Virus record (IMG/VR): IMGVR_UViG_2645728048_000030 | Source of the DNA: a virus | Lineage: Duplodnaviria > Heunggongvirae > Uroviricota > Caudoviricetes | Strand: one strand, 5' to 3' | Length of the DNA stretch: 35,944 nt | Part shown: positions 1 to 35,944 of the stretch, piece by piece | Numbering within the stretch: position 1 is the first letter of the stretch | How the letters are laid out: each line of letters starts with the position of its first letter | The notes under the pieces: generated by a model | The model's database searches: none | Told to the model about the DNA's origin: nothing | The model's input: only the letters and a program-made list of their open reading frames with translations | Made by a program: the position numbers and the translations under genes

Positions 1-696
1 TCACTTAGGGTATGGCTGAACCTTGAATAGCTTGGTATTTAGTCGCTTCCTTGCTCGCTTGTTCAGGAACCTGATGTAGCGATACTGATTAAATTTGTGC
101 ACCACGGCACGCTCTTTATTAGCCCGTAAATACACGCCTCGTTGTCCACCGCGTTTAATCGCGTTCATCGTTATCTCGTGATACCACTCACCATCCAGCT
201 CGTAGAACGTGCTTTCATGGCTGCCAATAAAATCAAAATTTGACGCCTGATACACAACGCCAGCACGTCCGCAGCGTTCGTCTGCAAAAGACTGAACCCA
301 CTCCACTGACGGATACAGTAACCTTATGGTTTTCAGTGCATAACTGATGGCCCGTGATTCAGAGTTGCGGGGCATGTCGTCGTGTAGCCACATGCGGTTC
401 AACTCCATATAGCCCCGGTTATCCGTTTCAAGCACGACACGACGACCTGAGTTGGGGTTAAGGGCATATCCCCACTGGAGAACGCCAACCAGATCGCGTC
501 CGCTGAATACTCCCAGGTGGAGGTAAGAGTTATTCACAAAACGGCGGGAATAGTGCTTTGTCTGAATAATTGTGCGGGCCAGCCAGCAAGATATGGTTTC
601 AACGCGCAGCTCCTTTGAACCATAGCCAACAATCTGGCCTTCATACTCAATAACGCACGGTTTCGTCAGAATGCGTGATTTTTTCTCTTTTCCCAC
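1..696 (-). CDS. mom: DNA modification protein Mom (anti-restriction adenine modification)
   Basis: Track ORF 1..726 is 241 codons from the first ATG. Codon 11 is GTG preceded by GGAGA about 6 nt upstream, giving 231 codons; the first ATG has no SD. Start overlaps the 3' end of com. Confidence 0.8.
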
Positions 697-835
697 AATG
701 TTTCTCCATGGGATGCTCGCAGGCATTCAGCATTATGATGTGACGTTTGCAACGCGGACACCTGATTTCAATGTGATCAAAGGAATCCGCCTTAAATAAC
801 AGTTTGTTGCAGTTTTTACAGCGAATTGATTTCAT
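647..835 (-). CDS. com: Com, zinc-finger translational activator of mom
   Basis: 62 codons with CxxC...CxxC motif, AAGGAG SD upstream, overlaps mom start as in Mu. Confidence 0.9.
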
Positions 836-950
836 CTCACCTCCTTTGCATCAATTCGCCACTATCTTAAAAAACATCATGGGTTGAGTGTGGTTATTGA
901 GACATAATCGATCTGTATTACCGATCGATTTGATTGATTCGATCGTCGTT
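836..950 (-). promoter_or_regulatory. mom operon control region: Pmom, candidate C-binding dyad, and three GATC (Dam) sites
   Basis: Three GATC within about 35 bp (near 910, 923, 941) overlapping the 3' end of gin; TTAT-N6-ATAA dyad near 894..907 upstream of com. Matches the known Dam/OxyR-regulated Pmom region of Mu. Confidence 0.6.
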
Positions 951-1511
951 TTCTATATGCGTTCGTTTCGCGGGGTGTTTTTTATACAGAGTTGACAGGG
1001 CCACATCGTAGATCAATGCAACCTGCTTGCGGGGGATTCCTTGTGCTAATAAACGCCCGGCCTGCTCCCATTCCGCTTTGGTTAGTTTAGGTGGTCGCCC
1101 ACCAATACGGCCTTTATTTCTGGCGGCAGCAAGTCCAGCCATCGTTCGCTCGATGATTAGTTCTCGTTCCATCTCAGCCAGGGCACCCATAACGTGGAAG
1201 AAAAAACGCCCCATTGGAGATGACGTATCAATACTGTCAGTAAGACTGCGAAAATTAATCCCTCGCTCTCGTAATTCCCCTACGAGAGAAATCAAATGTT
1301 TCATGCTTCGCCCGAGGCGATCCAGTTTCCAGACAACAAGTGTGTCACCTTTTTGAAGGCGCTTTAAAGCGCGTTTTAATCCAGGTCTGTCTGTCCTTGT
1401 TCCGCTTAATTTATCTTCAAATATTTGTTCACATCCTGCACAAACAAGAGCGTTTCGTTGCAGGTCTGTATTCTGGTCATTTGTTGATACCCTTACATAG
1501 CCAATCAGCAC
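918..1511 (-). CDS. gin: Gin serine recombinase (G-segment invertase)
   Basis: 197-codon ORF, N-terminus MLIGYVRVSTNDQ typical of Gin/Hin resolvase-type invertases. First codon reads as GTG in the sequence. C-terminus may be a few residues longer than I recall for Mu Gin (unverified). Confidence 0.9.
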   Translation of the reverse strand: MLIGYVRVSTNDQNTDLQRNALVCAGCEQIFEDKLSGTRTDRPGLKRALKRLQKGDTLVVWKLDRLGRSMKHLISLVGELRERGINFRSLTDSIDTSSPMGRFFFHVMGALAEMERELIIERTMAGLAAARNKGRIGGRPPKLTKAEWEQAGRLLAQGIPRKQVALIYDVALSTLYKKHPAKRTHIENDDRINQIDR

Positions 1512-1565
1512 TCTGGATCTCCCGTTTAAAAGCGCAAATCATGCCATGCAGGCCGGAAACAGCCA

Positions 1566-1600
1566 TTATCTAAAACCTCGGTTTACAGGAAACGGTAAAC
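1566..1600. repeat. gix recombination site adjacent to gin
   Basis: ttatctaaaacctcggtttacaggaaacggtaaac; inverted copy at about 4750..4783 with 2 mismatches. Confidence 0.8.
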
Positions 1601-2425
1601 AAGGCTGGTAACGCTGTTCAGCGTTCTGGCGATACAATGACCGGAAAACTGAATCTACCACAGACATCTGCATTCGGCGTTGATACCGATAATGCACTGG
1701 GTGGTAATTCCATTACTCTCGGAGATAACGACACTGGTATTAAACAGGGCGGAGACGGTGTCCTTTTATTCTATTCAAATGGACAACTGGCATTTGGGCT
1801 TCAACCCGCATCTGCTGATTTTTATAAGCGGGTTGCATACATTCCTCAGGGAATAATTCCTGATGGAAGTGGCGCATTTGCAGACCAGTTGAATAATGCC
1901 ACCGCGCCTTTTGTTCAGACGCAGTTTGCCTGGAATCCCACTCCTGGTGGTCATTACGTGCCGATAGTTAAGGGCTTGTCCATTCGCAATGGACAGGGCT
2001 ATCCCGGCGCGGTCAGCTTTGGTTATTTGCTGACAGAACAGTATGGATTTCCGGTTCCATGTATTCATATGCGTGGCGATGGCGGTAATGATGCTTTATG
2101 GCAGTTTAACCCGAACGATAAATCTTTTATTTCACCGGGTGCTCTTGTTGCGGGTGGCATCATTTATAACACCGATGGAAATATATTTGGCGGGTGTTGG
2201 GGTTCAAATTTAGCTGATTATCTCAATAGCACATATGTAAGAGACATTCGACTTGGTAGCGCAGAATCAATATCAGCATGGCGAGGCCCTGGTTACTGGG
2301 ATACTTCTGGATATGTTCTGACCGCAGCCGGAAACAGCAACACCGATGAATTTATTGATACATTAACCAGAAGGCCTATTCAGAAGTTGATTGGTGGGAC
2401 ATATTATAACGTTGTGAGTATTTGA
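1574..2425 (+). CDS. Alternative tail-fibre variable segment S'v, silent in this orientation
   Basis: Track ORF 1637..2425. The frame is open from inside the gix site (encodes NLGLQETVN, as does the S side), so inversion would fuse it to the constant part of S. C-terminus is homologous to the S C-terminus. Confidence 0.75.
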
Positions 2426-2426
2426 C

Positions 2427-2954
2427 ATGATGCATTTAAAAAACATTAAAGCAGGGAACCCCAAAACACCTGAACAATACCAGTTAACCAAAAAAGCTGG
2501 AGTGGTCTGGCTTTATACTGAAGATGGTAAAAACTGGTACGAAGAACAAAAAAACTTTCAACCAGATACTATAAAAATTGCATACGATAAAAATAATGTG
2601 ATTGTTACCGTAAGCAAAGATGTTTCAACTATTAACCCGGAAGGTTTAAGTGTTGTTGAAGTATCCGATATTACGGCAAATCGTCGCGCAGACAATAACG
2701 GAAACTGGATGTTTCTGGATGGTAAAGTAGTAAAGCGGGAATATACAAAACAGGAGCTGCAACAGCAGGCAGAGTTACAAAAAGCCGCTTTGCTTTCCGA
2801 AGCGGAGTCTGTGATTCAACCGCTGGAACGTGCTGTCAGGCTGAATATGGCAACTAATGAGGAACGCGCACGACTGGAGTCATGGGAACGCTACAGTGTT
2901 CTGGTCAGCCGTGTGGATACGGCAAATCCTGAATGGCCACAAAAGCCTGAATAA
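2427..2954 (+). CDS. Alternative tail-fibre assembly protein U', silent orientation
   Basis: 175 codons, N-terminal 40 residues nearly identical to the U ORF on the opposite strand ([11 protein letters not shown]...). Confidence 0.8.
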
Positions 2955-2959
2955 AAATT

Positions 2960-2979
2960 AAGGCCCGATAGCGGGCCTT
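2960..2979. terminator. Hairpin between convergent U and U' (bidirectional terminator candidate)
   Basis: aaggcccg-atag-cgggcctt, flanked by an A-run on one side and T-rich sequence on the other; a T-run follows on the minus strand. Confidence 0.5.
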
Positions 2980-2982
2980 GTC

Positions 2983-3516
2983 TCATTCTGGTTGTTCCGG
3001 GAATGTTACAGGAAGAACAGAGGTATCTGTGGCATCAACCTGCTGCATGTATAACATCCAGTTAATGAGTCTTTGCCTGTCTGAATCGCTGATAATTCCC
3101 AGCGCAAGCTGTGTTTGCCAGCACTGCGTTTCCTCTCTGGCCTGTCGCAGCAAAATCTGTTTCTGAATTTCAGCCAGTTGACGTAGTTCTTCATCAGTCC
3201 GGGGGCGTTTCATGACCTTGCCATCCTGAAACACCCAGTCACCGAGAATATCGGCCCGGCGATTCGCTGTCGTGTCGGGTAATTCGACAACGCTCATTCC
3301 TTCCGGGTTAATAGACGACACATCTTTTTCAATATAGCGAATGATACCTCTGTCATCGTAAGCGATTTTTAGTGTGTCTGCCTGAAAGGCTTTTTGTGCC
3401 TCATACCAGTTCTTACCATCTTCAGCGTAAAGCCAGATAACTCCGTGTTTCTTTGTTAACTCATACTGTTCCAGTGTTTTAGCGTTACCCGCTTTTATGT
3501 TCTTTAAGTGCATCAT
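2983..3516 (-). CDS. U: Tail-fibre assembly protein U (expressed orientation)
   Basis: 177 codons directly downstream of S; paralogue of U'. Confidence 0.85.
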   Translation of the reverse strand: MMHLKNIKAGNAKTLEQYELTKKHGVIWLYAEDGKNWYEAQKAFQADTLKIAYDDRGIIRYIEKDVSSINPEGMSVVELPDTTANRRADILGDWVFQDGKVMKRPRTDEELRQLAEIQKQILLRQAREETQCWQTQLALGIISDSDRQRLINWMLYMQQVDATDTSVLPVTFPEQPE

Positions 3517-3517
3517 A

Positions 3518-5278
3518 TTAAACGCTCGCTACATTATACCAGGTGCCATTTATATACTTTTGAACGGGTCTGTAATAAACGCCCGCTATATTATCGGCAG
3601 AGTTGGACCCTGTATCCTGAACATTAATACCAGACAATACATGACCTGACGGGCACTGGAAATTCCATGTTTGCCAGTTGTTCACACCATGATATTGCTG
3701 TGAACCAAGACGAACATCTTTCACATAGCGGGAATCAAAATTCCCCCAGTTGCTGGGTTGTATCTGACCGTTAACAGCAAATATCACCGAGTTATCTGTA
3801 TTTCGCTGACTATAGAAATGCCAGCCTGAATCATCACCAAGCTCTGCAACAGTTGGTCTTGACGAATTTCCCCACAAGCTAAATGATGCATTACGGGCAG
3901 CGGTATTTGCACTTGAAAGTGTGAAGAACTTACTTTCCCCAGCCTGAATACCCTTTAATGATCTTGCTGAACCATTTATAAAGCGGAATACATGCACACC
4001 ATTAGCATAAGCATCCAGCACCCCATCACCATTTTGTTTAAACCCGGTATCGTTATCTCCTAAAACTATTGAATTTCCACCCAGGGCATTAGCCGTTCCA
4101 ATCCCCAGATTTCCGCTAAAAATGGCATTAATACCGAGTATTGAGTGAGAACAATAAAACCCTCGCCCATTGTTAAAATCCAGAATGGCTTGTGCGTTCG
4201 TGCTTTCTGTCGCGGGATTAGTTGCTCCCCACTTATATGTTGTTTGACCGACAGTATAATCCTGAGTTGGAACAATAACCGTTAGCCCTTCTTCAGCAGA
4301 AACCCGCACAGGAAAAGCCCTGCCTTCAACGTAAAAAACGCTGCATACATCATCTTCTTTAAGGCTTGTTACAATGGAATGGATTGCGCGCTCATTAGTC
4401 TGATACGTCGAAAAATAACCTGCCGCATATGAACCACGATCAGTCCAGCCACCAGGCATTACCATTCCATTGAATTCGCAGTTATTCATTGCGTAATCAC
4501 TACTGGCACATGTGGTCGTTATAATCACTCTGGAAGCCAGCTCGCCAGTGCCGCCTGTGGAACGCCGGAAAATAACTGGATACCACTTTCCACCAATTGC
4601 ATTAGACGGCGCATTAAATGCGTACTGCCGCATTCCTTTTTTCTTATCCACCTCGCCTTTGCTGTAAACATTAATGTTACTCAGGAAGCGATCCTTATCA
4701 GGAATATCCGCGCCGTTCTGGTTTTTCTGTAATGCGCCAGAAGCCTGATTTACCGTTTCCTGCAAACCGAGGTTTTGGATAAACAGCGGCTTATTGGGAA
4801 TATCTGCTCCGTTCCGGTCTTTTGCCAGACGGGCACTGGCATTATCCATCGCAATTTTCACCGCTTTTGCGGTGGCTGCCAGCGTTTCACTGGGGCTGTC
4901 AGTGGCACTGGTTAGCTGAACGAGTCCTTTTTTGTTCAGGCTGGCATCATAAATATCCAGATTTTCACGTGCTGTACGCTGTGCTGATGCCCCGGCAGTT
5001 TTAATTTCGCTGAGGTTATTTTTTATCAGCAGTGCGTTATTGCTCATAATGGCTTTAATGGATAGTGCAAGCTGGTTTAATTTTGTTTTATCCGGTTGAA
5101 TACCGGCTTCTTCCAGCGTGTTTAATAACTCCGCCTGCACAATATTAAACCAGTCCATGCCGGGCCATGTGATAACATTATTCCCGTCACCTTCTGAAAA
5201 CCAGCGAACGATAGCACTACGCTGGGCGGATACGGGCGGCATGACGGTTACGCCGCTGTCGTTATCAATATAAAACAT
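3518..5278 (-). CDS. S: Tail fibre protein S (constant part plus variable part in G segment)
   Basis: 586 codons; gix site lies in codons about 166-177; C-terminal 190 residues homologous to S'v. Confidence 0.85.
   Translation of the reverse strand: MFYIDNDSGVTVMPPVSAQRSAIVRWFSEGDGNNVITWPGMDWFNIVQAELLNTLEEAGIQPDKTKLNQLALSIKAIMSNNALLIKNNLSEIKTAGASAQRTARENLDIYDASLNKKGLVQLTSATDSPSETLAATAKAVKIAMDNASARLAKDRNGADIPNKPLFIQNLGLQETVNQASGALQKNQNGADIPDKDRFLSNINVYSKGEVDKKKGMRQYAFNAPSNAIGGKWYPVIFRRSTGGTGELASRVIITTTCASSDYAMNNCEFNGMVMPGGWTDRGSYAAGYFSTYQTNERAIHSIVTSLKEDDVCSVFYVEGRAFPVRVSAEEGLTVIVPTQDYTVGQTTYKWGATNPATESTNAQAILDFNNGRGFYCSHSILGINAIFSGNLGIGTANALGGNSIVLGDNDTGFKQNGDGVLDAYANGVHVFRFINGSARSLKGIQAGESKFFTLSSANTAARNASFSLWGNSSRPTVAELGDDSGWHFYSQRNTDNSVIFAVNGQIQPSNWGNFDSRYVKDVRLGSQQYHGVNNWQTWNFQCPSGHVLSGINVQDTGSNSADNIAGVYYRPVQKYINGTWYNVASV
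4750..4783. repeat. gix recombination site inside S
   Basis: tttaccgtttcctgcaaaccgaggttttggataa; inverted repeat of the site at 1566..1600. Confidence 0.8.
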
Positions 5279-5820
5279 TAGTTATCTCCGTCATGGTAAA
5301 CAAATTTATAAATCTGATGCGCGGGTTTATATTTCTCCAGTAAACATTCCAGCGCACCCGATTCATAAACACGTAACGGCGTCAGAACATTATCCAGCAC
5401 CGTTGCGTTGCGATAATTTTTAATACCGTAAATATTGACCTGCGTAACCCACTGGCCTTCTGTGGAATCCGTCAGCCTGACGGTAAAACCGTACTGCGCA
5501 GCCAGCCATTCATAAAAGCGCCGACTCAGATTGCCGGTCATACGCATTTTATTCGCGGCAGCCCGCTGGCGTTCGGACAGGGTGCCGTTTTCGCTGGTAC
5601 AGTCCGGCAACCCCAGAAATGATTCCCACCCCCCCAGATACCAGCGGGATGTGGACGGGAAACGCTCCCGCAGCATTTGCCGCGCATCATCCGCCGCAGT
5701 GGCAATCACGTCGCTGATGGCCTGCGCCAGCGCAGATAATTTGCTGTCGGGGCTTTTATTCCAGGCAAGCCCTGACGGCAGTAATTGCAGAAAGGCCGTC
5801 TGATAGGGTGTTACAGCCAT
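5278..5820 (-). CDS. Baseplate protein, P2 gpI-like (Mu gp48-like)
   Basis: 180 codons, position between baseplate J-like gene and fibre gene; start overlaps upstream gene stop. Confidence 0.65.
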   Translation of the reverse strand: MAVTPYQTAFLQLLPSGLAWNKSPDSKLSALAQAISDVIATAADDARQMLRERFPSTSRWYLGGWESFLGLPDCTSENGTLSERQRAAANKMRMTGNLSRRFYEWLAAQYGFTVRLTDSTEGQWVTQVNIYGIKNYRNATVLDNVLTPLRVYESGALECLLEKYKPAHQIYKFVYHDGDN

Positions 5821-6893
5821 TCAATTGTCCCCGGTGTTAACAGTTCCGTATTCTCCGAACGCTGGATCTCTGTCGGGAAACGCACTTCAAAATCATCCAG
5901 ACCGGTAACACCTGCCACCGCACGGATAATACGGGAGGGGGCAAGTGCGCCGCCCGGCGTCACCTCATTAAAAAACATGGTATTAATGGCGTGGGTAATA
6001 GCCTGTTTCAGTTCGGCTGTCTTCGGTGATATATAAATCCGTGGATTTACCGGCTTTGCCTTTGGCGCAAATACAGTGACATTTACACCGTCAGGCTGTC
6101 CGACAATCAGACCGGTGATCGGGTCAGTATGACCGGCGATATAATCCGCCACGCGTTCCACGTCTGCCGGTTGTGGAAAAATATTGCTCCGGTTATCCAT
6201 AACAAACGTCACCCCGACTGTGCCACCGCCTTTCCATGTCGGAAAACACCAGGCACGGGTAACGCCGCTGACTTCACGCGCCCAGCGAACATAATCAAAC
6301 TGATTACCGCCGAACGGAGGATACTGGACACGATATTCCAGCCGTGACAGCAGCTCCGCTGCACTCTCAATATCAGCCCCACCGGAAAACCCTTTTACAG
6401 TGATGGCATCGGAAACAACACAGGCAACCGGGGTGATCAACGTTAAAAGGGTATTCTCACCGGTATTTCCTGCTTCACCGGCAGCCAGTGCGGTAACGGT
6501 AATTTCCGTCGTTCCTGCACGGTCAATCACAATGGCATCAGCCAGGCTGTAAACCACACCATCAGCACGCTGCCAGCGTGTACCGGCAGGAATGGTGGTC
6601 GCTGCCGATGTGGTGACAGTCAGCGGGCCGCTGGCGGCTGTCGCCTGTTTGCGGCGCACGCCCCAGAACCGGCAGTGCTCCAGCAACTCATCTTCATCTG
6701 CTGTCGACGGGATAATCTGCCGTCCAACCCATGAAATATGCTCGTGACAACCGGCAGCAAGGCCCGCCTGAGCATAAGCAATGGCACTCAGCGTTTTTTC
6801 ACGGGCCTGAGGCCAGCTACCCGGCAGGCGCTGTTCAATATTCTGTTCTGTACGGGCAATCAGCGATGATAATGTCGGTGGTGAATAAGCCAT
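5811..6893 (-). CDS. Baseplate J-like wedge protein (Mu gp47-like)
   Basis: 360 codons, synteny in baseplate module. Confidence 0.7.
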   Translation of the reverse strand: MAYSPPTLSSLIARTEQNIEQRLPGSWPQAREKTLSAIAYAQAGLAAGCHEHISWVGRQIIPSTADEDELLEHCRFWGVRRKQATAASGPLTVTTSAATTIPAGTRWQRADGVVYSLADAIVIDRAGTTEITVTALAAGEAGNTGENTLLTLITPVACVVSDAITVKGFSGGADIESAAELLSRLEYRVQYPPFGGNQFDYVRWAREVSGVTRAWCFPTWKGGGTVGVTFVMDNRSNIFPQPADVERVADYIAGHTDPITGLIVGQPDGVNVTVFAPKAKPVNPRIYISPKTAELKQAITHAINTMFFNEVTPGGALAPSRIIRAVAGVTGLDDFEVRFPTEIQRSENTELLTPGTIEWL

Positions 6894-7331
6894 TTAAACC
6901 CCGTTAAATGCTGCTTTAAACTCATAAGGAATAACGGAACCATCCGGTAATGTCAGTGCAATGTAGAGGTATAACCAGCCCTGATGTAACTGTTCCGCTC
7001 TGACGTTAATCGCACTTACCCGGCCCGCTGTTTTCAGCCATTCCAGCGCCTCTTCGGCATACCCTCTGGCGCGTTCCAGCGTATCCGGTGTGGCTTTTTC
7101 ACGTGATAACAGCCACAACCGCGAACCGATGGGGCGGTCGCGGTAACTGTCACCCCACCATCCACGGCGATCATCTGAACCATCCGGCAGCGTGTCAGAA
7201 TCCAGCGCGCGCCGGTCTGTAAACAGGGAGATTGTCACATCGGTTGTCAGGCTGTCGTCGGTCAGCATATCAATGCCATCCTGTGCAATATCGCCGCGTC
7301 CGTTCGTCCAGATAATGGCTAAATCGGTCAT
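6894..7331 (-). CDS. Baseplate wedge protein, gpW/gp25-like (Mu gp46-like)
   Basis: 145 codons, size and position typical of the gp25-like baseplate protein. Confidence 0.7.
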   Translation of the reverse strand: MTDLAIIWTNGRGDIAQDGIDMLTDDSLTTDVTISLFTDRRALDSDTLPDGSDDRRGWWGDSYRDRPIGSRLWLLSREKATPDTLERARGYAEEALEWLKTAGRVSAINVRAEQLHQGWLYLYIALTLPDGSVIPYEFKAAFNGV

Positions 7332-7921
7332 TGCATTGGCCCCGTGGTTCCGCCGCTGTCGCCACGGTGGATATGCTTATCCGTCGATTTGCCATTGATG
7401 ATGGCATCCGGGGCAGTAATATTGCTGTCGAACTGGCTTTTACCTTTAACGCCCAGACCTTTCTGGATCTCAACGTCGCCGGTAAACGTGGTTCTGGGTG
7501 TGTCAACGGTCATACTTTCATCAGCGTAAACCTCAACCGTTTTACAGGTAATGATGCAGCGTCCGTCCTTTGTCAGCCTGATACGATGCCCCTCGTGGTG
7601 GTAAATGCCTGCATCACCCGGTTCAAGATTTGTCGGGCGGTAGCGGCGGTCTTCCACCACAACGGCAATCCCCTGATCACGTTGTGCGCCTACACAGGCA
7701 ATCAGCGCCTCTGCTCCCGGCAGGGGAACGCTGAAATGCCCGTAATTTTGCAGGCGCTCCACTTCATCAGATTCCTCATCATCCAGCAGGCCGACCTGCA
7801 GGTTCTGAACCTTTCGCCCGTCGTTAATCACGTTAACAACAGCGCGCGCAAGCATCAGGCGCACACGACGCATCAGCGGCGTCAGCAGGCGGTTCAGGGC
7901 GAAATCATTTACTCTTTCCAC
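7328..7921 (-). CDS. Baseplate spike protein, gpV-like (Mu gp45-like)
   Basis: 197 codons, synteny. Confidence 0.65.
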   Translation of the reverse strand: MERVNDFALNRLLTPLMRRVRLMLARAVVNVINDGRKVQNLQVGLLDDEESDEVERLQNYGHFSVPLPGAEALIACVGAQRDQGIAVVVEDRRYRPTNLEPGDAGIYHHEGHRIRLTKDGRCIITCKTVEVYADESMTVDTPRTTFTGDVEIQKGLGVKGKSQFDSNITAPDAIINGKSTDKHIHRGDSGGTTGPMQ

Positions 7922-9048
7922 GGCGGCGTTTTCTCCGGGTGTCTGCGATAATAATCTTCAACCAGCGCATCAATACCGCCGTTACTGTCGCCGCCTTTCC
8001 TGTTTTTACGGTCGCTTTCAACCGGCACCAGAAAGCCTTCGCGTGGTGCAAGGCTGACGCGGGTTTTCAGCCCGTCCTGGTCATTCAGTATCAGGGTGAC
8101 TTTGCTGACCAGTAATTCCGTGGTTTTGATGGCATATTTCGAGGCATCAATAGTGACCAGCAGGTTCGGCATCCAGAGTTGCCCGTCCTTGCGAGTCCAT
8201 CCGTCAATTTCAGCCTCAAAGGTGATGGATTTTGCCAGTCTGCGGCGTTGCTCACGCAGGGCGCGGGCCTGTGCATCCTTCGCCGTAATTTTGCTGTCAG
8301 CAATGATGATCATCGGTCTGTAACGGGTTACATCACTGTCAGTGGCGGTCCCTTTCCGGGAGACGATACTTTTCGCATCAATATCATCACCCTCAGCACC
8401 GTTTGCGCGGGCATACCCCTTGACGGTGTATTCGCTGAACCGGTCGCGGAAGTCTTCCTCAAAATCCAGTGTCAGCAGATTTTCTCCGAGAACCAGCTCA
8501 TCAGTGGCTGTGCTGGCAGCCCGGCTGAATACCAGCTCTCCTGCGGCATTGCTGGTCATCAGTACACCGCGTGCGCGGGAGGCACGCACCAGCGCCTCAT
8601 AAACGGTTTCTGAATGGTCCAGCGTGAAGCCGGGAAAAGCTGCCGAACTTTCCTTATCGGAAAGCTCCCAGCGAACGGTAACGCCATAAGGAGCGCACAG
8701 GTCACGCGCAATCTGCTCCAGTGTGCGGTTTTTCCACTGTCCGCCACTGTAAACGGCAGCACAGTCAATCAGGTCAGCCGTTTTGTCACGTCCGGCGATA
8801 GTGATTTTCATGCTGTCAGCGGTCATCTGGCGTCGCCGCGAATCGATATAACCGGTGCAGACAATCTGCCCGTCGATTTCCAGCGTGAACGCCTTCCCCG
8901 GTGCCAGCCCGGATAAATCTGTACCCGGTGGCACATTCACCCCCAGCTCAAAATATCCGGCTACGGATTCAATGGAGCGGGTGACAGAGACTGACGTCCA
9001 GCCGGTAAAAAGCCTGCCATCCGTTCGCAGCGTGACGGTATTACTCAT
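7909..9048 (-). CDS. Baseplate hub protein (Mu gp44-like)
   Basis: 379 codons, synteny downstream of DNA circularization gene. Confidence 0.65.
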
Positions 9049-10528
9049 TAATCACCTCAATACTGACACCACCGGGAACAAACAACGGGTTGCTGATACC
9101 GTTCCTGCGGGCCAGCCGTTGCCAGTTCCGGCTGTTTCCTGTGTAACGGTACAGAGCCACCATTGCAGGCATCGTCTCCGGCAGGCGGTGCGTTTCACTG
9201 CCTGCCAGTTGCAGCCCGCGTTTTTCCAGGTCGGCAACAACCAGCAGACGCAGTTGCGTAAGCTGAACGCTGTCTGTCGAAAAGCCCTGCTCAGATGCCG
9301 TCAGAATGACGGTATCCAGCGCTGCCCCCAGCATGGCGGCTGTTTTTCCGATATCGGACACACTTTCAAATACCGGGGGCGTGGCTGTACCACTGTCTGA
9401 AAAGGATACCTGTGAAAAGCCGCCGTCCGGGGTTATGGCAGTTAACTGTAACTGTCCCTGTGTGACGGTAGCGGATGTGCTGCTGGCCCCGCTGGCTGTG
9501 CCGGTTGTGGTGGACGGGGCATCCAGTACAGGTGCACGGGCGGCATTATCCATCCGGCGACTGAAATCCAGTGCCGCAGTCAGTGCCTGGCTTGCTGCCT
9601 CCGCCCGGTATGTCTGTGCTGCTGCCAGCATGACGTAGTTCAGTGTGGCAATATTTTTTTCTGCAACCGGACTGTTGTACGAGGTTGTGATTGTCCCCTG
9701 TCTGCCTGCGGTGGCGGCATGGCGACGTTCGAATCGCTGCGCCAGACGGTTCCATGTGGAAAATGCTGTCCGGGTATCGCATAACGATGAAACGCCGGAC
9801 AGCGCCCCCATCAGCGAGGAGGCCAGCATGGCAGGCTGGTTAATCAGGCTGGTCACAGAGCCTTTCATCGCAGAAAGCGATCCCATCAGACCGCTGACAG
9901 TCTGCGTAACCCCCAGATTGTCCACCGCATCACTGATATCATCGATGACACCGGTTACAGCTTCCATCACGGCGGTTGCCGCCGCAGTGCCATCTTTTAC
10001 GGTCTGCCAGACAGAGGACAGCGTATCTCCCAGAGAACCGGTTACAGCAACGGCCTGTGCCGGTACGGCTGCACTGGTGTCTGTCTCTGAGTCCGGGGCA
10101 GTATCCTGCAACGACGGATAAACGGTAACGGTGAACGCGTAATAATTCAGTTCATCCGCTTTAGTGCGGCATTCCCATGAATCCACCATGACGTCCACAG
10201 TGCCGAAATCAGGATGTACCAGCTCACCGCTACCCGGAGCATCAAGAGCATCCATCAGCGCACCCGCTTCATCTCTGGCTGTTTCTGCGTTGCTGTTCAG
10301 AATGCAGGCGCTGAATGTACGGGAGCGAAGCTTTTTCCCCAGGTCATTGACGCCGCCGGTATCACGTAACGGGTACTCGCGTTTAACCAGGCGACGTCCG
10401 CCAGCCTGTTTTTGCTCCTCGATGACGAGAAACGGCACGTTACGAAACGTGCCTTTGCCGGTTGTTTTCTTACCACCGCTGATTTTATCCCGGACAGCAT
10501 TAACGGCATTTAAAGCATCTTCAAACAT
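9041..10528 (-). CDS. DNA circularization protein (Mu N-like, gp43)
   Basis: 495 codons directly after the tape-measure gene; position and size as in Mu. Confidence 0.65.
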
Positions 10529-10532
10529 GGTT

Positions 10533-12608
10533 TTACCAGCCTGTAATGTAGTTATCGCCCGCGTAAATATTCAGCCCCATACCGTCCTCGGTGACGCGGG
10601 AACTGGTCAGACGTAACCCCTCGGCAAGTTCGACGCGCAGCGAGGCTTCCGCATTCACTTTTTGTTCCTGCGGTTCCTTATCCGGGGCCGTCCATTTCTG
10701 ATACAGGTCGGTTACAAAACCGCCCAGATACTCCCCGGCGACACTGCCCAGCGTGGCACCGGCAACCGTACCCAGCGGTCCGGCAAGGCTGCCAACGGCA
10801 CCGCCGAGCCATGCACCGGCTGTACTGCCAATTGCGCCTGCTTTTTCATGGGTTGACGCCTGCTCATCCATCAGGACGGGGGCAAGCTGGAGTGCCCCCA
10901 TTACTGGGCCACCCAGACGTGACAACACACGACCGGCACCTTTCCCCATCCAGCCCAGCGCCCCGGCACCTTTTGTCACAACCCGACCGATCGCACTGCC
11001 TGCAAGTTTGTTTCCGATACCGGAAAACCACCCGCCAACAGCACGCCCGGCATCAGCCAGCTTTCCGACCGTTCCCGTAACCAGTTGCCCGGCAGCACTG
11101 CCTGCAAGCCTGCTCAGAAGACCGGATTTACCGGGTAAAGGTAATGGTGCAGGCCGTGCTGTTACCGGTACGCCGGGTGGGGGTAATGCCAGTACAGGGC
11201 GTGGTGCAGGTAATGCCAGCGGCTGTGGCCCGGACAGCAATAACGGCTGGCGGGGTAACAGCGGGGCCATTCTTCCGCCGCTCCGTCCGCGACGACCGCC
11301 GCCACTCCCGTAGCCACCAAATCCACGGGGCCAGTTGATGACAAACACACGCTGAATGCCGATACCCTGCAACAGCGTCTCAGACGTCATGGCATCCGGG
11401 ACCGGCAGACCTGCCTGCCCACGTTTGCGGTTTCGCATCCAGCGCCACATACGACGCCCGGTTTTAAACGGATAACTGGCAACCTGCCATGAGGGTTTTG
11501 CCACGGCCCAGCCTGCTCTCAGGGCTTTATTGGCAAGCCAGACAGACACCAGAACAGCAGCCAGTTTTTTCAGGCTGACAATATTCTGGTCAACCCATGC
11601 CAGCGCATCTTTACCCGGTTTCAGCCAGCGCCATAATTCCTGCGCCGCGATTTTTACCGTTCTGAACGTGGTCAGAAATTTCTGACCAATGTTTTCTGCC
11701 AGTGCGTCAAGTTCCCCGGATTTATCCGCCATGTCGTGCCAGTTAAGCACCCGGCGCATCTCGTTCTTGATTTCTTCAAAGGGGCCGCTGTTTGCCACCT
11801 TTATGCGAAATTCAAGCAGGTTAGCTTCCATCTGGGCGAACATCCCGTCCCAGGAGTTCATCGCACTGGCCTGTGCACCTTTTGACTGTTCTGACAGCGT
11901 TCTGAATACCGTCAGAATGGATTTCAGACCCAGCTTGCCTTTTTCACCTTGTTTGCGGATATCCTTAACGTCTTCTTTACCCAGTGCATCCGCCAGCGTC
12001 TGGTAAACGTTAATACCGTAACCGGTCAGCAGGTTGGCATCCGCCGCCGTGATTTGCTGGCGGGCAAACATCTGTTTCAGTTGCAGTGAGGCACCCTGTG
12101 CAGTGGGTAAATCCCAGCCGTGCATGGCCCCCTGATCCTGCAACATGGTGATGAACTGTTTCGTCTGTTCATCCGTCATGCCGAAGCCTTTCGACGAACG
12201 GATCTCATCCAGAACACCACTCAGCCCCCACGTGGTGTCCTTCGCGTTCTGCTTTGCCCAGGCCATCATGGCCTGCGCTCTGACCTTATCGCCGTGATAC
12301 AGCGAGTTCATGGCGATAATTTGCTGCTCACGCTGGGCGGCTGCACCAATAAACAGTTTATTGGCGGTGTAACCCACACCAGCGATACCCAGCGCCCCGG
12401 CTGACAGCATTCGGAATGTACGGGTTGACAGTGAACCCATTCTGTCAATGGCACCAGAAACGCGCACAACCTCCATACGCAGGGCACGAAGGGAACTTTG
12501 TCCGCTACGGGACAGGGCGTTTATCTGGTTCGAATACTGGCGGGAACGCCGGGAAAGATTGCCATTAAGATCAATAATGACAGACGCCTTTAAGCGTTTC
12601 CCGGTCAT
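10533..12608 (-). CDS. Tail tape-measure protein
   Basis: 691 codons, Gly/Ala-rich C-terminal region, located after the tail chaperone gene. Confidence 0.75.
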
Positions 12609-12752
12609 AGAGATTTCCTGATTTAACGGTGATATTGAGAGAGGGTTTTAGCCTGCTGGCAGTGCCGGAAAAAGCGGGACAGCGGGAGGGATAAGGCCCA
12701 TTCCGGGCCACTTTTCAGAATAACGCCAATCGCTGTCGCCGCTTTCTCAATA

Positions 12753-13187
12753 TCATTCCGGCACCGCAGCCACTCGCCCCCGTTCTTGTGTCAGCGATGC
12801 CGCCACAGCCATGTCGTACATTTCTGTAGCCAGCGACAGACGCTGGAAGTCATCAACAGACAGCTTGCGCATCAGCGCCAGCGATAACGGGCCTTTGATG
12901 CAACCCACGCTGGCAATCTGTCGGCGCAGCATTTCCAGTCCCATCCGGGACGGGGAACTGACCAGCACCGGGCCTTCCTTGCTCATTACCAGCTTTTCAG
13001 CAGCCGCCTGGGCATCAATCAGATCGCCTGCGGTCAGTTCACGCAGCGTCACGTCATACTGCATTTCAGTCTCGTCACCGGTGCCGAACGGCAGGCCGTC
13101 TTTCAGTTTCAGCACGCCGGACTGAATTTCTGCCACAATGCTGTCATGCAGTTCCTGTGCTTCAGGACCTAAATTCATTTCGTCCAT
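12753..13187 (-). CDS. Tail assembly chaperone-like protein (Mu Y-like)
   Basis: 144-codon acidic protein between tube and tape-measure genes. Confidence 0.6.
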   Translation of the reverse strand: MDEMNLGPEAQELHDSIVAEIQSGVLKLKDGLPFGTGDETEMQYDVTLRELTAGDLIDAQAAAEKLVMSKEGPVLVSSPSRMGLEMLRRQIASVGCIKGPLSLALMRKLSVDDFQRLSLATEMYDMAVAASLTQERGRVAAVPE

Positions 13188-13196
13188 TGTTTCCCC

Positions 13197-13553
13197 TTAT
13201 GCAATGCGTTTGCTTTGTTTTGCCATCAGTACCAGCGAAATTTCGCCGCCGTCGTTTTTCGGTTCATCTGCCTGCCAGGCATTCGCCATCATCCAGGTTT
13301 CACCGGTGTCTGCCTGAAACTCTGCCGTGATGTTTTCCCAGCCGATGATTTCATCCAGACCGATATCACCACCGCCCGGAATTTTGCATTCCAGCTTTGC
13401 GGCACGTGGTTTACCTTTCCAGCCATAAACCCGCGAGCCGGTCACTTCTTCACGGGTGATACCGGAAGGCGTGAAGGAGGCACCTTCCATCGTTTCAAGC
13501 TCCATGCCATTGACACGGATGAACGCCACCCCCTGACGCTGATTTCCAGCCAT
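13197..13553 (-). CDS. M: Tail tube protein
   Basis: 118 codons directly after the sheath gene. Confidence 0.8.
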   Translation of the reverse strand: MAGNQRQGVAFIRVNGMELETMEGASFTPSGITREEVTGSRVYGWKGKPRAAKLECKIPGGGDIGLDEIIGWENITAEFQADTGETWMMANAWQADEPKNDGGEISLVLMAKQSKRIA

Positions 13554-13562
13554 AAATGCTCC

Positions 13563-15050
13563 TTACAGAATGAACTGAACTTGTGCCGCGAAAATGCGGA
13601 ACTGGTTAATCAGATTCGGGCCGCAAAGCACATCAAGACGGTCTTTGTCGTCCTTGTTACGTGCCACATACAGCTCCTCTTTGAACGTGTCGAAATCCTC
13701 GACCAGTCCGGCGTTTTCCCATTCTTCAAACAGTGCCAGCAGCTCCGTTTTGATCACGGATGGCGTCACCACGGCCTGACCGGTGGCAAAGCGGGTGCCA
13801 TCACTTGCCAGCTTGTAGTTCGGGAATTTCTGCGTGATGCGGGTTCGCAGTGAATAACGCAGATAACTCAGCGTGGCGATGGTATTCACGTTCAGATAAG
13901 ACGGATCACTGTCACCGTACTTGTTTGTGCGGTACATCGTGATCATGCGTTCAATCTGCATTTCACCACCATCATTCACGTTAAACGTGGAGATGCCGTC
14001 AAACAGCAGCGCATTACGTTCTGACCAGGTGAAACGATCCCCCACCGCAGGCGGCATTCTTCCGGGCAACGTCAGCGTCTGGAGAGGACGCGCCGGGTCG
14101 ATGGAAAGCGCCTGGCTGGCAACGGCACACAGTGTGGCGGCGTACAGATATGACGGTTCCGGTGCACCGGCAATCCCCATACAGGAGATCAGATGATCAT
14201 TACGACTGACACCAAACGTGGAAATATCCCCATACGTGCCGGACAGCACTGTCACAGCAAAGCCATCAGCCTGATTGACCGGTCCCCAGCGTTCCTGCAA
14301 TTCAGTGCGTAACAGATTCAGGTTCGGTTCATCGGTATAGGGCATCACAATATATTTGTATTGCAGATCGCCCATTCCCGCGATACTTGCGCTGATATCC
14401 GGGTTGCCATTTTTACCGGAGGCGGCTTTGAATGCCGTGATAATCCCGTAAGGGGTGGTTTCACCCGCGTAATAGTTCCAGCGCACATCCACGGCAGATA
14501 ATGCACCCGTAAATTTTGCACTCAGAACCACATCTGCATAGGTGTCATCATCTCCGCTGTCTGCGCGAACTTCTGCCGTCACCGGTAAATCCGGCTGGCC
14601 TTTGATTCGGGCAACCAGCAGGTCAGCCAGCGCAGCCCCTTTTGTACCTGCTGCGACGGATACCGCCAGTCGCTGACCGGCAATATAGGTCACAAGCGAG
14701 CCGTTTTCGCCTGCCGTTCCTGACAGTGAGATTTCACCGACAGCAGCATTACCGGTGCCGTTTCCCTGCGGGATACACCACAGCTCCGCCACGCGGTTAG
14801 CGTTCAGGAATGCATCTGCCATCAGTGCCAGCATGGAACCCTGACCAAACGCCGCACTGGCCTGTGAGCCGGAACGGATACGGACAGGCACGTTCGGTGC
14901 GGCACTGGCTTTACTTCCGCTTTGCCCGAACATCAGCACGCGCTGGCGGGGAGCCGGTGTTCCGCTGACGGCATTGCTGTTATCAAATTCGATATACGTC
15001 AGAGGAACGCGAACATCTGACGGGATCGCGTTAAATGAAATATCGCTCAT
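13563..15050 (-). CDS. L: Contractile tail sheath protein
   Basis: 495 codons, position upstream of tube gene. Confidence 0.9.
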
Positions 15051-15253
15051 TTCGATTTACTCCGTTTTTTCGGCGCAGCGTCGGTATCATCCGCCGTGTT
15101 TTCGGTGCTCCCGACTTCAACCACATCACCGGCTGCAAGGCGACGTATCCAGAAACTGTTACGGGGCTTTTCTTCTCCCTCCGGAGCCAGTAATTTCATC
15201 GTGAGCGGGTCACGGATGGCTTTTCCCGCTGCGGGTTTAATTTTCAGCATCAT
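15047..15253 (-). CDS. Small virion-associated protein (Mu gp38-like)
   Basis: 68-codon ORF, stop overlaps sheath start. Confidence 0.5.
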
Positions 15254-15785
15254 GATCCTTTTCCTGATTCACATTGATATGTGCGGCAAATTCCGGGGTT
15301 TCGTCCGGGAATTTCCAGGTCTGCCAGTGACGCTCGTAATCATCCAGCGAATCCATGTCCACCACGGACGGCAGCGGGGTAGTGCCACTGAACAGAACGC
15401 CGTAAAGCACCACACCGGCATTAATACGGTTGTCGTCACAAAGATTTCTGACCTGCGTCAGTCTCATCCCGGTGGTCGGGCCAAACGTCTGACCGTTAAC
15501 ACCGGCAATCAGTCGCTCCACAATCTGATAAATACCGGGCCGGTTTACCGGTTCCCCGTTCAGCAACTCCGCCACGACAAAAAATGCCCAGCGACTTTCA
15601 ACTTCCCGACGCGTACGCCCCTCACCACAGCCCATCCATGCCAGAAATACCGATGGAGGGGCCAGAAAGAGACGGTGCACATCCTCGTTAGTCCATGTGC
15701 CGGTAAGGGGTTCCACCTGCCGCAGGGTTGCCCCAAACAACTCACGAACGCGCGCCAGCAGTGCGGCTTCGGTTTCTTCCAGCAT
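15237..15785 (-). CDS. Neck/tail completion protein (Mu K-like)
   Basis: 182 codons, synteny between head and sheath genes. Confidence 0.6.
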   Translation of the reverse strand: MLEETEAALLARVRELFGATLRQVEPLTGTWTNEDVHRLFLAPPSVFLAWMGCGEGRTRREVESRWAFFVVAELLNGEPVNRPGIYQIVERLIAGVNGQTFGPTTGMRLTQVRNLCDDNRINAGVVLYGVLFSGTTPLPSVVDMDSLDDYERHWQTWKFPDETPEFAAHINVNQEKDHDAEN

Positions 15786-16210
15786 CAGATAAACCCCTTC
15801 TGTTTTCGTGAGAAGACCGGCGCGTCAGACTGCACCTGCACAAGGTTTTCACCATCCGGCGAGGCTGCCGTCCTGCTTTCCACGCCGGGATCTGTTTTGC
15901 CATCGCGCACCTGTTCCAGCCAGCGCACTGTGTCCCTGTAGGCAGCGGTGATCTGCTCGGTGGGTTGTGATTCATTCAGATAAAACCAGGCCACCACGCA
16001 ACACTGCCGTTTCAGCAGTGAGGGGACGACGGTAAGCGGCAGAACAAAGCGCGCGGCGAGATAGCCATCAATAAAGGCCGAAGCATCTGCCAGTGCCTGT
16101 TCTGCCACGGCATCATCCGGCTGCCCGTCCGCTGTTTTAGGGCGGGTGAGAATATCCAGCCGCGTACGTGTATAGCGGGCGCACAGGTCATTTACCGTCG
16201 CGTAATTCAT
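15785..16210 (-). CDS. Head completion/neck protein (Mu J-like)
   Basis: 141 codons, synteny. Confidence 0.6.
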   Translation of the reverse strand: MNYATVNDLCARYTRTRLDILTRPKTADGQPDDAVAEQALADASAFIDGYLAARFVLPLTVVPSLLKRQCCVVAWFYLNESQPTEQITAAYRDTVRWLEQVRDGKTDPGVESRTAASPDGENLVQVQSDAPVFSRKQKGFI

Positions 16211-16617
16211 GCATCCGCCTCAGCCAGCGCCGCTTTGATTTGCGCGCTGCTTACCGGTTCCCCCAGCGCCGCACTGAGGGCTTTCACTTTGGGTTCTCCT
16301 CCTGCGGTAAAGTGTTCCGGGTTTGCCTTATCCAGACCGGCAACGGTCGCACGGATACGGGCGTTCAGATCGCCCACACCCAGAACGTCCAGCCCCCCAG
16401 CCTCAGCGAGCGTTTCTGCTGACGATGCAGATACCACAGACAGCACGCTGTCGGCACGAATGATCGCCAGTTGTTCTTCGGTGACTTCCACGGTGTTTTC
16501 GCCACGTGTAAAGGCGATTCCGGCGCGGCGGTAGACCGGACGAAGGCATTTAATAATCGCCGTGCAAGTGATGCGAGAAGTGTCCAGCCATTGTGAATTA
16601 AGCGAAGTGCCTGACAT
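16207..16617 (-). CDS. Hypothetical head-associated protein (Mu gp35-like)
   Basis: 136 codons, ATG with GGAGGA SD about 8 nt upstream. Confidence 0.55.
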   Translation of the reverse strand: MSGTSLNSQWLDTSRITCTAIIKCLRPVYRRAGIAFTRGENTVEVTEEQLAIIRADSVLSVVSASSAETLAEAGGLDVLGVGDLNARIRATVAGLDKANPEHFTAGGEPKVKALSAALGEPVSSAQIKAALAEADA

Positions 16618-16651
16618 AACACATGCTCCTCCTTTTCCTTTAAATCAGGTT

Positions 16652-16675
16652 AAAAGGCGGTCTGAACCGCCTTTT
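16652..16675 (-). terminator. Hairpin immediately downstream of the major capsid gene
   Basis: Perfect 10-bp stem aaaaggcggt / accgcctttt with 4-nt loop, T-run after it on the minus strand, about 8 nt after the T stop. Confidence 0.55.
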
Positions 16676-16683
16676 AATGACGG

Positions 16684-17601
16684 TTACAGGTAGTCAGCGA
16701 CAACCAGTTGCAGCTTGCCCTTCATCTCGTTGGAGACGGTGGTATTGCCATCCGCGAACAGTTCACGGTTAAGCAGTTGCTCTGCGGCTTTTTCCAGCCC
16801 GACCGGTACAACGATATGCGTCGGCTTCAGGCCCAGCTTCTTACCGCCATCACCTTCAAAAGATCGCATCAGTTGCCAGCCCTTCCAGAGGTTATCCAGC
16901 GTCAGATCGCCTTTTACCGCGACAGCCATCTGCCAGAAGCCGTAACCGGCAGCACGGCGGGCGCTGGCACCAAACAGGAACTCGTTATCCATAAAAACGT
17001 GGTCGTCATCGATACGGGTACGTGCGACCAGTTCCGGTTTGCGGCGCTCCTGGAAAATCAGCGGTTTGACTGCGCGGGAGCAGTCCAGCAGATAGAATGG
17101 CAGACCGCTGAAGCTGTCCTGCTCAACGATGTTGGAGGTATTAACCGCGCTGCCCGTGCCGTCCACATTCGGATATACCGGATGCTCCTTGTCGAAGAAG
17201 TTCTGACCGTCATAGCAGGGCTGGGTAAAGCCATCTTTCAGAAGTTTAAAAATCAGCTCATCCGGCTGAACTGCCGCAGAACGGCCCATCTCCTGAAAAA
17301 TCGGCGCATAAATACCCAGATTGTCATCCTCGAAGTCATCACGGGAAATACCCACGGTGCCTTCAAACGTTTTATTGGCGATGGAGTAGCCATGCGCTTC
17401 CATTTGCTGAATGGTTCGCTTACCCACCCATTCTTTCAGGGTCGGGAATTTACCCAGCCAGCCATAGGTATTACTGCGGGTGGAAGAGTTCACCACCATT
17501 GCAATTTTGCTGTACTGCGACGGGGCGTCTTCAAGACCGCCCTGAAAATCCTTACGCCAGGAGGTCATCAGGGCTTTAATGGATGCCGGGGTGACAATCA
17601 T
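16684..17601 (-). CDS. T: Major capsid protein
   Basis: 305 codons, follows protease/scaffold gene. Confidence 0.9.
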   Translation of the reverse strand: MIVTPASIKALMTSWRKDFQGGLEDAPSQYSKIAMVVNSSTRSNTYGWLGKFPTLKEWVGKRTIQQMEAHGYSIANKTFEGTVGISRDDFEDDNLGIYAPIFQEMGRSAAVQPDELIFKLLKDGFTQPCYDGQNFFDKEHPVYPNVDGTGSAVNTSNIVEQDSFSGLPFYLLDCSRAVKPLIFQERRKPELVARTRIDDDHVFMDNEFLFGASARRAAGYGFWQMAVAVKGDLTLDNLWKGWQLMRSFEGDGGKKLGLKPTHIVVPVGLEKAAEQLLNRELFADGNTTVSNEMKGKLQLVVADYL

Positions 17602-18683
17602 TTTTCTTGTTCCTGTTTCATTTTCAGATACTCAGCCTCTGTAATGCCGAGCGCCTTCACTGCTGCCTGTTCATCAGCAGACAGCACCGCCACAGCCGTT
17701 TTTTCCTGCGACGGGATTTTCGCTGTGGTGGTCTGCATGGCAGATAACGCAGCGATGGGCTGTTTTTTCTCAAGCTGTGCCGACAGTGCCGCCACGCCAA
17801 TCTGACCGCCAAGCTGTTCCAGATAGGCACGTTCGCTTTTGAAAATGCGGCCTTCCTGTTCCGCCTTGTCCAGAACGGCGCTCAGGCTGGCTGTGGCGCT
17901 TTGTGCAGTCGCCTGTGCCAGTTCATCACGCAGGGCGTTGTAGCTTTCCACCGGGACGTATTTCGTCAGGTCAACGGCGGCTTTCTGTGCCTTTTCCAGT
18001 TCGGCGGATAACGACGCCACTTTTCCGGCATCTGTTTCGAGCGCATCAAGCGCACTCAGGGCCGCGCTGGCCTGTTCATCGGTGATGTCTGCATTTTCGG
18101 GGACCGTCACCCCAAGACGCGCAAGCAGCTTGCGCAGCGTTTCATTCATGGGTTTGTTCTCCTGTTGAAGGATGTCGGGAAGGTCTGCCGCCAGTGCGGT
18201 CAGCTTTTTCATGCCGGTGGCACCGGGGTCATTGGTCAGCGCAGCAAGGCGGATTTGCAGCACCGCACCGGTGGCGGTGTCATACGGAAAAACCGCAGAG
18301 AGATAACCAAATTCACCGTCATCGATGCGCTGCTGTGCCGCCGCCGTCCAGCGTGGGTGGATAAATAATCCTTCACCTTCACGCCACTGCATTTCATCGG
18401 CGTTAAACCAGCCAGCCGCGACGAGTTGTTCCGGGGGTAATCCTTTGTCCTTACGTAGCTGGTTATGCTCGTAATCAATCAGCACGTCCTGGTTGAGCGC
18501 GCGAACGCCTTCAACCAGACGCCCGGCAATCTCACCGTCGATGAACCACCCCTGACCACCTGTCACATCAAACGGACGACCATCACGGGCACTGAAATGA
18601 CCGGCAGGCAATAGCTGGCACCAGCCGTCATCGTCAATGGACAGCGCACTCAATGCGGCAATGCCAATCGCGTGTTTTTTCAT
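17598..18683 (-). CDS. I: Head protease / scaffold protein (Mu I, with nested Z scaffold)
   Basis: 361 codons, Ala/Gln-rich coiled-coil C-terminal half typical of scaffold. Confidence 0.85.
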   Translation of the reverse strand: MKKHAIGIAALSALSIDDDGWCQLLPAGHFSARDGRPFDVTGGQGWFIDGEIAGRLVEGVRALNQDVLIDYEHNQLRKDKGLPPEQLVAAGWFNADEMQWREGEGLFIHPRWTAAAQQRIDDGEFGYLSAVFPYDTATGAVLQIRLAALTNDPGATGMKKLTALAADLPDILQQENKPMNETLRKLLARLGVTVPENADITDEQASAALSALDALETDAGKVASLSAELEKAQKAAVDLTKYVPVESYNALRDELAQATAQSATASLSAVLDKAEQEGRIFKSERAYLEQLGGQIGVAALSAQLEKKQPIAALSAMQTTTAKIPSQEKTAVAVLSADEQAAVKALGITEAEYLKMKQEQEK

Positions 18684-18879
18684 GTCCTGCTGCTCATCAT
18701 GGTTTGTGAGCAGTCAGTTTGCGGGAGGTGCGGGAAAATCTGGGGTTATGCTATTTGAGTAATGGAGAAAGAAAGTGGAAGGAAGATAAAACGGGATTCA
18801 TACACCGTTAAATACCGGTTTAAAAATCCCGTGGCGCGTTTTAAAAAATCTGTGCGGCTGATTTTATGCCTGATTCTGT
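18684..18879 (-). promoter_or_regulatory. Non-coding gap between G and I: expected late promoter P-I and central strong gyrase site
   Basis: 196 bp without a credible ORF near the centre of the phage genome; in Mu this gap carries P-I and the strong gyrase site. Confidence 0.5.
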
Positions 18880-19350
18880 TTATTGCCTCAGAGCGACGCT
18901 GACGCGTTTTCTGATGGCATCAAAAATTTCCTGTTCCCCGGTCTTATCCAGCCCCATATAAGGACGAGCAGGAACGCCTGCCGGGCGGGGTGCCATATCG
19001 GGTGTACCGCCCCACTGATGAATGGCAGCATAAATTTTTGGCGAACCAATCAGGGCATAATCCTGTCCATAATCGGTGGTAATGCTGCGTGCCAGATCGC
19101 CATGCAGGGTAAGGATACTGCCCGGAACAAAACCATGATCCTGACGCCATGCCAGCCACGAATCGCTCCACGCTTCCCAGCCTTTCCCTGTATCCGGGTC
19201 TGCCTGCCGTTCAAATGCCTGTTCCGTGGATGACAGCAGCGCCGCAGCCATCACACGGGGAATGGCGCGGTCACGTGTAACGGTTCCCAGTTCATCCAGT
19301 GCAAGCTGAATACGTCGCACATCCACGGCAACGTTCATATCAAGACTCAC
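18880..19350 (-). CDS. G: Virion morphogenesis protein (Mu G-like)
   Basis: 156 codons, synteny. Confidence 0.75.
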   Translation of the reverse strand: MSLDMNVAVDVRRIQLALDELGTVTRDRAIPRVMAAALLSSTEQAFERQADPDTGKGWEAWSDSWLAWRQDHGFVPGSILTLHGDLARSITTDYGQDYALIGSPKIYAAIHQWGGTPDMAPRPAGVPARPYMGLDKTGEQEIFDAIRKRVSVALRQ

Positions 19351-20666
19351 TTATTCACCTCCACATGCCCCTCCAGTACGTCAATCATCCCGTCAGCAAT
19401 CGCGGCTTCAAGCGACTGTGCAGATACGCGGCTGATACTGACCAGCACATCCGCACGGTCATTCTGCCTGCCGACTGTCTGTGATGTTCTGACCACAATC
19501 CGGGCCATGCCGTCACGGGTTGCCACAACATACAGCAACTGGTGGTTCTCCCTGTCCCACAATACCGCCTGTGGTTTTGCCATCAGCGACGGCAGACGCT
19601 GTAAATCTTCCGGTTTCAGGGCGGCATCAGCAGTGGTCGCCAGACTTTTCCCGTTCATCACAAGCAGACGGGCTGGCATATTCCCGGTGCGCTGATGTAC
19701 GGCTTCAGCTACCGATTCCGTCATAAAACCCAGTGCCCGGATTTCATGACCGGTCTGACGTAATCCTGCCAGGCGTTTAAGCCAGAGGGAAAAAGCAAGC
19801 TGACGCTCCCGGCTGTTATTCAGCGTCTGAACAACCTGCTCACGCAACTGCGCGTCGCGAATTTCCACCAGTTTTCGAATCAGTGCCTGATCCGTACCAA
19901 ATGCCGCCGAACCGGGGTTATATGACCAGCCCACATCCGGCGTCATTTTTACCCGACCGTTGTCAAACGTGGTTGACGATGTGCGGAAAATCTCGCCGGT
20001 GCTTTCATCCGTACCGGCATCCACTTCGCGGGTATTCATGAATGACGCACCATAACTGACCTGTAACCCCAGTTCTTTCATGCGGGCCGCAGACAGCGCC
20101 CGGACGCGACAGCGGCAGTTCCAGCCATTGGGCGGGTAATGCGTCTGCCAGAAAATGTCGTCATACCGGAAAACCATATTGTGCAGCCGCGCATGTTCCG
20201 GGCGTGTTCTGCCATCCATAACGGCAATGTACTGCCAGTACGGGTACAAATCGGCGGTATTCATCATCTGCGCATAACGTCCTGCCCCATACGCCGTACG
20301 GGTATTGACGTTATAAATGGTTGCCAGACGACGCGGACTGCCCAGCTCGATTACCTTTGCGTTTCCGTCTGCATCCACGATGATTTGTTTTCCCCACCAT
20401 CCGAGTTTTTGCAGCCGGGGGGCCAGTGTGCGGGTAAATTCCTCACGGGTGATGCCTTCACTGACAGCCCGCTCCACTTCCTCACGGATTGTGGTCAGTA
20501 CATCCATCCGGGTGGCTTTGGCAACGGTAAAGGCGCGTGCGTGCGCGTCTGCCAGTTGTTCGTACCAGTTCCAGGTGATATTGTAGCCTTTGGCGCGGAA
20601 ATACGCGACAGCCTCCTTTGGCGGGAGGCGTGCGGCATACGCCAGATCAATGGTCTGCTGCGGCAT
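19347..20666 (-). CDS. F: Head morphogenesis protein (Mu F-like)
   Basis: Track ORF extends to 20702; an internal ATG at codon 13 is the more likely start. Synteny after portal. Confidence 0.8.
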   Translation of the reverse strand: MPQQTIDLAYAARLPPKEAVAYFRAKGYNITWNWYEQLADAHARAFTVAKATRMDVLTTIREEVERAVSEGITREEFTRTLAPRLQKLGWWGKQIIVDADGNAKVIELGSPRRLATIYNVNTRTAYGAGRYAQMMNTADLYPYWQYIAVMDGRTRPEHARLHNMVFRYDDIFWQTHYPPNGWNCRCRVRALSAARMKELGLQVSYGASFMNTREVDAGTDESTGEIFRTSSTTFDNGRVKMTPDVGWSYNPGSAAFGTDQALIRKLVEIRDAQLREQVVQTLNNSRERQLAFSLWLKRLAGLRQTGHEIRALGFMTESVAEAVHQRTGNMPARLLVMNGKSLATTADAALKPEDLQRLPSLMAKPQAVLWDRENHQLLYVVATRDGMARIVVRTSQTVGRQNDRADVLVSISRVSAQSLEAAIADGMIDVLEGHVEVNK

Positions 20667-22185
20667 CCAGACGCCCCCATATATCGGCAACAAAAATGGC
20701 ACGGGTCAGCATGTCGATAAGTTCTGCATCATCCATCTGCGGATATAATGAAGCAGCTTTGTTCATGGCGGCTTCCGGGCCATCTTTCAGCACAGAAAAA
20801 ATGACGGGTTTCAGCAGGGGATCAACCGAACGCTGCCAGTCTTCCGGTGAGACGCCCATCCGGTCGATATCATCCTCCTGCGGGATATCTTCAGCGGATA
20901 ATGCGGCCTCTTTCTGCGGACCGTTATCCATGACGACCGGTTGAGCAGTAAACACGGCTTCATCACCGACCGGCTGTGGAATATGAAGTTTTTCCTGTAT
21001 CCAGGAGACCGGAATACGCATTCCCGCCGCCAGTTTCGGAATGGCGTCAGACAGTGCCGTAATATCACCCGCTTCACTGGTATCAAATACAATGCCCGGC
21101 AGGCGGTTAATATCAATGGTGCTGTCACTGTTCAGTGCCAGCAGGGGATAAATCAGGTCACGGTTAATACTGCGGGCAAGCTGGCCCACATCCGCGTTAC
21201 GGATTTCCCGGCGAACCTCATCATGCACTTCACCCAGCGACCGTGCACCTTTATCGCCAGCCTCTGTGGTCAGGGTGCCGCCCAGAATGGCTTTTGAAAT
21301 CGCTTTTTCTGCCCAGCCAATCATCGCCATAAAGGGATCAGACTGACCATCTGCGGCGCTCTGAAAATCCAGCGTCATCCCCATCGGAATAATGCCACCG
21401 GCACGTCGCCCGATATCCATCACGGCCTGCATCAGCGTGGCTTTTTCGCGGTTTGTGGAGCCGGTCGGATATTTACCGACGCGCATGGGGAGTCCGTAAA
21501 TTTCCAGGAACTCCGCAAAATCACGCACGGAATAGTTTTTAAAAATAAAAGGCCAGATAAGCGTGCGCACAAGGCCATTGGTGCCAACGTACCCGGTGCG
21601 GGATTTGGCCCGGTGCATAAACCAGCCGAATGGTTGCAGCTCCAGCCCGTGATAAGACGTATCACGCAAACGTAATTCGTTCAGATTATCGGGGTTCGCG
21701 CAGAACAGCGCCGGATCGCGATGATGCAGCGCCACCGGCACGCGCATTTTTCCCAGCCAGCCCCATTCAATCTCCTGCATGGAATAACCCTTGAGAATGG
21801 CATCACCGGCATCAAACAGGGCATCTTCAAACCACGCCGCATCATGCAGATATTCATTCAGCATGTCAGCGTCTTTTTTCTCCTGTGCGCTGGCATCACG
21901 TGCCGGAGCGATGCGCCATTCCAGCGCCTGAATGGCAAGGCGGCGTTTGCTCAGTTCGGAAAAAAGGTGGGTGTCCTTTTCTTCCATATCAAAGGCCAGG
22001 TCAGCCTGTGCTGTCAGATCACCGCGTTCGGCATCACGCAGCATCTGCGCGGCCCGGTTTGGCGTCACACCACTGGAAGGATGCTCCTGCGTGCGCTTCA
22101 TGACCATTGCCAGCTCATCGCTGCGGGTCTGCATTTCATCGTCAAAATCAAACGGCTGCCCGGAAATATCCAGAATACGGCCCAT
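20647..22185 (-). CDS. H: Portal protein
   Basis: 512 codons; its ATG overlaps the terminase large-subunit stop (ATGA). Confidence 0.9.
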   Translation of the reverse strand: MGRILDISGQPFDFDDEMQTRSDELAMVMKRTQEHPSSGVTPNRAAQMLRDAERGDLTAQADLAFDMEEKDTHLFSELSKRRLAIQALEWRIAPARDASAQEKKDADMLNEYLHDAAWFEDALFDAGDAILKGYSMQEIEWGWLGKMRVPVALHHRDPALFCANPDNLNELRLRDTSYHGLELQPFGWFMHRAKSRTGYVGTNGLVRTLIWPFIFKNYSVRDFAEFLEIYGLPMRVGKYPTGSTNREKATLMQAVMDIGRRAGGIIPMGMTLDFQSAADGQSDPFMAMIGWAEKAISKAILGGTLTTEAGDKGARSLGEVHDEVRREIRNADVGQLARSINRDLIYPLLALNSDSTIDINRLPGIVFDTSEAGDITALSDAIPKLAAGMRIPVSWIQEKLHIPQPVGDEAVFTAQPVVMDNGPQKEAALSAEDIPQEDDIDRMGVSPEDWQRSVDPLLKPVIFSVLKDGPEAAMNKAASLYPQMDDAELIDMLTRAIFVADIWGRLDAAADH

Positions 22186-23840
22186 TACCAGCCCCCTCGT
22201 TCAAACTGGTGATAATCATCAAAATCATCGTTATCAACATCATCACCACGGTGGCGTGGTGGCAGCGCCTGTATGCTGTCCTCGTCGATAACAAAACCAT
22301 TCATATAAGACGCCCTGACAGCCATACAGAGCGCCACGGCAAAGTCGCCATGTCGTCGGCCTTTACCGCCTTCATCTTTTGTGCGCCCCTTATCAATCTG
22401 CGGAATACCTTTGTCCACCTTGATGTGGAGCAGGTCATCAAGTGTGGTCTGGTGCCGGGCAATCGTGATGTTCTGCGCTTCAAACTCGCCTTTCAGTTTT
22501 GGCATCCACTCCTGATACCAGGATGCGGTCAGATTCACACAGTCGATCATCTCCGGGCCATAAATCAGACGGGCGGCTTCTGCCAGATAACCGCCGTTAC
22601 CGGTGGCATCAAATGCAGCGCCGGTAAAACGGGGCAAACGGGACAGAATGAATAAAAGGATTTGTCGCTGCTGGTCATAGGTCACATTACGCAGCTCCAC
22701 GCGGAAACATTCGCGTTTGCGTAAGTCAGGAGTGATGGCAAGCGGCACAAACACCGACAGGTCGCCACGGCGTGCAAAGTCTTCGCCCAGTACGTGTTTA
22801 TTGAGCGGCGACAGCGCATCGAGCAACGGGAGCAGCTCCTGTTCACACCAGTCCTGAACGATGCCGTGGCGCATTTGTGGTGTCAGCGATTCAAAATCGT
22901 CCGGGGCTTCAAAACGCAGAATCGGGATATCCCGCGCTGGCGTCATGGCGGCTTCAATCAGCACGCGTGACAGATAAGCGCCCCCGGATTTTTTAGGAAT
23001 GCAGCCGTATTCCTCGTCGGCACTCTCTTTATTCGGCGCATTCCGGTACAGGCCATCACGCCAGGCTTTTTCCGCTTCCGGCGACCACGGCTGATTCGTG
23101 ACGTAACAGATACGTCGGTACAACCCGTCAGCGATGGCATCATCCAGCGTGATGCGGTGAACGCTGTAATCCTTGCGCCCCTCGCGCGCATCCTGAATGT
23201 ACTGGTTAAACAGGTTATCGACGCCGTTATGTGTCGATATGATCCGCACGTTGGCACCCCACATGGTGAGAGCAAAAGCCGCTTTCAGGAGTTCGTCCAG
23301 GGCTTCATGAAATGCCGCCTCATCAATCACCACGTCCCCCTGCAAACCACGCAGGTTAGACGGACGGCTTGACAGCGCCTGCACCTTAAATCCGCTGTTA
23401 GGGAAACGGATCATATAAGTGAGGATTTCTTCTTTTTTGTCGCTGTCCCAGAAGGTCTGCTCCCAGACATCAGCCTTTGCCAGCTGGTTAAAGGCGCGGG
23501 CAAACAGGGCACAGGCGGCGATATATTCCAGCGCCATTTCCTGACGGGAACCCACATAAAAGACGTTGCGACCGCCACGGCGGCGCGGCTTTGCTGCCGT
23601 CATGACATTGCGGCCCGCTTCGGCCCATGTCAGACCGGTACGACGGGATTTTTCAGCGATGCAAATCTGGCTTTCATCCTCAAACCAGCGGCGCTGATAA
23701 CCCAGGAAAACCGGTTCATTGCGGGGCTGTGCTTCACCGATATCGGTCACGATATTCACGCCGAGCAGTTCGGCTTCCTCACGCAGGTTGATTTTGCGGG
23801 GCGCATGAAGGGCTTTAAGGTTGTTTTCTCTGGTGTTCAT
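22185..23840 (-). CDS. Terminase large subunit
   Basis: Track ORF 22185..24032; the likely start is the internal ATG at codon 65, 7 nt after the small-subunit stop, leaving about 551 codons. Confidence 0.85.
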   Translation of the reverse strand: MNTRENNLKALHAPRKINLREEAELLGVNIVTDIGEAQPRNEPVFLGYQRRWFEDESQICIAEKSRRTGLTWAEAGRNVMTAAKPRRRGGRNVFYVGSRQEMALEYIAACALFARAFNQLAKADVWEQTFWDSDKKEEILTYMIRFPNSGFKVQALSSRPSNLRGLQGDVVIDEAAFHEALDELLKAAFALTMWGANVRIISTHNGVDNLFNQYIQDAREGRKDYSVHRITLDDAIADGLYRRICYVTNQPWSPEAEKAWRDGLYRNAPNKESADEEYGCIPKKSGGAYLSRVLIEAAMTPARDIPILRFEAPDDFESLTPQMRHGIVQDWCEQELLPLLDALSPLNKHVLGEDFARRGDLSVFVPLAITPDLRKRECFRVELRNVTYDQQRQILLFILSRLPRFTGAAFDATGNGGYLAEAARLIYGPEMIDCVNLTASWYQEWMPKLKGEFEAQNITIARHQTTLDDLLHIKVDKGIPQIDKGRTKDEGGKGRRHGDFAVALCMAVRASYMNGFVIDEDSIQALPPRHRGDDVDNDDFDDYHQFERGGW

Positions 23841-23847
23841 AACCCTC

Positions 23848-24438
23848 TCATGCCTTACCCAGCAGCACATCACGGATACGCTGCTCCAGCTCTTCGCTGA
23901 TGCCATCCTGCCCGCGCAGTTCTTCACTGACGGCGTTTGCCGCTTCTTCTGCGAATGCCTGGCGGATTTCTTTCTCGCGCCGGTGGCTGGACATTGCCGT
24001 GGATTCCAGACGCTGTGCCGCCAGCATGGCATTTTTCAGCAGGTCAATATCCACGTCAGATTCCGGGTTTTCGATTTGCCGCATCATGGCCTTAAAAAGC
24101 TGGCTGCGGGCCATTTCCAGAATCAGCTTTGTGGTTTCTCCCATTGGCTTGTCGCCAAGTTCTGCGGTCAGTGCTGACGTCATTTCACGCATCTGTCGCA
24201 GGTTATGGCCTACCTGCTCGACGTTCGTCGCGTAACGGTTCAGACCGGAACGGGAGAGTTTCATCTCATCCGGCAGGCCAGCGTCTTCAATCAGTGCGTT
24301 AATTTCTTCCAGAATGCGGGCCTGTGGGATCGCTTTATCACGCAGCATTTCATGCAGCGTTTTACGTACGTTTTCCGGCAATAAATCCACTTTTGAAGCC
24401 CGGCCCCGTGTTTTCCTGTCCATCACGCCTCCTGTCAT
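23848..24438 (-). CDS. Terminase small subunit (Mu gp27-like)
   Basis: 196-codon charged helical protein immediately upstream of the large subunit. Confidence 0.7.
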   Translation of the reverse strand: MTGGVMDRKTRGRASKVDLLPENVRKTLHEMLRDKAIPQARILEEINALIEDAGLPDEMKLSRSGLNRYATNVEQVGHNLRQMREMTSALTAELGDKPMGETTKLILEMARSQLFKAMMRQIENPESDVDIDLLKNAMLAAQRLESTAMSSHRREKEIRQAFAEEAANAVSEELRGQDGISEELEQRIRDVLLGKA

Positions 24439-24725
24439 GCACGGGGACGAGGACGCTTGACACCGGCAACGCGGGCACGACCTTCTGCCACATCCTGACC
24501 TCGGGAGGTCAGCGTTACGACATAAAAGCCGCGCAGGTTTTCCACGGTGACCAGTTGCTGCTCTGCCAGCCAGTCAATCTGGCCGCGAACCACATCGCGG
24601 GAAACGTTGTGTCCGTATGCATCCAGACAGTCCTGAAGAATGGATTCGTTTGCTTCGTTATTGCAGTCCATCAGGGAACGCAGGATGACCAGACGACGGT
24701 CTTCGGTCAGAATATCGTTAATCAT
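24435..24725 (-). CDS. Hypothetical protein (Mu gp26-like)
   Basis: 96 codons, synteny. Confidence 0.5.
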   Translation of the reverse strand: MINDILTEDRRLVILRSLMDCNNEANESILQDCLDAYGHNVSRDVVRGQIDWLAEQQLVTVENLRGFYVVTLTSRGQDVAEGRARVAGVKRPRPRA

Positions 24726-25021
24726 GAATTACTCCGGTTTACTGCGTTTTCAAGCAGCAGCTCCAGTTGATGGGAAAATGACTGCACCCGCTGGGACAGC
24801 ACCCGGATATCGCCGGACAGCTCTGCAATTCGCAGGCGCATTTCGTGTACATCTTCTGTGCCAGGGATGCTGGCGTAGCGGGTTTCCATTTCGGTCATCC
24901 GGTTTTCAAGACGCTCCACACGCTCAGTGCTGGCAAAACTACGACGCATTGCCCAGACGGCCCCACCGGCCACAACAGGCAACAGGTAAGGCCATAACGC
25001 TAAAACTGAAATCAAATCCAT
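24722..25021 (-). CDS. Small membrane protein with coiled coil; candidate lysis regulator (Mu gp25-like)
   Basis: Internal ATG at codon 7 overlaps the upstream stop; single N-terminal TM helix (LISVLALWPYLLPVVAGGAVWA) then a helical region. Confidence 0.5.
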   Translation of the reverse strand: MDLISVLALWPYLLPVVAGGAVWAMRRSFASTERVERLENRMTEMETRYASIPGTEDVHEMRLRIAELSGDIRVLSQRVQSFSHQLELLLENAVNRSNS

Positions 25022-25215
25022 TATTCTGCTCCACGGCACCAGTGGCAGTAGTTCGCCATCGGCTGCTGTCTCAGCACATCAGGCCGCAGCTCACGACCGC
25101 AACCGGCACACAATACAGGCGGGTCATACGCCGCCGGGCGGGGAATATCACGGGTATCCCCCTGCCAGAGTTCAGCGAGCAGCAGCGCCACCGCCCGGTT
25201 CTGGTCTTCGTTCAT
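25021..25215 (-). CDS. Small zinc-ribbon protein
   Basis: 64 codons with CAGCG...CHWC motif. Confidence 0.45.
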   Translation of the reverse strand: MNEDQNRAVALLLAELWQGDTRDIPRPAAYDPPVLCAGCGRELRPDVLRQQPMANYCHWCRGAE

Positions 25216-25513
25216 AAATTTCTTTCCTTCGGGTCTCCTGTTCCCGGACTGATGCCTTGTCGCGGTTGCACTGCCCGAGCGCCATCAACAGGTCAGCATT
25301 CCAGAGAAGGGATGCTCCCCACGTCAGGGGCTGTGGCATGGGCGGAACGGGCGTTGCTTCCGTCAGTTCTGCATCAGTTTCGGGCAGGATCACCACCGAT
25401 GGCACGGGTGCGTTTTTCGAGTTCCCGCAACCTGTCAGCAGCAACGGCAGGCACAGGACGAGTGCTGCAATTGTCACCGGTAATGGCGGTTGTAATTTTT
25501 TGTTTTGCATCAT
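25172..25513 (-). CDS. o-spanin-like outer-membrane lipoprotein
   Basis: Internal start MMQNKK...LLLTGC gives a lipobox signal peptide followed by a Pro-rich region; the frame begins inside the i-spanin gene and extends beyond it. Confidence 0.55.
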   Translation of the reverse strand: MMQNKKLQPPLPVTIAALVLCLPLLLTGCGNSKNAPVPSVVILPETDAELTEATPVPPMPQPLTWGASLLWNADLLMALGQCNRDKASVREQETRRKEIYERRPEPGGGAAAR

Positions 25514-25760
25514 GATGTTCTGTCTCGTCTGCCAGCCGCGCGGCACGATTTGCGGCACGGATAGTGGAAAATACCTGCATCGTCTGTTCCTGACCGTGTA
25601 ACAACCATTCAGCCGTGTTGCGGGCCTGTTGCTCCGTCTGTAATTCACGGCGCAGCGTCTGGTTATCGTGGCGGGTGCTGTCCAGCCTGTGCCACAACAC
25701 CCCGGACAGAACGGCGGCAAACACGGCTGCCAGCAGTAAACTTTTACTGGCGAAGGTCAT
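25374..25760 (-). CDS. i-spanin-like inner-membrane protein
   Basis: 128 codons, N-terminal TM helix then charged helical periplasmic domain; directly after the endolysin gene. Confidence 0.6.
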   Translation of the reverse strand: MTFASKSLLLAAVFAAVLSGVLWHRLDSTRHDNQTLRRELQTEQQARNTAEWLLHGQEQTMQVFSTIRAANRAARLADETEHHDAKQKITTAITGDNCSTRPVPAVAADRLRELEKRTRAIGGDPARN

Positions 25761-26262
25761 CCGCCCCCCTGATATTCCAGATAGCCATTTCCACTTCGCG
25801 ACGGTTCATCAGTCCTTTCCATTTATGGCCTGCGGCAAACACCCAGCGGGCCATCTGGTCACGCGCTCCGGCGTAATCACCGGCATTGAGTTTTTTCAGC
25901 AGCGTTGATTTACTGAATGCGGTAACACCGGTGTTGAAAATAAACGTTGCCAGCGCCGTTTTCTGATATGGCGTCAGCGGCACCCTGACAAGACGATCGA
26001 TTGCCGCATAAACCGGTTTTAAATCACCGTCGAGAAGAGCCATACACTCCGCATGGCTGTAACGGCGCATTTCGATATCCGGCCCGGTATGTCCCACACA
26101 GACCGTAAGCACACCGGCAATATCGCGGTAAGGCATATAAGCGATATTTTCCAGATGGATCAGAGACTGACGGGTCATTTCCTGATAACCACCCACACCG
26201 CCACCGGCAATCGTTGCCGCCAGCAGTGCGGCTTTCAGTTTTTTGGGTATCCCCGCCATCAT
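25744..26262 (-). CDS. lys: Endolysin, lysozyme family, with N-terminal signal-anchor-release-like segment
   Basis: 172 codons; N-terminus KKLKAALLAATIAGGGVGGY is weakly hydrophobic and Gly/Ala-rich; directly downstream of C. Confidence 0.85.
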   Translation of the reverse strand: MMAGIPKKLKAALLAATIAGGGVGGYQEMTRQSLIHLENIAYMPYRDIAGVLTVCVGHTGPDIEMRRYSHAECMALLDGDLKPVYAAIDRLVRVPLTPYQKTALATFIFNTGVTAFSKSTLLKKLNAGDYAGARDQMARWVFAAGHKWKGLMNRREVEMAIWNIRGADDLRQ

Positions 26263-26332
26263 GCTTCCCTGAAAAAATGCTCTGATGGCAGTCTAAAAAA
26301 TCAGATGGCAGGTGCGGGATTATGGTGACAGG

Positions 26333-26360
26333 AAATAACCGGCAGGATGCCGGTTATTTC
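26333..26360 (-). terminator. Dyad hairpin at the C stop codon (middle-transcript terminator and/or C-binding dyad of P-lys)
   Basis: aaataaccggca-gga-tgccggttattt, 12-bp perfect stem overlapping the C stop; U-rich 3' arm on the minus strand; lies about 70-95 bp upstream of the lys ATG. Confidence 0.45.
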
Positions 26361-26776
26361 TGGCTTTCAGGTGAGAACAGATCAGGCTGATGACGTCGTG
26401 TATGCAGCTTTCTCTGGCGGGCAATAATCTGGTAGATCTGCGGCTGGGACAGGCGATACTGGCGACGCAGTTCTTCCATGTTACAACCATTGAACTGGCA
26501 GTAAAGCAAATCGTCGCGTAACGCGGTCAGGATCGTATCGCCGCAGGGGATGTAAAACTGCCGCCCGCCCAGAAAACAGGACAGGGCAACGGCCTGTTTA
26601 CGGGCAAGCTCACGGGGATTGCTGACGTTCTGGCGTTTCAGTTCGTTTTCCAGAACATCAATCAGATCAACCACCGAACGGGGCCAGCGTGATTCCAGTT
26701 CCGGGGCCGGGATGTTATCAATATGTCCGATTAACTGGCGAATTGCCGGATCGTGTTCAAATAAATCATGCTGCAT
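26354..26776 (-). CDS. C: Late-gene transcription activator C
   Basis: 140 codons; paralogue of Mor (shared GG.Q.YIP...FNG.N..EL motif). Confidence 0.9.
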   Translation of the reverse strand: MQHDLFEHDPAIRQLIGHIDNIPAPELESRWPRSVVDLIDVLENELKRQNVSNPRELARKQAVALSCFLGGRQFYIPCGDTILTALRDDLLYCQFNGCNMEELRRQYRLSQPQIYQIIARQRKLHTRRHQPDLFSPESQK

Positions 26777-26788
26777 ATTTTCCCCCGG

Positions 26789-26908
26789 TTAACAGACAGA
26801 AAGATACACCACGGCACTGATGGTTATCAGAACCACAAGGGCAATCACTTTTATCGCACTCATCAGCGTGGACGGCCCGAAACATTCATCACTGAATTTT
26901 CTGTACAT
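26789..26908 (-). CDS. Possible 39-codon small hydrophobic protein (below the ORF-track cutoff)
   Basis: ATG with AAGGGG about 5 nt upstream; reads MYRKFSDECFGPSTLMSAIKVIALVVLITISAVVYLSVC; fills the gap between the membrane-protein gene and C. Hand-translated. Confidence 0.3.
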   Translation of the reverse strand: MYRKFSDECFGPSTLMSAIKVIALVVLITISAVVYLSVC

Positions 26909-26917
26909 GGTGCCCCT

Positions 26918-27280
26918 TTACCCGAACAGACGAGCGCGAAAACGAAAGGAGAGCCAGAACGTCAGCAATCCGGCCAGCGCCCAGATGACATGCTCAGGAC
27001 CCGTTTTCAGTTGAGACGTTGCCATCACGGCTAATCCCAGCCCGGACAGACTCCCCAGCCAGGTCAGAGGCCAGACGAACCGGGCAAAATGTTCAGGCAC
27101 CCGGCAGCTCATTATCAGCGCATCCAGACAATCAGCGGCAACACATAAAGCAACACTGAAAACCGAGGCACAGCAAAACATCAGCGCGCGCCAGCCACAA
27201 AACAGACTTATCCACAATAACAGCGCCAGTAATACCACCGATAAAAAATCAGGCCACTGACGAGCAGAACGCTCAGACAT
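26918..27280 (-). CDS. Multi-pass membrane protein of the middle operon (holin-like; Mu gp19-like)
   Basis: Internal ATG at codon 18 with GGGAGA SD; 3-4 predicted TM helices; track ORF extends to 27331. Confidence 0.55.
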   Translation of the reverse strand: MSERSARQWPDFLSVVLLALLLWISLFCGWRALMFCCASVFSVALCVAADCLDALIMSCRVPEHFARFVWPLTWLGSLSGLGLAVMATSQLKTGPEHVIWALAGLLTFWLSFRFRARLFG

Positions 27281-27491
27281 AATGTTTCTCCCTGTAAAGC
27301 AGGCAATGATGAAGAATTTCCGGCATATCAACTGACTGCCAGCCTTTCATGTAATAACTGCCGTGGGTGCCATCATGACCGGTATAGTCGCGGGGCGCAG
27401 GCCGTGGCCCACCGGCGACACGGTGCAAAACCTCCTGACGCAGCCGCTCACGTCTGCCAAGATGAAAGGATGCATTCCAGCCTTTACCCAT
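27273..27491 (-). CDS. Hypothetical 72-codon protein, first ORF after the early terminator
   Basis: ATG with a G-rich SD-like run upstream; stop overlaps the next gene's start by 8 nt. Gly/Arg/His-rich, so uncertain. Confidence 0.4.
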   Translation of the reverse strand: MGKGWNASFHLGRRERLRQEVLHRVAGGPRPAPRDYTGHDGTHGSYYMKGWQSVDMPEILHHCLLYREKHYV

Positions 27492-27535
27492 GATGATTTC
27501 CCCCGGTACGGTTATTCATCACAGGATATTGAGGA

Positions 27536-27563
27536 CGTAAAAAAAGCCGGATTAACCGGCTTT
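27536..27563 (-). terminator. Intrinsic terminator after mor (early-operon terminator, equivalent to Mu t9.2)
   Basis: aaagccgg-ttaat-ccggcttt hairpin followed by a run of about 7 U on the minus strand, 5-7 nt after the mor stop. Confidence 0.7.
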
Positions 27564-27568
27564 ACTGT

Positions 27569-27958
27569 TTACAGAAGTGAGGGCTGGTACTGGCGGTATT
27601 TCAGCCGTCGCATCCGGCGAATGGCCTTGTAAACCGTATTGAAAGTGACACCATAACGGGTGGTCAGTTCGCTGACGTTGCGACCGTTAAAATCATTCCA
27701 GATACGCAAATCCCGAATCAGCGAGTCCAGAACCTGACCGCGTGGAATGTAGACCTGACCGCCGCCCAGATGCTTACAGATAGCCACAACAATCTCCAGT
27801 GAATGGGCAGGATCAACACCCAGCCGGGACAATTCCCCGCGCAGTAAATCGTTCAGCTCCGCCAGCAGTGCCGGAAAGCGTGACGTATCCTCTGCGGGAT
27901 TGTCAAGATGTGCCAGGATGGTGTCATCCTGCAAATCACCAAATAAATCTTCCGTCAT
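27569..27958 (-). CDS. mor: Middle operon regulator Mor
   Basis: 129 codons, recognised sequence; paralogue of C. Confidence 0.9.
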   Translation of the reverse strand: MTEDLFGDLQDDTILAHLDNPAEDTSRFPALLAELNDLLRGELSRLGVDPAHSLEIVVAICKHLGGGQVYIPRGQVLDSLIRDLRIWNDFNGRNVSELTTRYGVTFNTVYKAIRRMRRLKYRQYQPSLL

Positions 27959-28506
27959 TGTGCCATCCTCCGTGTCTTTCTGGCATGGGCATAAGCCGCC
28001 GTCATGGCATCATAGCCGCGCAGTTCACGCCCGGACGGACTGACTGGCAACGGAAGCCCGTGACGGGAAAAGGCTTCACGAATACAGCGGATATGCCACT
28101 GCTTGAGAGTTTCGAGAACAATCAACAGGGTGTCGCCATGACACCACGCCAGCGTGGAAACACCCTGTCCGCCATTACGTTTCGCCGTCAGGCGCTGAAC
28201 ATATTTATCCAGCGCCACATCACCGCCATCGGTAATAAAACCGTCTTCTGCCATCTGCTGCCAGACTTTGTATACCTTCTCGCGGGGCGTGACATGCCCC
28301 TTAAAGCGGCGACGTGGATGTTTATTCAGCTTCTTAAAGCCGCGTTCTTTCATGGCATCGAGCACCTGTTCCAGTTGCGTAACCGTCAGCTCGCGGCAAC
28401 TGATTTTGCCCGTTTTCTGCATCAGAAAAGCTCGGTAAGTGTCGTCGTCGAGTTGTAGCTCCCGACGGGCGACATGGATTAATTTAATCAGGGATGTGCG
28501 ATTCAT
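27955..28506 (-). CDS. gemA: GemA
   Basis: 183 codons immediately upstream of mor, with GGAGGT SD. Confidence 0.8.
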   Translation of the reverse strand: MNRTSLIKLIHVARRELQLDDDTYRAFLMQKTGKISCRELTVTQLEQVLDAMKERGFKKLNKHPRRRFKGHVTPREKVYKVWQQMAEDGFITDGGDVALDKYVQRLTAKRNGGQGVSTLAWCHGDTLLIVLETLKQWHIRCIREAFSRHGLPLPVSPSGRELRGYDAMTAAYAHARKTRRMAQ

Positions 28507-28575
28507 GATCGTACCTCCGGAAAGAGGCGGTGCTGCAACACCGCCTGAATTTACACATCAATCAGAGAGGATTTT

Positions 28576-28842
28576 ATGGAAAATAATGTACAACCTTATG
28601 ATGTTGCAGGTTATGCGATTGCATCAGCACTGGTGCGCCTTCTGGTGAAGAAGGCGATCATCACCGCAGAAGAGGGCCAGGCCATTTTCAGCTCTTCAGC
28701 AGAGATTTTAAAAGATGCGCCTGCAATAAGAACAAGCCGCCGCGAAAACATGCAACTGTCAAAGATCATGGAAGACATTATCAGTTCGTTAGACCCAGAT
28801 GCTGACGGATCTCAAAAGCCTCAAACACATGAGCGTCAGTAA
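28576..28842 (+). CDS. Candidate opposite-strand gene of unknown function
   Basis: 88 codons; ATG preceded by AGAGAGG about 5 nt upstream; sits in the gap upstream of gemA and overlaps the 3' end of the convergent ORF 28781..29083 by about 60 nt. Confidence 0.35.
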   Translation: MENNVQPYDVAGYAIASALVRLLVKKAIITAEEGQAIFSSSAEILKDAPAIRTSRRENMQLSKIMEDIISSLDPDADGSQKPQTHERQ

Positions 28843-29083
28843 CAATATCCTGGTCTGATAACCCCAGCCTGCGGCGGATGTACTCCTCGCGGGCTGTTTC
28901 ATTTTGCAGTGCCACTACTGTTTCCAGACGATTCATTTCGCGGTTGATAATGTCACGGACTTCTCTGGCGGTGAGATTATGCTTAATACCATATTCAACG
29001 ATAGCGCGAACACGTTCCAGCATCCCTTTTTCAGCCATGACGTTATCAATATTAAGGGGAGTAAATTTATCTTCATTGTTCAT
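28781..29083 (-). CDS. Hypothetical early protein
   Basis: 100 codons, start overlaps upstream stop (translational coupling). Confidence 0.6.
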   Translation of the reverse strand: MNNEDKFTPLNIDNVMAEKGMLERVRAIVEYGIKHNLTAREVRDIINREMNRLETVVALQNETAREEYIRRRLGLSDQDIVTDAHVFEAFEIRQHLGLTN

Positions 29084-29403
29084 TTTGCGGCCCTCAGAAT
29101 AAATTCAGGATAAAATTTCAGACTCATTTGCCGTAACACATCCAGTGCAGCAACGGCTGCTGATTTATCGTTGCCATCAGCAATAGCGCGGAGATTTTCA
29201 ATAATCCAGTGAGGACTCAGTGACTCAGCAATAATGCCAAACCGGTACGCCATGACCTCATCAATAGCTTTTTCATGAGACGTCTCATATACAAAATTCA
29301 CAAAGTCATGCACTTCTTTTTTCGGCAAACCACCGGCAATCAGCAGGGCGGCAAGCTCTTCTGATTTTGAAAATACACCATTATTCATATCACTCACCTT
29401 CAC
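29080..29403 (-). CDS. Hypothetical early protein
   Basis: 107 codons, tiled with neighbours. Confidence 0.6.
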   Translation of the reverse strand: MKVSDMNNGVFSKSEELAALLIAGGLPKKEVHDFVNFVYETSHEKAIDEVMAYRFGIIAESLSPHWIIENLRAIADGNDKSAAVAALDVLRQMSLKFYPEFILRAAK

Positions 29404-29572
29404 AATTCATGCACGCCGTGTCATCGCCCATATCACAGTGGTTGCATTTCTGCCCGCCACAATGAGGGCACTCTTTCAGATATTCAGGGGATTCATTACC
29501 GCAGGTCGGGCATTCCTGTTTCACCGTGGTAAATTTCCCCAGCCACGAATACGATGTTTCACTGTTTTCCAT
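29390..29572 (-). CDS. Small zinc-ribbon protein
   Basis: 60 codons with CPTCG...CPHCG...CNHC...CMNC. Confidence 0.5.
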   Translation of the reverse strand: MENSETSYSWLGKFTTVKQECPTCGNESPEYLKECPHCGGQKCNHCDMGDDTACMNCEGE

Positions 29573-30089
29573 TAGTTACCTCCGCCTGTTTTTGCGCCCG
29601 GATAAATTCGTCAGAAAGGATTTCAGTCATGCGGCCTTGCGCGGGTGTCATCCCCGTCATGACGTAAATCACATCACCAACACGGAACCACTGGAGCGGC
29701 CCGAATATTGTTGCGCTGAAATCCAGTCCCAGTGCGGGTAAAAGAGCGTCTGTGCGGGCGTAAGTGACCGGAATATTCTCCTGCCATATTTTCGCCAGCT
29801 CTCTTGCCTGCCCCCTGAGATGAGCAGGTATCCACGAAGTTCTGGGCCTGCAACTGTTACCTGATGCGGGCCGTTGTACGGTCCACAGCTCCCGCGAGAA
29901 GGGGCGCTCATTCCCCGGAAAATTCACACCATGAAAATGACGCCCACCAATACCTGTACTGAATACTGACCGGCAACCACAGTCCAGAACCTTATCAAGA
30001 TGGCGGGCTTCTTCGCGTAGTTTCAGGCAGTCCGCCATAAACTGGTCCCATGCCAGCAGTGCTGTGGGATTTGACGTTTTAAAAAACAT
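29559..30089 (-). CDS. Hypothetical early protein
   Basis: Internal ATG at codon 14 with GGAGGTG SD, overlapping the upstream stop as ATGA; 176 codons. Confidence 0.6.
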   Translation of the reverse strand: MFFKTSNPTALLAWDQFMADCLKLREEARHLDKVLDCGCRSVFSTGIGGRHFHGVNFPGNERPFSRELWTVQRPASGNSCRPRTSWIPAHLRGQARELAKIWQENIPVTYARTDALLPALGLDFSATIFGPLQWFRVGDVIYVMTGMTPAQGRMTEILSDEFIRAQKQAEVTNGKQ

Positions 30090-30619
30090 CACGCCACCTC
30101 CTGCACCGCTGCGGGAGCCGGAGAACAATCAAGAATGAGATAACGCAGTACATGGTCGGTGATATTCCAGGCGCTGGAACTGCAAATAAAACGCCCCAGC
30201 CGGATATCGATATAAGCCATCACAAAACGGGGCATTCCCTGTTCGCACATTCTGTTGTCCACTTCTGCAACGATGTGAACGGATTCACAGGTCAGCACGC
30301 CTGTTGCAAATTCTTTTGCCAGTGCCGGAATGGCATTGCCTTCCAGCCAGGGCAATGGGCGGCGGAAGGAACACCACGCGGCATCATCAACAGCAGACTG
30401 CTCAGTTGCGTTTCGTCTTACAGGCTGCTCTGTACGGGGACGCGGTACGTCGTAAAAACCATTAAGTTCAGTCAGCATTCCGGCATCAACCGCATCACGC
30501 AGGAAGTACACCATTGCGGAGGATGGCATCTGCATTTTTTCAGCCAGAACCCCGCAGGTCAGGCGTCCGTAAGCCCGTAATAATGTGCTGACACCATTCA
30601 GAATTTTTGCATCAACCAT
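30089..30619 (-). CDS. Hypothetical early protein with possible N-terminal winged-helix
   Basis: 176 codons, first ORF downstream of gam. Confidence 0.55.
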   Translation of the reverse strand: MVDAKILNGVSTLLRAYGRLTCGVLAEKMQMPSSAMVYFLRDAVDAGMLTELNGFYDVPRPRTEQPVRRNATEQSAVDDAAWCSFRRPLPWLEGNAIPALAKEFATGVLTCESVHIVAEVDNRMCEQGMPRFVMAYIDIRLGRFICSSSAWNITDHVLRYLILDCSPAPAAVQEVA

Positions 30620-30717
30620 GTTTTATTCCTCAGTAATCTGTTTCAGGCGCGAGCAATCCCCTGACGCATCGCGCCATAATTAAAAGAATGTGAATTAATT
30701 AAATATTAATGGTGGTA

Positions 30718-31242
30718 TTAAATACCTGCTTCCTGTTCAAACGGAATAATGGAAAAATCTTCAATTCCCGATTTAACCGTAATTCCGGCAACACCTGCGA
30801 CGGCTTTTGGTTCCAGTAAAATCGCCTCCTTGTTGATTTCCTGCTTCGTGCGAATAAAGCGTTGCAGGCCAAGACGCTCCAGCGTTTCCATTACGGCATC
30901 CACGCCGCGAATACTCACTGATGGCGGGCGTTGACGCCATGACACATCGCCGGTGACAAGATTTGCCGTCTTCACTTTGCCGCCGTTCGTCAGTTCGTCG
31001 CGGTTCGCTTCACACCATCCCTGAACGCCTTTTGAAAGGGTTTCAATATCGGTTTTAATCGGTGCAATCCGGGCCGCAAATTTCTCCGTAATTTCCGCGA
31101 TGGCATCATTCATTTCCGTTTCCAGACGTGATGCTTCGCGCTGTAAATCCCCGATGCGTTTAATATCGGTAATCACCGCATCGCGGTTTTGTGGCACATA
31201 AGCCGCTGCGGCACTTTTGATGCGTTTTGCTGGTTTAGCCAT
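30718..31242 (-). CDS. gam: Gam, host-nuclease inhibitor / DNA-end binding protein
   Basis: 174 codons, recognised sequence. Confidence 0.9.
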   Translation of the reverse strand: MAKPAKRIKSAAAAYVPQNRDAVITDIKRIGDLQREASRLETEMNDAIAEITEKFAARIAPIKTDIETLSKGVQGWCEANRDELTNGGKVKTANLVTGDVSWRQRPPSVSIRGVDAVMETLERLGLQRFIRTKQEINKEAILLEPKAVAGVAGITVKSGIEDFSIIPFEQEAGI

Positions 31243-31261
31243 AAATTAAAGCTCCTGTTAA

Positions 31262-31561
31262 TTAATATCCGCTGTATACAATGCTGGATACAGCACGATT
31301 GCTTAATTCCATCTTTCGGGCAATGACATGAATATCCAGCCCTTCTTTATAAAGTTCACGACACAAATATTTGTCGTGCTCACTGATTCGGTATATACAC
31401 AATGATATTCCGTGCCTTCTGGCATGTGCCCGGAGGGCGGTTGTGGCGACTTTCAGTTTTTCCGCCATTTCTTCAACGGTCATTTTCCCGACGTTGGCTT
31501 CGATAAATTCCCGGTCTTCGCGTGACCAGCGCTTACGATTACACTTCATGTCAGCCACCAT
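31262..31561 (-). CDS. Hypothetical protein with helix-turn-helix-like segment
   Basis: 99 codons; EEMAEKLKVATTALRAHARRHGI resembles an HTH. Confidence 0.5.
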   Translation of the reverse strand: MVADMKCNRKRWSREDREFIEANVGKMTVEEMAEKLKVATTALRAHARRHGISLCIYRISEHDKYLCRELYKEGLDIHVIARKMELSNRAVSSIVYSGY

Positions 31562-32005
31562 TCAGTACAACAGAGGCTCGCGCAGTGATGCCGGAATATG
31601 CCGCAGCGATAACTGAACTGCTTTCAGGGCAAGCGAGGAATAACAGCAGCGCGCCCAGCCTTTTGCCATTAACCGGTAATCGCGCCAGATACGCTGCCAC
31701 ATATCACGGGCTTTCGGGTCTGATACACAGATGTATTCACGGTCCATGACGTACTCCCATAAATCCACGTTAAACGCATCGCCAGACGCAATGGCGCGGG
31801 ATATGCTTTCGCCACAATAACGCGCACAGATGCTGTAATGGTCGAAAGTAATTAGGTAAGTCTTTTCACCATAACCATCAACTTTCCGGGCGCAAATAAA
31901 CTCGCGTAATTCACCACCGTTGTTATTGCGTTCCTGAATTCGGATTAATGCCTGAATTTCATTTCGGATTTTGACGTTCATTGTCAGCGTTCCTTTCAGT
32001 GGCAT
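31562..32005 (-). CDS. Hypothetical early protein
   Basis: 147 codons, tiled with neighbours. Confidence 0.55.
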   Translation of the reverse strand: MPLKGTLTMNVKIRNEIQALIRIQERNNNGGELREFICARKVDGYGEKTYLITFDHYSICARYCGESISRAIASGDAFNVDLWEYVMDREYICVSDPKARDMWQRIWRDYRLMAKGWARCCYSSLALKAVQLSLRHIPASLREPLLY

Positions 32006-32259
32006 GTTTTTTCAACAGCCATTTCAGTGACACGGCCACCGGTGATGACACCATCGTTTTTCAAAATCTCAATAGCTTCATGGGCTGACTCATTAATTAC
32101 TTTCTGGCTTTTATTAAGCACCAGTAACGCCACCATGCCAGCAAGTGTACCCTCATCACCGTCCAGTTCCGCACTACCGTCCACCGCAATGCTGGTGCGC
32201 AAATTCCGTCCTTTAATTCCAGATACTGTATTTTTAATTTCAATAATTACTTTTGCCAT
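31996..32259 (-). CDS. Hypothetical early protein
   Basis: 87 codons, ATG with AAGGTG SD; the fully overlapping plus-strand ORF is rejected. Confidence 0.55.
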   Translation of the reverse strand: MAKVIIEIKNTVSGIKGRNLRTSIAVDGSAELDGDEGTLAGMVALLVLNKSQKVINESAHEAIEILKNDGVITGGRVTEMAVEKTCH

Positions 32260-32270
32260 TTTGTTTCACC

Positions 32271-32501
32271 TTATTGATTCTGAATAACCGCGCTGGCTTT
32301 TACCTTCGCGCCTTTTACCTGTTTAAAGAAAACTGCGCTGCACCACGGACAACATGTCATGGAATCCCGAATTTCCTTTTCGGGTGAGCATTGCGTCATA
32401 ATCTGTTCACCACATCCGGGGCATTTATATGTCGTCAGCGGCACCCCGTGGCACTGACAGTGTTTAACCCATTCAATATATTTTTCAGCTTTAATACACA
32501 T
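32271..32501 (-). CDS. Small Cys-rich (zinc-binding) protein
   Basis: Internal ATG at codon 9 with GGAGA SD; CxCH...CPGCG...CCPWC motifs. Confidence 0.5.
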   Translation of the reverse strand: MCIKAEKYIEWVKHCQCHGVPLTTYKCPGCGEQIMTQCSPEKEIRDSMTCCPWCSAVFFKQVKGAKVKASAVIQNQ

Positions 32502-32503
32502 CG

Positions 32504-32731
32504 TTATCTCCAGATAATCTGGCAACCATTAAGACGGGCCGTCCATACAGAACGGGCAACTCCGGATTTATGCTCCATAATTCTGACCGCGTTTTTTACC
32601 AGTTCCACCGGTGGGTAAGTGATTTCAAGAATCGGACGCGCCACGCCGAGATATGATTCATTTACATGACTCCCGCGCGCCTGTAACCAGTTCTGCGCAT
32701 CCGTTGCCATTTTTATATTTCGGGCCATCAT
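32504..32731 (-). CDS. Small protein immediately after B (position of Mu kil)
   Basis: 75 codons, AAGGAGA SD; identified by position only, sequence not recognised. Confidence 0.45.
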
Positions 32732-32746
32732 AATTTCTTCTCCTTC

Positions 32747-33685
32747 TTAATTACGCAGCAGCGTTGAAATATCAACGTCCAGGTCTAATTCACGGAAAGC
32801 CTGACGCAGATAATCTTCGTTAACACGCTCACCTTTACCGTGAGCCGTCATGGCTGCAAGGCGAAGTGAATGATTCAGAATGCGAAGCGCACCTGGTTTC
32901 TGCGCAATCTGCTGTAATAACTCCAGTTCTTTTTCGCCGTTAATCTGCCAGGCATCCGCAATAGCTTTTACATCGGCTTTTTTGGTTTTATTAATTGCAG
33001 TGCGCTTTGCAATACGGGAAAACAGACGGGCAAATTCAACCGTTCTGTTACCCCCCGTCATATTTGAATAAACCCGGTGATTTCCCATCAGCACAAGGCC
33101 AATACGGGTTGATTCCTGTAACAGGCGGAGTTCTTCCAGAACTTCGGCACCAAGATGATCAGCTTCGTCGATGATAACCAGCCCCTGTGTACCTTCAAGG
33201 CGACGTCGCAGGGCGCGGGAGAGCGGCCCTTTACGGCGTGGTGCGTCATTCATTCCCAGCTCAAACGCCAGTTCAGTAAGACATTCCAGAACGCTGGCAC
33301 AGGATGGCGTAATGGTGATCATCCAGACATTGTTATTGGTGCGGCGATATTCACGGGCCGCTTCGGTTTTGCCCACACCAGGATTGCCACATACAACAGC
33401 AATACTTTCAGTCAGGCTGGCAAAACGCATACTTGTCCAGATTTGTTTTACCGTCTGCGTTTCCACAAAGCGGGGCGGTTCAGGTAGTTCTGCAACTGCA
33501 TGATATTTTTCCAGCCAGCGTTGCAGCATTTGTGAAACACGCTCGTTATCCCCGTTGTACTTATCATTGATAAAACTACTGATAGTTCCGGTAGAAAGTC
33601 CGCTCTCAAGAGCAATTTGTTTAAAGGTGGTTTCTTCATTTTCTACAAGCGTGCGCAGTCCTGCGCGAATATCGGAAATATTCAT
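32747..33685 (-). CDS. B: MuB, ATP-dependent target-DNA activator
   Basis: 312 codons; Walker A GNPGVGKT present; recognised. Confidence 0.92.
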   Translation of the reverse strand: MNISDIRAGLRTLVENEETTFKQIALESGLSTGTISSFINDKYNGDNERVSQMLQRWLEKYHAVAELPEPPRFVETQTVKQIWTSMRFASLTESIAVVCGNPGVGKTEAAREYRRTNNNVWMITITPSCASVLECLTELAFELGMNDAPRRKGPLSRALRRRLEGTQGLVIIDEADHLGAEVLEELRLLQESTRIGLVLMGNHRVYSNMTGGNRTVEFARLFSRIAKRTAINKTKKADVKAIADAWQINGEKELELLQQIAQKPGALRILNHSLRLAAMTAHGKGERVNEDYLRQAFRELDLDVDISTLLRN

Positions 33686-33723
33686 CTGAATAACCTCGTA
33701 ATTAAATTTTGTTTAAACGTTAA

Positions 33724-35715
33724 TTAAATGGCTTTTTTACGTCTGTTCTGTTCCAGAATATCCAGCGAATGATTCAGATATTCATCACGCTCAGTTTCGT
33801 ATTCATCATCACGCTCCTGATTCTTCACTCGTTCCGTATTACCGGAAGGCCGGAAAATGCCGACAATTCGTGATTCTGGTGCTTCAGGTTCGGCTATCTG
33901 CGGCAGCAGCTCTGCCACTTCCAGTGCATCCATTTGTTTCTGTGCCTTAATCGCTGCTTTCGTCGCAGATTTCAGTTGTTTCTGGCGGCGGCGATATTCA
34001 CGACCTGCCGCAGCATCATTAAACGCAACAGGTGCCAGACATTCCGCTTCACAGATAAACCGACCGTCCAGGGTGTAGCAATAAACCGTGCTGTGTAACT
34101 GCTGTGGATCAAATCTGACCACAACTTTTTTCACTCCGGCATTCATTAACGCCATGTTGTAATAAACGTTTTTCGCGCCTTTAAGGGAGCCGCCAACTTT
34201 AAGCGTAAACTCGCCTTTGCGTGAAACGTTCACCGCCTCGGCAGGCAGTAACAGCATCCGTTTTTGCTCTTCGGTAGGCTTACGCACAATCGTTCTGGCG
34301 TATTCACGCTCAAAAACGTCATCAAACGAAAGTTTGCCTCCGCACATTTCTGTTTCACGGCCTGTTCTGGCATTGAACATCGCCACACCTTCGGCAAGGG
34401 TTTTCAGAAACAGCTCTGCATCAACAGCGCGGTCGCCATAGTTATCAGGTTTTGCCTGCGGATTAGGCCCCGTATATGCGCCAGCCAGTGCCGGATGCTT
34501 ATCAACGTATTCCTCAAGCCCACCAACACCGAAAGCACGTTCAACAGGTTTTGCCTGGCCCCAGCCTTTACCAGCAACAACGCTTGTCCAGTGCATTTTC
34601 GCACCCATCAGTAAAAACAGCCCTTTTGGATCGTCCTCTTTTACCTTAAAGCGGTAGCGATTGGGCGCGCCTCCCGTCAGCCATTTATTCGCAGCACCAC
34701 GGGTGTTATCAATGGTGATGTGAAAATCCTCCGGGATACCGTAGCGAGTCACAACATCCATGAACGAGAGGCGAATTGAATCAATGTTCTCGCTCACATC
34801 GCAGCGCCAGCCCAGAATTTTTCGGGTTTTCACATCCTGCCAGAACCATGTTTTCGGACGGATCACATCACCGTTAAACCAGCGTACAAAGACGTTATGC
34901 AGATAACCGTCGCCGTTGATCCACTGCATGGCGTCCAGGTGTTCCACAGTTCGCTGCTGTGCCGGTATCAGATGCATCAGTGCATGTTCACCTTCACGAC
35001 AGGCAACAACCATTGCCTCGTCCAGTTGCTGAATCCGGCGAAAGGCCGTGGCACGGGAGGGAATACTCCAGCCATGCTCGCGGGCTGCCAGTTCCAGACG
35101 CTCATAACATTTGCGGAAAGCGGGTTTTTCCGGTCGCAGATAATCTGCAATCAGAAACTGCCAGGCATCCTCGTCAAATTCACTTTTGTGAACATTGCGA
35201 CGGGATGCTCCACGTCCATCAACAAGTGCAGCCGCCCAGTCAGGCTTCGCAAACTTCTGTACCTGGTAATACTTGTCCCGCAAAGTGGATGCGCTGACCT
35301 GGTAATGCCCTGCAACGGTCGCAAAAGCCGTTTTCGTTGAAATCCCCTGGTTCAGCATTTCGTCTGCAGCCTGAACCGCAGGCAACCATTTTTCAGCAAG
35401 TCTGCGCTGGGAATCGCTGGCGTTATCCCATTTGCTCCACAGTGCCTCACGATCATAATCATGGGCTTCCAGCGTGGGGCGGGCGATTTCAAAATACCCC
35501 AGGCTTGTTTCAATCTCTCCTTGTCTCAGCAATAACGCCGCTTTCGCTTCAACAGGTAAAGAGTTCGCATTGTATTCAATTGCTTTACCACCTTTGACAC
35601 CTGCTCTAGTGCGGTTTTGCCATCCTTGCTTTTTAGCAACATAAATCACACCAGCCGATGTTTTCGGCAAACCAGGAAGATTCGCACACTCTTTCGGTGA
35701 TACCCAAAGTTCCAT
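33724..35715 (-). CDS. A: MuA DDE transposase
   Basis: Internal ATG at codon 4 gives [16 protein letters not shown]... and 663 codons; AGGTGA SD; begins 1 nt after the ner stop. Confidence 0.95.
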
Positions 35716-35716
35716 G

Positions 35717-35944
35717 TTACTCACCTGCTTGATATCGGCTAGGCCAGATTACTTCCGGTTTAGTTTCTAAGGCGTTAGCAATAATCTGCTCACCCTTTGG
35801 CCAGTGTCGTTCTAGCGCATTAGCTAATGTAGTTGGCGCATAACCAAACTGCCGGGAAAGAGCTGATAAAGAGAGCTTTCTTTTCTTAAGTCCCGCAATC
35901 ACATCCGCACGATGCCAATCACGGGCCTTTTCGTTGGAACACAT
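35717..35944 (-). CDS. ner: Ner, negative regulator of early transcription
   Basis: 75 codons [21 protein letters not shown]..., recognised; start codon is the last triplet of the window. Confidence 0.9.

Follow-up and report, generated by a model that had tools for sequence, protein, structure and literature searches.

The mom operon of bacteriophage Mu is a textbook example of a toxic gene kept under layered control, which combines Dam methylation and OxyR, the activator C, Fis and a translational switch operated by Com. A cluster of three GATC sites is also found in the OxyR operator of the E. coli agn43 (flu) gene, where methylation and OxyR binding are mutually exclusive, as in mom; agn43, however, constitutes a heritable on/off switch of a host gene that has neither an activator C nor a translational lock, whereas the OxyR site of mom lies upstream of an activator-dependent promoter. 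The Mu promoter has a poor −35 element, suboptimal spacing and a T stretch and depends on C, and the region is further subject to Dam/OxyR control, Fis, the divergent promoter momP2 and Com (PMC3378877, PMC4461284); these papers confirm in qualitative terms the control by Dam methylation, OxyR and C that the original prediction had named for Mu. The Gly-tRNA chemistry of Mom has also been described (PMC13219725), and the com-mom operon of Mu (AF083977 / NC_000929) is the experimentally characterised reference.

The stretch of DNA analysed here (IMG/VR record IMGVR_UViG_2645728048_000030, 35,944 nt; hereafter the window) represents, in reverse orientation, the genome of a Muvirus, as follows from the close match of its positions 1-1600 and 1-25000 to D108 and Mu. 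In megablast comparisons with phage records, the whole 1.6 kb of positions 1-1600 is 98.4% identical to D108 (GQ357916 / NC_013594) and 97.2% identical to Mu, the matched part of these records bearing the annotations mom, com and gin, and positions 1-25000 are 99.1% identical to D108 and 97.9% to Mu, at 87% coverage each. The window has gin, com and mom in this order and also contains the invertible G segment and the genes C, Mor and lys; the cut that bounds it falls precisely at the mom stop codon. About 13% of positions 1-25000 is covered by neither D108 nor Mu at the megablast level, and the genes of the tail fibre and the G segment probably belong to this divergent part; coverage of the same positions by Yersinia phage vB_YpM_Tongde is 97%.

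Table 1 Features of the com-mom locus and the C gene, in window coordinates (−, complementary strand).
Feature	Position	Strand	Details
mom coding sequence from GTG	1..696	−	231 codons, stop at 3..1; Gly-tRNA-dependent adenine-modifying GNAT enzyme
com coding sequence	647..835	−	62 codons; CCCC zinc ribbon; translational activator of mom; 3' end overlaps mom
Translation-inhibition stem-loop (TIS)	691..713	−	CCCAU pairs with GUGGG; predicted minimum free energy (MFE) structure
In-frame upstream extension of mom	697..726	−	ten codons from ATG 726..724
Lineage-specific C-to-T substitution	708	−	A on the + strand; from alignment with Mu and D108
Com-binding RNA hairpin	713..726	−	AUGC-CUGCGA-GCAU; loop carries the CC(N3)GAG motif
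com Shine-Dalgarno GGAGG	840..844	−	4 nt 5' of the com ATG; read from the sequence
Pmom core	864..894	−	−35 ACCACA (894..889), 19-bp spacer, −10 TAAGAT (869..864)
Pmom T6 run	874..869	−	inside the 19-bp spacer; −17..−12
TTAT-N6-ATAA dyad, putative late activator C site	894..907	−	TTATTGAGACATAA; −50..−37, centred at −43.5
Three Dam sites (GATC)	910..944		941-944, 923-926 and 910-913; N14 and N9 spacing
gin, G-segment serine invertase	918..1511	−	197 codons, GTG start; Pfam Resolvase + HTH_7
C gene, trans-acting late activator needed for Pmom	26354..26776	−	140 codons; Pfam Mor family, E = 6e-33

At the protein level, Mom matches Pfam family PF25680 (E = 2e-75), differs from the chain of the Mu Mom crystal structure (PDB 8bv8) by one natural residue and keeps all of the catalytic residues R111, S124, D149, H58, Y59, R151 and Y159 (241-residue numbering). 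Com, whose 62 codons, zinc-binding character and termination within mom had been correctly predicted, matches PF10122 (Zn_ribbon_Com, E = 2e-9) and carries Cys6, 9, 26 and 29 in a CxxC-N16-CxxC arrangement; its reading frame ends 50 nt into mom as counted from the GTG (overlap 647..696) and 80 nt as counted from the upstream ATG. It is identical to the Com proteins of Mu and D108 save for a Thr43Met change, and a PDB sequence search with Com as query returned no match. The com Shine-Dalgarno sequence corresponds to the ribosome-binding site annotated in AF083977. C shares 137 of its 140 residues with Mu C (98%), the changes being Arg98Cys, Thr138Ser and Pro139Gln. Gin, with its stop codon at 920..918, has the length of the D108 protein, whereas in Mu the CAA codon of the window is a TAA, placed between the first GATC site and the second, and gin is thereby four codons shorter.

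Aligned with the Mu mom region, a check that the original prediction had proposed, the window contains all of the published Mu elements and is 97-98% identical to Mu/D108. Over the 371 nt of the control region (gin terminus to mom start) it differs from D108 by one base and from Mu by five. Four of the latter, namely one silent gin change, the CAA codon and two bases in the spacer of the dyad, are common to the window and D108, and the fifth, at position 708, is specific to the lineage of the window. A distinct, diverged mom system was considered and ruled out, the control region being only one base off D108. The promoter core, T6 run, −10 and −35 elements, GATC sites, Com hairpin, GUG start and mom end are the same as in Mu, and Com and the three GATC sites are shared with D108 apart from the consequences of position 708; on the other hand, D108 mom is ~19 nt longer and is followed by a D108-specific gene, whereas mom of the window ends as it does in Mu. 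The identity of every element and the protein families having been established in this analysis, the locus is almost certainly a canonical com-mom operon of a Mu/D108-type phage that is expected to work as in Mu. The system as such is already known and intensively studied, and the finding is correct but ordinary because this copy is nearly identical to the well-studied operon; as a discovery it matters little. The remaining interest lies in a single-base variant of the inhibitory stem, in a conflict over the annotated start of mom and in how broadly the GATC module is conserved.

The hexamers of Pmom and its putative +1 at 857 are assigned from the Mu literature combined with spacing; the resulting positions agree with the tin7 mutation (−14) and with the C footprint published for Mu, −28 to −57, within which the dyad lies. 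With TAAGAT taken as the −10 element, ACCACA falls at −37..−32, and the core has the same sequence as Mu throughout the promoter that AF083977 annotates. The TTAT-N6-ATAA dyad is located where a C site had been expected, centred 43.5 bp upstream of the +1 implied by TAAGAT; its spacer, GTCTCA, is that of D108, whereas Mu has GCCCCA. A T6 run and an ATAA element are also common to Pmom and the Plys promoter of the window. A sigma-70 consensus scan of positions 1-1700 found no promoter, a result that is uninformative for Pmom because it is expected of an activator-dependent promoter. Two TTAT-N6-ATAA dyads are observed in the window against 0.37 expected; the other one (32504-32517, TTATCTCCAGATAA) lies at the early/regulatory end of the genome, and adjoining it, from 32478, begins a 13/20 match to the OxyR consensus.

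Translation of mom would be governed by two adjacent RNA elements. The Com-binding hairpin is identical in sequence to the published Mu target, given as GAAUGCCUGCGAGCAUCCCACGGAG (PMC6483171), and its loop keeps the C-C-N3-G-A-G of the SELEX motif reported in the same study. Among 13 distinct homologous sequences, three of the four stem pairs covary with changes on both sides (AUGC/GCAU, GUGC/GCAU, GCAC/GUGC and GCGC/GCAC); pairing is found in 94% of cells, whereas slid controls do not exceed 62%, and the observed covariation score is not attained by any shuffle, which establishes the covariation of the hairpin. Directly 3' of it, the CCCAU...GUGGG stem-loop is predicted to hold the GUG start (696..694) within its stem and the Shine-Dalgarno GGAG (707..704) at the edge of its loop, and ViennaRNA predicts both elements in the window as well as in Mu. 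The CCCAC/GUGGG core of the TIS is kept in 15 of 15 other distinct sequences, with a loop that varies between 9 and 17 nt; because this core is invariant, covariation is unable to support the TIS, and its support comes from conservation instead. The folding energy of hairpin plus TIS is no better than that of shuffled sequences (z = +0.32 for the window, −0.62 for Mu) and, since these scores do not differ from shuffles, was not used as evidence. Scanning the whole window at Rfam gathering thresholds matched no family; hence neither the Com hairpin nor the inhibitory stem is represented by a curated model.

By analogy with Mu, the GATC cluster is a presumptive methylation-sensitive OxyR operator. 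Its sites lie at −87..−84, −69..−66 and −56..−53 relative to the inferred +1, and two of the four best OxyR consensus matches in the whole window (902-938 and 911-947) fall over it, a sequence hint with agreement at 13 of 20 consensus positions. Of what had been claimed for the cluster, the presence of three GATC sites within 35 bp holds, but the overlap with the final codons of gin is only partial: two sites lie within its last nine codons and the third is 5 nt past the stop. As a whole, the window contains fewer GATC sites than expected (71 versus 130.5 ± 11 in dinucleotide-preserving shuffles, 100 of 100 of which have more).

Could the triple and the dyad be by-products of gin coding and chance that have no regulatory role here? 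Two of the sites do lie within gin codons, uniform placement of 71 sites in 35.9 kb produces such a 35-bp triple in 11% of trials (p = 0.11), and the dyad pattern is short. Both elements are accordingly credited because of their position, their identity to Mu and their conservation in relatives, not because of counts. Evidence against a by-product comes from those relatives, in which absence of the cluster would have spoken against the original prediction and where the cluster was instead found to be present. The N14/N9 triple recurs 72-79 nt from the com ATG, with diverged intervening bases, in seven loci (L005, L007, L125, L126 and L159, and as N15/N9 in L019 and L127); three have N27/N9 spacing (L009, L124 and L131), and others keep only the N14 pair (L004 and the 17-contig L100 group) or only the N9 pair (the L130 group). 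Moreover, Mu gin itself ends before the second GATC site, and in four of the relatives (L005, L019, L124 and L126) the upstream gene is not gin but a tail-fibre assembly gene while the cluster is kept, which makes its overlap with gin incidental. When a cluster was defined as at least two GATC sites within 40 nt, and distinct 150-nt regions upstream of com were compared, it was found in 28/28 regions whose Mom is at least 90% identical to that of the window and in 24/28 at 69-90% identity, that is, in 52 of 56 distinct regions at 69% or above; random 150-nt windows from the same loci contain it in 7-10% of cases. Below 69% identity, in regions mostly from alpha- and delta-proteobacteria, only one of 31 has a cluster. 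With conservation of the cluster in relatives thus established, an origin in gin coding and chance is scarcely credible. The cluster is rather conserved among com-mom operons within a single lineage and no accident of gin, a distribution that fits Dam/OxyR control. Its fixed form, two or three GATC sites spaced by N14 and/or N9 at 50-80 nt 5' of com, may constitute a module that operons of Enterobacterales-type hosts expected to have Dam, with Mom proteins at least 69% identical, have in common and that the alpha- and delta-proteobacterial versions lack.

A similar question concerns where Mom begins. The mom frame is open for 241 codons from ATG 726..724 to its stop, and, as had been noted, this ATG (preceded by AUAAUGCUGA) lacks a Shine-Dalgarno sequence, whereas codon 11, a GTG, follows GGAGA (707..703) by 6 nt and yields 231 codons. 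Public records are in conflict: the ATG and 241 codons are annotated in RefSeq NC_000929.1 (Mu, 35877..36602), and the D108 record also starts mom at the ATG, whereas GenBank AF083977.1 (Mu) places the coding sequence at 35907..36602, with a GTG start and a ribosome-binding site 4-7 bases upstream. The literature is similarly divided, in that a GUG start is placed in the stem of the translation-inhibition structure by PMC6483171, while PMC13219725 numbers Mom from the 241-residue form, which it terms full-length, so that its S124 is S114 of the 231-residue protein. An upstream start, with the GUG serving merely as an internal valine codon, would agree with the open frame, with these two annotations and with this numbering. 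It is nevertheless very improbable, for the form without the first ten residues was crystallised and is active (PMC13219725), and PDB chain 8bv8 starts at the residue encoded by the GTG. The reported mass of Mom, 27,050 Da (PMC7261163), fits the 231-residue form without Met (computed, 27,042 Da) and not the 241-residue form (28,146 Da). In addition, the upstream AUG is itself part of the base-paired 5' arm of the Com hairpin, and the ten upstream codons tolerate an Arg-to-Trp change. Finally, among 160 loci with a Mom homologue that were compared, L004, L019, L012 and the L116/L118 group have an extension that is closed or devoid of an ATG. In L004 (Scandinavium) and L019 (Apirhabdus) an in-frame stop precedes the GTG aligned with that of Mu, and no other start is possible between the two; in L012 no start codon comes before this GTG, and in six IMG/VR contigs encoding Mom proteins 94-97% identical there is no in-frame ATG upstream of it. 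In more distant enterobacterial-type operons (L127, L130, L131 and L160) the GUG is found within GUGGGG. Conservation of the GUG and of the inhibitory stem in relatives, as established here, thus stands beside the AF083977 annotation and the literature in backing the predicted GTG start; Mom very probably initiates at GUG 696..694 to give a 231-residue product, and the ten-codon extension is probably not translated as part of it.

The base that distinguishes this control region from that of D108 as well as Mu, both of which have C at the equivalent of 708, changes CCCACGGAG to CCCATGGAG. In the TIS stem, the C-G pair adjoining the Shine-Dalgarno sequence thereby becomes U-G; the base is also responsible for the Com Thr43Met change and for the replacement of Arg by Trp at codon −4 of the mom extension; the region around Com residue 43 belongs to a disordered tail that is dispensable for RNA binding (PMC6483171). 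A sequencing error was considered as its source, and the same base is present in IMGVR_UViG_2690316161_000025, the only such case among IMG/VR contigs, although this second occurrence may not be independent, the contig being otherwise the same genome save for the orientation of the G segment.

Does U at 708 weaken the inhibitory stem enough for mom translation to become partly independent of Com, and regulation thereby to be altered? The predicted MFE rises from −14.4 to −11.9 kcal/mol, a loss in stability of 2.5 kcal/mol, and C occupies the position in all 15 other distinct sequences and in 79 of 80 IMG/VR loci, while T was found in none of 46 complete E. coli genomes carrying the com-mom region. 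Against this, U-G still pairs, the predicted structure is unchanged and the CC(N3)GAG motifs are intact; besides, a strongly leaky allele should be selected against because premature Mom is toxic. An altered regulation is, on balance, unlikely. On the folding model, the phage may still be a natural variant with leakier, less Com-dependent synthesis of Mom, and the substitution could serve to probe the Com switch.

Beyond the enterobacterial relatives, pairs of a Com-like ORF and a Mom homologue are widespread (loci L024-L075). In alpha- and delta-proteobacterial prophages (e.g. L024, L029, L033 and L053), a small ORF with a CxxC...CxxC pattern overlaps with the beginning of a PF25680 Mom homologue or adjoins it, as in the window; these Mom proteins, however, are only 45-60% identical, usually start with ATG and, apart from the single upstream region counted above, lack the GATC cluster, and the CCCAC/GUGGG stem is unrecognisable. 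Because such pairs are so widespread outside Enterobacterales, the Com-Mom pairing would be much older than the Dam/OxyR layer; if this is true, an older Com-Mom translational switch acquired Dam/OxyR gating on a single occasion. Put forward jointly with a leakier variant due to U at 708, this reading is a tentative one that we hold with considerable doubt. A different pattern is seen in the L100, L116 and L118 group (17 IMG/VR contigs), where Mom is 94-98% identical to that of the window but strong divergence affects com, the promoter and the upstream gene, and the GATC sites are reduced to two with N14 spacing; the combination of a conserved Mom with a diverged control region points to modular exchange of the control region versus the enzyme gene.

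We infer from the Mu literature how OxyR, Dam, C and Com bind and in what order events occur; on this basis the operon would operate as follows. In the prophage and in early infection, Pmom would be silent owing to its poor −35 hexamer, 19-bp spacer and T6 run, and OxyR bound to the unmethylated or hemimethylated GATC cluster just upstream would block its activation, until methylation of the three sites by Dam prevents OxyR binding. Late in the lytic cycle, C would then bind the dyad, untwist the promoter and recruit RNA polymerase. From the resulting bicistronic mRNA, Com would be made first, by virtue of its strong Shine-Dalgarno sequence, and its binding to the hairpin is expected to open the adjacent stem-loop holding the mom Shine-Dalgarno sequence and GUG, so that ribosomes could initiate at the latter and produce the 231-residue Mom. 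With Gly-tRNA(Gly), Mom would convert adenine to N6-carbamoylmethyl-adenine, by which the phage DNA would be shielded from restriction.

The invertible G segment of the window spans approximately 1572-4782 and is bordered by imperfect inverted repeats of ~41 bp (1566-1606 and 4742-4782). In this region, the contig that shares T at 708 is the same as the window except that G is inverted, all mismatches lying within the two repeats, which is the pattern expected from Gin-mediated inversion. The same contig contains a perfect 4776-bp direct duplication of G-gin-com-mom (270-5045 and 8390-13165), the copies of which are ~3.3 kb apart with other DNA between them; the duplication terminates at the end of the contig, precisely on the mom stop, and may be either an artefact of assembly or a second, partial copy. 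Its first mom stop lies at contig position 35944, a number equal to the length of the window.

Follow-up and report, generated by a model that had tools for sequence, protein, structure and literature searches.

The region described here serves a genuine Muvirus prophage of E. coli as its host-range switch; the tail-fibre gene, S, carries a patch of about 1 kb from P2-like prophages. The direct repeat around the crossover site within S is no scar of that exchange. We put the probability of this reading at about 0.85. The DNA comes from a stretch of 35,944 nucleotides (IMG/VR record IMGVR_UViG_2645728048_000030), which we call the window. From 5300 to 30200 the window is 98 to 99% identical to Mu and D108 over 97 to 99% of the length, and gin, com, and mom stand in Mu order. 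The exact S protein occurs in three NCBI assemblies, GCA_049987685.1, GCA_001265995.1, and GCA_000691105.1, on contigs of 65 to 220 kb with different insertion sites, and one flank matches E. coli pqiABC at 100% identity. That Mu, P1, P2, and lambdoid phages exchange fibre segments horizontally has been described since 1992, as have relic crossover sites in non-invertible fibres. Our case is a clean but ordinary example of this known mosaicism, a new allele of a well-known kind. It is also a well-resolved natural example, with breakpoints placed to within 35 to 49 bp and both parental types identified.

The G segment and its two fibre cassettes

The invertase gene gin adjoins the invertible segment (Table 1). 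The region from 903 to 1606 shares 97% DNA identity with the gin region of Mu, and Pfam identified the Resolvase and HTH_7 domains on the identical gin gene from three assemblies. We found exactly two gix-like sites in the window, in inverted orientation (0 in 100 shuffles). gixL lies within a 56-nt inverted repeat that pairs with 4727-4782, and the central dinucleotide, TC, is the same in gixL and gixR. The reading frame is open across gix in both orientations: as found, it encodes a fibre of 586 aa, and when we inverted the segment in silico, S'v was fused to Sc to give an intact S' of 451 aa. The S-U and S'v-U' cassette pairs face each other, each with one Caudo_TAP chaperone; the DNA of U is 99% identical to the U gene of a Mu-like prophage in E. 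coli 2014C-3075. Given the 97% identity of the gin region to that of Mu, a sis enhancer with Fis sites probably lies in the 5' part of gin. Judging from the sequence, inversion of the G segment is probably taking place. The three assemblies with the exact S were retrieved by that very protein, so the opposite orientation could not show in them.

Table 1. Features of the fibre switch in the window (residue numbers refer to S)
Feature	Position	Strand	Basis or remark
gin, serine DNA invertase	918..1511	-	197-aa ORF; Pfam Resolvase and HTH_7
gixL, 26-bp crossover site	1566..1591	+	one mismatch to Mu gix
S'v, silent variable fibre part	1574..2425	+	frame open from gixL to stop; 283 aa including 8 gix-encoded
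U', predicted tail-fibre assembly chaperone for S'	2427..2954	+	175 aa; Pfam Caudo_TAP, E = 7.5e-37
U, predicted tail-fibre assembly chaperone for S	2983..3516	-	177 aa; Pfam Caudo_TAP, E = 2.9e-28
S, tail-fibre gene as currently assembled	3518..5278	-	586-aa ORF; PHROG tail-fibre families; PDB 5YVQ and 8JU3 matches
Distal domain, presumed receptor-binding tip needing U	3521..4132 (residues 383-586)	-	sequence matches
Imported patch, about 1 kb, P2-like prophage fibre cassette	3745..4790	-	97-100% identity to E. coli TW10590 and GDAR2-2 prophage cassettes
Middle beta-rich fibre module, bulk of the "extra" segment	4136..4657 (residues ~208-381)	-	tblastn, PHROGs, AF2 model
Linker unit 2, cassette leader	4658..4753 (residues 176-207, VNQASGALQKNQNGADIPDKDRFLSNINVYSK)	-	contains repeat copy 4694-4726
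Linker unit 1	4754..4849 (residues 144-175, MDNASARLAKDRNGADIPNKPLFIQNLGLQET)	-	contains repeat copy 4790-4822 and gixR
gixR, crossover site	4757..4782	-	one mismatch to Mu gix; encodes residues 166-174, (F)IQNLGLQE
Sc, constant baseplate-proximal part, outside the G segment	4783..5278	-	residues 1-165
Phage_fiber_2 repeat in Sc	4820-4942 (residues 113-153)	-	Pfam PF03406, E = 1.4e-16

S begins outside the G segment, with Sc carrying the baseplate attachment and the Phage_fiber_2 repeat, and crosses gixR into one of two variable cassettes, each followed by its own chaperone (U or U'). Gin would flip the 3.2-kb segment between gixL and gixR, giving either the 586-aa fibre or the 451-aa alternative. 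In the 586-aa fibre, the part after gix comprises three modules in turn: a 32-residue NGADIP linker that leads the cassette, a beta-rich internal module of about 175 residues, and a distal domain of the P2 gpH type, about 200 residues long, that would bind the receptor and be folded by U.

In Mu, host range is set by the G(+) and G(-) fibres (PMC11915804). The Mu G segment has the same gene order as the one described here (gp48, S, U, U', S'v, gin, com, mom), its Sc and gin region are 99% and 97% identical in DNA to ours, gix is one mismatch apart, and its ORF likewise continues across gix both ways. It differs in that neither variable cassette of the window is Mu's, and the expressed one has the P2-like patch. 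By leader homology to the Mu reference, the window is in a state like G(-).

The structural-database matches of S are PDB 5YVQ and 8JU3, the S and S' fibres of Mu; the latter is the G(-) fibre (Mori et al. 2024, as cited in PMC11915804). Residues 1-188 are near-identical to the 5YVQ chain, and residues 491-585 match the tip of Mu S in that structure (E = 4.8e-16). Pfam returned nothing on S beyond the Phage_fiber_2 repeat, and an NCBIfam search of S and U gave no match. With both Phage_fiber_2 and the conserved tip ..RP.QK.INGTWYN.. present, S is of the chaperone-dependent trimeric kind represented by Mu S, P2 H, and lambda Stf. Its distal domain is 63 to 64% identical to the C-termini of P2 gpH and phage Tongde S (63% for gpH residues 473-669, with a 20-residue stretch noted in gpH), and another P2-like fibre shares 83% identity with its last 96 residues. 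P2 gpH and gene K of phage 186 differ from S in being non-invertible, with a relic crossover site, no invertase, no second cassette, and another proximal variable module; in the 186 record, a "Mu-like inversion crossover site" is marked within gene K, just after DNANARLAKDRNGADIP.

Borders and probable origin of the patch in S

A sequence-only reading of this DNA had described S as mosaic. This is strongly supported, and the breakpoints are now mapped. By DNA identity, S reads as a three-part mosaic of Sc, the patch, and a remainder that goes with the G segment. Sc is 99% identical to Mu and phage Tongde down to position 4743 and, together with the region upstream, 99.5% identical to the 2014C-3075 prophage (NZ_CP027447.1). 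Across the patch we found 97 to 100% identity to fibre cassettes of P2-like E. coli prophages (among them TW10590, GDAR2-2, and O103:H2 12009); over the same stretch the Mu-like relative shows 62 to 83% identity or has no counterpart. The rest of the G segment, from 1566 to about 3710, is mostly 99 to 100% identical to the 2014C-3075 prophage, with a divergent stretch at about 1700-2100 (80 to 94%). Phage Tongde, the best match in the phage collection, was at one point taken as the backbone, and U then seemed to come from a third source; we dropped that idea when U, searched by itself, led to the far closer 2014C-3075 prophage.

The left breakpoint lies inside 4742-4790, a 49-bp interval that contains the whole of gix. 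The right one lies inside 3711-3745, in the conserved GNFDSRYVKDVRL coding block, where gix is absent; we placed it by the identity per 100 nt and by more than 90 consecutive informative sites of the P2-like type. For the U junction, a four-way MAFFT alignment was misleading on identities, and pairwise BLAST profiles were used instead. The match to S begins at nucleotide 489-497, which is gix, in 1,228 genome records of E. coli. Many of these matches are 95 to 97% identical and lie in P2-like prophages beside a recombinase, either expressed or silent.

The P2-like prophage cassettes have the same leader, middle module, and distal domain as S and are flanked, as here, by a Gin-family recombinase and two chaperone genes. 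Since both of their cassettes have the NGADIP leader, the inverted repeats of these prophages are about 100 bp long. Their constant part, however, is like that of P2 gpH (...VIEYLGLQETV) and is without the first NGADIP copy. In the 2014C-3075 prophage, by comparison, S'v, U', U, and the tip of Sv are mostly 99 to 100% identical to the window, but its G segment was assembled the other way round. The fibre expressed there is the 451-aa type that is silent in the window, and the other cassette of that prophage has a P2-H-type proximal module (GDTLSGGLTF...WFETGDNGNEYFKW) in place of the NGADIP leader and middle module.

Such a chimera could be an assembly artefact that joined Mu-like and P2-like prophages of one genome through their common gix and fibre-tip sequence. 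Both junctions do lie within sequence common to the two prophage types, and P2-like prophages with the same cassette occur in many E. coli strains. We nonetheless consider an artefact exceedingly improbable, with the same 586-aa protein and gene order recurring in the three separate assemblies. In addition, the parents have no more than 49 bp in common at the left junction, and even there their sequences differ; the frame is intact over both junctions.

The patch replaced the matching stretch, from the leader through the middle module into the distal domain, two thirds of which it covers, and the exchange ends in two blocks common to both parents, gix and the GNFDSRYVKDVRL block. We infer that prophages resident in the same host underwent homologous recombination, and that the patch alters receptor specificity. 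We assume that transfer went from the P2-like to the Mu-like phage, the one basis for this direction being the backbone around the patch; a third, common donor of the patch is possible.

According to Sandmeier's model, the left junction would be the product of the invertase, which would have recombined, site-specifically, the gix sites of two prophages in one host, and the right junction alone would be homologous. The left interval does include the entire gix, and the P2-like prophages with the donor cassette have their own Gin-family recombinase and a near-identical gix. However, invertases of the Gin and Hin systems have a strong preference for inverted sites on one molecule, together with an enhancer. 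The 49 bp of common sequence in the left interval is also enough for relaxed homologous recombination, and the right end falls in a conserved coding block without gix. Fibre-gene exchange among unrelated phages is well documented, and PMC3945230 (citing Haggard-Ljungquist 1992 and Sandmeier 1992, 1994) credits it to the associated invertases. On these grounds we regard an invertase-made left junction as possible but somewhat unlikely.

The locus illustrates how modules pass between unrelated temperate phages at conserved fibre blocks, and it can guide the choice of fusion points for engineered chimeric fibres. The presumed specificity-determining part of the fibre matches that of P2-like prophages common in O145, O111, O103, and other strains. 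Since this part is of the P2-like type, host range should be predicted from those cassettes and not from Mu. The practical value of the finding is in annotation and host-range prediction.

The proximal modules of the variable part

The variable part of S after gix had been estimated at about 411 residues and its silent counterpart at about 274. We count 411 for S and about 275 for the silent part without its gix-encoded residues. The proposed homology between the C-terminal 190 or so residues of S and S'v is real (BLASTP of S 391-586 against S'v 34-283, E = 5e-20, 31% identity, 26% gaps), but it is patchy and not even throughout, being strong only at one 15-residue conserved block and over the last 75 or so residues. 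The extra segment of about 220 residues in S was likewise confirmed: S 176-390 is 215 aa long, where S'v has about 25 aa. It is no insertion into a fibre of the S'v type but another set of proximal modules; in the closest Mu-like relative, a P2-H-type module of about 100 aa takes its place. The segment consists of the linker and a module of about 175 residues that recurs inside otherwise different fibres.

This middle module was found by tblastn in 304 phage records, among them myoviruses, siphoviruses, P1-like and T5-like phages, and T4-like phages of Aeromonas. Its matches to PHROGs 6578, 745, and 454 are internal ones. A whole-library search located it in 128 protein clusters (50% identity), at positions from 36 to about 2000 and joined to several different upstream and downstream neighbours. 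The fibres of phages 9g, JenK1, PD328, 2H10, and P22H4 have the same module at 59 to 80% amino-acid identity, with an NGADIP linker before it, but they are much longer than S and have other tips. A second inverted cassette is annotated in none of the five. Neither 9g nor P22H4 has an invertase gene beside the fibre gene; in 2H10 a DNA invertase gene lies just downstream of the fibre and chaperone genes.

The AF2 model of the module is beta-rich, with a mean pLDDT of 61, and its core, NNCEFNG..GGW.DR..YA.G.F...ERAIHSI, is strictly conserved. The top fold matches are phage tailspikes, weak and below any reliable threshold, and Pfam and NCBIfam gave no domain match. Instead of a shaft or knob element, the module could be an enzymatic domain or a second one for receptor binding, and so confer dual specificity on the fibre. 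Its predicted globular, beta-rich form with a strictly conserved core would suit such a domain, as would the tailspikes among its fold matches. Yet these matches are below threshold and no known domain was recognized. Furthermore, the module is paired with many different tips and, in long fibres, is separated from the C-terminal tip by hundreds of residues. A second specificity domain therefore seems to us improbable.

The direct repeat and the NGADIP linker

The sequence-only reading also reported an imperfect 29-bp direct repeat around gix, about 79% identical and with copies 31 codons apart. The repeat is present and brackets gixR, but its dimensions have to be corrected to 33 nt, 82% identity, and a spacing of 96 nt (32 codons). 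Its best 33-nt match (27/33) exceeds the maximum of 23 seen in 300 codon shuffles and is thus beyond chance. At the protein level the repeat extends to two 32-residue units with 13 of 32 residues identical; their BLOSUM62 local score of 72 compares with a shuffle mean of 18.8 and maximum of 37, and 0 of 1000 shuffles reach it. Over the whole 96-nt unit the copies are about 51% identical. The DNA of linker unit 2 is 91% identical to the leader of Mu S'v and 98 to 99% identical to the P2-like prophage cassettes. We sought a third, more distant linker copy in Sc and found none that was significant.

The repeat had been taken to suggest past duplication or recombination at the inversion crossover, and for this phage that view is not supported. 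The observations named beforehand as speaking against it, the same arrangement in Mu and a generic NGADIP motif, were largely what we found. The reference Mu S' (G-), the SfMu S as deposited, and Mu_3F6 all have both NGADIP copies, one at residue 156 and one at 188, on either side of gix. Mu S' and SfMu S have the pair because each continues from an identical Sc into a leader of the same kind, VNQASGALQ(Q/K)NQNGADIP(G/D)KD. After the leader, Mu S' differs from S in continuing into an unrelated domain (TKNIGACRAYS...), and it is similar again in the last 75 or so residues only. Two copies also occur in the non-invertible fibre of phage 9g, where the gix-like peptide NVGLRETV stands between the units. 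The JenK1 and PD328 alignments span both units, and Salmonella phage ST64B has the same two-unit arrangement with the variant NGGDIP as its second copy. In the P2-like phage P22H4 and the lambdoid phage 2H10, a single fused linker unit is joined directly to the middle module.

A local duplication or aberrant recombination at the crossover in this lineage would account both for the repeat and for insertion of the extra segment. The two copies are indeed truly homologous, and they flank gix exactly. However, copy 2 belongs to the cassette leader shared with P2-like invertible prophages, whose constant part is without copy 1. A recent tandem duplication would show near-identical copies in one lineage; here the identity, 82% over 33 nt and about 51% over the unit, is far too low for a recent event, and the same pair occurs in Mu S', SfMu, and 9g and in near-identical form in ST64B. 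We consider such a local origin very improbable. The repeat is instead a linker motif common to many phage fibres and not a scar of exchange. It arises from two family-wide linker instances set side by side: gix is flanked by direct repeats because one copy ends the constant parts of the Mu type and another begins this class of cassette. Among the matches listed in a full-text literature search for "NGADIP", none concerned phage fibres.

More speculatively, and with considerable doubt, we suggest that the 32-codon linker serves as a recombination adaptor and is not a passive spacer. If so, crossover between the copies would delete gix and lock the cassette onto the constant part, and the product of such locking would be the single fused unit seen in P22H4 and 2H10 (DNAEKRLQKDQNGADIPDK.RFL.NIN). 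The reverse event would bring a fixed fibre into an invertible system, and 9g and ST64B, with their two-unit fibres, would preserve relics of cassettes once in inversion systems. One defined mechanism would then connect invertible with non-invertible fibres across the Mu-, P2-, lambda-, and 9g-like phages.

The invertible fibre locus

The window carries a nearly complete Muvirus genome on the reverse strand. Over positions 5300-30200, Mu and D108 align to 97-99% of the sequence at 98-99% identity, and the genes at the left end follow the Mu order. We found a protein identical to S, the expressed fibre, in three NCBI assemblies (GCA_049987685.1, GCA_001265995.1 and GCA_000691105.1), in Mu-like prophages at differing chromosomal sites. 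One prophage flank matches E. coli pqiABC at 100% identity, which makes the host E. coli, and the three occurrences mean that S is not a one-off artefact. The neighbouring host genes differ between assemblies, with pqiABC beside the prophage in one case and a PBP1-type gene in a second; Mu, which inserts by transposition, would be expected to produce this pattern.

Features of the fibre locus and segments of the S mosaic
Feature	Position	Strand	Remark
mom	1-726		
com	647-835		
gin	918-1511		
Silent fibre cassette	1574-2425		reading frame
Caudo_TAP chaperone gene	2427-2954	plus	
Caudo_TAP chaperone gene	2983-3516	minus	
Fibre gene S	3518-5278	minus	586 aa
Constant part (Sc) and upstream	5900 down to 4743		99% to Mu and phage Tongde
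Patch	~3745-4790		97-100% to P2-like E. coli prophage cassettes
Rest of G segment	1566 to ~3710		mostly 99-100% to Mu-like prophage of E. coli 2014C-3075
Linker / cassette leader	S residues 176-207		
Middle module	S residues ~208-381		discrete, beta-rich

There are exactly two gix sites, the 26-bp crossover sites of the invertase Gin, at 1566-1591 and 4757-4782 and inverted with respect to each other. Each differs from Mu gix by one mismatch, both have the central TC dinucleotide, and none occurs in shuffled sequence. When the DNA between them is inverted in silico, an intact alternative fibre of 451 aa results. The anatomy of the switch and both of its reading frames can thus be read directly from the window. 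Judged by sequence, the locus is a Mu-type invertible fibre switch, all of whose sequence-level defining features that we tested were present. The host range of Mu is set by its G(+) and G(-) fibres (PMC11915804). By analogy with Mu, Gin would flip the G segment, and the assembly chaperone U would fold the distal domain of S.

The "expressed" cassette carries a Mu S′-type leader (NQASGALQ.NQNGADIP) and the "silent" one a Mu S-type leader, so the S and S′ labels are arbitrary here. In the closest relative, the prophage of E. coli 2014C-3075 (NZ_CP027447.1, 792583-803143), the G segment is assembled in the opposite orientation, and the 451-aa fibre is the one expressed. In P2-like invertible prophages, both cassettes begin with the same gix and NGADIP leader (at 7001-7100 and 10239-10336 in one locus, and likewise in a second), giving inverted repeats of ~100 bp, compared with 56 nt at 80% complementarity in the window.

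A P2-like patch in S

An earlier, sequence-only reading proposed that S is a mosaic. Indeed, S maps to a Mu Sc (residues 1-165, outside the G segment), a P2-like patch and a 2014C-3075-type remainder. Tongde was considered as the best backbone relative and was displaced by the 2014C-3075 prophage, which we found by searching with U alone. Across the patch, the window sides with the P2-like cassettes at more than 90 consecutive informative sites, and across 3418-3710 most informative sites agree with the Mu-like relative. This pattern identifies an imported patch of ~1 kb. Its left breakpoint lies within the 49-bp interval 4742-4790, which includes gix, and its right breakpoint within 3711-3745, codons 512-524, which form the conserved GNFDSRYVKDVRL block. 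The Mu-like backbone is kept for the last ~60 codons of S and for the gene of U.

The match of S to 1,228 E. coli genome records starts at 4782-4790, exactly at gix, many records being at 95-97%; in none of them do Sc and this variable part occur together. These matches fall in P2-like prophages, which carry two cassettes, two chaperone genes and a recombinase of the Gin family. In TW10590 and GDAR2-2 the matching cassette is joined to a P2-H-like constant part, and in O103:H2 12009 it lies silent beside the recombinase. The chimera of Mu Sc and this cassette occurs in three draft assemblies, and was found neither in the phage collection nor in any of 5,426 complete E. coli genomes. Fibre exchange among unrelated phages is known and has been attributed to associated invertases (PMC3945230). 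The chimera is a new allele within this known type of fibre mosaicism. We infer that the patch would have been gained when Mu-like and P2-like prophages residing in one host recombined at two blocks that they share, and that it would change receptor specificity. The left junction may be the work either of the invertase acting at gix or of homologous recombination over the shared 49 bp.

The 2014C-3075 prophage is more divergent from the window (80-94%) at ~1700-2100. Positions 2000-2100, in the silent cassette, share only 80% identity with Tongde and with the 2014C-3075 prophage, against 94-100% in the surrounding DNA; this points to a further small patch in the silent fibre, either recombinant or hypervariable.

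Modules of the S fibre

Downstream of gix, which codes for residues 166-174, S continues for 411 residues, compared with ~275 in the silent frame; the variable part of S is thus the longer one, as noted earlier. The segment held to be extra does lie between gix and the shared C-terminal domain, but it is not an insertion: the 2014C-3075 relative has a P2-H-type proximal module (GDTLSGGLTF...WFETGDNGNEYFKW, ~100 aa) at this place, so the window carries a different module set. The proposed homology of the S C-terminus to the silent cassette is real. The C-terminal 196 residues align (E = 5e-20), but patchily, at 31% identity with 26% gaps, and the match is good only at a 15-residue block and the last ~75 residues.

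The middle module is present in 304 phage records, at 80% identity in P2-like phages and 59-63% in 9g-like and lambdoid side fibres, and also occurs in a P1 variant, T5-like phages and Aeromonas T4-like phages. It matches PHROGs 6578, 745 and 454 at internal positions. The 128 protein clusters that contain it (the longest protein has 2,682 aa) place it anywhere from position 36 to ~2000, and in alignment it has several different upstream and downstream partners around a strictly conserved core (NNCEFNG, GGW.DR and ERAIHSI). S is modular in make-up, and in these sequence contexts the middle module behaves as a shuffled unit. In a P1-like phage (Punavirus P1 variant MH422554, 2952-5432), an 826-aa cassette ORF containing this module at residues ~184-365 directly adjoins the invertase gene, so invertase-adjacent cassettes can be long and multi-modular.

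In its distal domain (residues 383-586), S shares 63-64% identity with the C-terminal ends of Tongde S and P2 gpH, and the domain also matches the tip of Mu S in PDB 5YVQ. This domain is itself a sub-mosaic, split at the FDSRYVKDVRLG block. The last ~75 residues of S (SQQY.GVNNWQTWNFQCPSGHVLSGINVQDTGSNSADNIAGVYYRPVQKYINGTWYNVASV; window 3518-3745) recur nearly unchanged on the P2-like fibre of Peduovirus NC_070904 (1215-3236), there following a domain of Mu S (G+) type.

The repeat around gix

A direct repeat does bracket gix, at 4694-4726 and 4790-4822; it measures 33 nt at 82% identity with a spacing of 96 nt (32 codons), rather than 29 bp, ~79% and 31 codons as first noted. It scores 27/33, and the best of 300 codon shuffles reached 23, so the repeat is not due to chance. 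As protein it forms two 32-residue units, MDNASARLAKDRNGADIPNKPLFIQNLGLQET and VNQASGALQKNQNGADIPDKDRFLSNINVYSK, whose score of 72 was matched by none of 1000 shuffles (highest, 37); unit 1 has gix at its end.

The repeat had been taken as a sign of past duplication or recombination at the crossover. This did not hold, as the same pair is present in Mu S′, SfMu, Mu_3F6 and 9g. NGADIP stands at residues 156 and 188, with gix between, both in the window S and in reference Mu S′ (G- orientation); SfMu S as deposited and Mu_3F6 have this pair too. The phage 9g fibre, without an adjacent invertase, has two copies with NVGLRETV between them, and the ST64B fibre, with no annotated invertase nearby, has two units, the second with NGGDIP, separated by NVGLGETI. 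JenK1 and PD328 align in a single piece across both units. P22H4 and lambdoid 2H10 have one fused unit (DNAEKRLQKDQNGADIPDK.RFL.NIN) directly joined to the middle module, and in P2-like invertible prophages the constant part ends in ...VIEYLGLQETV without copy 1, copy 2 being on both cassettes. Given this spread of forms, the repeat is a family-wide linker motif marking module boundaries, not a record of duplication or aberrant recombination here. The same arrangement in the Mu reference and a generic linker, which the sequence-only reading had named as counting against it, are largely what we found. Its observation is confirmed and its interpretation partly supported: the mosaic is real, and the repeat is no scar left by an event at this site. 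What we found is ordinary, and known biology accounts for most of it. Linker direct repeats around gix could offer a route to lock cassettes into inversion systems or to capture them from these, an idea that the one-unit and two-unit forms fit rather than demonstrate and that is the only mildly new point.

Relic crossover sites kept in non-invertible P2-family fibre genes have been recorded before: in phage 186 (U32222.1, 1571-1596) a "Mu-like inversion crossover site" is annotated in gene K, and P2 gpH contains IEYLGLQETV. The phage 186 site is preceded by DNANARLAKDRNGADIP, a sequence almost identical to that at the end of Mu Sc.

Follow-up and report, generated by a model that had tools for sequence, protein, structure and literature searches.

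Predicted terminator hairpins packed against the middle and late promoters of a Mu-type prophage

The two perfect dyads at the ends of the early and middle operons of this prophage are very probably Rho-independent terminators, each abutting the next activator-dependent promoter. The earlier note had suggested that each dyad doubles as the site of the next activator; the terminator anatomy at the operon ends and the overlap of the middle promoter Pm with the first hairpin stood, but the dyad as activator site did not. The anatomy, the identity to Mu, the promoter registers and the conservation come from the present analysis, and the Mor and C binding sites are taken from the literature.

The window, the whole 35,944-nucleotide stretch analyzed, carries a prophage that by its sequence is of the Mu/D108 type, lies in reverse orientation and is other than the reference isolate. 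Across the mor-C-lys span, it is ~98.7-98.9% identical to Mu and D108, and it presents the textbook early-middle-late cascade of Mu with the junctions intact; outside Mu biology, this is of little import. Rfam gave zero matches across the whole window. The genes flanking the two junctions are as follows.

27569..27958, minus strand: mor, 129 aa, last gene of the early operon (ORF; Pfam PF08765, E = 4e-33)
27571-27569, minus strand: mor stop codon, TAA
27273..27491, minus strand: gp18 homologue, gene 1 of the middle operon (ORF; corresponds to Mu_18)
26354..26776, minus strand: C gene, 140 aa, last gene of the middle operon (ORF; Pfam PF08765)
26356-26354, minus strand: C stop codon, inside hairpin 2
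25744..26262, minus strand: lys (endolysin), late gene 1 (ORF; Pfam PF00959; Mu_22)

Mor and C of the window are 99.2% and 97.9% identical to their Mu counterparts, respectively. The two activators are indeed paralogues, as had been proposed from the sequence, being 37% identical to each other (E = 9e-23) and both belonging to Pfam PF08765.

Anatomy of the hairpins and chance expectation

27543..27563, minus strand: hairpin 1, inverted repeat AAAGCCGG-TTAAT-CCGGCTTT, Pm -48..-28; predicted intrinsic terminator of the early transcript
27539..27545, minus strand: T7 run, Pm -30..-24; U tract of hairpin 1, between the Mor site and the -10 hexamer
26332..26360, minus strand: hairpin 2, inverted repeat GAAATAACCGGCA-TCC-TGCCGGTTATTTC, Plys -77..-49; predicted terminator of the middle transcript

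An 8-bp stem with a 5-nt loop and a U7 tract had been described directly after the mor stop, and we found it there on the minus strand. The 5' arm of hairpin 1 (27563-27556, AAAGCCGG), 6 nt from the stop codon, is perfectly complementary over 8 bp, 5 of them G-C pairs, to the 3' arm (27550-27543, CCGGCTTT), and TTAAT forms the loop; three T of the T7 run lie in the stem and four beyond it. The distance to the ATG at 27491, estimated earlier at about 45-80 bp, measures 52-72 nt. RNA folding gave -14 kcal/mol (z = -4.2), and hairpin 1 was the best-ranked terminator-like match in a pattern scan of the window. Its GC-rich stem-loop, adjoining U tract and co-directional position at the operon end clearly are those of an intrinsic terminator. 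Mu has the same sequence, for which its record (AF083977) lists a TransTermHP terminator at 9179-9200.

The dyad over the C stop, reported as a perfect 12-bp repeat, is likewise present on the minus strand, and its stem is in fact 13 bp long (arms 26360-26348 and 26344-26332) with a 3-nt loop and the C stop codon inside. The lys ATG at 26262 follows 70-98 nt downstream, close to the 70-95 bp given before, and the predicted folding energy of the dyad is -20 kcal/mol (z = -6.0). The GC-rich stem-loop and the coding-strand position at an operon end are those expected of a terminator. The U tract agrees only loosely: a 6-bp GC core ends at -56 and is followed by the U-rich tail UUAUUUC at -55..-49, and no U run follows the 13-bp stem. 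Hairpin 2 was missed by the simple terminator scan because the full 13-bp stem has no U run after it; to call it canonical, one has to take the GC core as the working stem and UUAUUUC as its U tract. Its Mu counterpart is annotated as a TransTermHP terminator at 10383-10406 (AF083977).

Some such structures are expected by chance. About four perfect 8-bp stems per window would arise anyway (4.0 +/- 2.3 in shuffles for stems of at least 8 bp) and 15 were counted; a lone 8-bp dyad is therefore not rare. The terminator-like pattern matches, 18 in total, are no more numerous than in shuffled sequence (17.2 expected). These figures would suit a reading of the dyads as functionless chance palindromes. 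Against that, perfect stems of at least 12 bp with 3-8 nt loops occur at two places in the window (three counts with nested loops), whereas first-order Markov shuffles predict only 0.025 per window, and each of the two dyads falls precisely at the end of an operon. Hairpin 1 is also unvarying in relatives whose flanks have diverged to ~50% identity, and the C-lys junction keeps some hairpin despite sequence turnover. Location, T tract and conservation together mark hairpin 1 as non-random; a chance origin of the dyads is already excluded by the conservation data, and we give it practically no weight.

Hairpins and operators at Pm and Plys

27567..27572, minus strand: proximal UP-element subsite of Pm, -57..-52 (PMC4390567, mapped with the JM1 numbering)
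27551..27566, minus strand: Mor operator, 16 bp, AGTAA-AGCCGG-TTAAT, -51..-36, axis -43.5 (PMC4390567, PMC4287176; the window equals Mu here)
27523..27528, minus strand: presumed Pm -10 hexamer TATCCT, -13..-8, identified by its position
27515 (A), minus strand: Pm +1, JM1-based numbering

The Pm register was fixed by the primer JM1 (PMC4390567), the top strand of which spans -87..-48 with N at -57 and -52. The resulting +1 at 27515 agrees with the promoter feature of the Mu record at 9163-9233 (about -62..+10). A register with -57 at the G of CAGTAAAG was rejected, since it yields neither a 5-6-5 dyad nor a plausible -10 hexamer. The site has the composition of a Mor-dependent middle promoter of the Pm type, with a 5-6-5 dyad at -43.5, a -10 hexamer, no -35 hexamer and mor upstream. 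The mor stop TAA occupies -56..-54, within the proximal UP-element subsite. Window and Mu are identical from at least -86 to +15, including the Mor operator, the T7 run, the -10 hexamer and the mor stop in the UP subsite; they differ by one substitution at +16 near the ribosome-binding site, nothing of substance.

The Mor site at -51..-36 consists of two 5-bp inverted repeats flanking a G/C-rich hexamer with its center at -43.5 (PMC4390567), and the Mor DNase I footprint covers -56..-36 (PMC4287176). This footprint overlaps 13 of the 21 bp of hairpin 1, so that the expected overlap of a Mor-dependent promoter with the hairpin is borne out. The axis of hairpin 1, however, is at -38, and Mor recognizes its own imperfect dyad AGTAA-N6-TTAAT, which is distinct from the hairpin dyad and shares its DNA. 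All published Pm fragments contain the whole hairpin, and with them a requirement for hairpin 1 in activation is inseparable from that for the rest of the promoter. The palindrome also generates a second, inverted Mor-like site at -40..-25 that matches 11 of the 16 operator positions in a manual count; as a real Mor site it was ruled out, since Mor alone protects just -56..-36.

26319..26334, minus strand: Plys C operator, 16 bp, TTCCTGTCACCATAAT, -51..-36, axis -43.5 (late-promoter alignment and PMC2582627)
26325-26315, minus strand: C box CCATAATCCCG, conserved
26290..26295, minus strand: Plys -10 hexamer TAGACT, -12..-7 (register from the four-promoter alignment)
26283, minus strand: Plys +1 (register from the four-promoter alignment)

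The register of Plys was obtained by aligning the four late promoters annotated in Mu, features of equal length, without gaps, with ATAA (-40..-37) and the -10 hexamer as anchors; with it, the axis of Pmom (TTAT-N6-ATAA) falls at -43.5, as published. Reading the annotated Mu Plys feature as -60..+8 was discarded, as it produces an impossible -10 hexamer; the feature actually spans -53..+14. With ATAA at -40..-37 inside a 16-bp dyad and the -10 hexamer at -12..-7, the window has a C-dependent late promoter of the Plys type. It shares with Mu the C box CCATAATCCCG, the C operator, the TAGACT hexamer and a hairpin over the C stop. The stem has 13 bp and not 12 as in Mu, whose A/C mismatch at the base is a G-C pair here. 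From -76 to lys codon 7, window and Mu differ by three substitutions, located at -23, at +5 and in that codon; the hairpin (from -76 onward), the C operator and the -10 hexamer are free of them. The proposed comparison with the published Pm and Plys sequences came out in agreement, the window matching Mu at both operators and both -10 hexamers.

C binds a 16-bp imperfect dyad at -43.5 and requires -52..-34, and Plys fragments spanning -60..+8 and -52..+8 were both activated by C and both shifted in gels (PMC2582627). Neither fragment contains the 5' arm of hairpin 2. The C footprint (about -55..-30; PMC2582627) overlaps ~7 bp of the 3' arm, and of the hairpin only the U-rich tail reaches into the region needed for C activation. 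The operator lies downstream of the hairpin, with axes at -43.5 and -63, respectively, and C activation at Plys does not need the hairpin 2 dyad. PI, PP and Pmom, the other promoters of Mu that depend on C, match Plys in the ATAA box (-40..-37) and in having a -10 hexamer at -12..-7, but a hairpin directly beside the C site is seen at Plys alone. Upstream of PI, a terminator comes to its end near -82, PP is located inside gene N, and Pmom has TTAT-N6-ATAA and no terminator dyad.

The activator footprints overlap the hairpins, by 13 bp for Mor and ~7 bp for C, but they do not coincide with them. The overlaps, and the invariance of hairpin 1 across relatives that is expected of a protein-recognized site, are what could suggest that each hairpin dyad is itself the Mor or C operator of the next promoter, one symmetric element with two roles. 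Hairpin and operator share an axis neither at Pm nor at Plys, Mor alone leaves the 3' arm of hairpin 1 (-35..-28) unprotected, and the dyad is neither required by C nor present at its other promoters; moreover, relatives with C proteins 54-81% identical keep the C box and carry unrelated hairpins. For Plys, this reading is already contradicted, and overall we hold it to be very unlikely. Given the different Mor dyad and the C operator downstream of hairpin 2, the parallel between the two junctions, which had suggested a double role for each dyad, is one of compact packing only and involves no shared recognition.

Conservation in relatives

Relatives were found by an alignment-based scan, whereas a locus search of genome contigs with Mor alone returned none. 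At the mor junction, 23 of the 24 columns of hairpin 1 and T7 are invariant in 10 distinct relatives (Mor 61-100% identical), the T7 run among them, and the mean pairwise identity of the flanking segments falls to 49-67%. Seven of the eight pairs never vary, and the relatives show no double (compensatory) changes; with no covariation, the comparative data cannot separate terminator from promoter function. Judged by the alignment, the frozen sequence fits an added DNA-level constraint, and the invariance of hairpin 1 and T7 may exceed the need of either a terminator or a 16-bp operator.

At the C-lys junction, structure is kept while sequence drifts or is replaced. Four lineages carry four non-homologous hairpins, with a conserved CCATAATCCC or GGAATCCCC box downstream in every case. 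In L006, a U-A pair has become U-G and the loop differs, and the L007/8 lineage has AGCCCC-TTCG-GGGGCT followed by T5, a textbook terminator with its GC stem ending at -56 as in Mu. Two of the four replacement hairpins, those of L047-49 and L050/51, have weak U tracts and may be RNA-stabilizing stem-loops rather than efficient terminators. The comparison makes a modest addition to the known picture: within Pm, the sequence of the terminator stands still, in keeping with constraint on it both as DNA and as RNA, and the one before Plys turns over freely while the C box stays. Together, the two terminators, one frozen and one drifting, provide a clear natural example of the evolutionary constraint that overlapping signals impose, and the contrast between Pm and Plys gives a simple design for splitting terminator from promoter function at Pm by mutation.

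Terminators packed against the next promoter

In the arrangement that we favor, hairpin 1 would end the early transcript, running from Pe through mor, and hairpin 2 the middle transcript, from Pm through C. With each terminator directly abutting the promoter that follows, the next stage would require the activator just made instead of relying on read-through. At Pm, the predicted terminator lies inside the promoter: the 5' arm provides the GC-rich center (AGCCGG) of the Mor operator, the loop TTAAT is the promoter-proximal Mor half-site, and the 3' arm with T7 fills -35..-24 between Mor and the -10 hexamer. The axis of the Mor dyad lies 5.5 bp upstream of that of the hairpin. At Plys, the predicted terminator stands upstream of the C operator, the U-rich tail alone being common to both.

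We infer transcript ends at both hairpins from their anatomy, from the TransTermHP annotation and from an early terminator of Mu, 't9.2'. From the Pm +1 to hairpin 2, the distance is about 1.18 kb, and the C-operon transcript of Mu is presumably ~1.2 kb. Mu transcripts were reportedly mapped by Stoddard & Howe in 1990 and by Marrs & Howe in 1990. Our literature search covered papers other than these primary Mu mapping papers and found no 3'-end maps of Mu.

The hairpins might instead act mainly as stabilizers or processing signals of RNA 3' ends, or as promoter DNA only, with the operons separated by other means such as Rho or simple activator dependence. In favor of this, the arms of hairpin 1 do not covary, the whole hairpin falls within a promoter for which neighboring bases on the downstream side have been reported as critical to activation (PMC2582627), and two of the C-lys replacement hairpins lack good U tracts. 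Yet hairpin 1 is canonical in its 5 G-C pairs, 5-nt loop and U7 and ranks first in the scan, L007/8 has swapped hairpin 2 for a textbook terminator in the same register, and both hairpins are TransTermHP calls in the Mu record. The fit between the 1.18 kb measured and the transcript length that we assume for the C operon points the same way. We consider this explanation improbable.

The overlap at Pm could also be regulatory and not merely compact. Mor, or Mor with RNA polymerase, bound to the terminator-coding DNA could alter termination or read-through of the early transcript as a roadblock or anti-terminator. The palindrome could also extrude as a hairpin in replicating DNA and so contribute to the need of middle transcription for DNA replication, a need reported in PMC2582627. 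We give such a role a slim chance.

The layout of terminators and promoters is already known, as the Mu GenBank record annotates both terminators overlapping the Pm and Plys features; among papers other than the primary Mor papers, our search found no explicit statement of the overlap of terminator and operator. Compact terminator-promoter junctions, in which one DNA stretch likewise holds termination and initiation signals, include terminators reported to show context-dependent promoter activity (bioRxiv 10.64898/2026.02.12.705533). In Mu, by contrast, promoter activity depends on a dedicated activator with an operator that partly coincides with the terminator DNA, the hairpin not being the recognition element.

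Hairpins at the ends of mor and C

Across 25700-28000 (minus strand), the mor–C–lys region has 98.7-98.9% identity to phages Mu and D108. Mor and C both belong to Pfam family PF08765 and share 37% identity, bearing out the paralogy claimed in the earlier note, and both of the dyads that it had placed at the ends of the two genes proved to be real, with perfect stems at the following positions.

Genes and hairpins of the region
27569-27958, minus: mor ORF
27563-27543, minus: hairpin 1, AAAGCCGG-TTAAT-CCGGCTTT
27491, minus: gp18 start (ATG)
26354-26776, minus: C ORF
26360-26332, minus: hairpin 2, perfect 13-bp stem with a 3-nt loop
26262, minus: lys start (ATG)

Hairpin 1 starts 6 nt 3' of the mor stop and lies within a T7 run, three of the seven T belonging to the stem, and it was the best-scoring terminator-like site in a pattern scan of the window. 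Hairpin 2 contains the C stop codon. The predicted RNA folds have energies of -14 kcal/mol (z = -4.2) and -20 kcal/mol (z = -6.0), respectively. Perfect stems of at least 12 bp occur at two places in the window versus 0.025 expected; stems of at least 8 bp are expected about four times per window, so that length alone does not make hairpin 1 remarkable; its position, T tract and conservation do.

Only one more perfect dyad of at least 12 bp exists in the window, TTAAAAGGCGGT-(4 nt)-ACCGCCTTTTAA at 16650-16677. It is the counterpart of the Mu TransTermHP terminator 20068-20087, which lies within the late I operon, directly 3' of T, the major capsid gene. An A tract and a T tract on its opposite sides make it look bidirectional, and it may be an attenuator setting capsid stoichiometry.

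The arrangement of terminators and promoters is already known and annotated for Mu. In GenBank record AF083977, one TransTermHP terminator (9179-9200) lies within the feature "middle promoter, activated by Mor" (9163-9233) and another (10383-10406) overlaps the "late promoter activated by C" (10403-10469) by 4 bp. The window and the Mu record align gap-free, with position p of locus L001 falling at window position 28501 - p. The Mor-dependent middle promoter, Pm, shows no differences from at least -86 to +15. Between the hairpin (-76) and the first lys codons, on the side of the C-dependent late promoter Plys, there are three differences, which spare the hairpin, the C operator and the -10 hexamer.

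Hairpin 1 and the Mor operator

The Mor target is a 16-bp element centered at -43.5, with a G/C-rich hexamer flanked by 5-bp inverted repeats (PMC4390567); it extends over -51..-36, and Mor protects -56..-36 from DNase I (PMC4287176). We anchored the Pm numbering on primer JM1 (PMC4390567), whose top-strand sequence runs from -87 to -48 and has N at -57 and -52; this makes -57 the G of CTGTAAAC.

Features of Pm in the JM1 register
27571-27569, minus: mor stop codon TAA, -56..-54
27566-27551, minus: Mor operator AGTAA-AGCCGG-TTAAT, -51..-36
27563-27543, minus: hairpin 1, -48..-28
27545-27539, minus: T7 run, -30..-24
27528-27523, minus: -10 hexamer TATCCT, -13..-8
27515, minus: transcription start, +1

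Hairpin 1 and the Mor operator have 13 bp in common, the 5' arm of the hairpin forming the center of the operator and its loop the promoter-proximal half-site. The symmetry axes are nevertheless 5.5 bp apart (-43.5 for the operator vs. -38 for the hairpin), and Mor alone leaves the 3' arm unprotected (footprint -56..-36, PMC4287176). A regulatory role of the overlap, with Mor modulating termination or the palindrome extruding during replication, is speculative.

The mor stop codon itself falls within the Mor footprint, and also within the proximal UP-element subsite (27567-27572) that serves the alpha C-terminal domain; about 35 bp are common to the last mor codons, the stop, the activator site and the terminator. 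Owing to the perfect palindrome of hairpin 1, 27539-27555 (Pm -40..-25) reads AAAAAAGCCGGATTAA on the bottom strand, which by our count by eye agrees with the Mor operator, in inverted orientation, at 11 of its 16 positions and shares its TTAAT loop. This inverted site is probably unoccupied, since the published Mor-alone footprints do not cover it.

Hairpin 2 and the C-dependent promoters

The four Mu late-promoter features, 67 bp each, align gap-free on ATAA and the -10 hexamer. With ATAA at -40..-37, Pmom (TTAT-N6-ATAA) has its published axis of -43.5, and all -10 hexamers fall at -12..-7.

Features of Plys in the late-promoter alignment
26360-26332, minus: hairpin 2, -77..-49
26339, minus: end of the hairpin 2 GC core, -56
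26338-26332, minus: U-rich tail UUAUUUC, -55..-49
26334-26319, minus: C operator, -51..-36
26295-26290, minus: -10 hexamer TAGACT, -12..-7
26283, minus: transcription start, +1

C-dependent activity of Plys needs -52..-34, and C protects approximately -55..-30 (PMC2582627). Activation is seen with two fragments, -60..+8 and -52..+8, of which the shorter retains about 80% of the activity of the longer, and their gel shifts are equal (PMC2582627). Both lack the 5' arm of hairpin 2, and the dyad is therefore not needed by C. The interpretation in the earlier note is supported in part: the promoters overlap or abut the terminators, and at Pm the Mor site and hairpin 1 have DNA in common. Its suggestion that each terminator dyad may double as the activator site of the next promoter fails, given the differing axes at Pm and the dispensable dyad at Plys. 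The hairpin dyads are not recognition elements of Mor or C. Among the other late promoters, PP lies within gene N and Pmom is without a terminator dyad. The lys operon is closed by a terminator-like hairpin at 18791-18832 (minus strand), ACGGGATT...AATCCCGT followed by TTTATCTT; it ends at about -82 of PI, well apart from the C box there (ATAA at 18749-18746), with no overlap of terminator and C site.

A compact early–middle–late cascade is the best-supported reading. The early transcript would end at hairpin 1, approximately 24-27 nt upstream of the Pm start, and Mor, the last early product, would bind an operator made partly of hairpin 1 DNA and recruit RNA polymerase. The middle transcript, about 1.18 kb, would end at hairpin 2, and C, its last product, would activate Plys from an operator starting where the U-rich tail of the terminator ends; we infer both terminations from anatomy and annotation. 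For Mu, an early terminator named "t9.2" has been mapped, and the C-operon transcript is given as ~1.2 kb.

Conservation of the two junctions

The comparison drew on relatives in phage records, IMG/VR, GTDB genomes and public assemblies. All lineages whose layout is Pm-like (10 distinct sequences, Mor 61-100% identical) have kept GAAGCCGG-T(T/A)AAT-CCGGCTTTTTTT.

Conservation across the mor–Pm junction (invariant columns; mean pairwise identity)
Last 10 nt of mor coding sequence: 0/10; 0.51
Stop codon and left part of Mor site (-56..-48): 4/9; 0.80
Hairpin and T7 (-47..-24): 23/24; 0.98
Pm -23..-14: 2/10; 0.65
Pm -10 hexamer: 2/6; 0.67
Pm -7..+4: 1/11; 0.49

No compensatory changes were found in the hairpin 1 stem among the relatives, the sole variation being A-U to G-U at the outermost pair. 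Among 5426 complete E. coli genomes, 44 have the Pm region, all in the chromosome, and in the most divergent of these prophages (H98-H100) similarity is limited to an island at query 30-80, i.e., Pm -56..-6.

At the C–lys junction, one locus (L006) has the Mu-type stem with another loop and a U-G wobble, and two (L007/8) have hairpin 2 swapped for a textbook terminator, AGCCCC-TTCG-GGGGCT then T5, whose GC stem ends at -56 as in Mu. In L047-49 and L050/51, two more unrelated GC-rich hairpins replace it. Each of these hairpins is followed downstream by a conserved CCATAATCCC or GGAATCCCC box, and with hairpins turning over above a constant box, this junction keeps structure without sequence. 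Judged from these alignments, such conservation would mark a terminator distinct from the operator, and the frozen sequence at mor–Pm a terminator doubling as promoter DNA. The frozen Pm hairpin versus the freely replaced Plys-side hairpin is a small new point.

A further 56 Mor-like genes, nearly all 56-64% identical (L011-L023 and many of L083-L128; Klebsiella, Raoultella, Serratia, Brenneria and others), lack the hairpin after the stop codon and have a small hydrophobic ORF 0-15 nt downstream. No second Mor/C paralogue was detected within their flanks, and they appear to represent a different, single-activator layout.

L072 (IMG/VR 2531839192_000008) has an odd partial tandem duplication in the hairpin region just 3' of the mor stop (...GCCGGTTAATCCGGGAATCCGGCTTTTTTTACGCCCTCAATGCCGGTTAATCCGGCTTTTTTTACG...), which could reflect either misassembly at the palindrome or genuine slippage or duplication. 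L075 (2270-2316) and the related L076-L086 and L098, with Mor about 61-63% identical, keep the Pm-type hairpin. This clade has a second perfect dyad of 13 bp, CACCATGAAGCAG...CTGCTTCATGGTG then CTTTTAT, which overlaps a -10-like hexamer CACCAT and extends as far as the initiation codon of the following gene, which encodes a GH108-type lysozyme. The dyad could be a second terminator in tandem, acting on transcripts that read through, or else a leader structure. In the close relatives L004, L005, L007, L008 and L010, the first middle gene after Pm is not gp18 but a 186-aa GH108/PG_binding_3 muramidase-like ORF; the middle operon is therefore variable in content, with a constant Pm core and C gene.

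Follow-up and report, generated by a model that had tools for sequence, protein, structure and literature searches.

A probable protein-coding gene antisense to the early operon of Mu-like phages: comparative evidence for gp15 and a family linked to gemA

Gene arrangement upstream of gemA

The DNA analyzed here, in the following termed the window, comprises 35,944 nucleotides and is a Mu-like phage in reverse-complemented orientation. In the orientation of the reference phages, the region around the open reading frame (ORF) under study is 99.8-99.9% identical to SfMu and to Yersinia phage vB_YpM_5 and 97.5% identical to Mu. The minus strand carries mor (27569-27958), the neighboring gemA (27955-28506, 183 aa) with a Shine-Dalgarno sequence complementary to CCTCC at 28514-28518, and a homologue of E15/gp14 (28781-29083, 100 aa). 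Between the latter two, an ORF of 88 codons plus stop is situated on the plus strand at 28576-28842, encoding a protein that begins with MENNVQPYDVAGYAIASALVRLLVKK. A Shine-Dalgarno sequence (AGAGAGG, 28564-28570, plus strand) is followed by five nucleotides (ATTTT) and the ATG. This ORF and gemA lie back to back with start codons 69 nt apart, while the other end of the ORF resides inside gp14/E15, resulting in a tail-to-tail overlap of 62 nt (28781-28842). A preliminary description of the window, made from the letters alone, had pointed out the ORF, its Shine-Dalgarno sequence and the convergent overlap, which it put at 60 nt. It had also stated that all other genes from ner to the G segment are found on one strand, in agreement with the RefSeq annotation of Mu, where gp15 is the sole leftward coding sequence in this part of the genome.

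Three further features have to be considered. A GC-rich hairpin (28525-28546; stem AGGCGGTG/CACCGCCT, loop CTGCAA), likewise noted in the preliminary description, is located between the ribosome-binding sites of gemA and the plus-strand ORF, directly upstream of the Shine-Dalgarno sequence of the latter. Its perfect 8-bp stem is the only such stem in the window when no mismatch is allowed. On the minus strand, a 55-codon ORF (28611-28778) corresponds to Mu_54 of GenBank record AF083977.1 and starts with an ATG 2 nt past the E15 stop codon (TGATAATG). The same record annotates a 'semi-early promoter' (Mu 8151-8217), the equivalent of which, known from this annotation only, is found at about 28522-28587 on the minus strand of the window. 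It spans the hairpin, the Shine-Dalgarno sequence and the first four codons of the plus-strand ORF and features no consensus sigma70 match in a promoter scan of 27900-29500.

Further upstream in the early operon, a 107-codon ORF (29080-29403, minus strand) is inserted between the E14-like and E15-like genes at a position where Mu has no gene and where the megablast match to Mu ends. An annotated gene is present at the matching position in SfMu (gp14) and in Yersinia Mu-like phages. The adjacent homologue of E14/gp13 (29390-29572, minus strand, 60 aa) contains several CxxC pairs (CPTCG...CPHCG...CNHC...CMNC), a pattern that suggests a small zinc-binding protein.

Identity of the ORF and conflicting records for phage Mu

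The plus-strand ORF is an allele of Mu gp15. The encoded proteins share 95.5% amino acid identity over 88/88 residues and differ by four conservative substitutions (Q35K, I51M, N58K, M59L). The window protein is 100% identical to SfMu gp16 (YP_009152202.1) and to a protein of vB_YpM_5, it is matched by phrog_8747 over residues 1-88 of 88 (E=1.3e-60), and it clusters with relatives of GP15_BPMU, listed in UniProt as 'Uncharacterized protein gp15'. Mu gp15, SfMu gp16 and the members of phrog_8747 resemble the window ORF in sequence (95-100% at the amino acid level), in length and in position and orientation between gp14/E15 and gemA. We noted no substantive difference among them, and all of them are labelled 'hypothetical' or 'uncharacterized'. 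Text searches of the literature retrieved no experimental work on gp15.

The records for the reference phage itself are at variance. RefSeq NC_000929.1 lists the ORF as Mup15/gp15 (NP_050619.1, 7896-8162), the left-end record M64097 from 1991 contains an N-terminally extended version as putative ORF 'F-134', and the ORF is also annotated in the records for SfMu (as gp16) and vB_YpM_5. In the updated GenBank record AF083977.1, gp15 has been dropped; instead, the 55-codon sense ORF Mu_54 (AAF01092.2) is given at 7960-8127 together with a 3-nt 'RBS'. The two main public records of Mu therefore contradict each other regarding the coding strand between gp14 and gemA. Gene-caller predictions are available for the window allele of gp15 on 877 contigs, for the Mu allele on at least 1000 and for Mu_54 on three. 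The preliminary description picked the correct strand; nevertheless, gp15 is a catalogued hypothetical protein, so that neither a newly discovered gene nor a new kind of system is at issue.

A fixed slot next to gemA

Our comparison set consists of 30 loci bearing members of the family described below. They represent 16 different intergenic sequences, and their GemA proteins range from 100% down to 41% identity to that of the window. Additional loci were recruited by protein search rather than by genomic context and stem from viral and genomic sequences with E. coli, Klebsiella, Salmonella and Citrobacter backgrounds. In 30/30 loci the family ORF is located on the strand opposite to gemA with its ATG 67-74 nt from that of gemA. 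The ORFs comprise 79-119 codons and overlap the E15-like gene at its 3' end. In all 12 family loci checked for this feature, a Shine-Dalgarno sequence (GAGG, AAGGA or TAAGGAG) precedes the ATG at 5-9 nt. Even P0013, a member with 24% identity, resides in the same arrangement.

Two cases illustrate how far the DNA may diverge while the arrangement is retained. In a distant E. coli prophage type, with a GemA about 80% identical and other lysis genes, an 88-codon antisense ORF annotated by PGAP encodes a protein with 52% identity to the window protein over the full length and without indels. Phage D108 and the window have the 5' end of gemA and the hairpin in common, and from precisely the 3' edge of the hairpin onward their DNA can no longer be aligned. 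In the same place, and likewise on the antisense strand, D108 has an ORF of 119 codons whose ATG is preceded by AAGGA at a distance of 7 nt. This ORF is unannotated (NC_013594.1, 7853-8212, complement strand; L006:1777-2136, plus strand, in our set) and lies in a 376-bp gap between gene 14 and gemA of D108 that is 'empty' in the annotation. In the genomes compared, the arrangement shows that the gp15 family holds one fixed slot, back to back with gemA and converging on the E15/gp14-like gene.

Remote homology within the gp15 family

Mu gp15 and the D108 protein (ORF119) did not yield a significant match in a pairwise BLASTP comparison. Both are, however, matched by phrog_32893 at equivalent positions (gp15 with E=2.3e-4 over residues 5-54, ORF119 with E=5.4e-7), and MAFFT aligns them end to end. 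Comparison of two subfamily alignments (A4 versus A5) with hhalign gave a probability of 87.5% and E=3.5e-6 over 43 columns. A profile search among 1.84 billion representative proteins recovered both groups within 14 cluster representatives, all of 60-119 aa, while a word-indexed search retrieved 20 clusters from E. coli, Klebsiella, Citrobacter and Salmonella. The shared core reads [FY]D[IVL]A[GA][FY]...L[VI].K[GA][VI]I..[DE][AG]..I. Since the profiles match despite unalignable DNA, we consider the Mu-type and D108-type proteins as homologues.

Next to the Mu type, the family includes the D108 type (phrog_38610) and proteins of 79-91 aa from Klebsiella, Salmonella and Citrobacter prophages (phrog_32893 group). 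The genes of both agree with gp15 in slot, strand, spacing to gemA and presence of a Shine-Dalgarno sequence, and the proteins have an N-terminal helix-loop-helix, [FY]D[IVL]A[GA][FY]..[AG][NS]..[..]L[VI].K[GA][VI]I, and a third helix in common with gp15. They differ from gp15 in that identity amounts to only 15-25%, with unalignable DNA, and in that an LF.KLW.SRP motif is conserved in helix 3, which the Mu type lacks. The D108 form furthermore carries an acidic N-terminal extension of 27 residues that is not present in gp15. When genome contigs were scanned, the D108-type alignment led to one locus on a Klebsiella plasmid and the Mu-type alignment to none. Viral scans with P0013 and P0016 did not return any hit. 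Membership of P0016 is doubtful, as it is encoded on contigs of about 1.3 kb that offer no usable context.

The gp15 protein of the window has a mass of 9.7 kDa and a pI of 5.0; an example peptide is AIITAEEGQAIFSSSAEILK. Based on an alignment of 17 sequences, the AlphaFold2 model contains three helices (residues 8-25, 31-47 and 55-72) and is of moderate confidence (pLDDT about 80-87 in the first two helices, mean 65). A membrane protein was considered and rejected: Kyte-Doolittle values over 19-residue windows peak at 1.3-1.5, and charged residues are present in the hydrophobic helix. All in all, the searches show a family of 79-119-residue proteins, acidic, non-membrane and helical by prediction, that is restricted to Enterobacteriaceae, where it occurs in Mu-like phages and prophages. 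Pfam, NCBIfam, PADLOC and PDB sequence profiles did not match gp15. Foldseek searches with the gp15 model returned no analogue from the PDB (best E=2.5) and from BFVD only Mu's own F-134. No function can thus be derived from homology. The protein database comparison suggested in the preliminary description has established the identity of the ORF with Mu gp15 but not a function.

Deletions, truncations and replacements

In the Yersinia phages vB_YpM_3 (L005) and vB_YpM_23, a segment of 223 bp corresponding exactly to 28557-28779 of the window is missing, with an ATCA microhomology at the junction. The segment has a GC content of 44.8% as compared to 52.3% for the window. With its deletion, gp15 loses the start and codons 1-68, Mu_54 disappears entirely, and the larger part of the annotated promoter feature is gone as well. 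Both phages are viable and were obtained as phage isolates (PMC10434027). Expression of gemA in these phages presumably depends on read-through from Pe.

A nonsense allele of a D108-like member, encoding 43 aa, is present in one viral-contig lineage (L019:2492-2623). Similar truncated proteins (P0025 and P0014) are encoded on 64-76 contigs; a source is named for P0014 alone, namely Salmonella enterica. Some further Mu-like prophages of E. coli (L037-L039) are devoid of any family member: in L037 a different sense gene abuts the hairpin, and in L038 and L039 the upstream gene overlaps the gemA start. A Mu-type 5' end of gemA occurs in about 95 E. coli genomes; in 54 of these, a gp15 of the Mu type or the E. 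coli type is detectable at the DNA level, and one contains the D108 type. E. coli W harbors a copy with 97.8% identity. The natural deletion and nonsense alleles show that gp15 is dispensable for lytic growth. On the genomic evidence, gp15 is further shown to behave as an optional cassette that can be deleted, truncated or swapped between the Mu type and the D108 type.

The hairpin and the search for expression signals

The hairpin is present in all loci with an intergenic gap upstream of gemA, including the gp15-less vB_YpM_3 and L037, and is absent where the upstream gene overlaps gemA. We saw it in the window and in L005, L006, L008, L013, L016, L018, L020, L021 and L037, located 6-12 nt upstream of the gemA Shine-Dalgarno sequence, with a variable loop and with a conservation exceeding that of GemA. 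Compensatory changes have occurred in the stem (GGCGGCT...AGCCGCC in L016/17 and AGCGGTG...CACCGCT in L037), 93.7% of cells are paired, and the covariation score of 0.125 compares to 0.046 in shuffled alignments (0/500 reached it) and to much lower values in slid controls. As the hairpin is kept in the absence of gp15, it belongs to the gemA leader or marks a module junction rather than being part of gp15. A function as terminator was rejected: the hairpin lacks a T-run on either strand, was not called by the scanner and does not resemble the t9.2/Pm hairpin. An Rfam search of 28350-28950 yielded nothing but noise.

The preliminary description had not found a convincing sigma70 promoter or terminator for the plus-strand ORF, and the same holds true here. 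The promoter scan of 27900-29500 returned no sigma70-like site on either strand. In nine lineages, position weight matrices applied to the 220 nt upstream of the ORF scored at most 7 bits, which corresponds to background, and no site was positionally conserved; nor did any plus-strand site inside gemA exceed background. A promoter that is not of the sigma70 type or that depends on an activator may serve gp15. Downstream of gp15 there is no convincing terminator, the nearest terminator-like site on the plus strand being weak and about 300 nt away.

Around the hairpin (28500-28580), RNA of either strand is predicted to fold such that the Shine-Dalgarno sequence of one gene pairs with the complement of that of the other (z=-2.0 and -2.5). 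Such pairing arises automatically, because the two ribosome-binding sites lie back to back, and it would be relevant only for transcripts spanning both of them. It could occlude the gemA ribosome-binding site on long early transcripts or that of gp15 on transcripts starting inside gemA.

Which strand is coding?

One possible reading is that the sense ORF Mu_54 constitutes the real gene, a member of the early operon whose translation is coupled to that of E15 through the stop codon of the latter, and that the plus-strand ORF is its shadow. This agrees with the annotation in AF083977.1 and leaves all early genes on one strand. The preliminary description had dismissed the sense frame on account of a lacking Shine-Dalgarno sequence; indeed we found no real one, but the dismissal does not hold on that ground alone, because an ATG 2 nt after the E15 stop permits translational coupling. 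Moreover, the Mu_54 frame is also open, as a 61-aa ORF, in the diverged E. coli prophage type. Comparison of the gap across Mu-like prophages, proposed in the preliminary description, points in the other direction: with the exception of the one nonsense allele the plus frame is free of stops across lineages, while stop codons break up the Mu_54 frame in D108, L015, L016/17, L018 and L020, and the start of Mu_54 is not conserved, differing in position even between the two Mu-type lineages. Substitution periodicity cannot separate the two frames because they share third codon positions, and for the same reason the difference in mean pN/pS is a modest one (0.29 for the plus frame versus 0.37 for the Mu_54 frame). 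The BLOSUM62 score per column amounts to 3.37 versus 2.49. A further measure is a partition of sites by effect in both frames; the sequence pairs are few, related, partly saturated and not independent of each other. For pairs of Mu-type and E. coli-type sequences, changes silent in gp15 that replace residues in Mu_54 occurred at 0.71-0.74 per site versus 0.55-0.62 for doubly silent changes; the pooled D108-like pairs gave 0.69 versus 0.77. Changes that affect the Mu_54 frame alone thus accrue at the silent rate. Changes replacing residues in gp15 were about half as frequent (0.32-0.49 for the Mu-type and 0.25-0.36 for the D108-like pairs). These rates argue for purifying selection on the antisense gp15 frame and not detectably on Mu_54. 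In line with the earlier statement that codon usage of the ORF looks ordinary, the log-likelihood per codon is 0.257 for the plus frame and 0.256 +/- 0.109 for the long genes of the phage in 68-codon windows. For the Mu_54 frame, this region gave -0.091 and the Mu_54 ORF itself 0.09, values within the range for antisense frames of real genes (mean -0.247 +/- 0.153). Searches for a Mu_54 family produced no match (best E=0.13), and tblastn with Mu_54 found only near-identical DNA, with identities of 96% or more; the diverged loci that it missed were detected with gp15 at E=4e-22. Together with its prediction on a mere three contigs, this renders translation of Mu_54 in place of gp15 very improbable.

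Alternatively, neither frame may be translated and the gap may be regulatory DNA, comprising a gem or 'semi-early' promoter and the gemA 5' leader, with both ORFs being fortuitous. The promoter feature that AF083977.1 places over the hairpin and the gp15 start would fit, as would the failure to find expression signals for gp15 and the existence of viable phages lacking the entire segment. However, the deletion in vB_YpM_3 removes the supposed promoter as well and leaves a viable phage. In addition, fortuitous ORFs are difficult to reconcile with a frame of 80-119 codons with ATG and Shine-Dalgarno sequence that stays open across unalignable lineages, with homology at the protein level, with gene-like codon usage and with replacement changes being fewer than silent ones, so that we concede this reading a slim chance at best. 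Finally, both strands could code, gp15 and Mu_54 forming a true antisense overlapping pair in Mu-type phages. In favor of this, each of the two Mu-type lineages keeps the two frames open, functional antisense overlapping genes are on record for a Pseudomonas phage of the transposable kind (PMC9936078), and a dNN/dNS of about 0.67 possibly hints at constraint on the minus frame, although this ratio is confounded by the radicalness of gp15 replacements. Where gp15 is silent, dSN/dSS of about 1.2 (Mu-type) and 0.9 (D108-like) reveals no constraint on the minus frame, and Mu_54 has neither a conserved start nor homologues. An antisense frame that shares wobble positions with a real gene is often open. 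A pair of coding frames strikes us as highly unlikely.

Taken together, the ORF at 28576-28842 is very probably a genuine protein-coding gene, the window's allele of Mu gene 15, and Mu_54 looks like an antisense shadow of gp15 that shares its wobble positions. The preference for the plus-strand ORF over the same-strand frame, expressed in the preliminary description, is borne out by the comparative data and by codon usage. Comparative evidence backs the older RefSeq/UniProt gp15 call. What is new here is the comparative case for antisense coding, made against the current GenBank record for Mu, and the definition of a family linked to gemA that includes the unannotated D108 gene.

A possible role in the lysogen and comparison with known systems

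The orientation of gp15 may contribute to answering the question of when it is expressed. It faces into rightward transcription driven by Pe and, as reported, by Pgem. A constitutive gem promoter was described by Paolozzi and Ghelardini (1992), as cited in a passage of PMC3820752, and gp15 overlaps the region concerned. Because of this overlap and of the orientation toward Pe, gp15 is most plausibly expressed in a state with little rightward transcription, such as the lysogen. Its leftward promoter would most likely be weak or dependent on a factor and would be used in the absence of early transcription; the lysogen would then be the likely expression state, as for the repressor gene c. Provided that gp15 is the real gene, we put forward expression in the lysogen tentatively, as a possibility that falls somewhat short of being probable. 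As such, gp15 is a concrete candidate for a Mu function expressed in the lysogen, and there is reason to re-examine the control of the poorly understood gem operon.

The protein would most likely act via protein-protein contacts in an accessory, moron-like function, and its invariable linkage to gemA suggests a role tied to GemA or to the gem operon. One could imagine that the gp15 family proteins are prophage-expressed partners or antagonists of the gem operon: with Pe inactive, a leftward transcript starting in the 5' region of gemA would encode them, its synthesis together with pairing between ribosome-binding sites and their complements at the hairpin would bring about cross-regulation with gemA-mor, and the small acidic helical protein would modulate GemA or a host target in the lysogen. 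As a whole, we regard this scheme as speculative and rather unlikely. If it applies, the current curated GenBank record of Mu, the paradigm phage, has its annotated gene at this position on the wrong strand.

An experimentally characterized counterpart exists in the Pseudomonas transposable phage Fc02, the genes olg1/sie1 and gene 10 of which are transcribed in the lysogen and confer superinfection exclusion (PMC9936078). These, too, are small genes of a Mu-like phage that run antisense to its early lytic operon. They differ from gp15 in residing next to the repressor gene and ner instead of gemA and in having no sequence relationship with it. Expression and function have been demonstrated by experiment in Fc02 and are predictions for gp15.

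Phage morons are accessory genes of the type found in lambdoid phages that come with their own promoter and terminator and are expressed from the prophage. The preliminary description had proposed that the plus-strand ORF might be such a moron, expressed in the lysogen, or else a regulator of gemA-mor that works by convergent transcription; the latter is a candidate role here. With regard to signals the moron proposal is not supported, since gp15 lacks a detectable promoter or terminator of its own; gp15 also differs from morons in overlapping a neighboring gene and in being tied to the one slot at gemA rather than occurring at varied sites. The idea of an optional element, on the other hand, stands. 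Like a moron, gp15 is a small optional cassette: of genomes that are collinear in other respects, some carry it, some lack it and some have a swapped version. It is also somewhat richer in AT than its surroundings, and its orientation would permit expression while the operon is silent.

Follow-up and report, generated by a model that had tools for sequence, protein, structure and literature searches.

Candidate host-interaction modules between gam and gemA in the semi-essential early region of a Mu-family prophage

Mu is the founding model for transposition, and the roles of the small genes in its semi-essential (SE) early region have been a question since the 1980s. To our knowledge, SE-region phenotypes have been described only for kil, gam, gem/mor and, recently, Mup07. 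What, then, do the genes between gam and gemA contribute? We addressed this question in a viral sequence of 35,944 nt (IMG/VR record IMGVR_UViG_2645728048_000030, hereafter the window), for which a preliminary description, made from the sequence alone, had reported five coupled ORFs in this interval. The SE region of Mu comprises 14 ORFs, whose functions are mostly unassigned (PMC3325207); Pe drives its transcription along with that of A and B, weakly even in lysogens (PMC3820752), and deletion of the region restores the viability of MuBam-infected cells (PMC3325207).

Gene content of the gam–gemA interval

The window is a Mu-family prophage. At the DNA level it shares 95–96% identity with Mu, SfMu and vB_YpM_5, and gam, gemA, mor and B occupy the positions expected of a Mu-type early region, both in agreement with the initial assignment of this part to the SE region of a Mu-type phage. 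The flanking genes gam and gemA had been named correctly, and all five reported minus-strand ORFs are present between them. However, these five do not make up the whole interval, which also contains a sixth gene that the initial description had not listed, the orthologue of Mu gp15 (Mup15; 28576..28842, plus strand, 88 aa). Moreover, the ORFs presented as being of unknown function are already catalogued in databases, four as annotated genes of Mu and one as an annotated gene of SfMu. Starting from gam, they correspond to gp11 (30089..30619, 176 aa), gp12 (29559..30089, 176 aa from the ATG at 30089), gp13 (29390..29572, 60 aa), an SfMu gp14 orthologue that we refer to as cassette gene D (29080..29388, 102 aa from an ATG; 29080..29403, 107 aa from a GTG), and gp14 (28781..29083, 100 aa; formerly E15), all on the minus strand. 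Judged by protein identities of 90–99%, gp11–gp14 of the window are orthologues of Mu gp11–gp14.

Between gam and gemA, gene order, strands and coupling match those of Mu gp11–gp14 (Mup11–Mup14; formerly E10–E15) plus gp15, except that Mu lacks the extra gene D located between gp13 and gp14. The six-gene arrangement of the window recurs in vB_YpM_5/6, where both the 102-aa extra gene and the 88-aa gene on the antisense strand are present, and both SfMu gp12–gp16 and vB_YpM_5/6 share 95–96% DNA identity with the window across the whole interval. In SfMu, a further gene, of the DUF5420 type, lies between gam and gp11, and gp12 is either split or lacks an annotation. The array is an ordinary one for the Mu SE region.

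The tight coupling by ATGA or short overlaps that had been described agrees with the junction sequences. The start codon of gp12 lies on the stop codon of gp11 (1-nt overlap, TGATG), gp12 and gp13 overlap by 14 nt, and D and gp14 overlap by ATGA; gp13 and D overlap by 14 nt if D starts at the GTG and are separated by 1 nt if it starts at the ATG. The ATG of D at 29388 has a better Shine-Dalgarno site than the GTG at 29403 and is the annotated start (102-aa form) in SfMu, in the Yersinia phages and in RefSeq E. coli. For gp12, the longest ORF begins at a TTG and encodes 189 aa, compared to 176 aa from the ATG. Each of the five ORFs is preceded by a GGAG-type ribosome-binding site.

All five ORFs match PHROG families (E 1e-44 to 1e-102), namely phrog_1949 for gp11 (E 5.9e-102), phrog_2314 for gp12 (E 3.5e-78, aa 1–173), phrog_5584 for gp13 (E 3.7e-44), phrog_1988 for D (E 2e-49) and phrog_6075 for gp14 (E 3e-54); gp15 matches phrog_8747 (E 1e-60). 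Homologues with only 32–60% identity are still full length, and median dN/dS values of 0.15–0.33 indicate purifying selection on the five ORFs (gam, 0.07). Together with the ribosome-binding sites, the translational coupling, invariant motifs that include the 8 Cys of gp13, and the confident AF2 model of gp12, these values refute the view that the ORFs are chance or decaying frames without function, to which we assign a negligible probability and for which little speaks other than the lack of any annotation, even though the split gp12 of SfMu indicates that individual copies can decay. Rates differ within the interval: gp11, gp12 and gp13 are fairly conserved (0.15–0.19), whereas D (0.30), gp14 (0.33) and gp15 evolve faster (0.30–0.36) than gam (0.07) or gemA (0.125).

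The earlier statement that the sequences permit no functional assignment agrees with our searches of Pfam, PHROGs, PADLOC, NCBIfam and PDB (sequence and profile) and with two fold searches. For seven candidate proteins, Pfam, PHROGs, PADLOC and NCBIfam returned only Gp11_C and function-less PHROGs, and no enzyme, defence or housekeeping family was matched. No PADLOC-DB defence model reached significance for these seven proteins (best match, D to PDC-M42B, E 0.022). Searches of PDB sequences, using both single proteins and family profiles of gp11, gp12, gp13, D, gp14 and gp15 yielded nothing significant, and an Rfam scan over the whole window gave zero matches. Homology of all five to characterised Mu proteins with housekeeping roles was looked for and is absent; their homologues are the uncharacterised Mu gp11–gp14. 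Literature searches for functional data on Mup11–15 or DUF2513 returned none.

A variable slot with conserved boundaries

Among the 71 related loci with a complete gp11..gemA interval, the slot between gam and gemA occurs in 30 different gene orders and behaves as an array of exchangeable modules. A first module consists of gp11 (winged helix plus Gp11_C) with the translationally coupled gp12, a second of the eight-Cys mini-protein gp13, a third of a helical protein of roughly 100 aa of the D type and/or the gp14 type, and a fourth of a partner gene on the opposite strand, which in the window is gp15 converging on gp14. The interval is better treated as such modules (gp11 with gp12; gp13; D; gp14 with gp15) than as five independent ORFs. 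The gene families are confined to Mu-like prophages of Enterobacteriaceae, and many related prophages lack gp12, gp13, gp14 and gp15.

Both edges of the slot are non-coding. The downstream boundary is marked by a GC-rich hairpin with a T/C tract (GGCGGTG-ttgcag-CACCGCC; 28519..28545, minus strand, with the hairpin at 28526..28545) directly upstream of the gemA ribosome-binding site. This hairpin is conserved in 14 distinct upstream contexts, with 97.9% of cells paired and one compensatory change (U-A to C-G), and it is present with or without gp15; the T-run following it is stronger in relatives than in the window. The upstream boundary is marked by the spacer between gam and gp11 (30620..30717, minus strand), 98 nt of nearly invariant, AT-rich, non-coding sequence that contains the inverted repeat GGCGCGA...TCGCGCC. 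In SfMu, the DUF5420 gene sits in the corresponding interval.

Small proteins from the early regions of other transposable phages are known to act on the host: Tip of D3112 and Aqs1 of DMS3, both from Pseudomonas phages, bind and inhibit PilB, a pilus ATPase, and LasR, a regulator of quorum sensing, respectively. Both are unrelated in sequence to the five ORFs and act in a different host genus. A precedent from Mu itself is Mup07 (E6), identical to gnarl2 (Silas et al., Nat Commun 2025, PMC12373910). It is encoded in the same operon and region, is likewise small, accessory and non-enzymatic, and has been shown experimentally to alter the host O-antigen/LPS. The window encodes its orthologue at 31996..32259 (97.7% identical), which is not related by sequence to the five ORFs. 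The mosaic behavior of the slot and the Mup07/gnarl2 precedent both fit the earlier suggestion that early accessory genes of this kind may have the host as their target.

We consider it slightly more probable than its negation that the five ORFs, genuine genes of the early (Pe) operon, serve as exchangeable, non-enzymatic host-interaction modules, and we infer the mechanism from size, fold, context and analogy. These small proteins would be made early after induction or infection and would bind host (or phage) macromolecules stoichiometrically; this binding would tune host physiology or defence and boost Mu development, and the proteins would not be housekeeping replication or regulatory factors. 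The dN/dS values of gp11, gp12 and gp13 speak against a host-interaction role, since they lack the signature of an arms race.

A more specific and rather unlikely alternative is that the slot is a counter-defence island, in which at least one of the five proteins (and/or gp15) inhibits restriction, abortive infection or nuclease–helicase systems. The hypervariable cassette content, the narrow, lineage-specific distribution and the raised dN/dS of D, gp14 and gp15 would fit such a role, as would the small size and acidity of the proteins. Furthermore, the slot adjoins gam, which encodes a RecBCD blocker, and anti-defence genes cluster in other phages; for other phage genes, Mup07 of Mu among them, the underlying logic of accessory regions has been validated. 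However, searches of the PDB linked none of the proteins to a described anti-defence protein or fold: gp11 and gp12 were compared with all solved structures by fold as well, with no match beyond the winged helix of gp11, and gp13, D and gp14 were compared by sequence profile. Restriction alleviation of the Lar type is far below threshold (see gp13 below), the conserved gp11, gp12 and gp13 are not fast-evolving, and Mup11–15 do not appear among the accessory genes in the accessible part of the supplements to the screen by Silas et al. Any module found to counter or confer immunity would extend the repertoire of phage–host conflict in Enterobacteriaceae by a new family.

gp11, gp12 and gp13

The most constant gene of the slot is gp11, which adjoins gam across the 98-nt spacer and holds the equivalent position in Mu; in most of the 89 fetched loci, gam lies upstream of gp11, directly or with one inserted gene. 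Among species-representative genomes, the gp11 family was found only in Citrobacter braakii. An N-terminal winged helix (aa 1–62) and a C-terminal Gp11_C domain (about aa 82–170), joined by a variable linker (aa 63–81), make up the protein; the Gp11_C domain matches PF25754 over the full profile (134.9 bits, cut-off 27; aa 90–167). Fold searches bore out the winged-helix-like N-terminus that had been noted for this ORF, and they returned no structural match for the C-terminal domain.

The winged helix resembles those of MarR/ArsR and Zalpha proteins in fold at 7–25% sequence identity, and no Pfam HTH family was matched by gp11. It has a net charge of +1, and its helix 3, the 'recognition' helix, is acidic and hydrophobic, whereas this helix is usually basic in the DNA-binding regulators of the MarR/ArsR type. 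A Zalpha identity was not adopted, as the match is no better than that to MarR/ArsR and the signature of Asn/Tyr in helix 3 and Trp in the wing is out of register. With the full-length protein, Foldseek returned low-probability matches to BrxR, GntR and AsnC types. The winged helix could bind DNA, which would make gp11 a regulator and not a binder of host proteins.

Wherever gp12 occurs among the 71 loci, it lies directly downstream of gp11, and the two proteins probably act as a pair. All 46 gp12 homologues carry PF26885 according to their precomputed annotation. The AF2 model of gp12 is confident, and its comparison with solved structures matched neither an enzyme-like nor a known fold. The protein has a confidently predicted fold that has no relative among solved structures and is apparently new.

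The 60-aa gp13, of which 57 residues are identical to Mu gp13, had been described as a four-Cys zinc ribbon. The cysteine count has to be corrected to eight, arranged in four CxxC motifs that are invariant across the family alignment. Membership of the family was judged by these four motifs plus a CDMGD motif in a protein of 45–60 aa; in the alignment, CDMGD is invariant as well (CDMGDD in 8 of 9 sequences). Because all eight Cys are invariant, two zinc sites are favored over a single four-Cys ribbon, and gp13 probably binds two zinc ions. It is acidic (pI 4.5, net charge −7) and rare, with only 14 clusters in 5.8 billion proteins. No Pfam fusion partner of the zinc module was found in these clusters, and a single fusion was seen (locus L017, 252 aa), which has an additional N-terminal part.

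The best matches of gp13 are other small, Cys-rich zinc modules, the E. coli zinc-finger gyrase inhibitor YacG, the zinc domain of DnaJ and Lar, all of which are weak and below family thresholds. An assignment to the DnaJ CXXCXGXG family (PF00684) was rejected at 19.2 bits versus a cut-off of 32.7, and only 1 of the 4 CxxC motifs (CPHCGGQK) approaches CxxCxGxG; Lar was rejected for PF14354 (11.8 versus 28.6 bits) and TIGR03655 (14.9 versus 39.6 bits). In PDB searches with the family profile, YacG appeared with E-values of 0.038–0.053 among many generic zinc ribbons and over the zinc-binding stretch only, which is not significant and is typical of any CxxC...CxxC peptide. Furthermore, only one four-Cys site is present in each of YacG and Lar, in contrast to the four CxxC motifs and the CDMGD motif of gp13. 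In the host-interaction reading, gp13 probably acts by binding and inhibiting a conserved target.

The constancy of gp11 and its nucleic-acid-binding type of fold bear on another reading, which we regard as unlikely: gp11 and gp12, perhaps with gp13, would constitute the 'arm' function, defined by genetics and never cloned, that boosts replicative transposition of Mu and that we take to lie between gam and gem. Their targets could be nucleoid, gyrase or replisome factors of the host, and gp13 could be a YacG-like gyrase inhibitor. The replication of Mu and mini-Mu is amplified by functions located between genes B and C, later ascribed to the 'arm' product (PMC10052514), and the neighboring gemA has been reported to be genetically linked to GyrB (Abbes et al. 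2001, cited in PMC12407980); the best PDB matches of the gp13 profile partly are YacG. However, that match is not significant, the gp11 winged helix carries just one net positive charge besides its acidic/hydrophobic 'recognition' helix, and our literature search found no map position of arm within the B–C interval.

D, gp14 and the antisense gene gp15

Cassette gene D, found in SfMu and vB_YpM_5/6, is missing from Mu and D108; 105 of its 107 residues are identical to those of its SfMu counterpart (SfMu gp14). Its family is represented by only 10 clusters in 1.84 billion proteins and shares the conserved motif AESLSPxWIIEELRxIAxGxDKxAAVAALDVL.

The gp14 protein is identical to Mu gp14 at 99 of 100 residues, and its family was not found among species-representative genomes. 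On the opposite strand, gp15 runs divergently from gemA and towards gp14, and the 3' ends of gp14 and gp15 overlap by 62 nt. It is annotated as Mup15 in NC_000929 and is also found in SfMu, vB_YpM_5 and RefSeq E. coli; its homologues, which share 12–51% identity, occupy an equivalent position and invariably lie on the antisense strand. Both genes are co-inherited in 28 of the 29 gp14-bearing loci, down to identities of 23% (gp14) and 12% (gp15), with the co-occurrence statistics being inflated by the common ancestry of the loci. Functionally, gp14 is probably tied to gp15, e.g., as its antagonist or partner.

The GenBank record of Mu (AF083977) instead lists a 55-aa sense ORF, Mu_54, where the antisense gp15 stands. 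The frame comparison favors gp15, with a BLOSUM62 sum of 172 versus 109 for the sense-strand frame; codon periodicity cannot discriminate the two, since their third positions coincide. The possibility that gp15 is a shadow ORF of Mu_54 was rejected on the basis of its better-conserved frame and of homologues that keep position and orientation down to 12% identity. In the Mu annotation, gp15 should therefore be restored in place of Mu_54.

Since they are located on opposite strands, gp14 and gp15 are probably expressed under opposite conditions, which remains a conjecture because neither a sigma-70 scan nor inspection by eye found a promoter for gp15. A type II toxin–antitoxin system was rejected, as the genes are convergent instead of co-directional and have no Pfam, PADLOC or NCBIfam match. 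We consider it possible, albeit with low probability, that gp14 and gp15 form a new two-gene prophage module, with gp11–gp12 separately providing the Mu 'arm' function. In such a module, gp15 could be expressed in the lysogen while the early operon is silent and could confer a host-protecting, exclusion or lysogeny-stabilising function, which gp14 from the early operon could neutralise upon induction. In related prophages, a D-type protein and an antisense DUF2513 gene make up an analogous pair.

The convergent overlap would also favor transcriptional interference, and gp14/gp15 might accordingly be a regulatory pair in a phage-internal circuit with gp11 as a transcription factor, which would control the passage of early transcripts into gemA–mor or make lysogeny more stable via the hairpin and spacer sites. 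The conserved spacer upstream of gp11 and the conserved hairpin that separates gp15 from the divergent gemA could provide such sites, and gp11 has a winged-helix fold in an overall architecture that resembles one-component regulators in the low-probability Foldseek matches. Yet we deem this reading highly improbable. The regulatory circuit of Mu (c, ner, mor, C) needs none of these genes to be genetically complete. Moreover, gp12, gp13, gp14 and gp15 are absent altogether from many related prophages, the hairpin is kept regardless of the presence of gp15, and SE-region deletions are viable (PMC3325207). Exchangeable host-interaction modules remain our preferred reading of the five genes.

Five genes in the semi-essential early region

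The window is, to judge from its sequence, a Mu-family (Muvirus) phage or prophage in reverse orientation, because gene layout and matches to known phages and genomes point the same way. The ORF list around the gene set places MuB (32747..33685), the kil-region ORFs, gam (30718..31242), gemA (27955..28506), and mor (27569..27958) on the minus strand. In megablast searches, 28500..30720 was matched by Yersinia phages vB_YpM_5/6 (100% coverage, 95.9% identity), Shigella phage SfMu (100%, 95.0%), Mu (87%, 95.3%), and D108 (62% coverage). Furthermore, matches to this segment were found in 90 of 5,426 complete E. coli genomes, with coverage falling into discrete classes (100, 87, about 65, 50, and 28%), and the gam-to-mor proteins of one IMG/VR contig (L010) are all identical to those of the window. 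Layout and megablast thus bear out the preliminary description, which had assigned five tiled ORFs to the semi-essential early (SE) region of a Mu-type phage.

All five ORFs were found on the minus strand as originally placed in the interval between gam and gemA (the slot): gp11 (30089..30619), gp12 (29559..30089), gp13 (29390..29572), a cassette gene termed D (29080..29388), and gp14 (28781..29083). Their tight coupling was confirmed as well, with consecutive overlaps of 1, 14, 14 (or a 1-nt spacer), and 4 nt, and a GGAG-type site at every start. The gp12 ORF has 176 codons when read from the ATG at 30089, the A of which also ends the gp11 stop codon (TGATG); the longest ORF starts at a TTG upstream of it. 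D has 107 codons from a GTG or 102 from the ATG at 29388; the latter is preceded by the ribosome-binding site GAAGGTGAG and is the start chosen in the SfMu, vB_YpM_5, and RefSeq E. coli annotations. Each of the five ORFs has a PHROG match (E 1e-44 to 1e-102), and homologs stay full-length down to 32–60% identity. Median dN/dS values against related loci (Nei–Gojobori) were 0.185 for gp11, 0.15 for gp12, 0.16 for gp13, 0.30 for D, and 0.33 for gp14, compared to 0.07 for gam and 0.125 for gemA. PHROG matches, full-length homologs, and dN/dS rule out chance reading frames; the five genes are real, selected, and co-transcribed, and it is barely conceivable that they serve no function.

According to the Mu records, Mu counterparts exist for gp11 (merging the old E10–E12; 159/176 residues identical), gp12 (E13; 182/189 for the TTG-initiated ORF), gp13 (E14; 57/60), and gp14 (E15; 99/100). 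D is without a counterpart in Mu or D108 and corresponds to SfMu gp14/vB_YpM_5_00021 (105–106/107 identical). All five are known Mu/SfMu genes, annotated as hypothetical in several public records and uncharacterized, and the finding as first described is therefore an ordinary one. The C-terminal domain of gp11 corresponds to Pfam PF25754 (134.9 bits), and PF26885 is listed in the precomputed annotation of gp12 homologs; the predicted fold of gp12 is apparently new. The gp12 region of SfMu (L002, 2573..3088) is unannotated and holds two ORF fragments, reflecting either a gene disruption in SfMu or a sequencing frameshift.

An antisense gene and the borders of the slot

The preliminary description listed five ORFs for the slot, which is not filled by these alone. 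A sixth gene, gp15 (28576..28842, 88 aa), lies on the plus strand between gp14 and gemA and is included in the SfMu, vB_YpM_5, RefSeq Mu (Mup15), and PGAP E. coli annotations. Its ribosome-binding site is GAGAGGA, and it shares 62 nt with the 3' end of gp14. The updated GenBank record of Mu instead lists a sense-strand ORF of 55 aa, Mu_54, whose frame (28611..28778, minus strand) is overlapped by gp15. The third codon positions of both frames coincide (shadow-ORF geometry), and therefore codon periodicity cannot separate them. When the window was compared with a relative of 65.5% identity (L031), the gp15 frame was free of stops, with 50% amino acid identity and a BLOSUM62 sum of 172, whereas the Mu_54 frame reached 42% and a sum of 109. 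A PHROG match exists for the gp15 frame alone, and only this frame has homologs at the corresponding position and in the same orientation, with identities down to 12%. From the better-conserved frame, the PHROG match, and the co-located homologs, we conclude that gp15 is the real gene; Mu_54, less conserved and lacking a PHROG match, looks like a shadow ORF.

Two conserved noncoding elements bound the slot. On the gam side, the 98-nt spacer between gam and gp11 (30620..30717) hardly varies even in loci whose gp11 is just 81–85% identical; it includes an AT-rich stretch and the inverted repeat GGCGCGA...TCGCGCC. SfMu carries an extra DUF5420 gene between gam and gp11, and the distance between both genes is about 640–670 nt in many other loci. 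On the gemA side, a GC-rich hairpin (GGCGGTG/CACCGCC) with a T/C tract (28519..28545, minus strand) immediately precedes the gemA Shine-Dalgarno sequence. It persists in 14 different upstream contexts (97.9% of cells paired, one compensatory change) and is terminator-like on the early-operon strand. The hairpin lies inside a region annotated in Mu as ‘semi-early promoter’.

Modular organization in related phages

Iterated HMMs for each family were run against all ORFs of 80 IMG/VR loci (retrieved with a gp11 profile), nine annotated loci, and the window. A complete gp11..gemA interval was present in 71 loci, which display 30 gene orders; the slot is modular and exchangeable in its organization, with two tight linkages. 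gp12 is present in 47 loci and begins at the gp11 stop in all of them. gp14 is accompanied by gp15 in 28 loci and stands alone in 1, and no locus has gp15 alone (Fisher p 6e-19, inflated by the shared ancestry of the loci); the sole locus with gp14 alone (L027) shows a clean deletion between TGAT microhomologies. This pairing is found in at least six lineages, at identities down to 23% (gp14) and 12% (gp15), and is always convergent with a 3' overlap of 20–71 nt. gp13 is followed by a gene of the gp14 type (24 loci) or of the D type.

In 16 loci, among them the annotated E. coli SE11 prophage (L006, 2563..2979), L048 (3419..4099), L035, L086, L017, and L016, an antisense DUF2513 gene converges on the D-type gene with the geometry seen for gp15 and gp14. 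These pairs overlap at their 3' ends just upstream of gemA, and their proteins are unrelated to gp14/gp15. Other cassettes found in the slot had no Pfam assignment. In one IMG/VR locus (L033, 4503..5707), a two-ORF insertion that, judged from its translated sequence, looks like an IS3-family transposase interrupts a cassette gene.

Possible roles of the slot proteins

The 60-aa gp13, previously described as a four-Cys zinc ribbon, contains eight cysteines, which form four CxxC motifs and are invariant across the family, alongside a CDMGD motif; it has a pI of 4.5 and its family comprises 14 clusters. D carries a conserved helical motif, is represented by 10 clusters among 1.84 billion proteins, and gave ARM/HEAT-like matches only, none of them significant. 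gp14 is a helical protein without a match in PDB. PADLOC and NCBIfam returned nothing for gp13, D, and gp14. The gene families are narrow, prophage-specific, and devoid of enzyme-like features. The modest gain over the preliminary description lies in two corrections (eight cysteines in gp13; gp15 in place of Mu_54), the modular layout, the co-inheritance of gp14 with gp15, and the seemingly novel gp12 fold. In some loci, such as L017 (4467..5225), the gp13 zinc module is fused to an N-terminal part, in L017 one of ~190 aa that is probably phrog_6418. In Salmonella-type loci (e.g., L054, 5926..6066), this module is 88–92% identical, compared to 45–67% for gam, gp11, gp12, and gemA, which points to an exchange in the recent past or to very strong constraint.

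We lean slightly toward a joint reading in which the slot proteins would be small and bind macromolecules of the host or the phage during early development: gp11 would work together with gp12, gp13 would be an inhibitor-type mini-protein with probably two bound zinc ions, and gp14 would oppose or partner gp15 functionally. The alternatives are not fully exclusive. A dedicated counter-defense role seems unlikely. Mu replication is amplified by functions between B and C, later ascribed to the ‘arm’ gene product (PMC10052514); no paper linking arm to a sequenced ORF was found in the literature, and every match of gp13 to DnaJ-type, Lar, and YacG zinc modules was sub-threshold. We regard an arm or DNA-transaction role, including YacG-like action of gp13, as doubtful, and are similarly hesitant to propose that gp14/gp15 form a novel convergent module of two genes and that gp11–gp12 may be arm. 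That the slot proteins serve phage-internal regulation strikes us as very improbable.

The SE region is reported to comprise 14 ORFs of mostly unknown function, and deleting it restored the viability of MuBam-infected cells (PMC3325207). It lies within the long Pe transcript, with weak transcription in lysogens (PMC3820752). Mup11–15 were not found in the accessible part of the supplements of the gnarl2 study (PMC12373910), and our searches revealed no other trace of them in the literature. In that study, the SE-region mini-protein Mup07 (E6), recently named gnarl2, was shown to alter host LPS/O-antigen (PMC12373910). Its ortholog in the window (31996..32259, minus strand) is 97.7% identical, and this is the only recent functional assignment that we found for a small ORF hereabouts.
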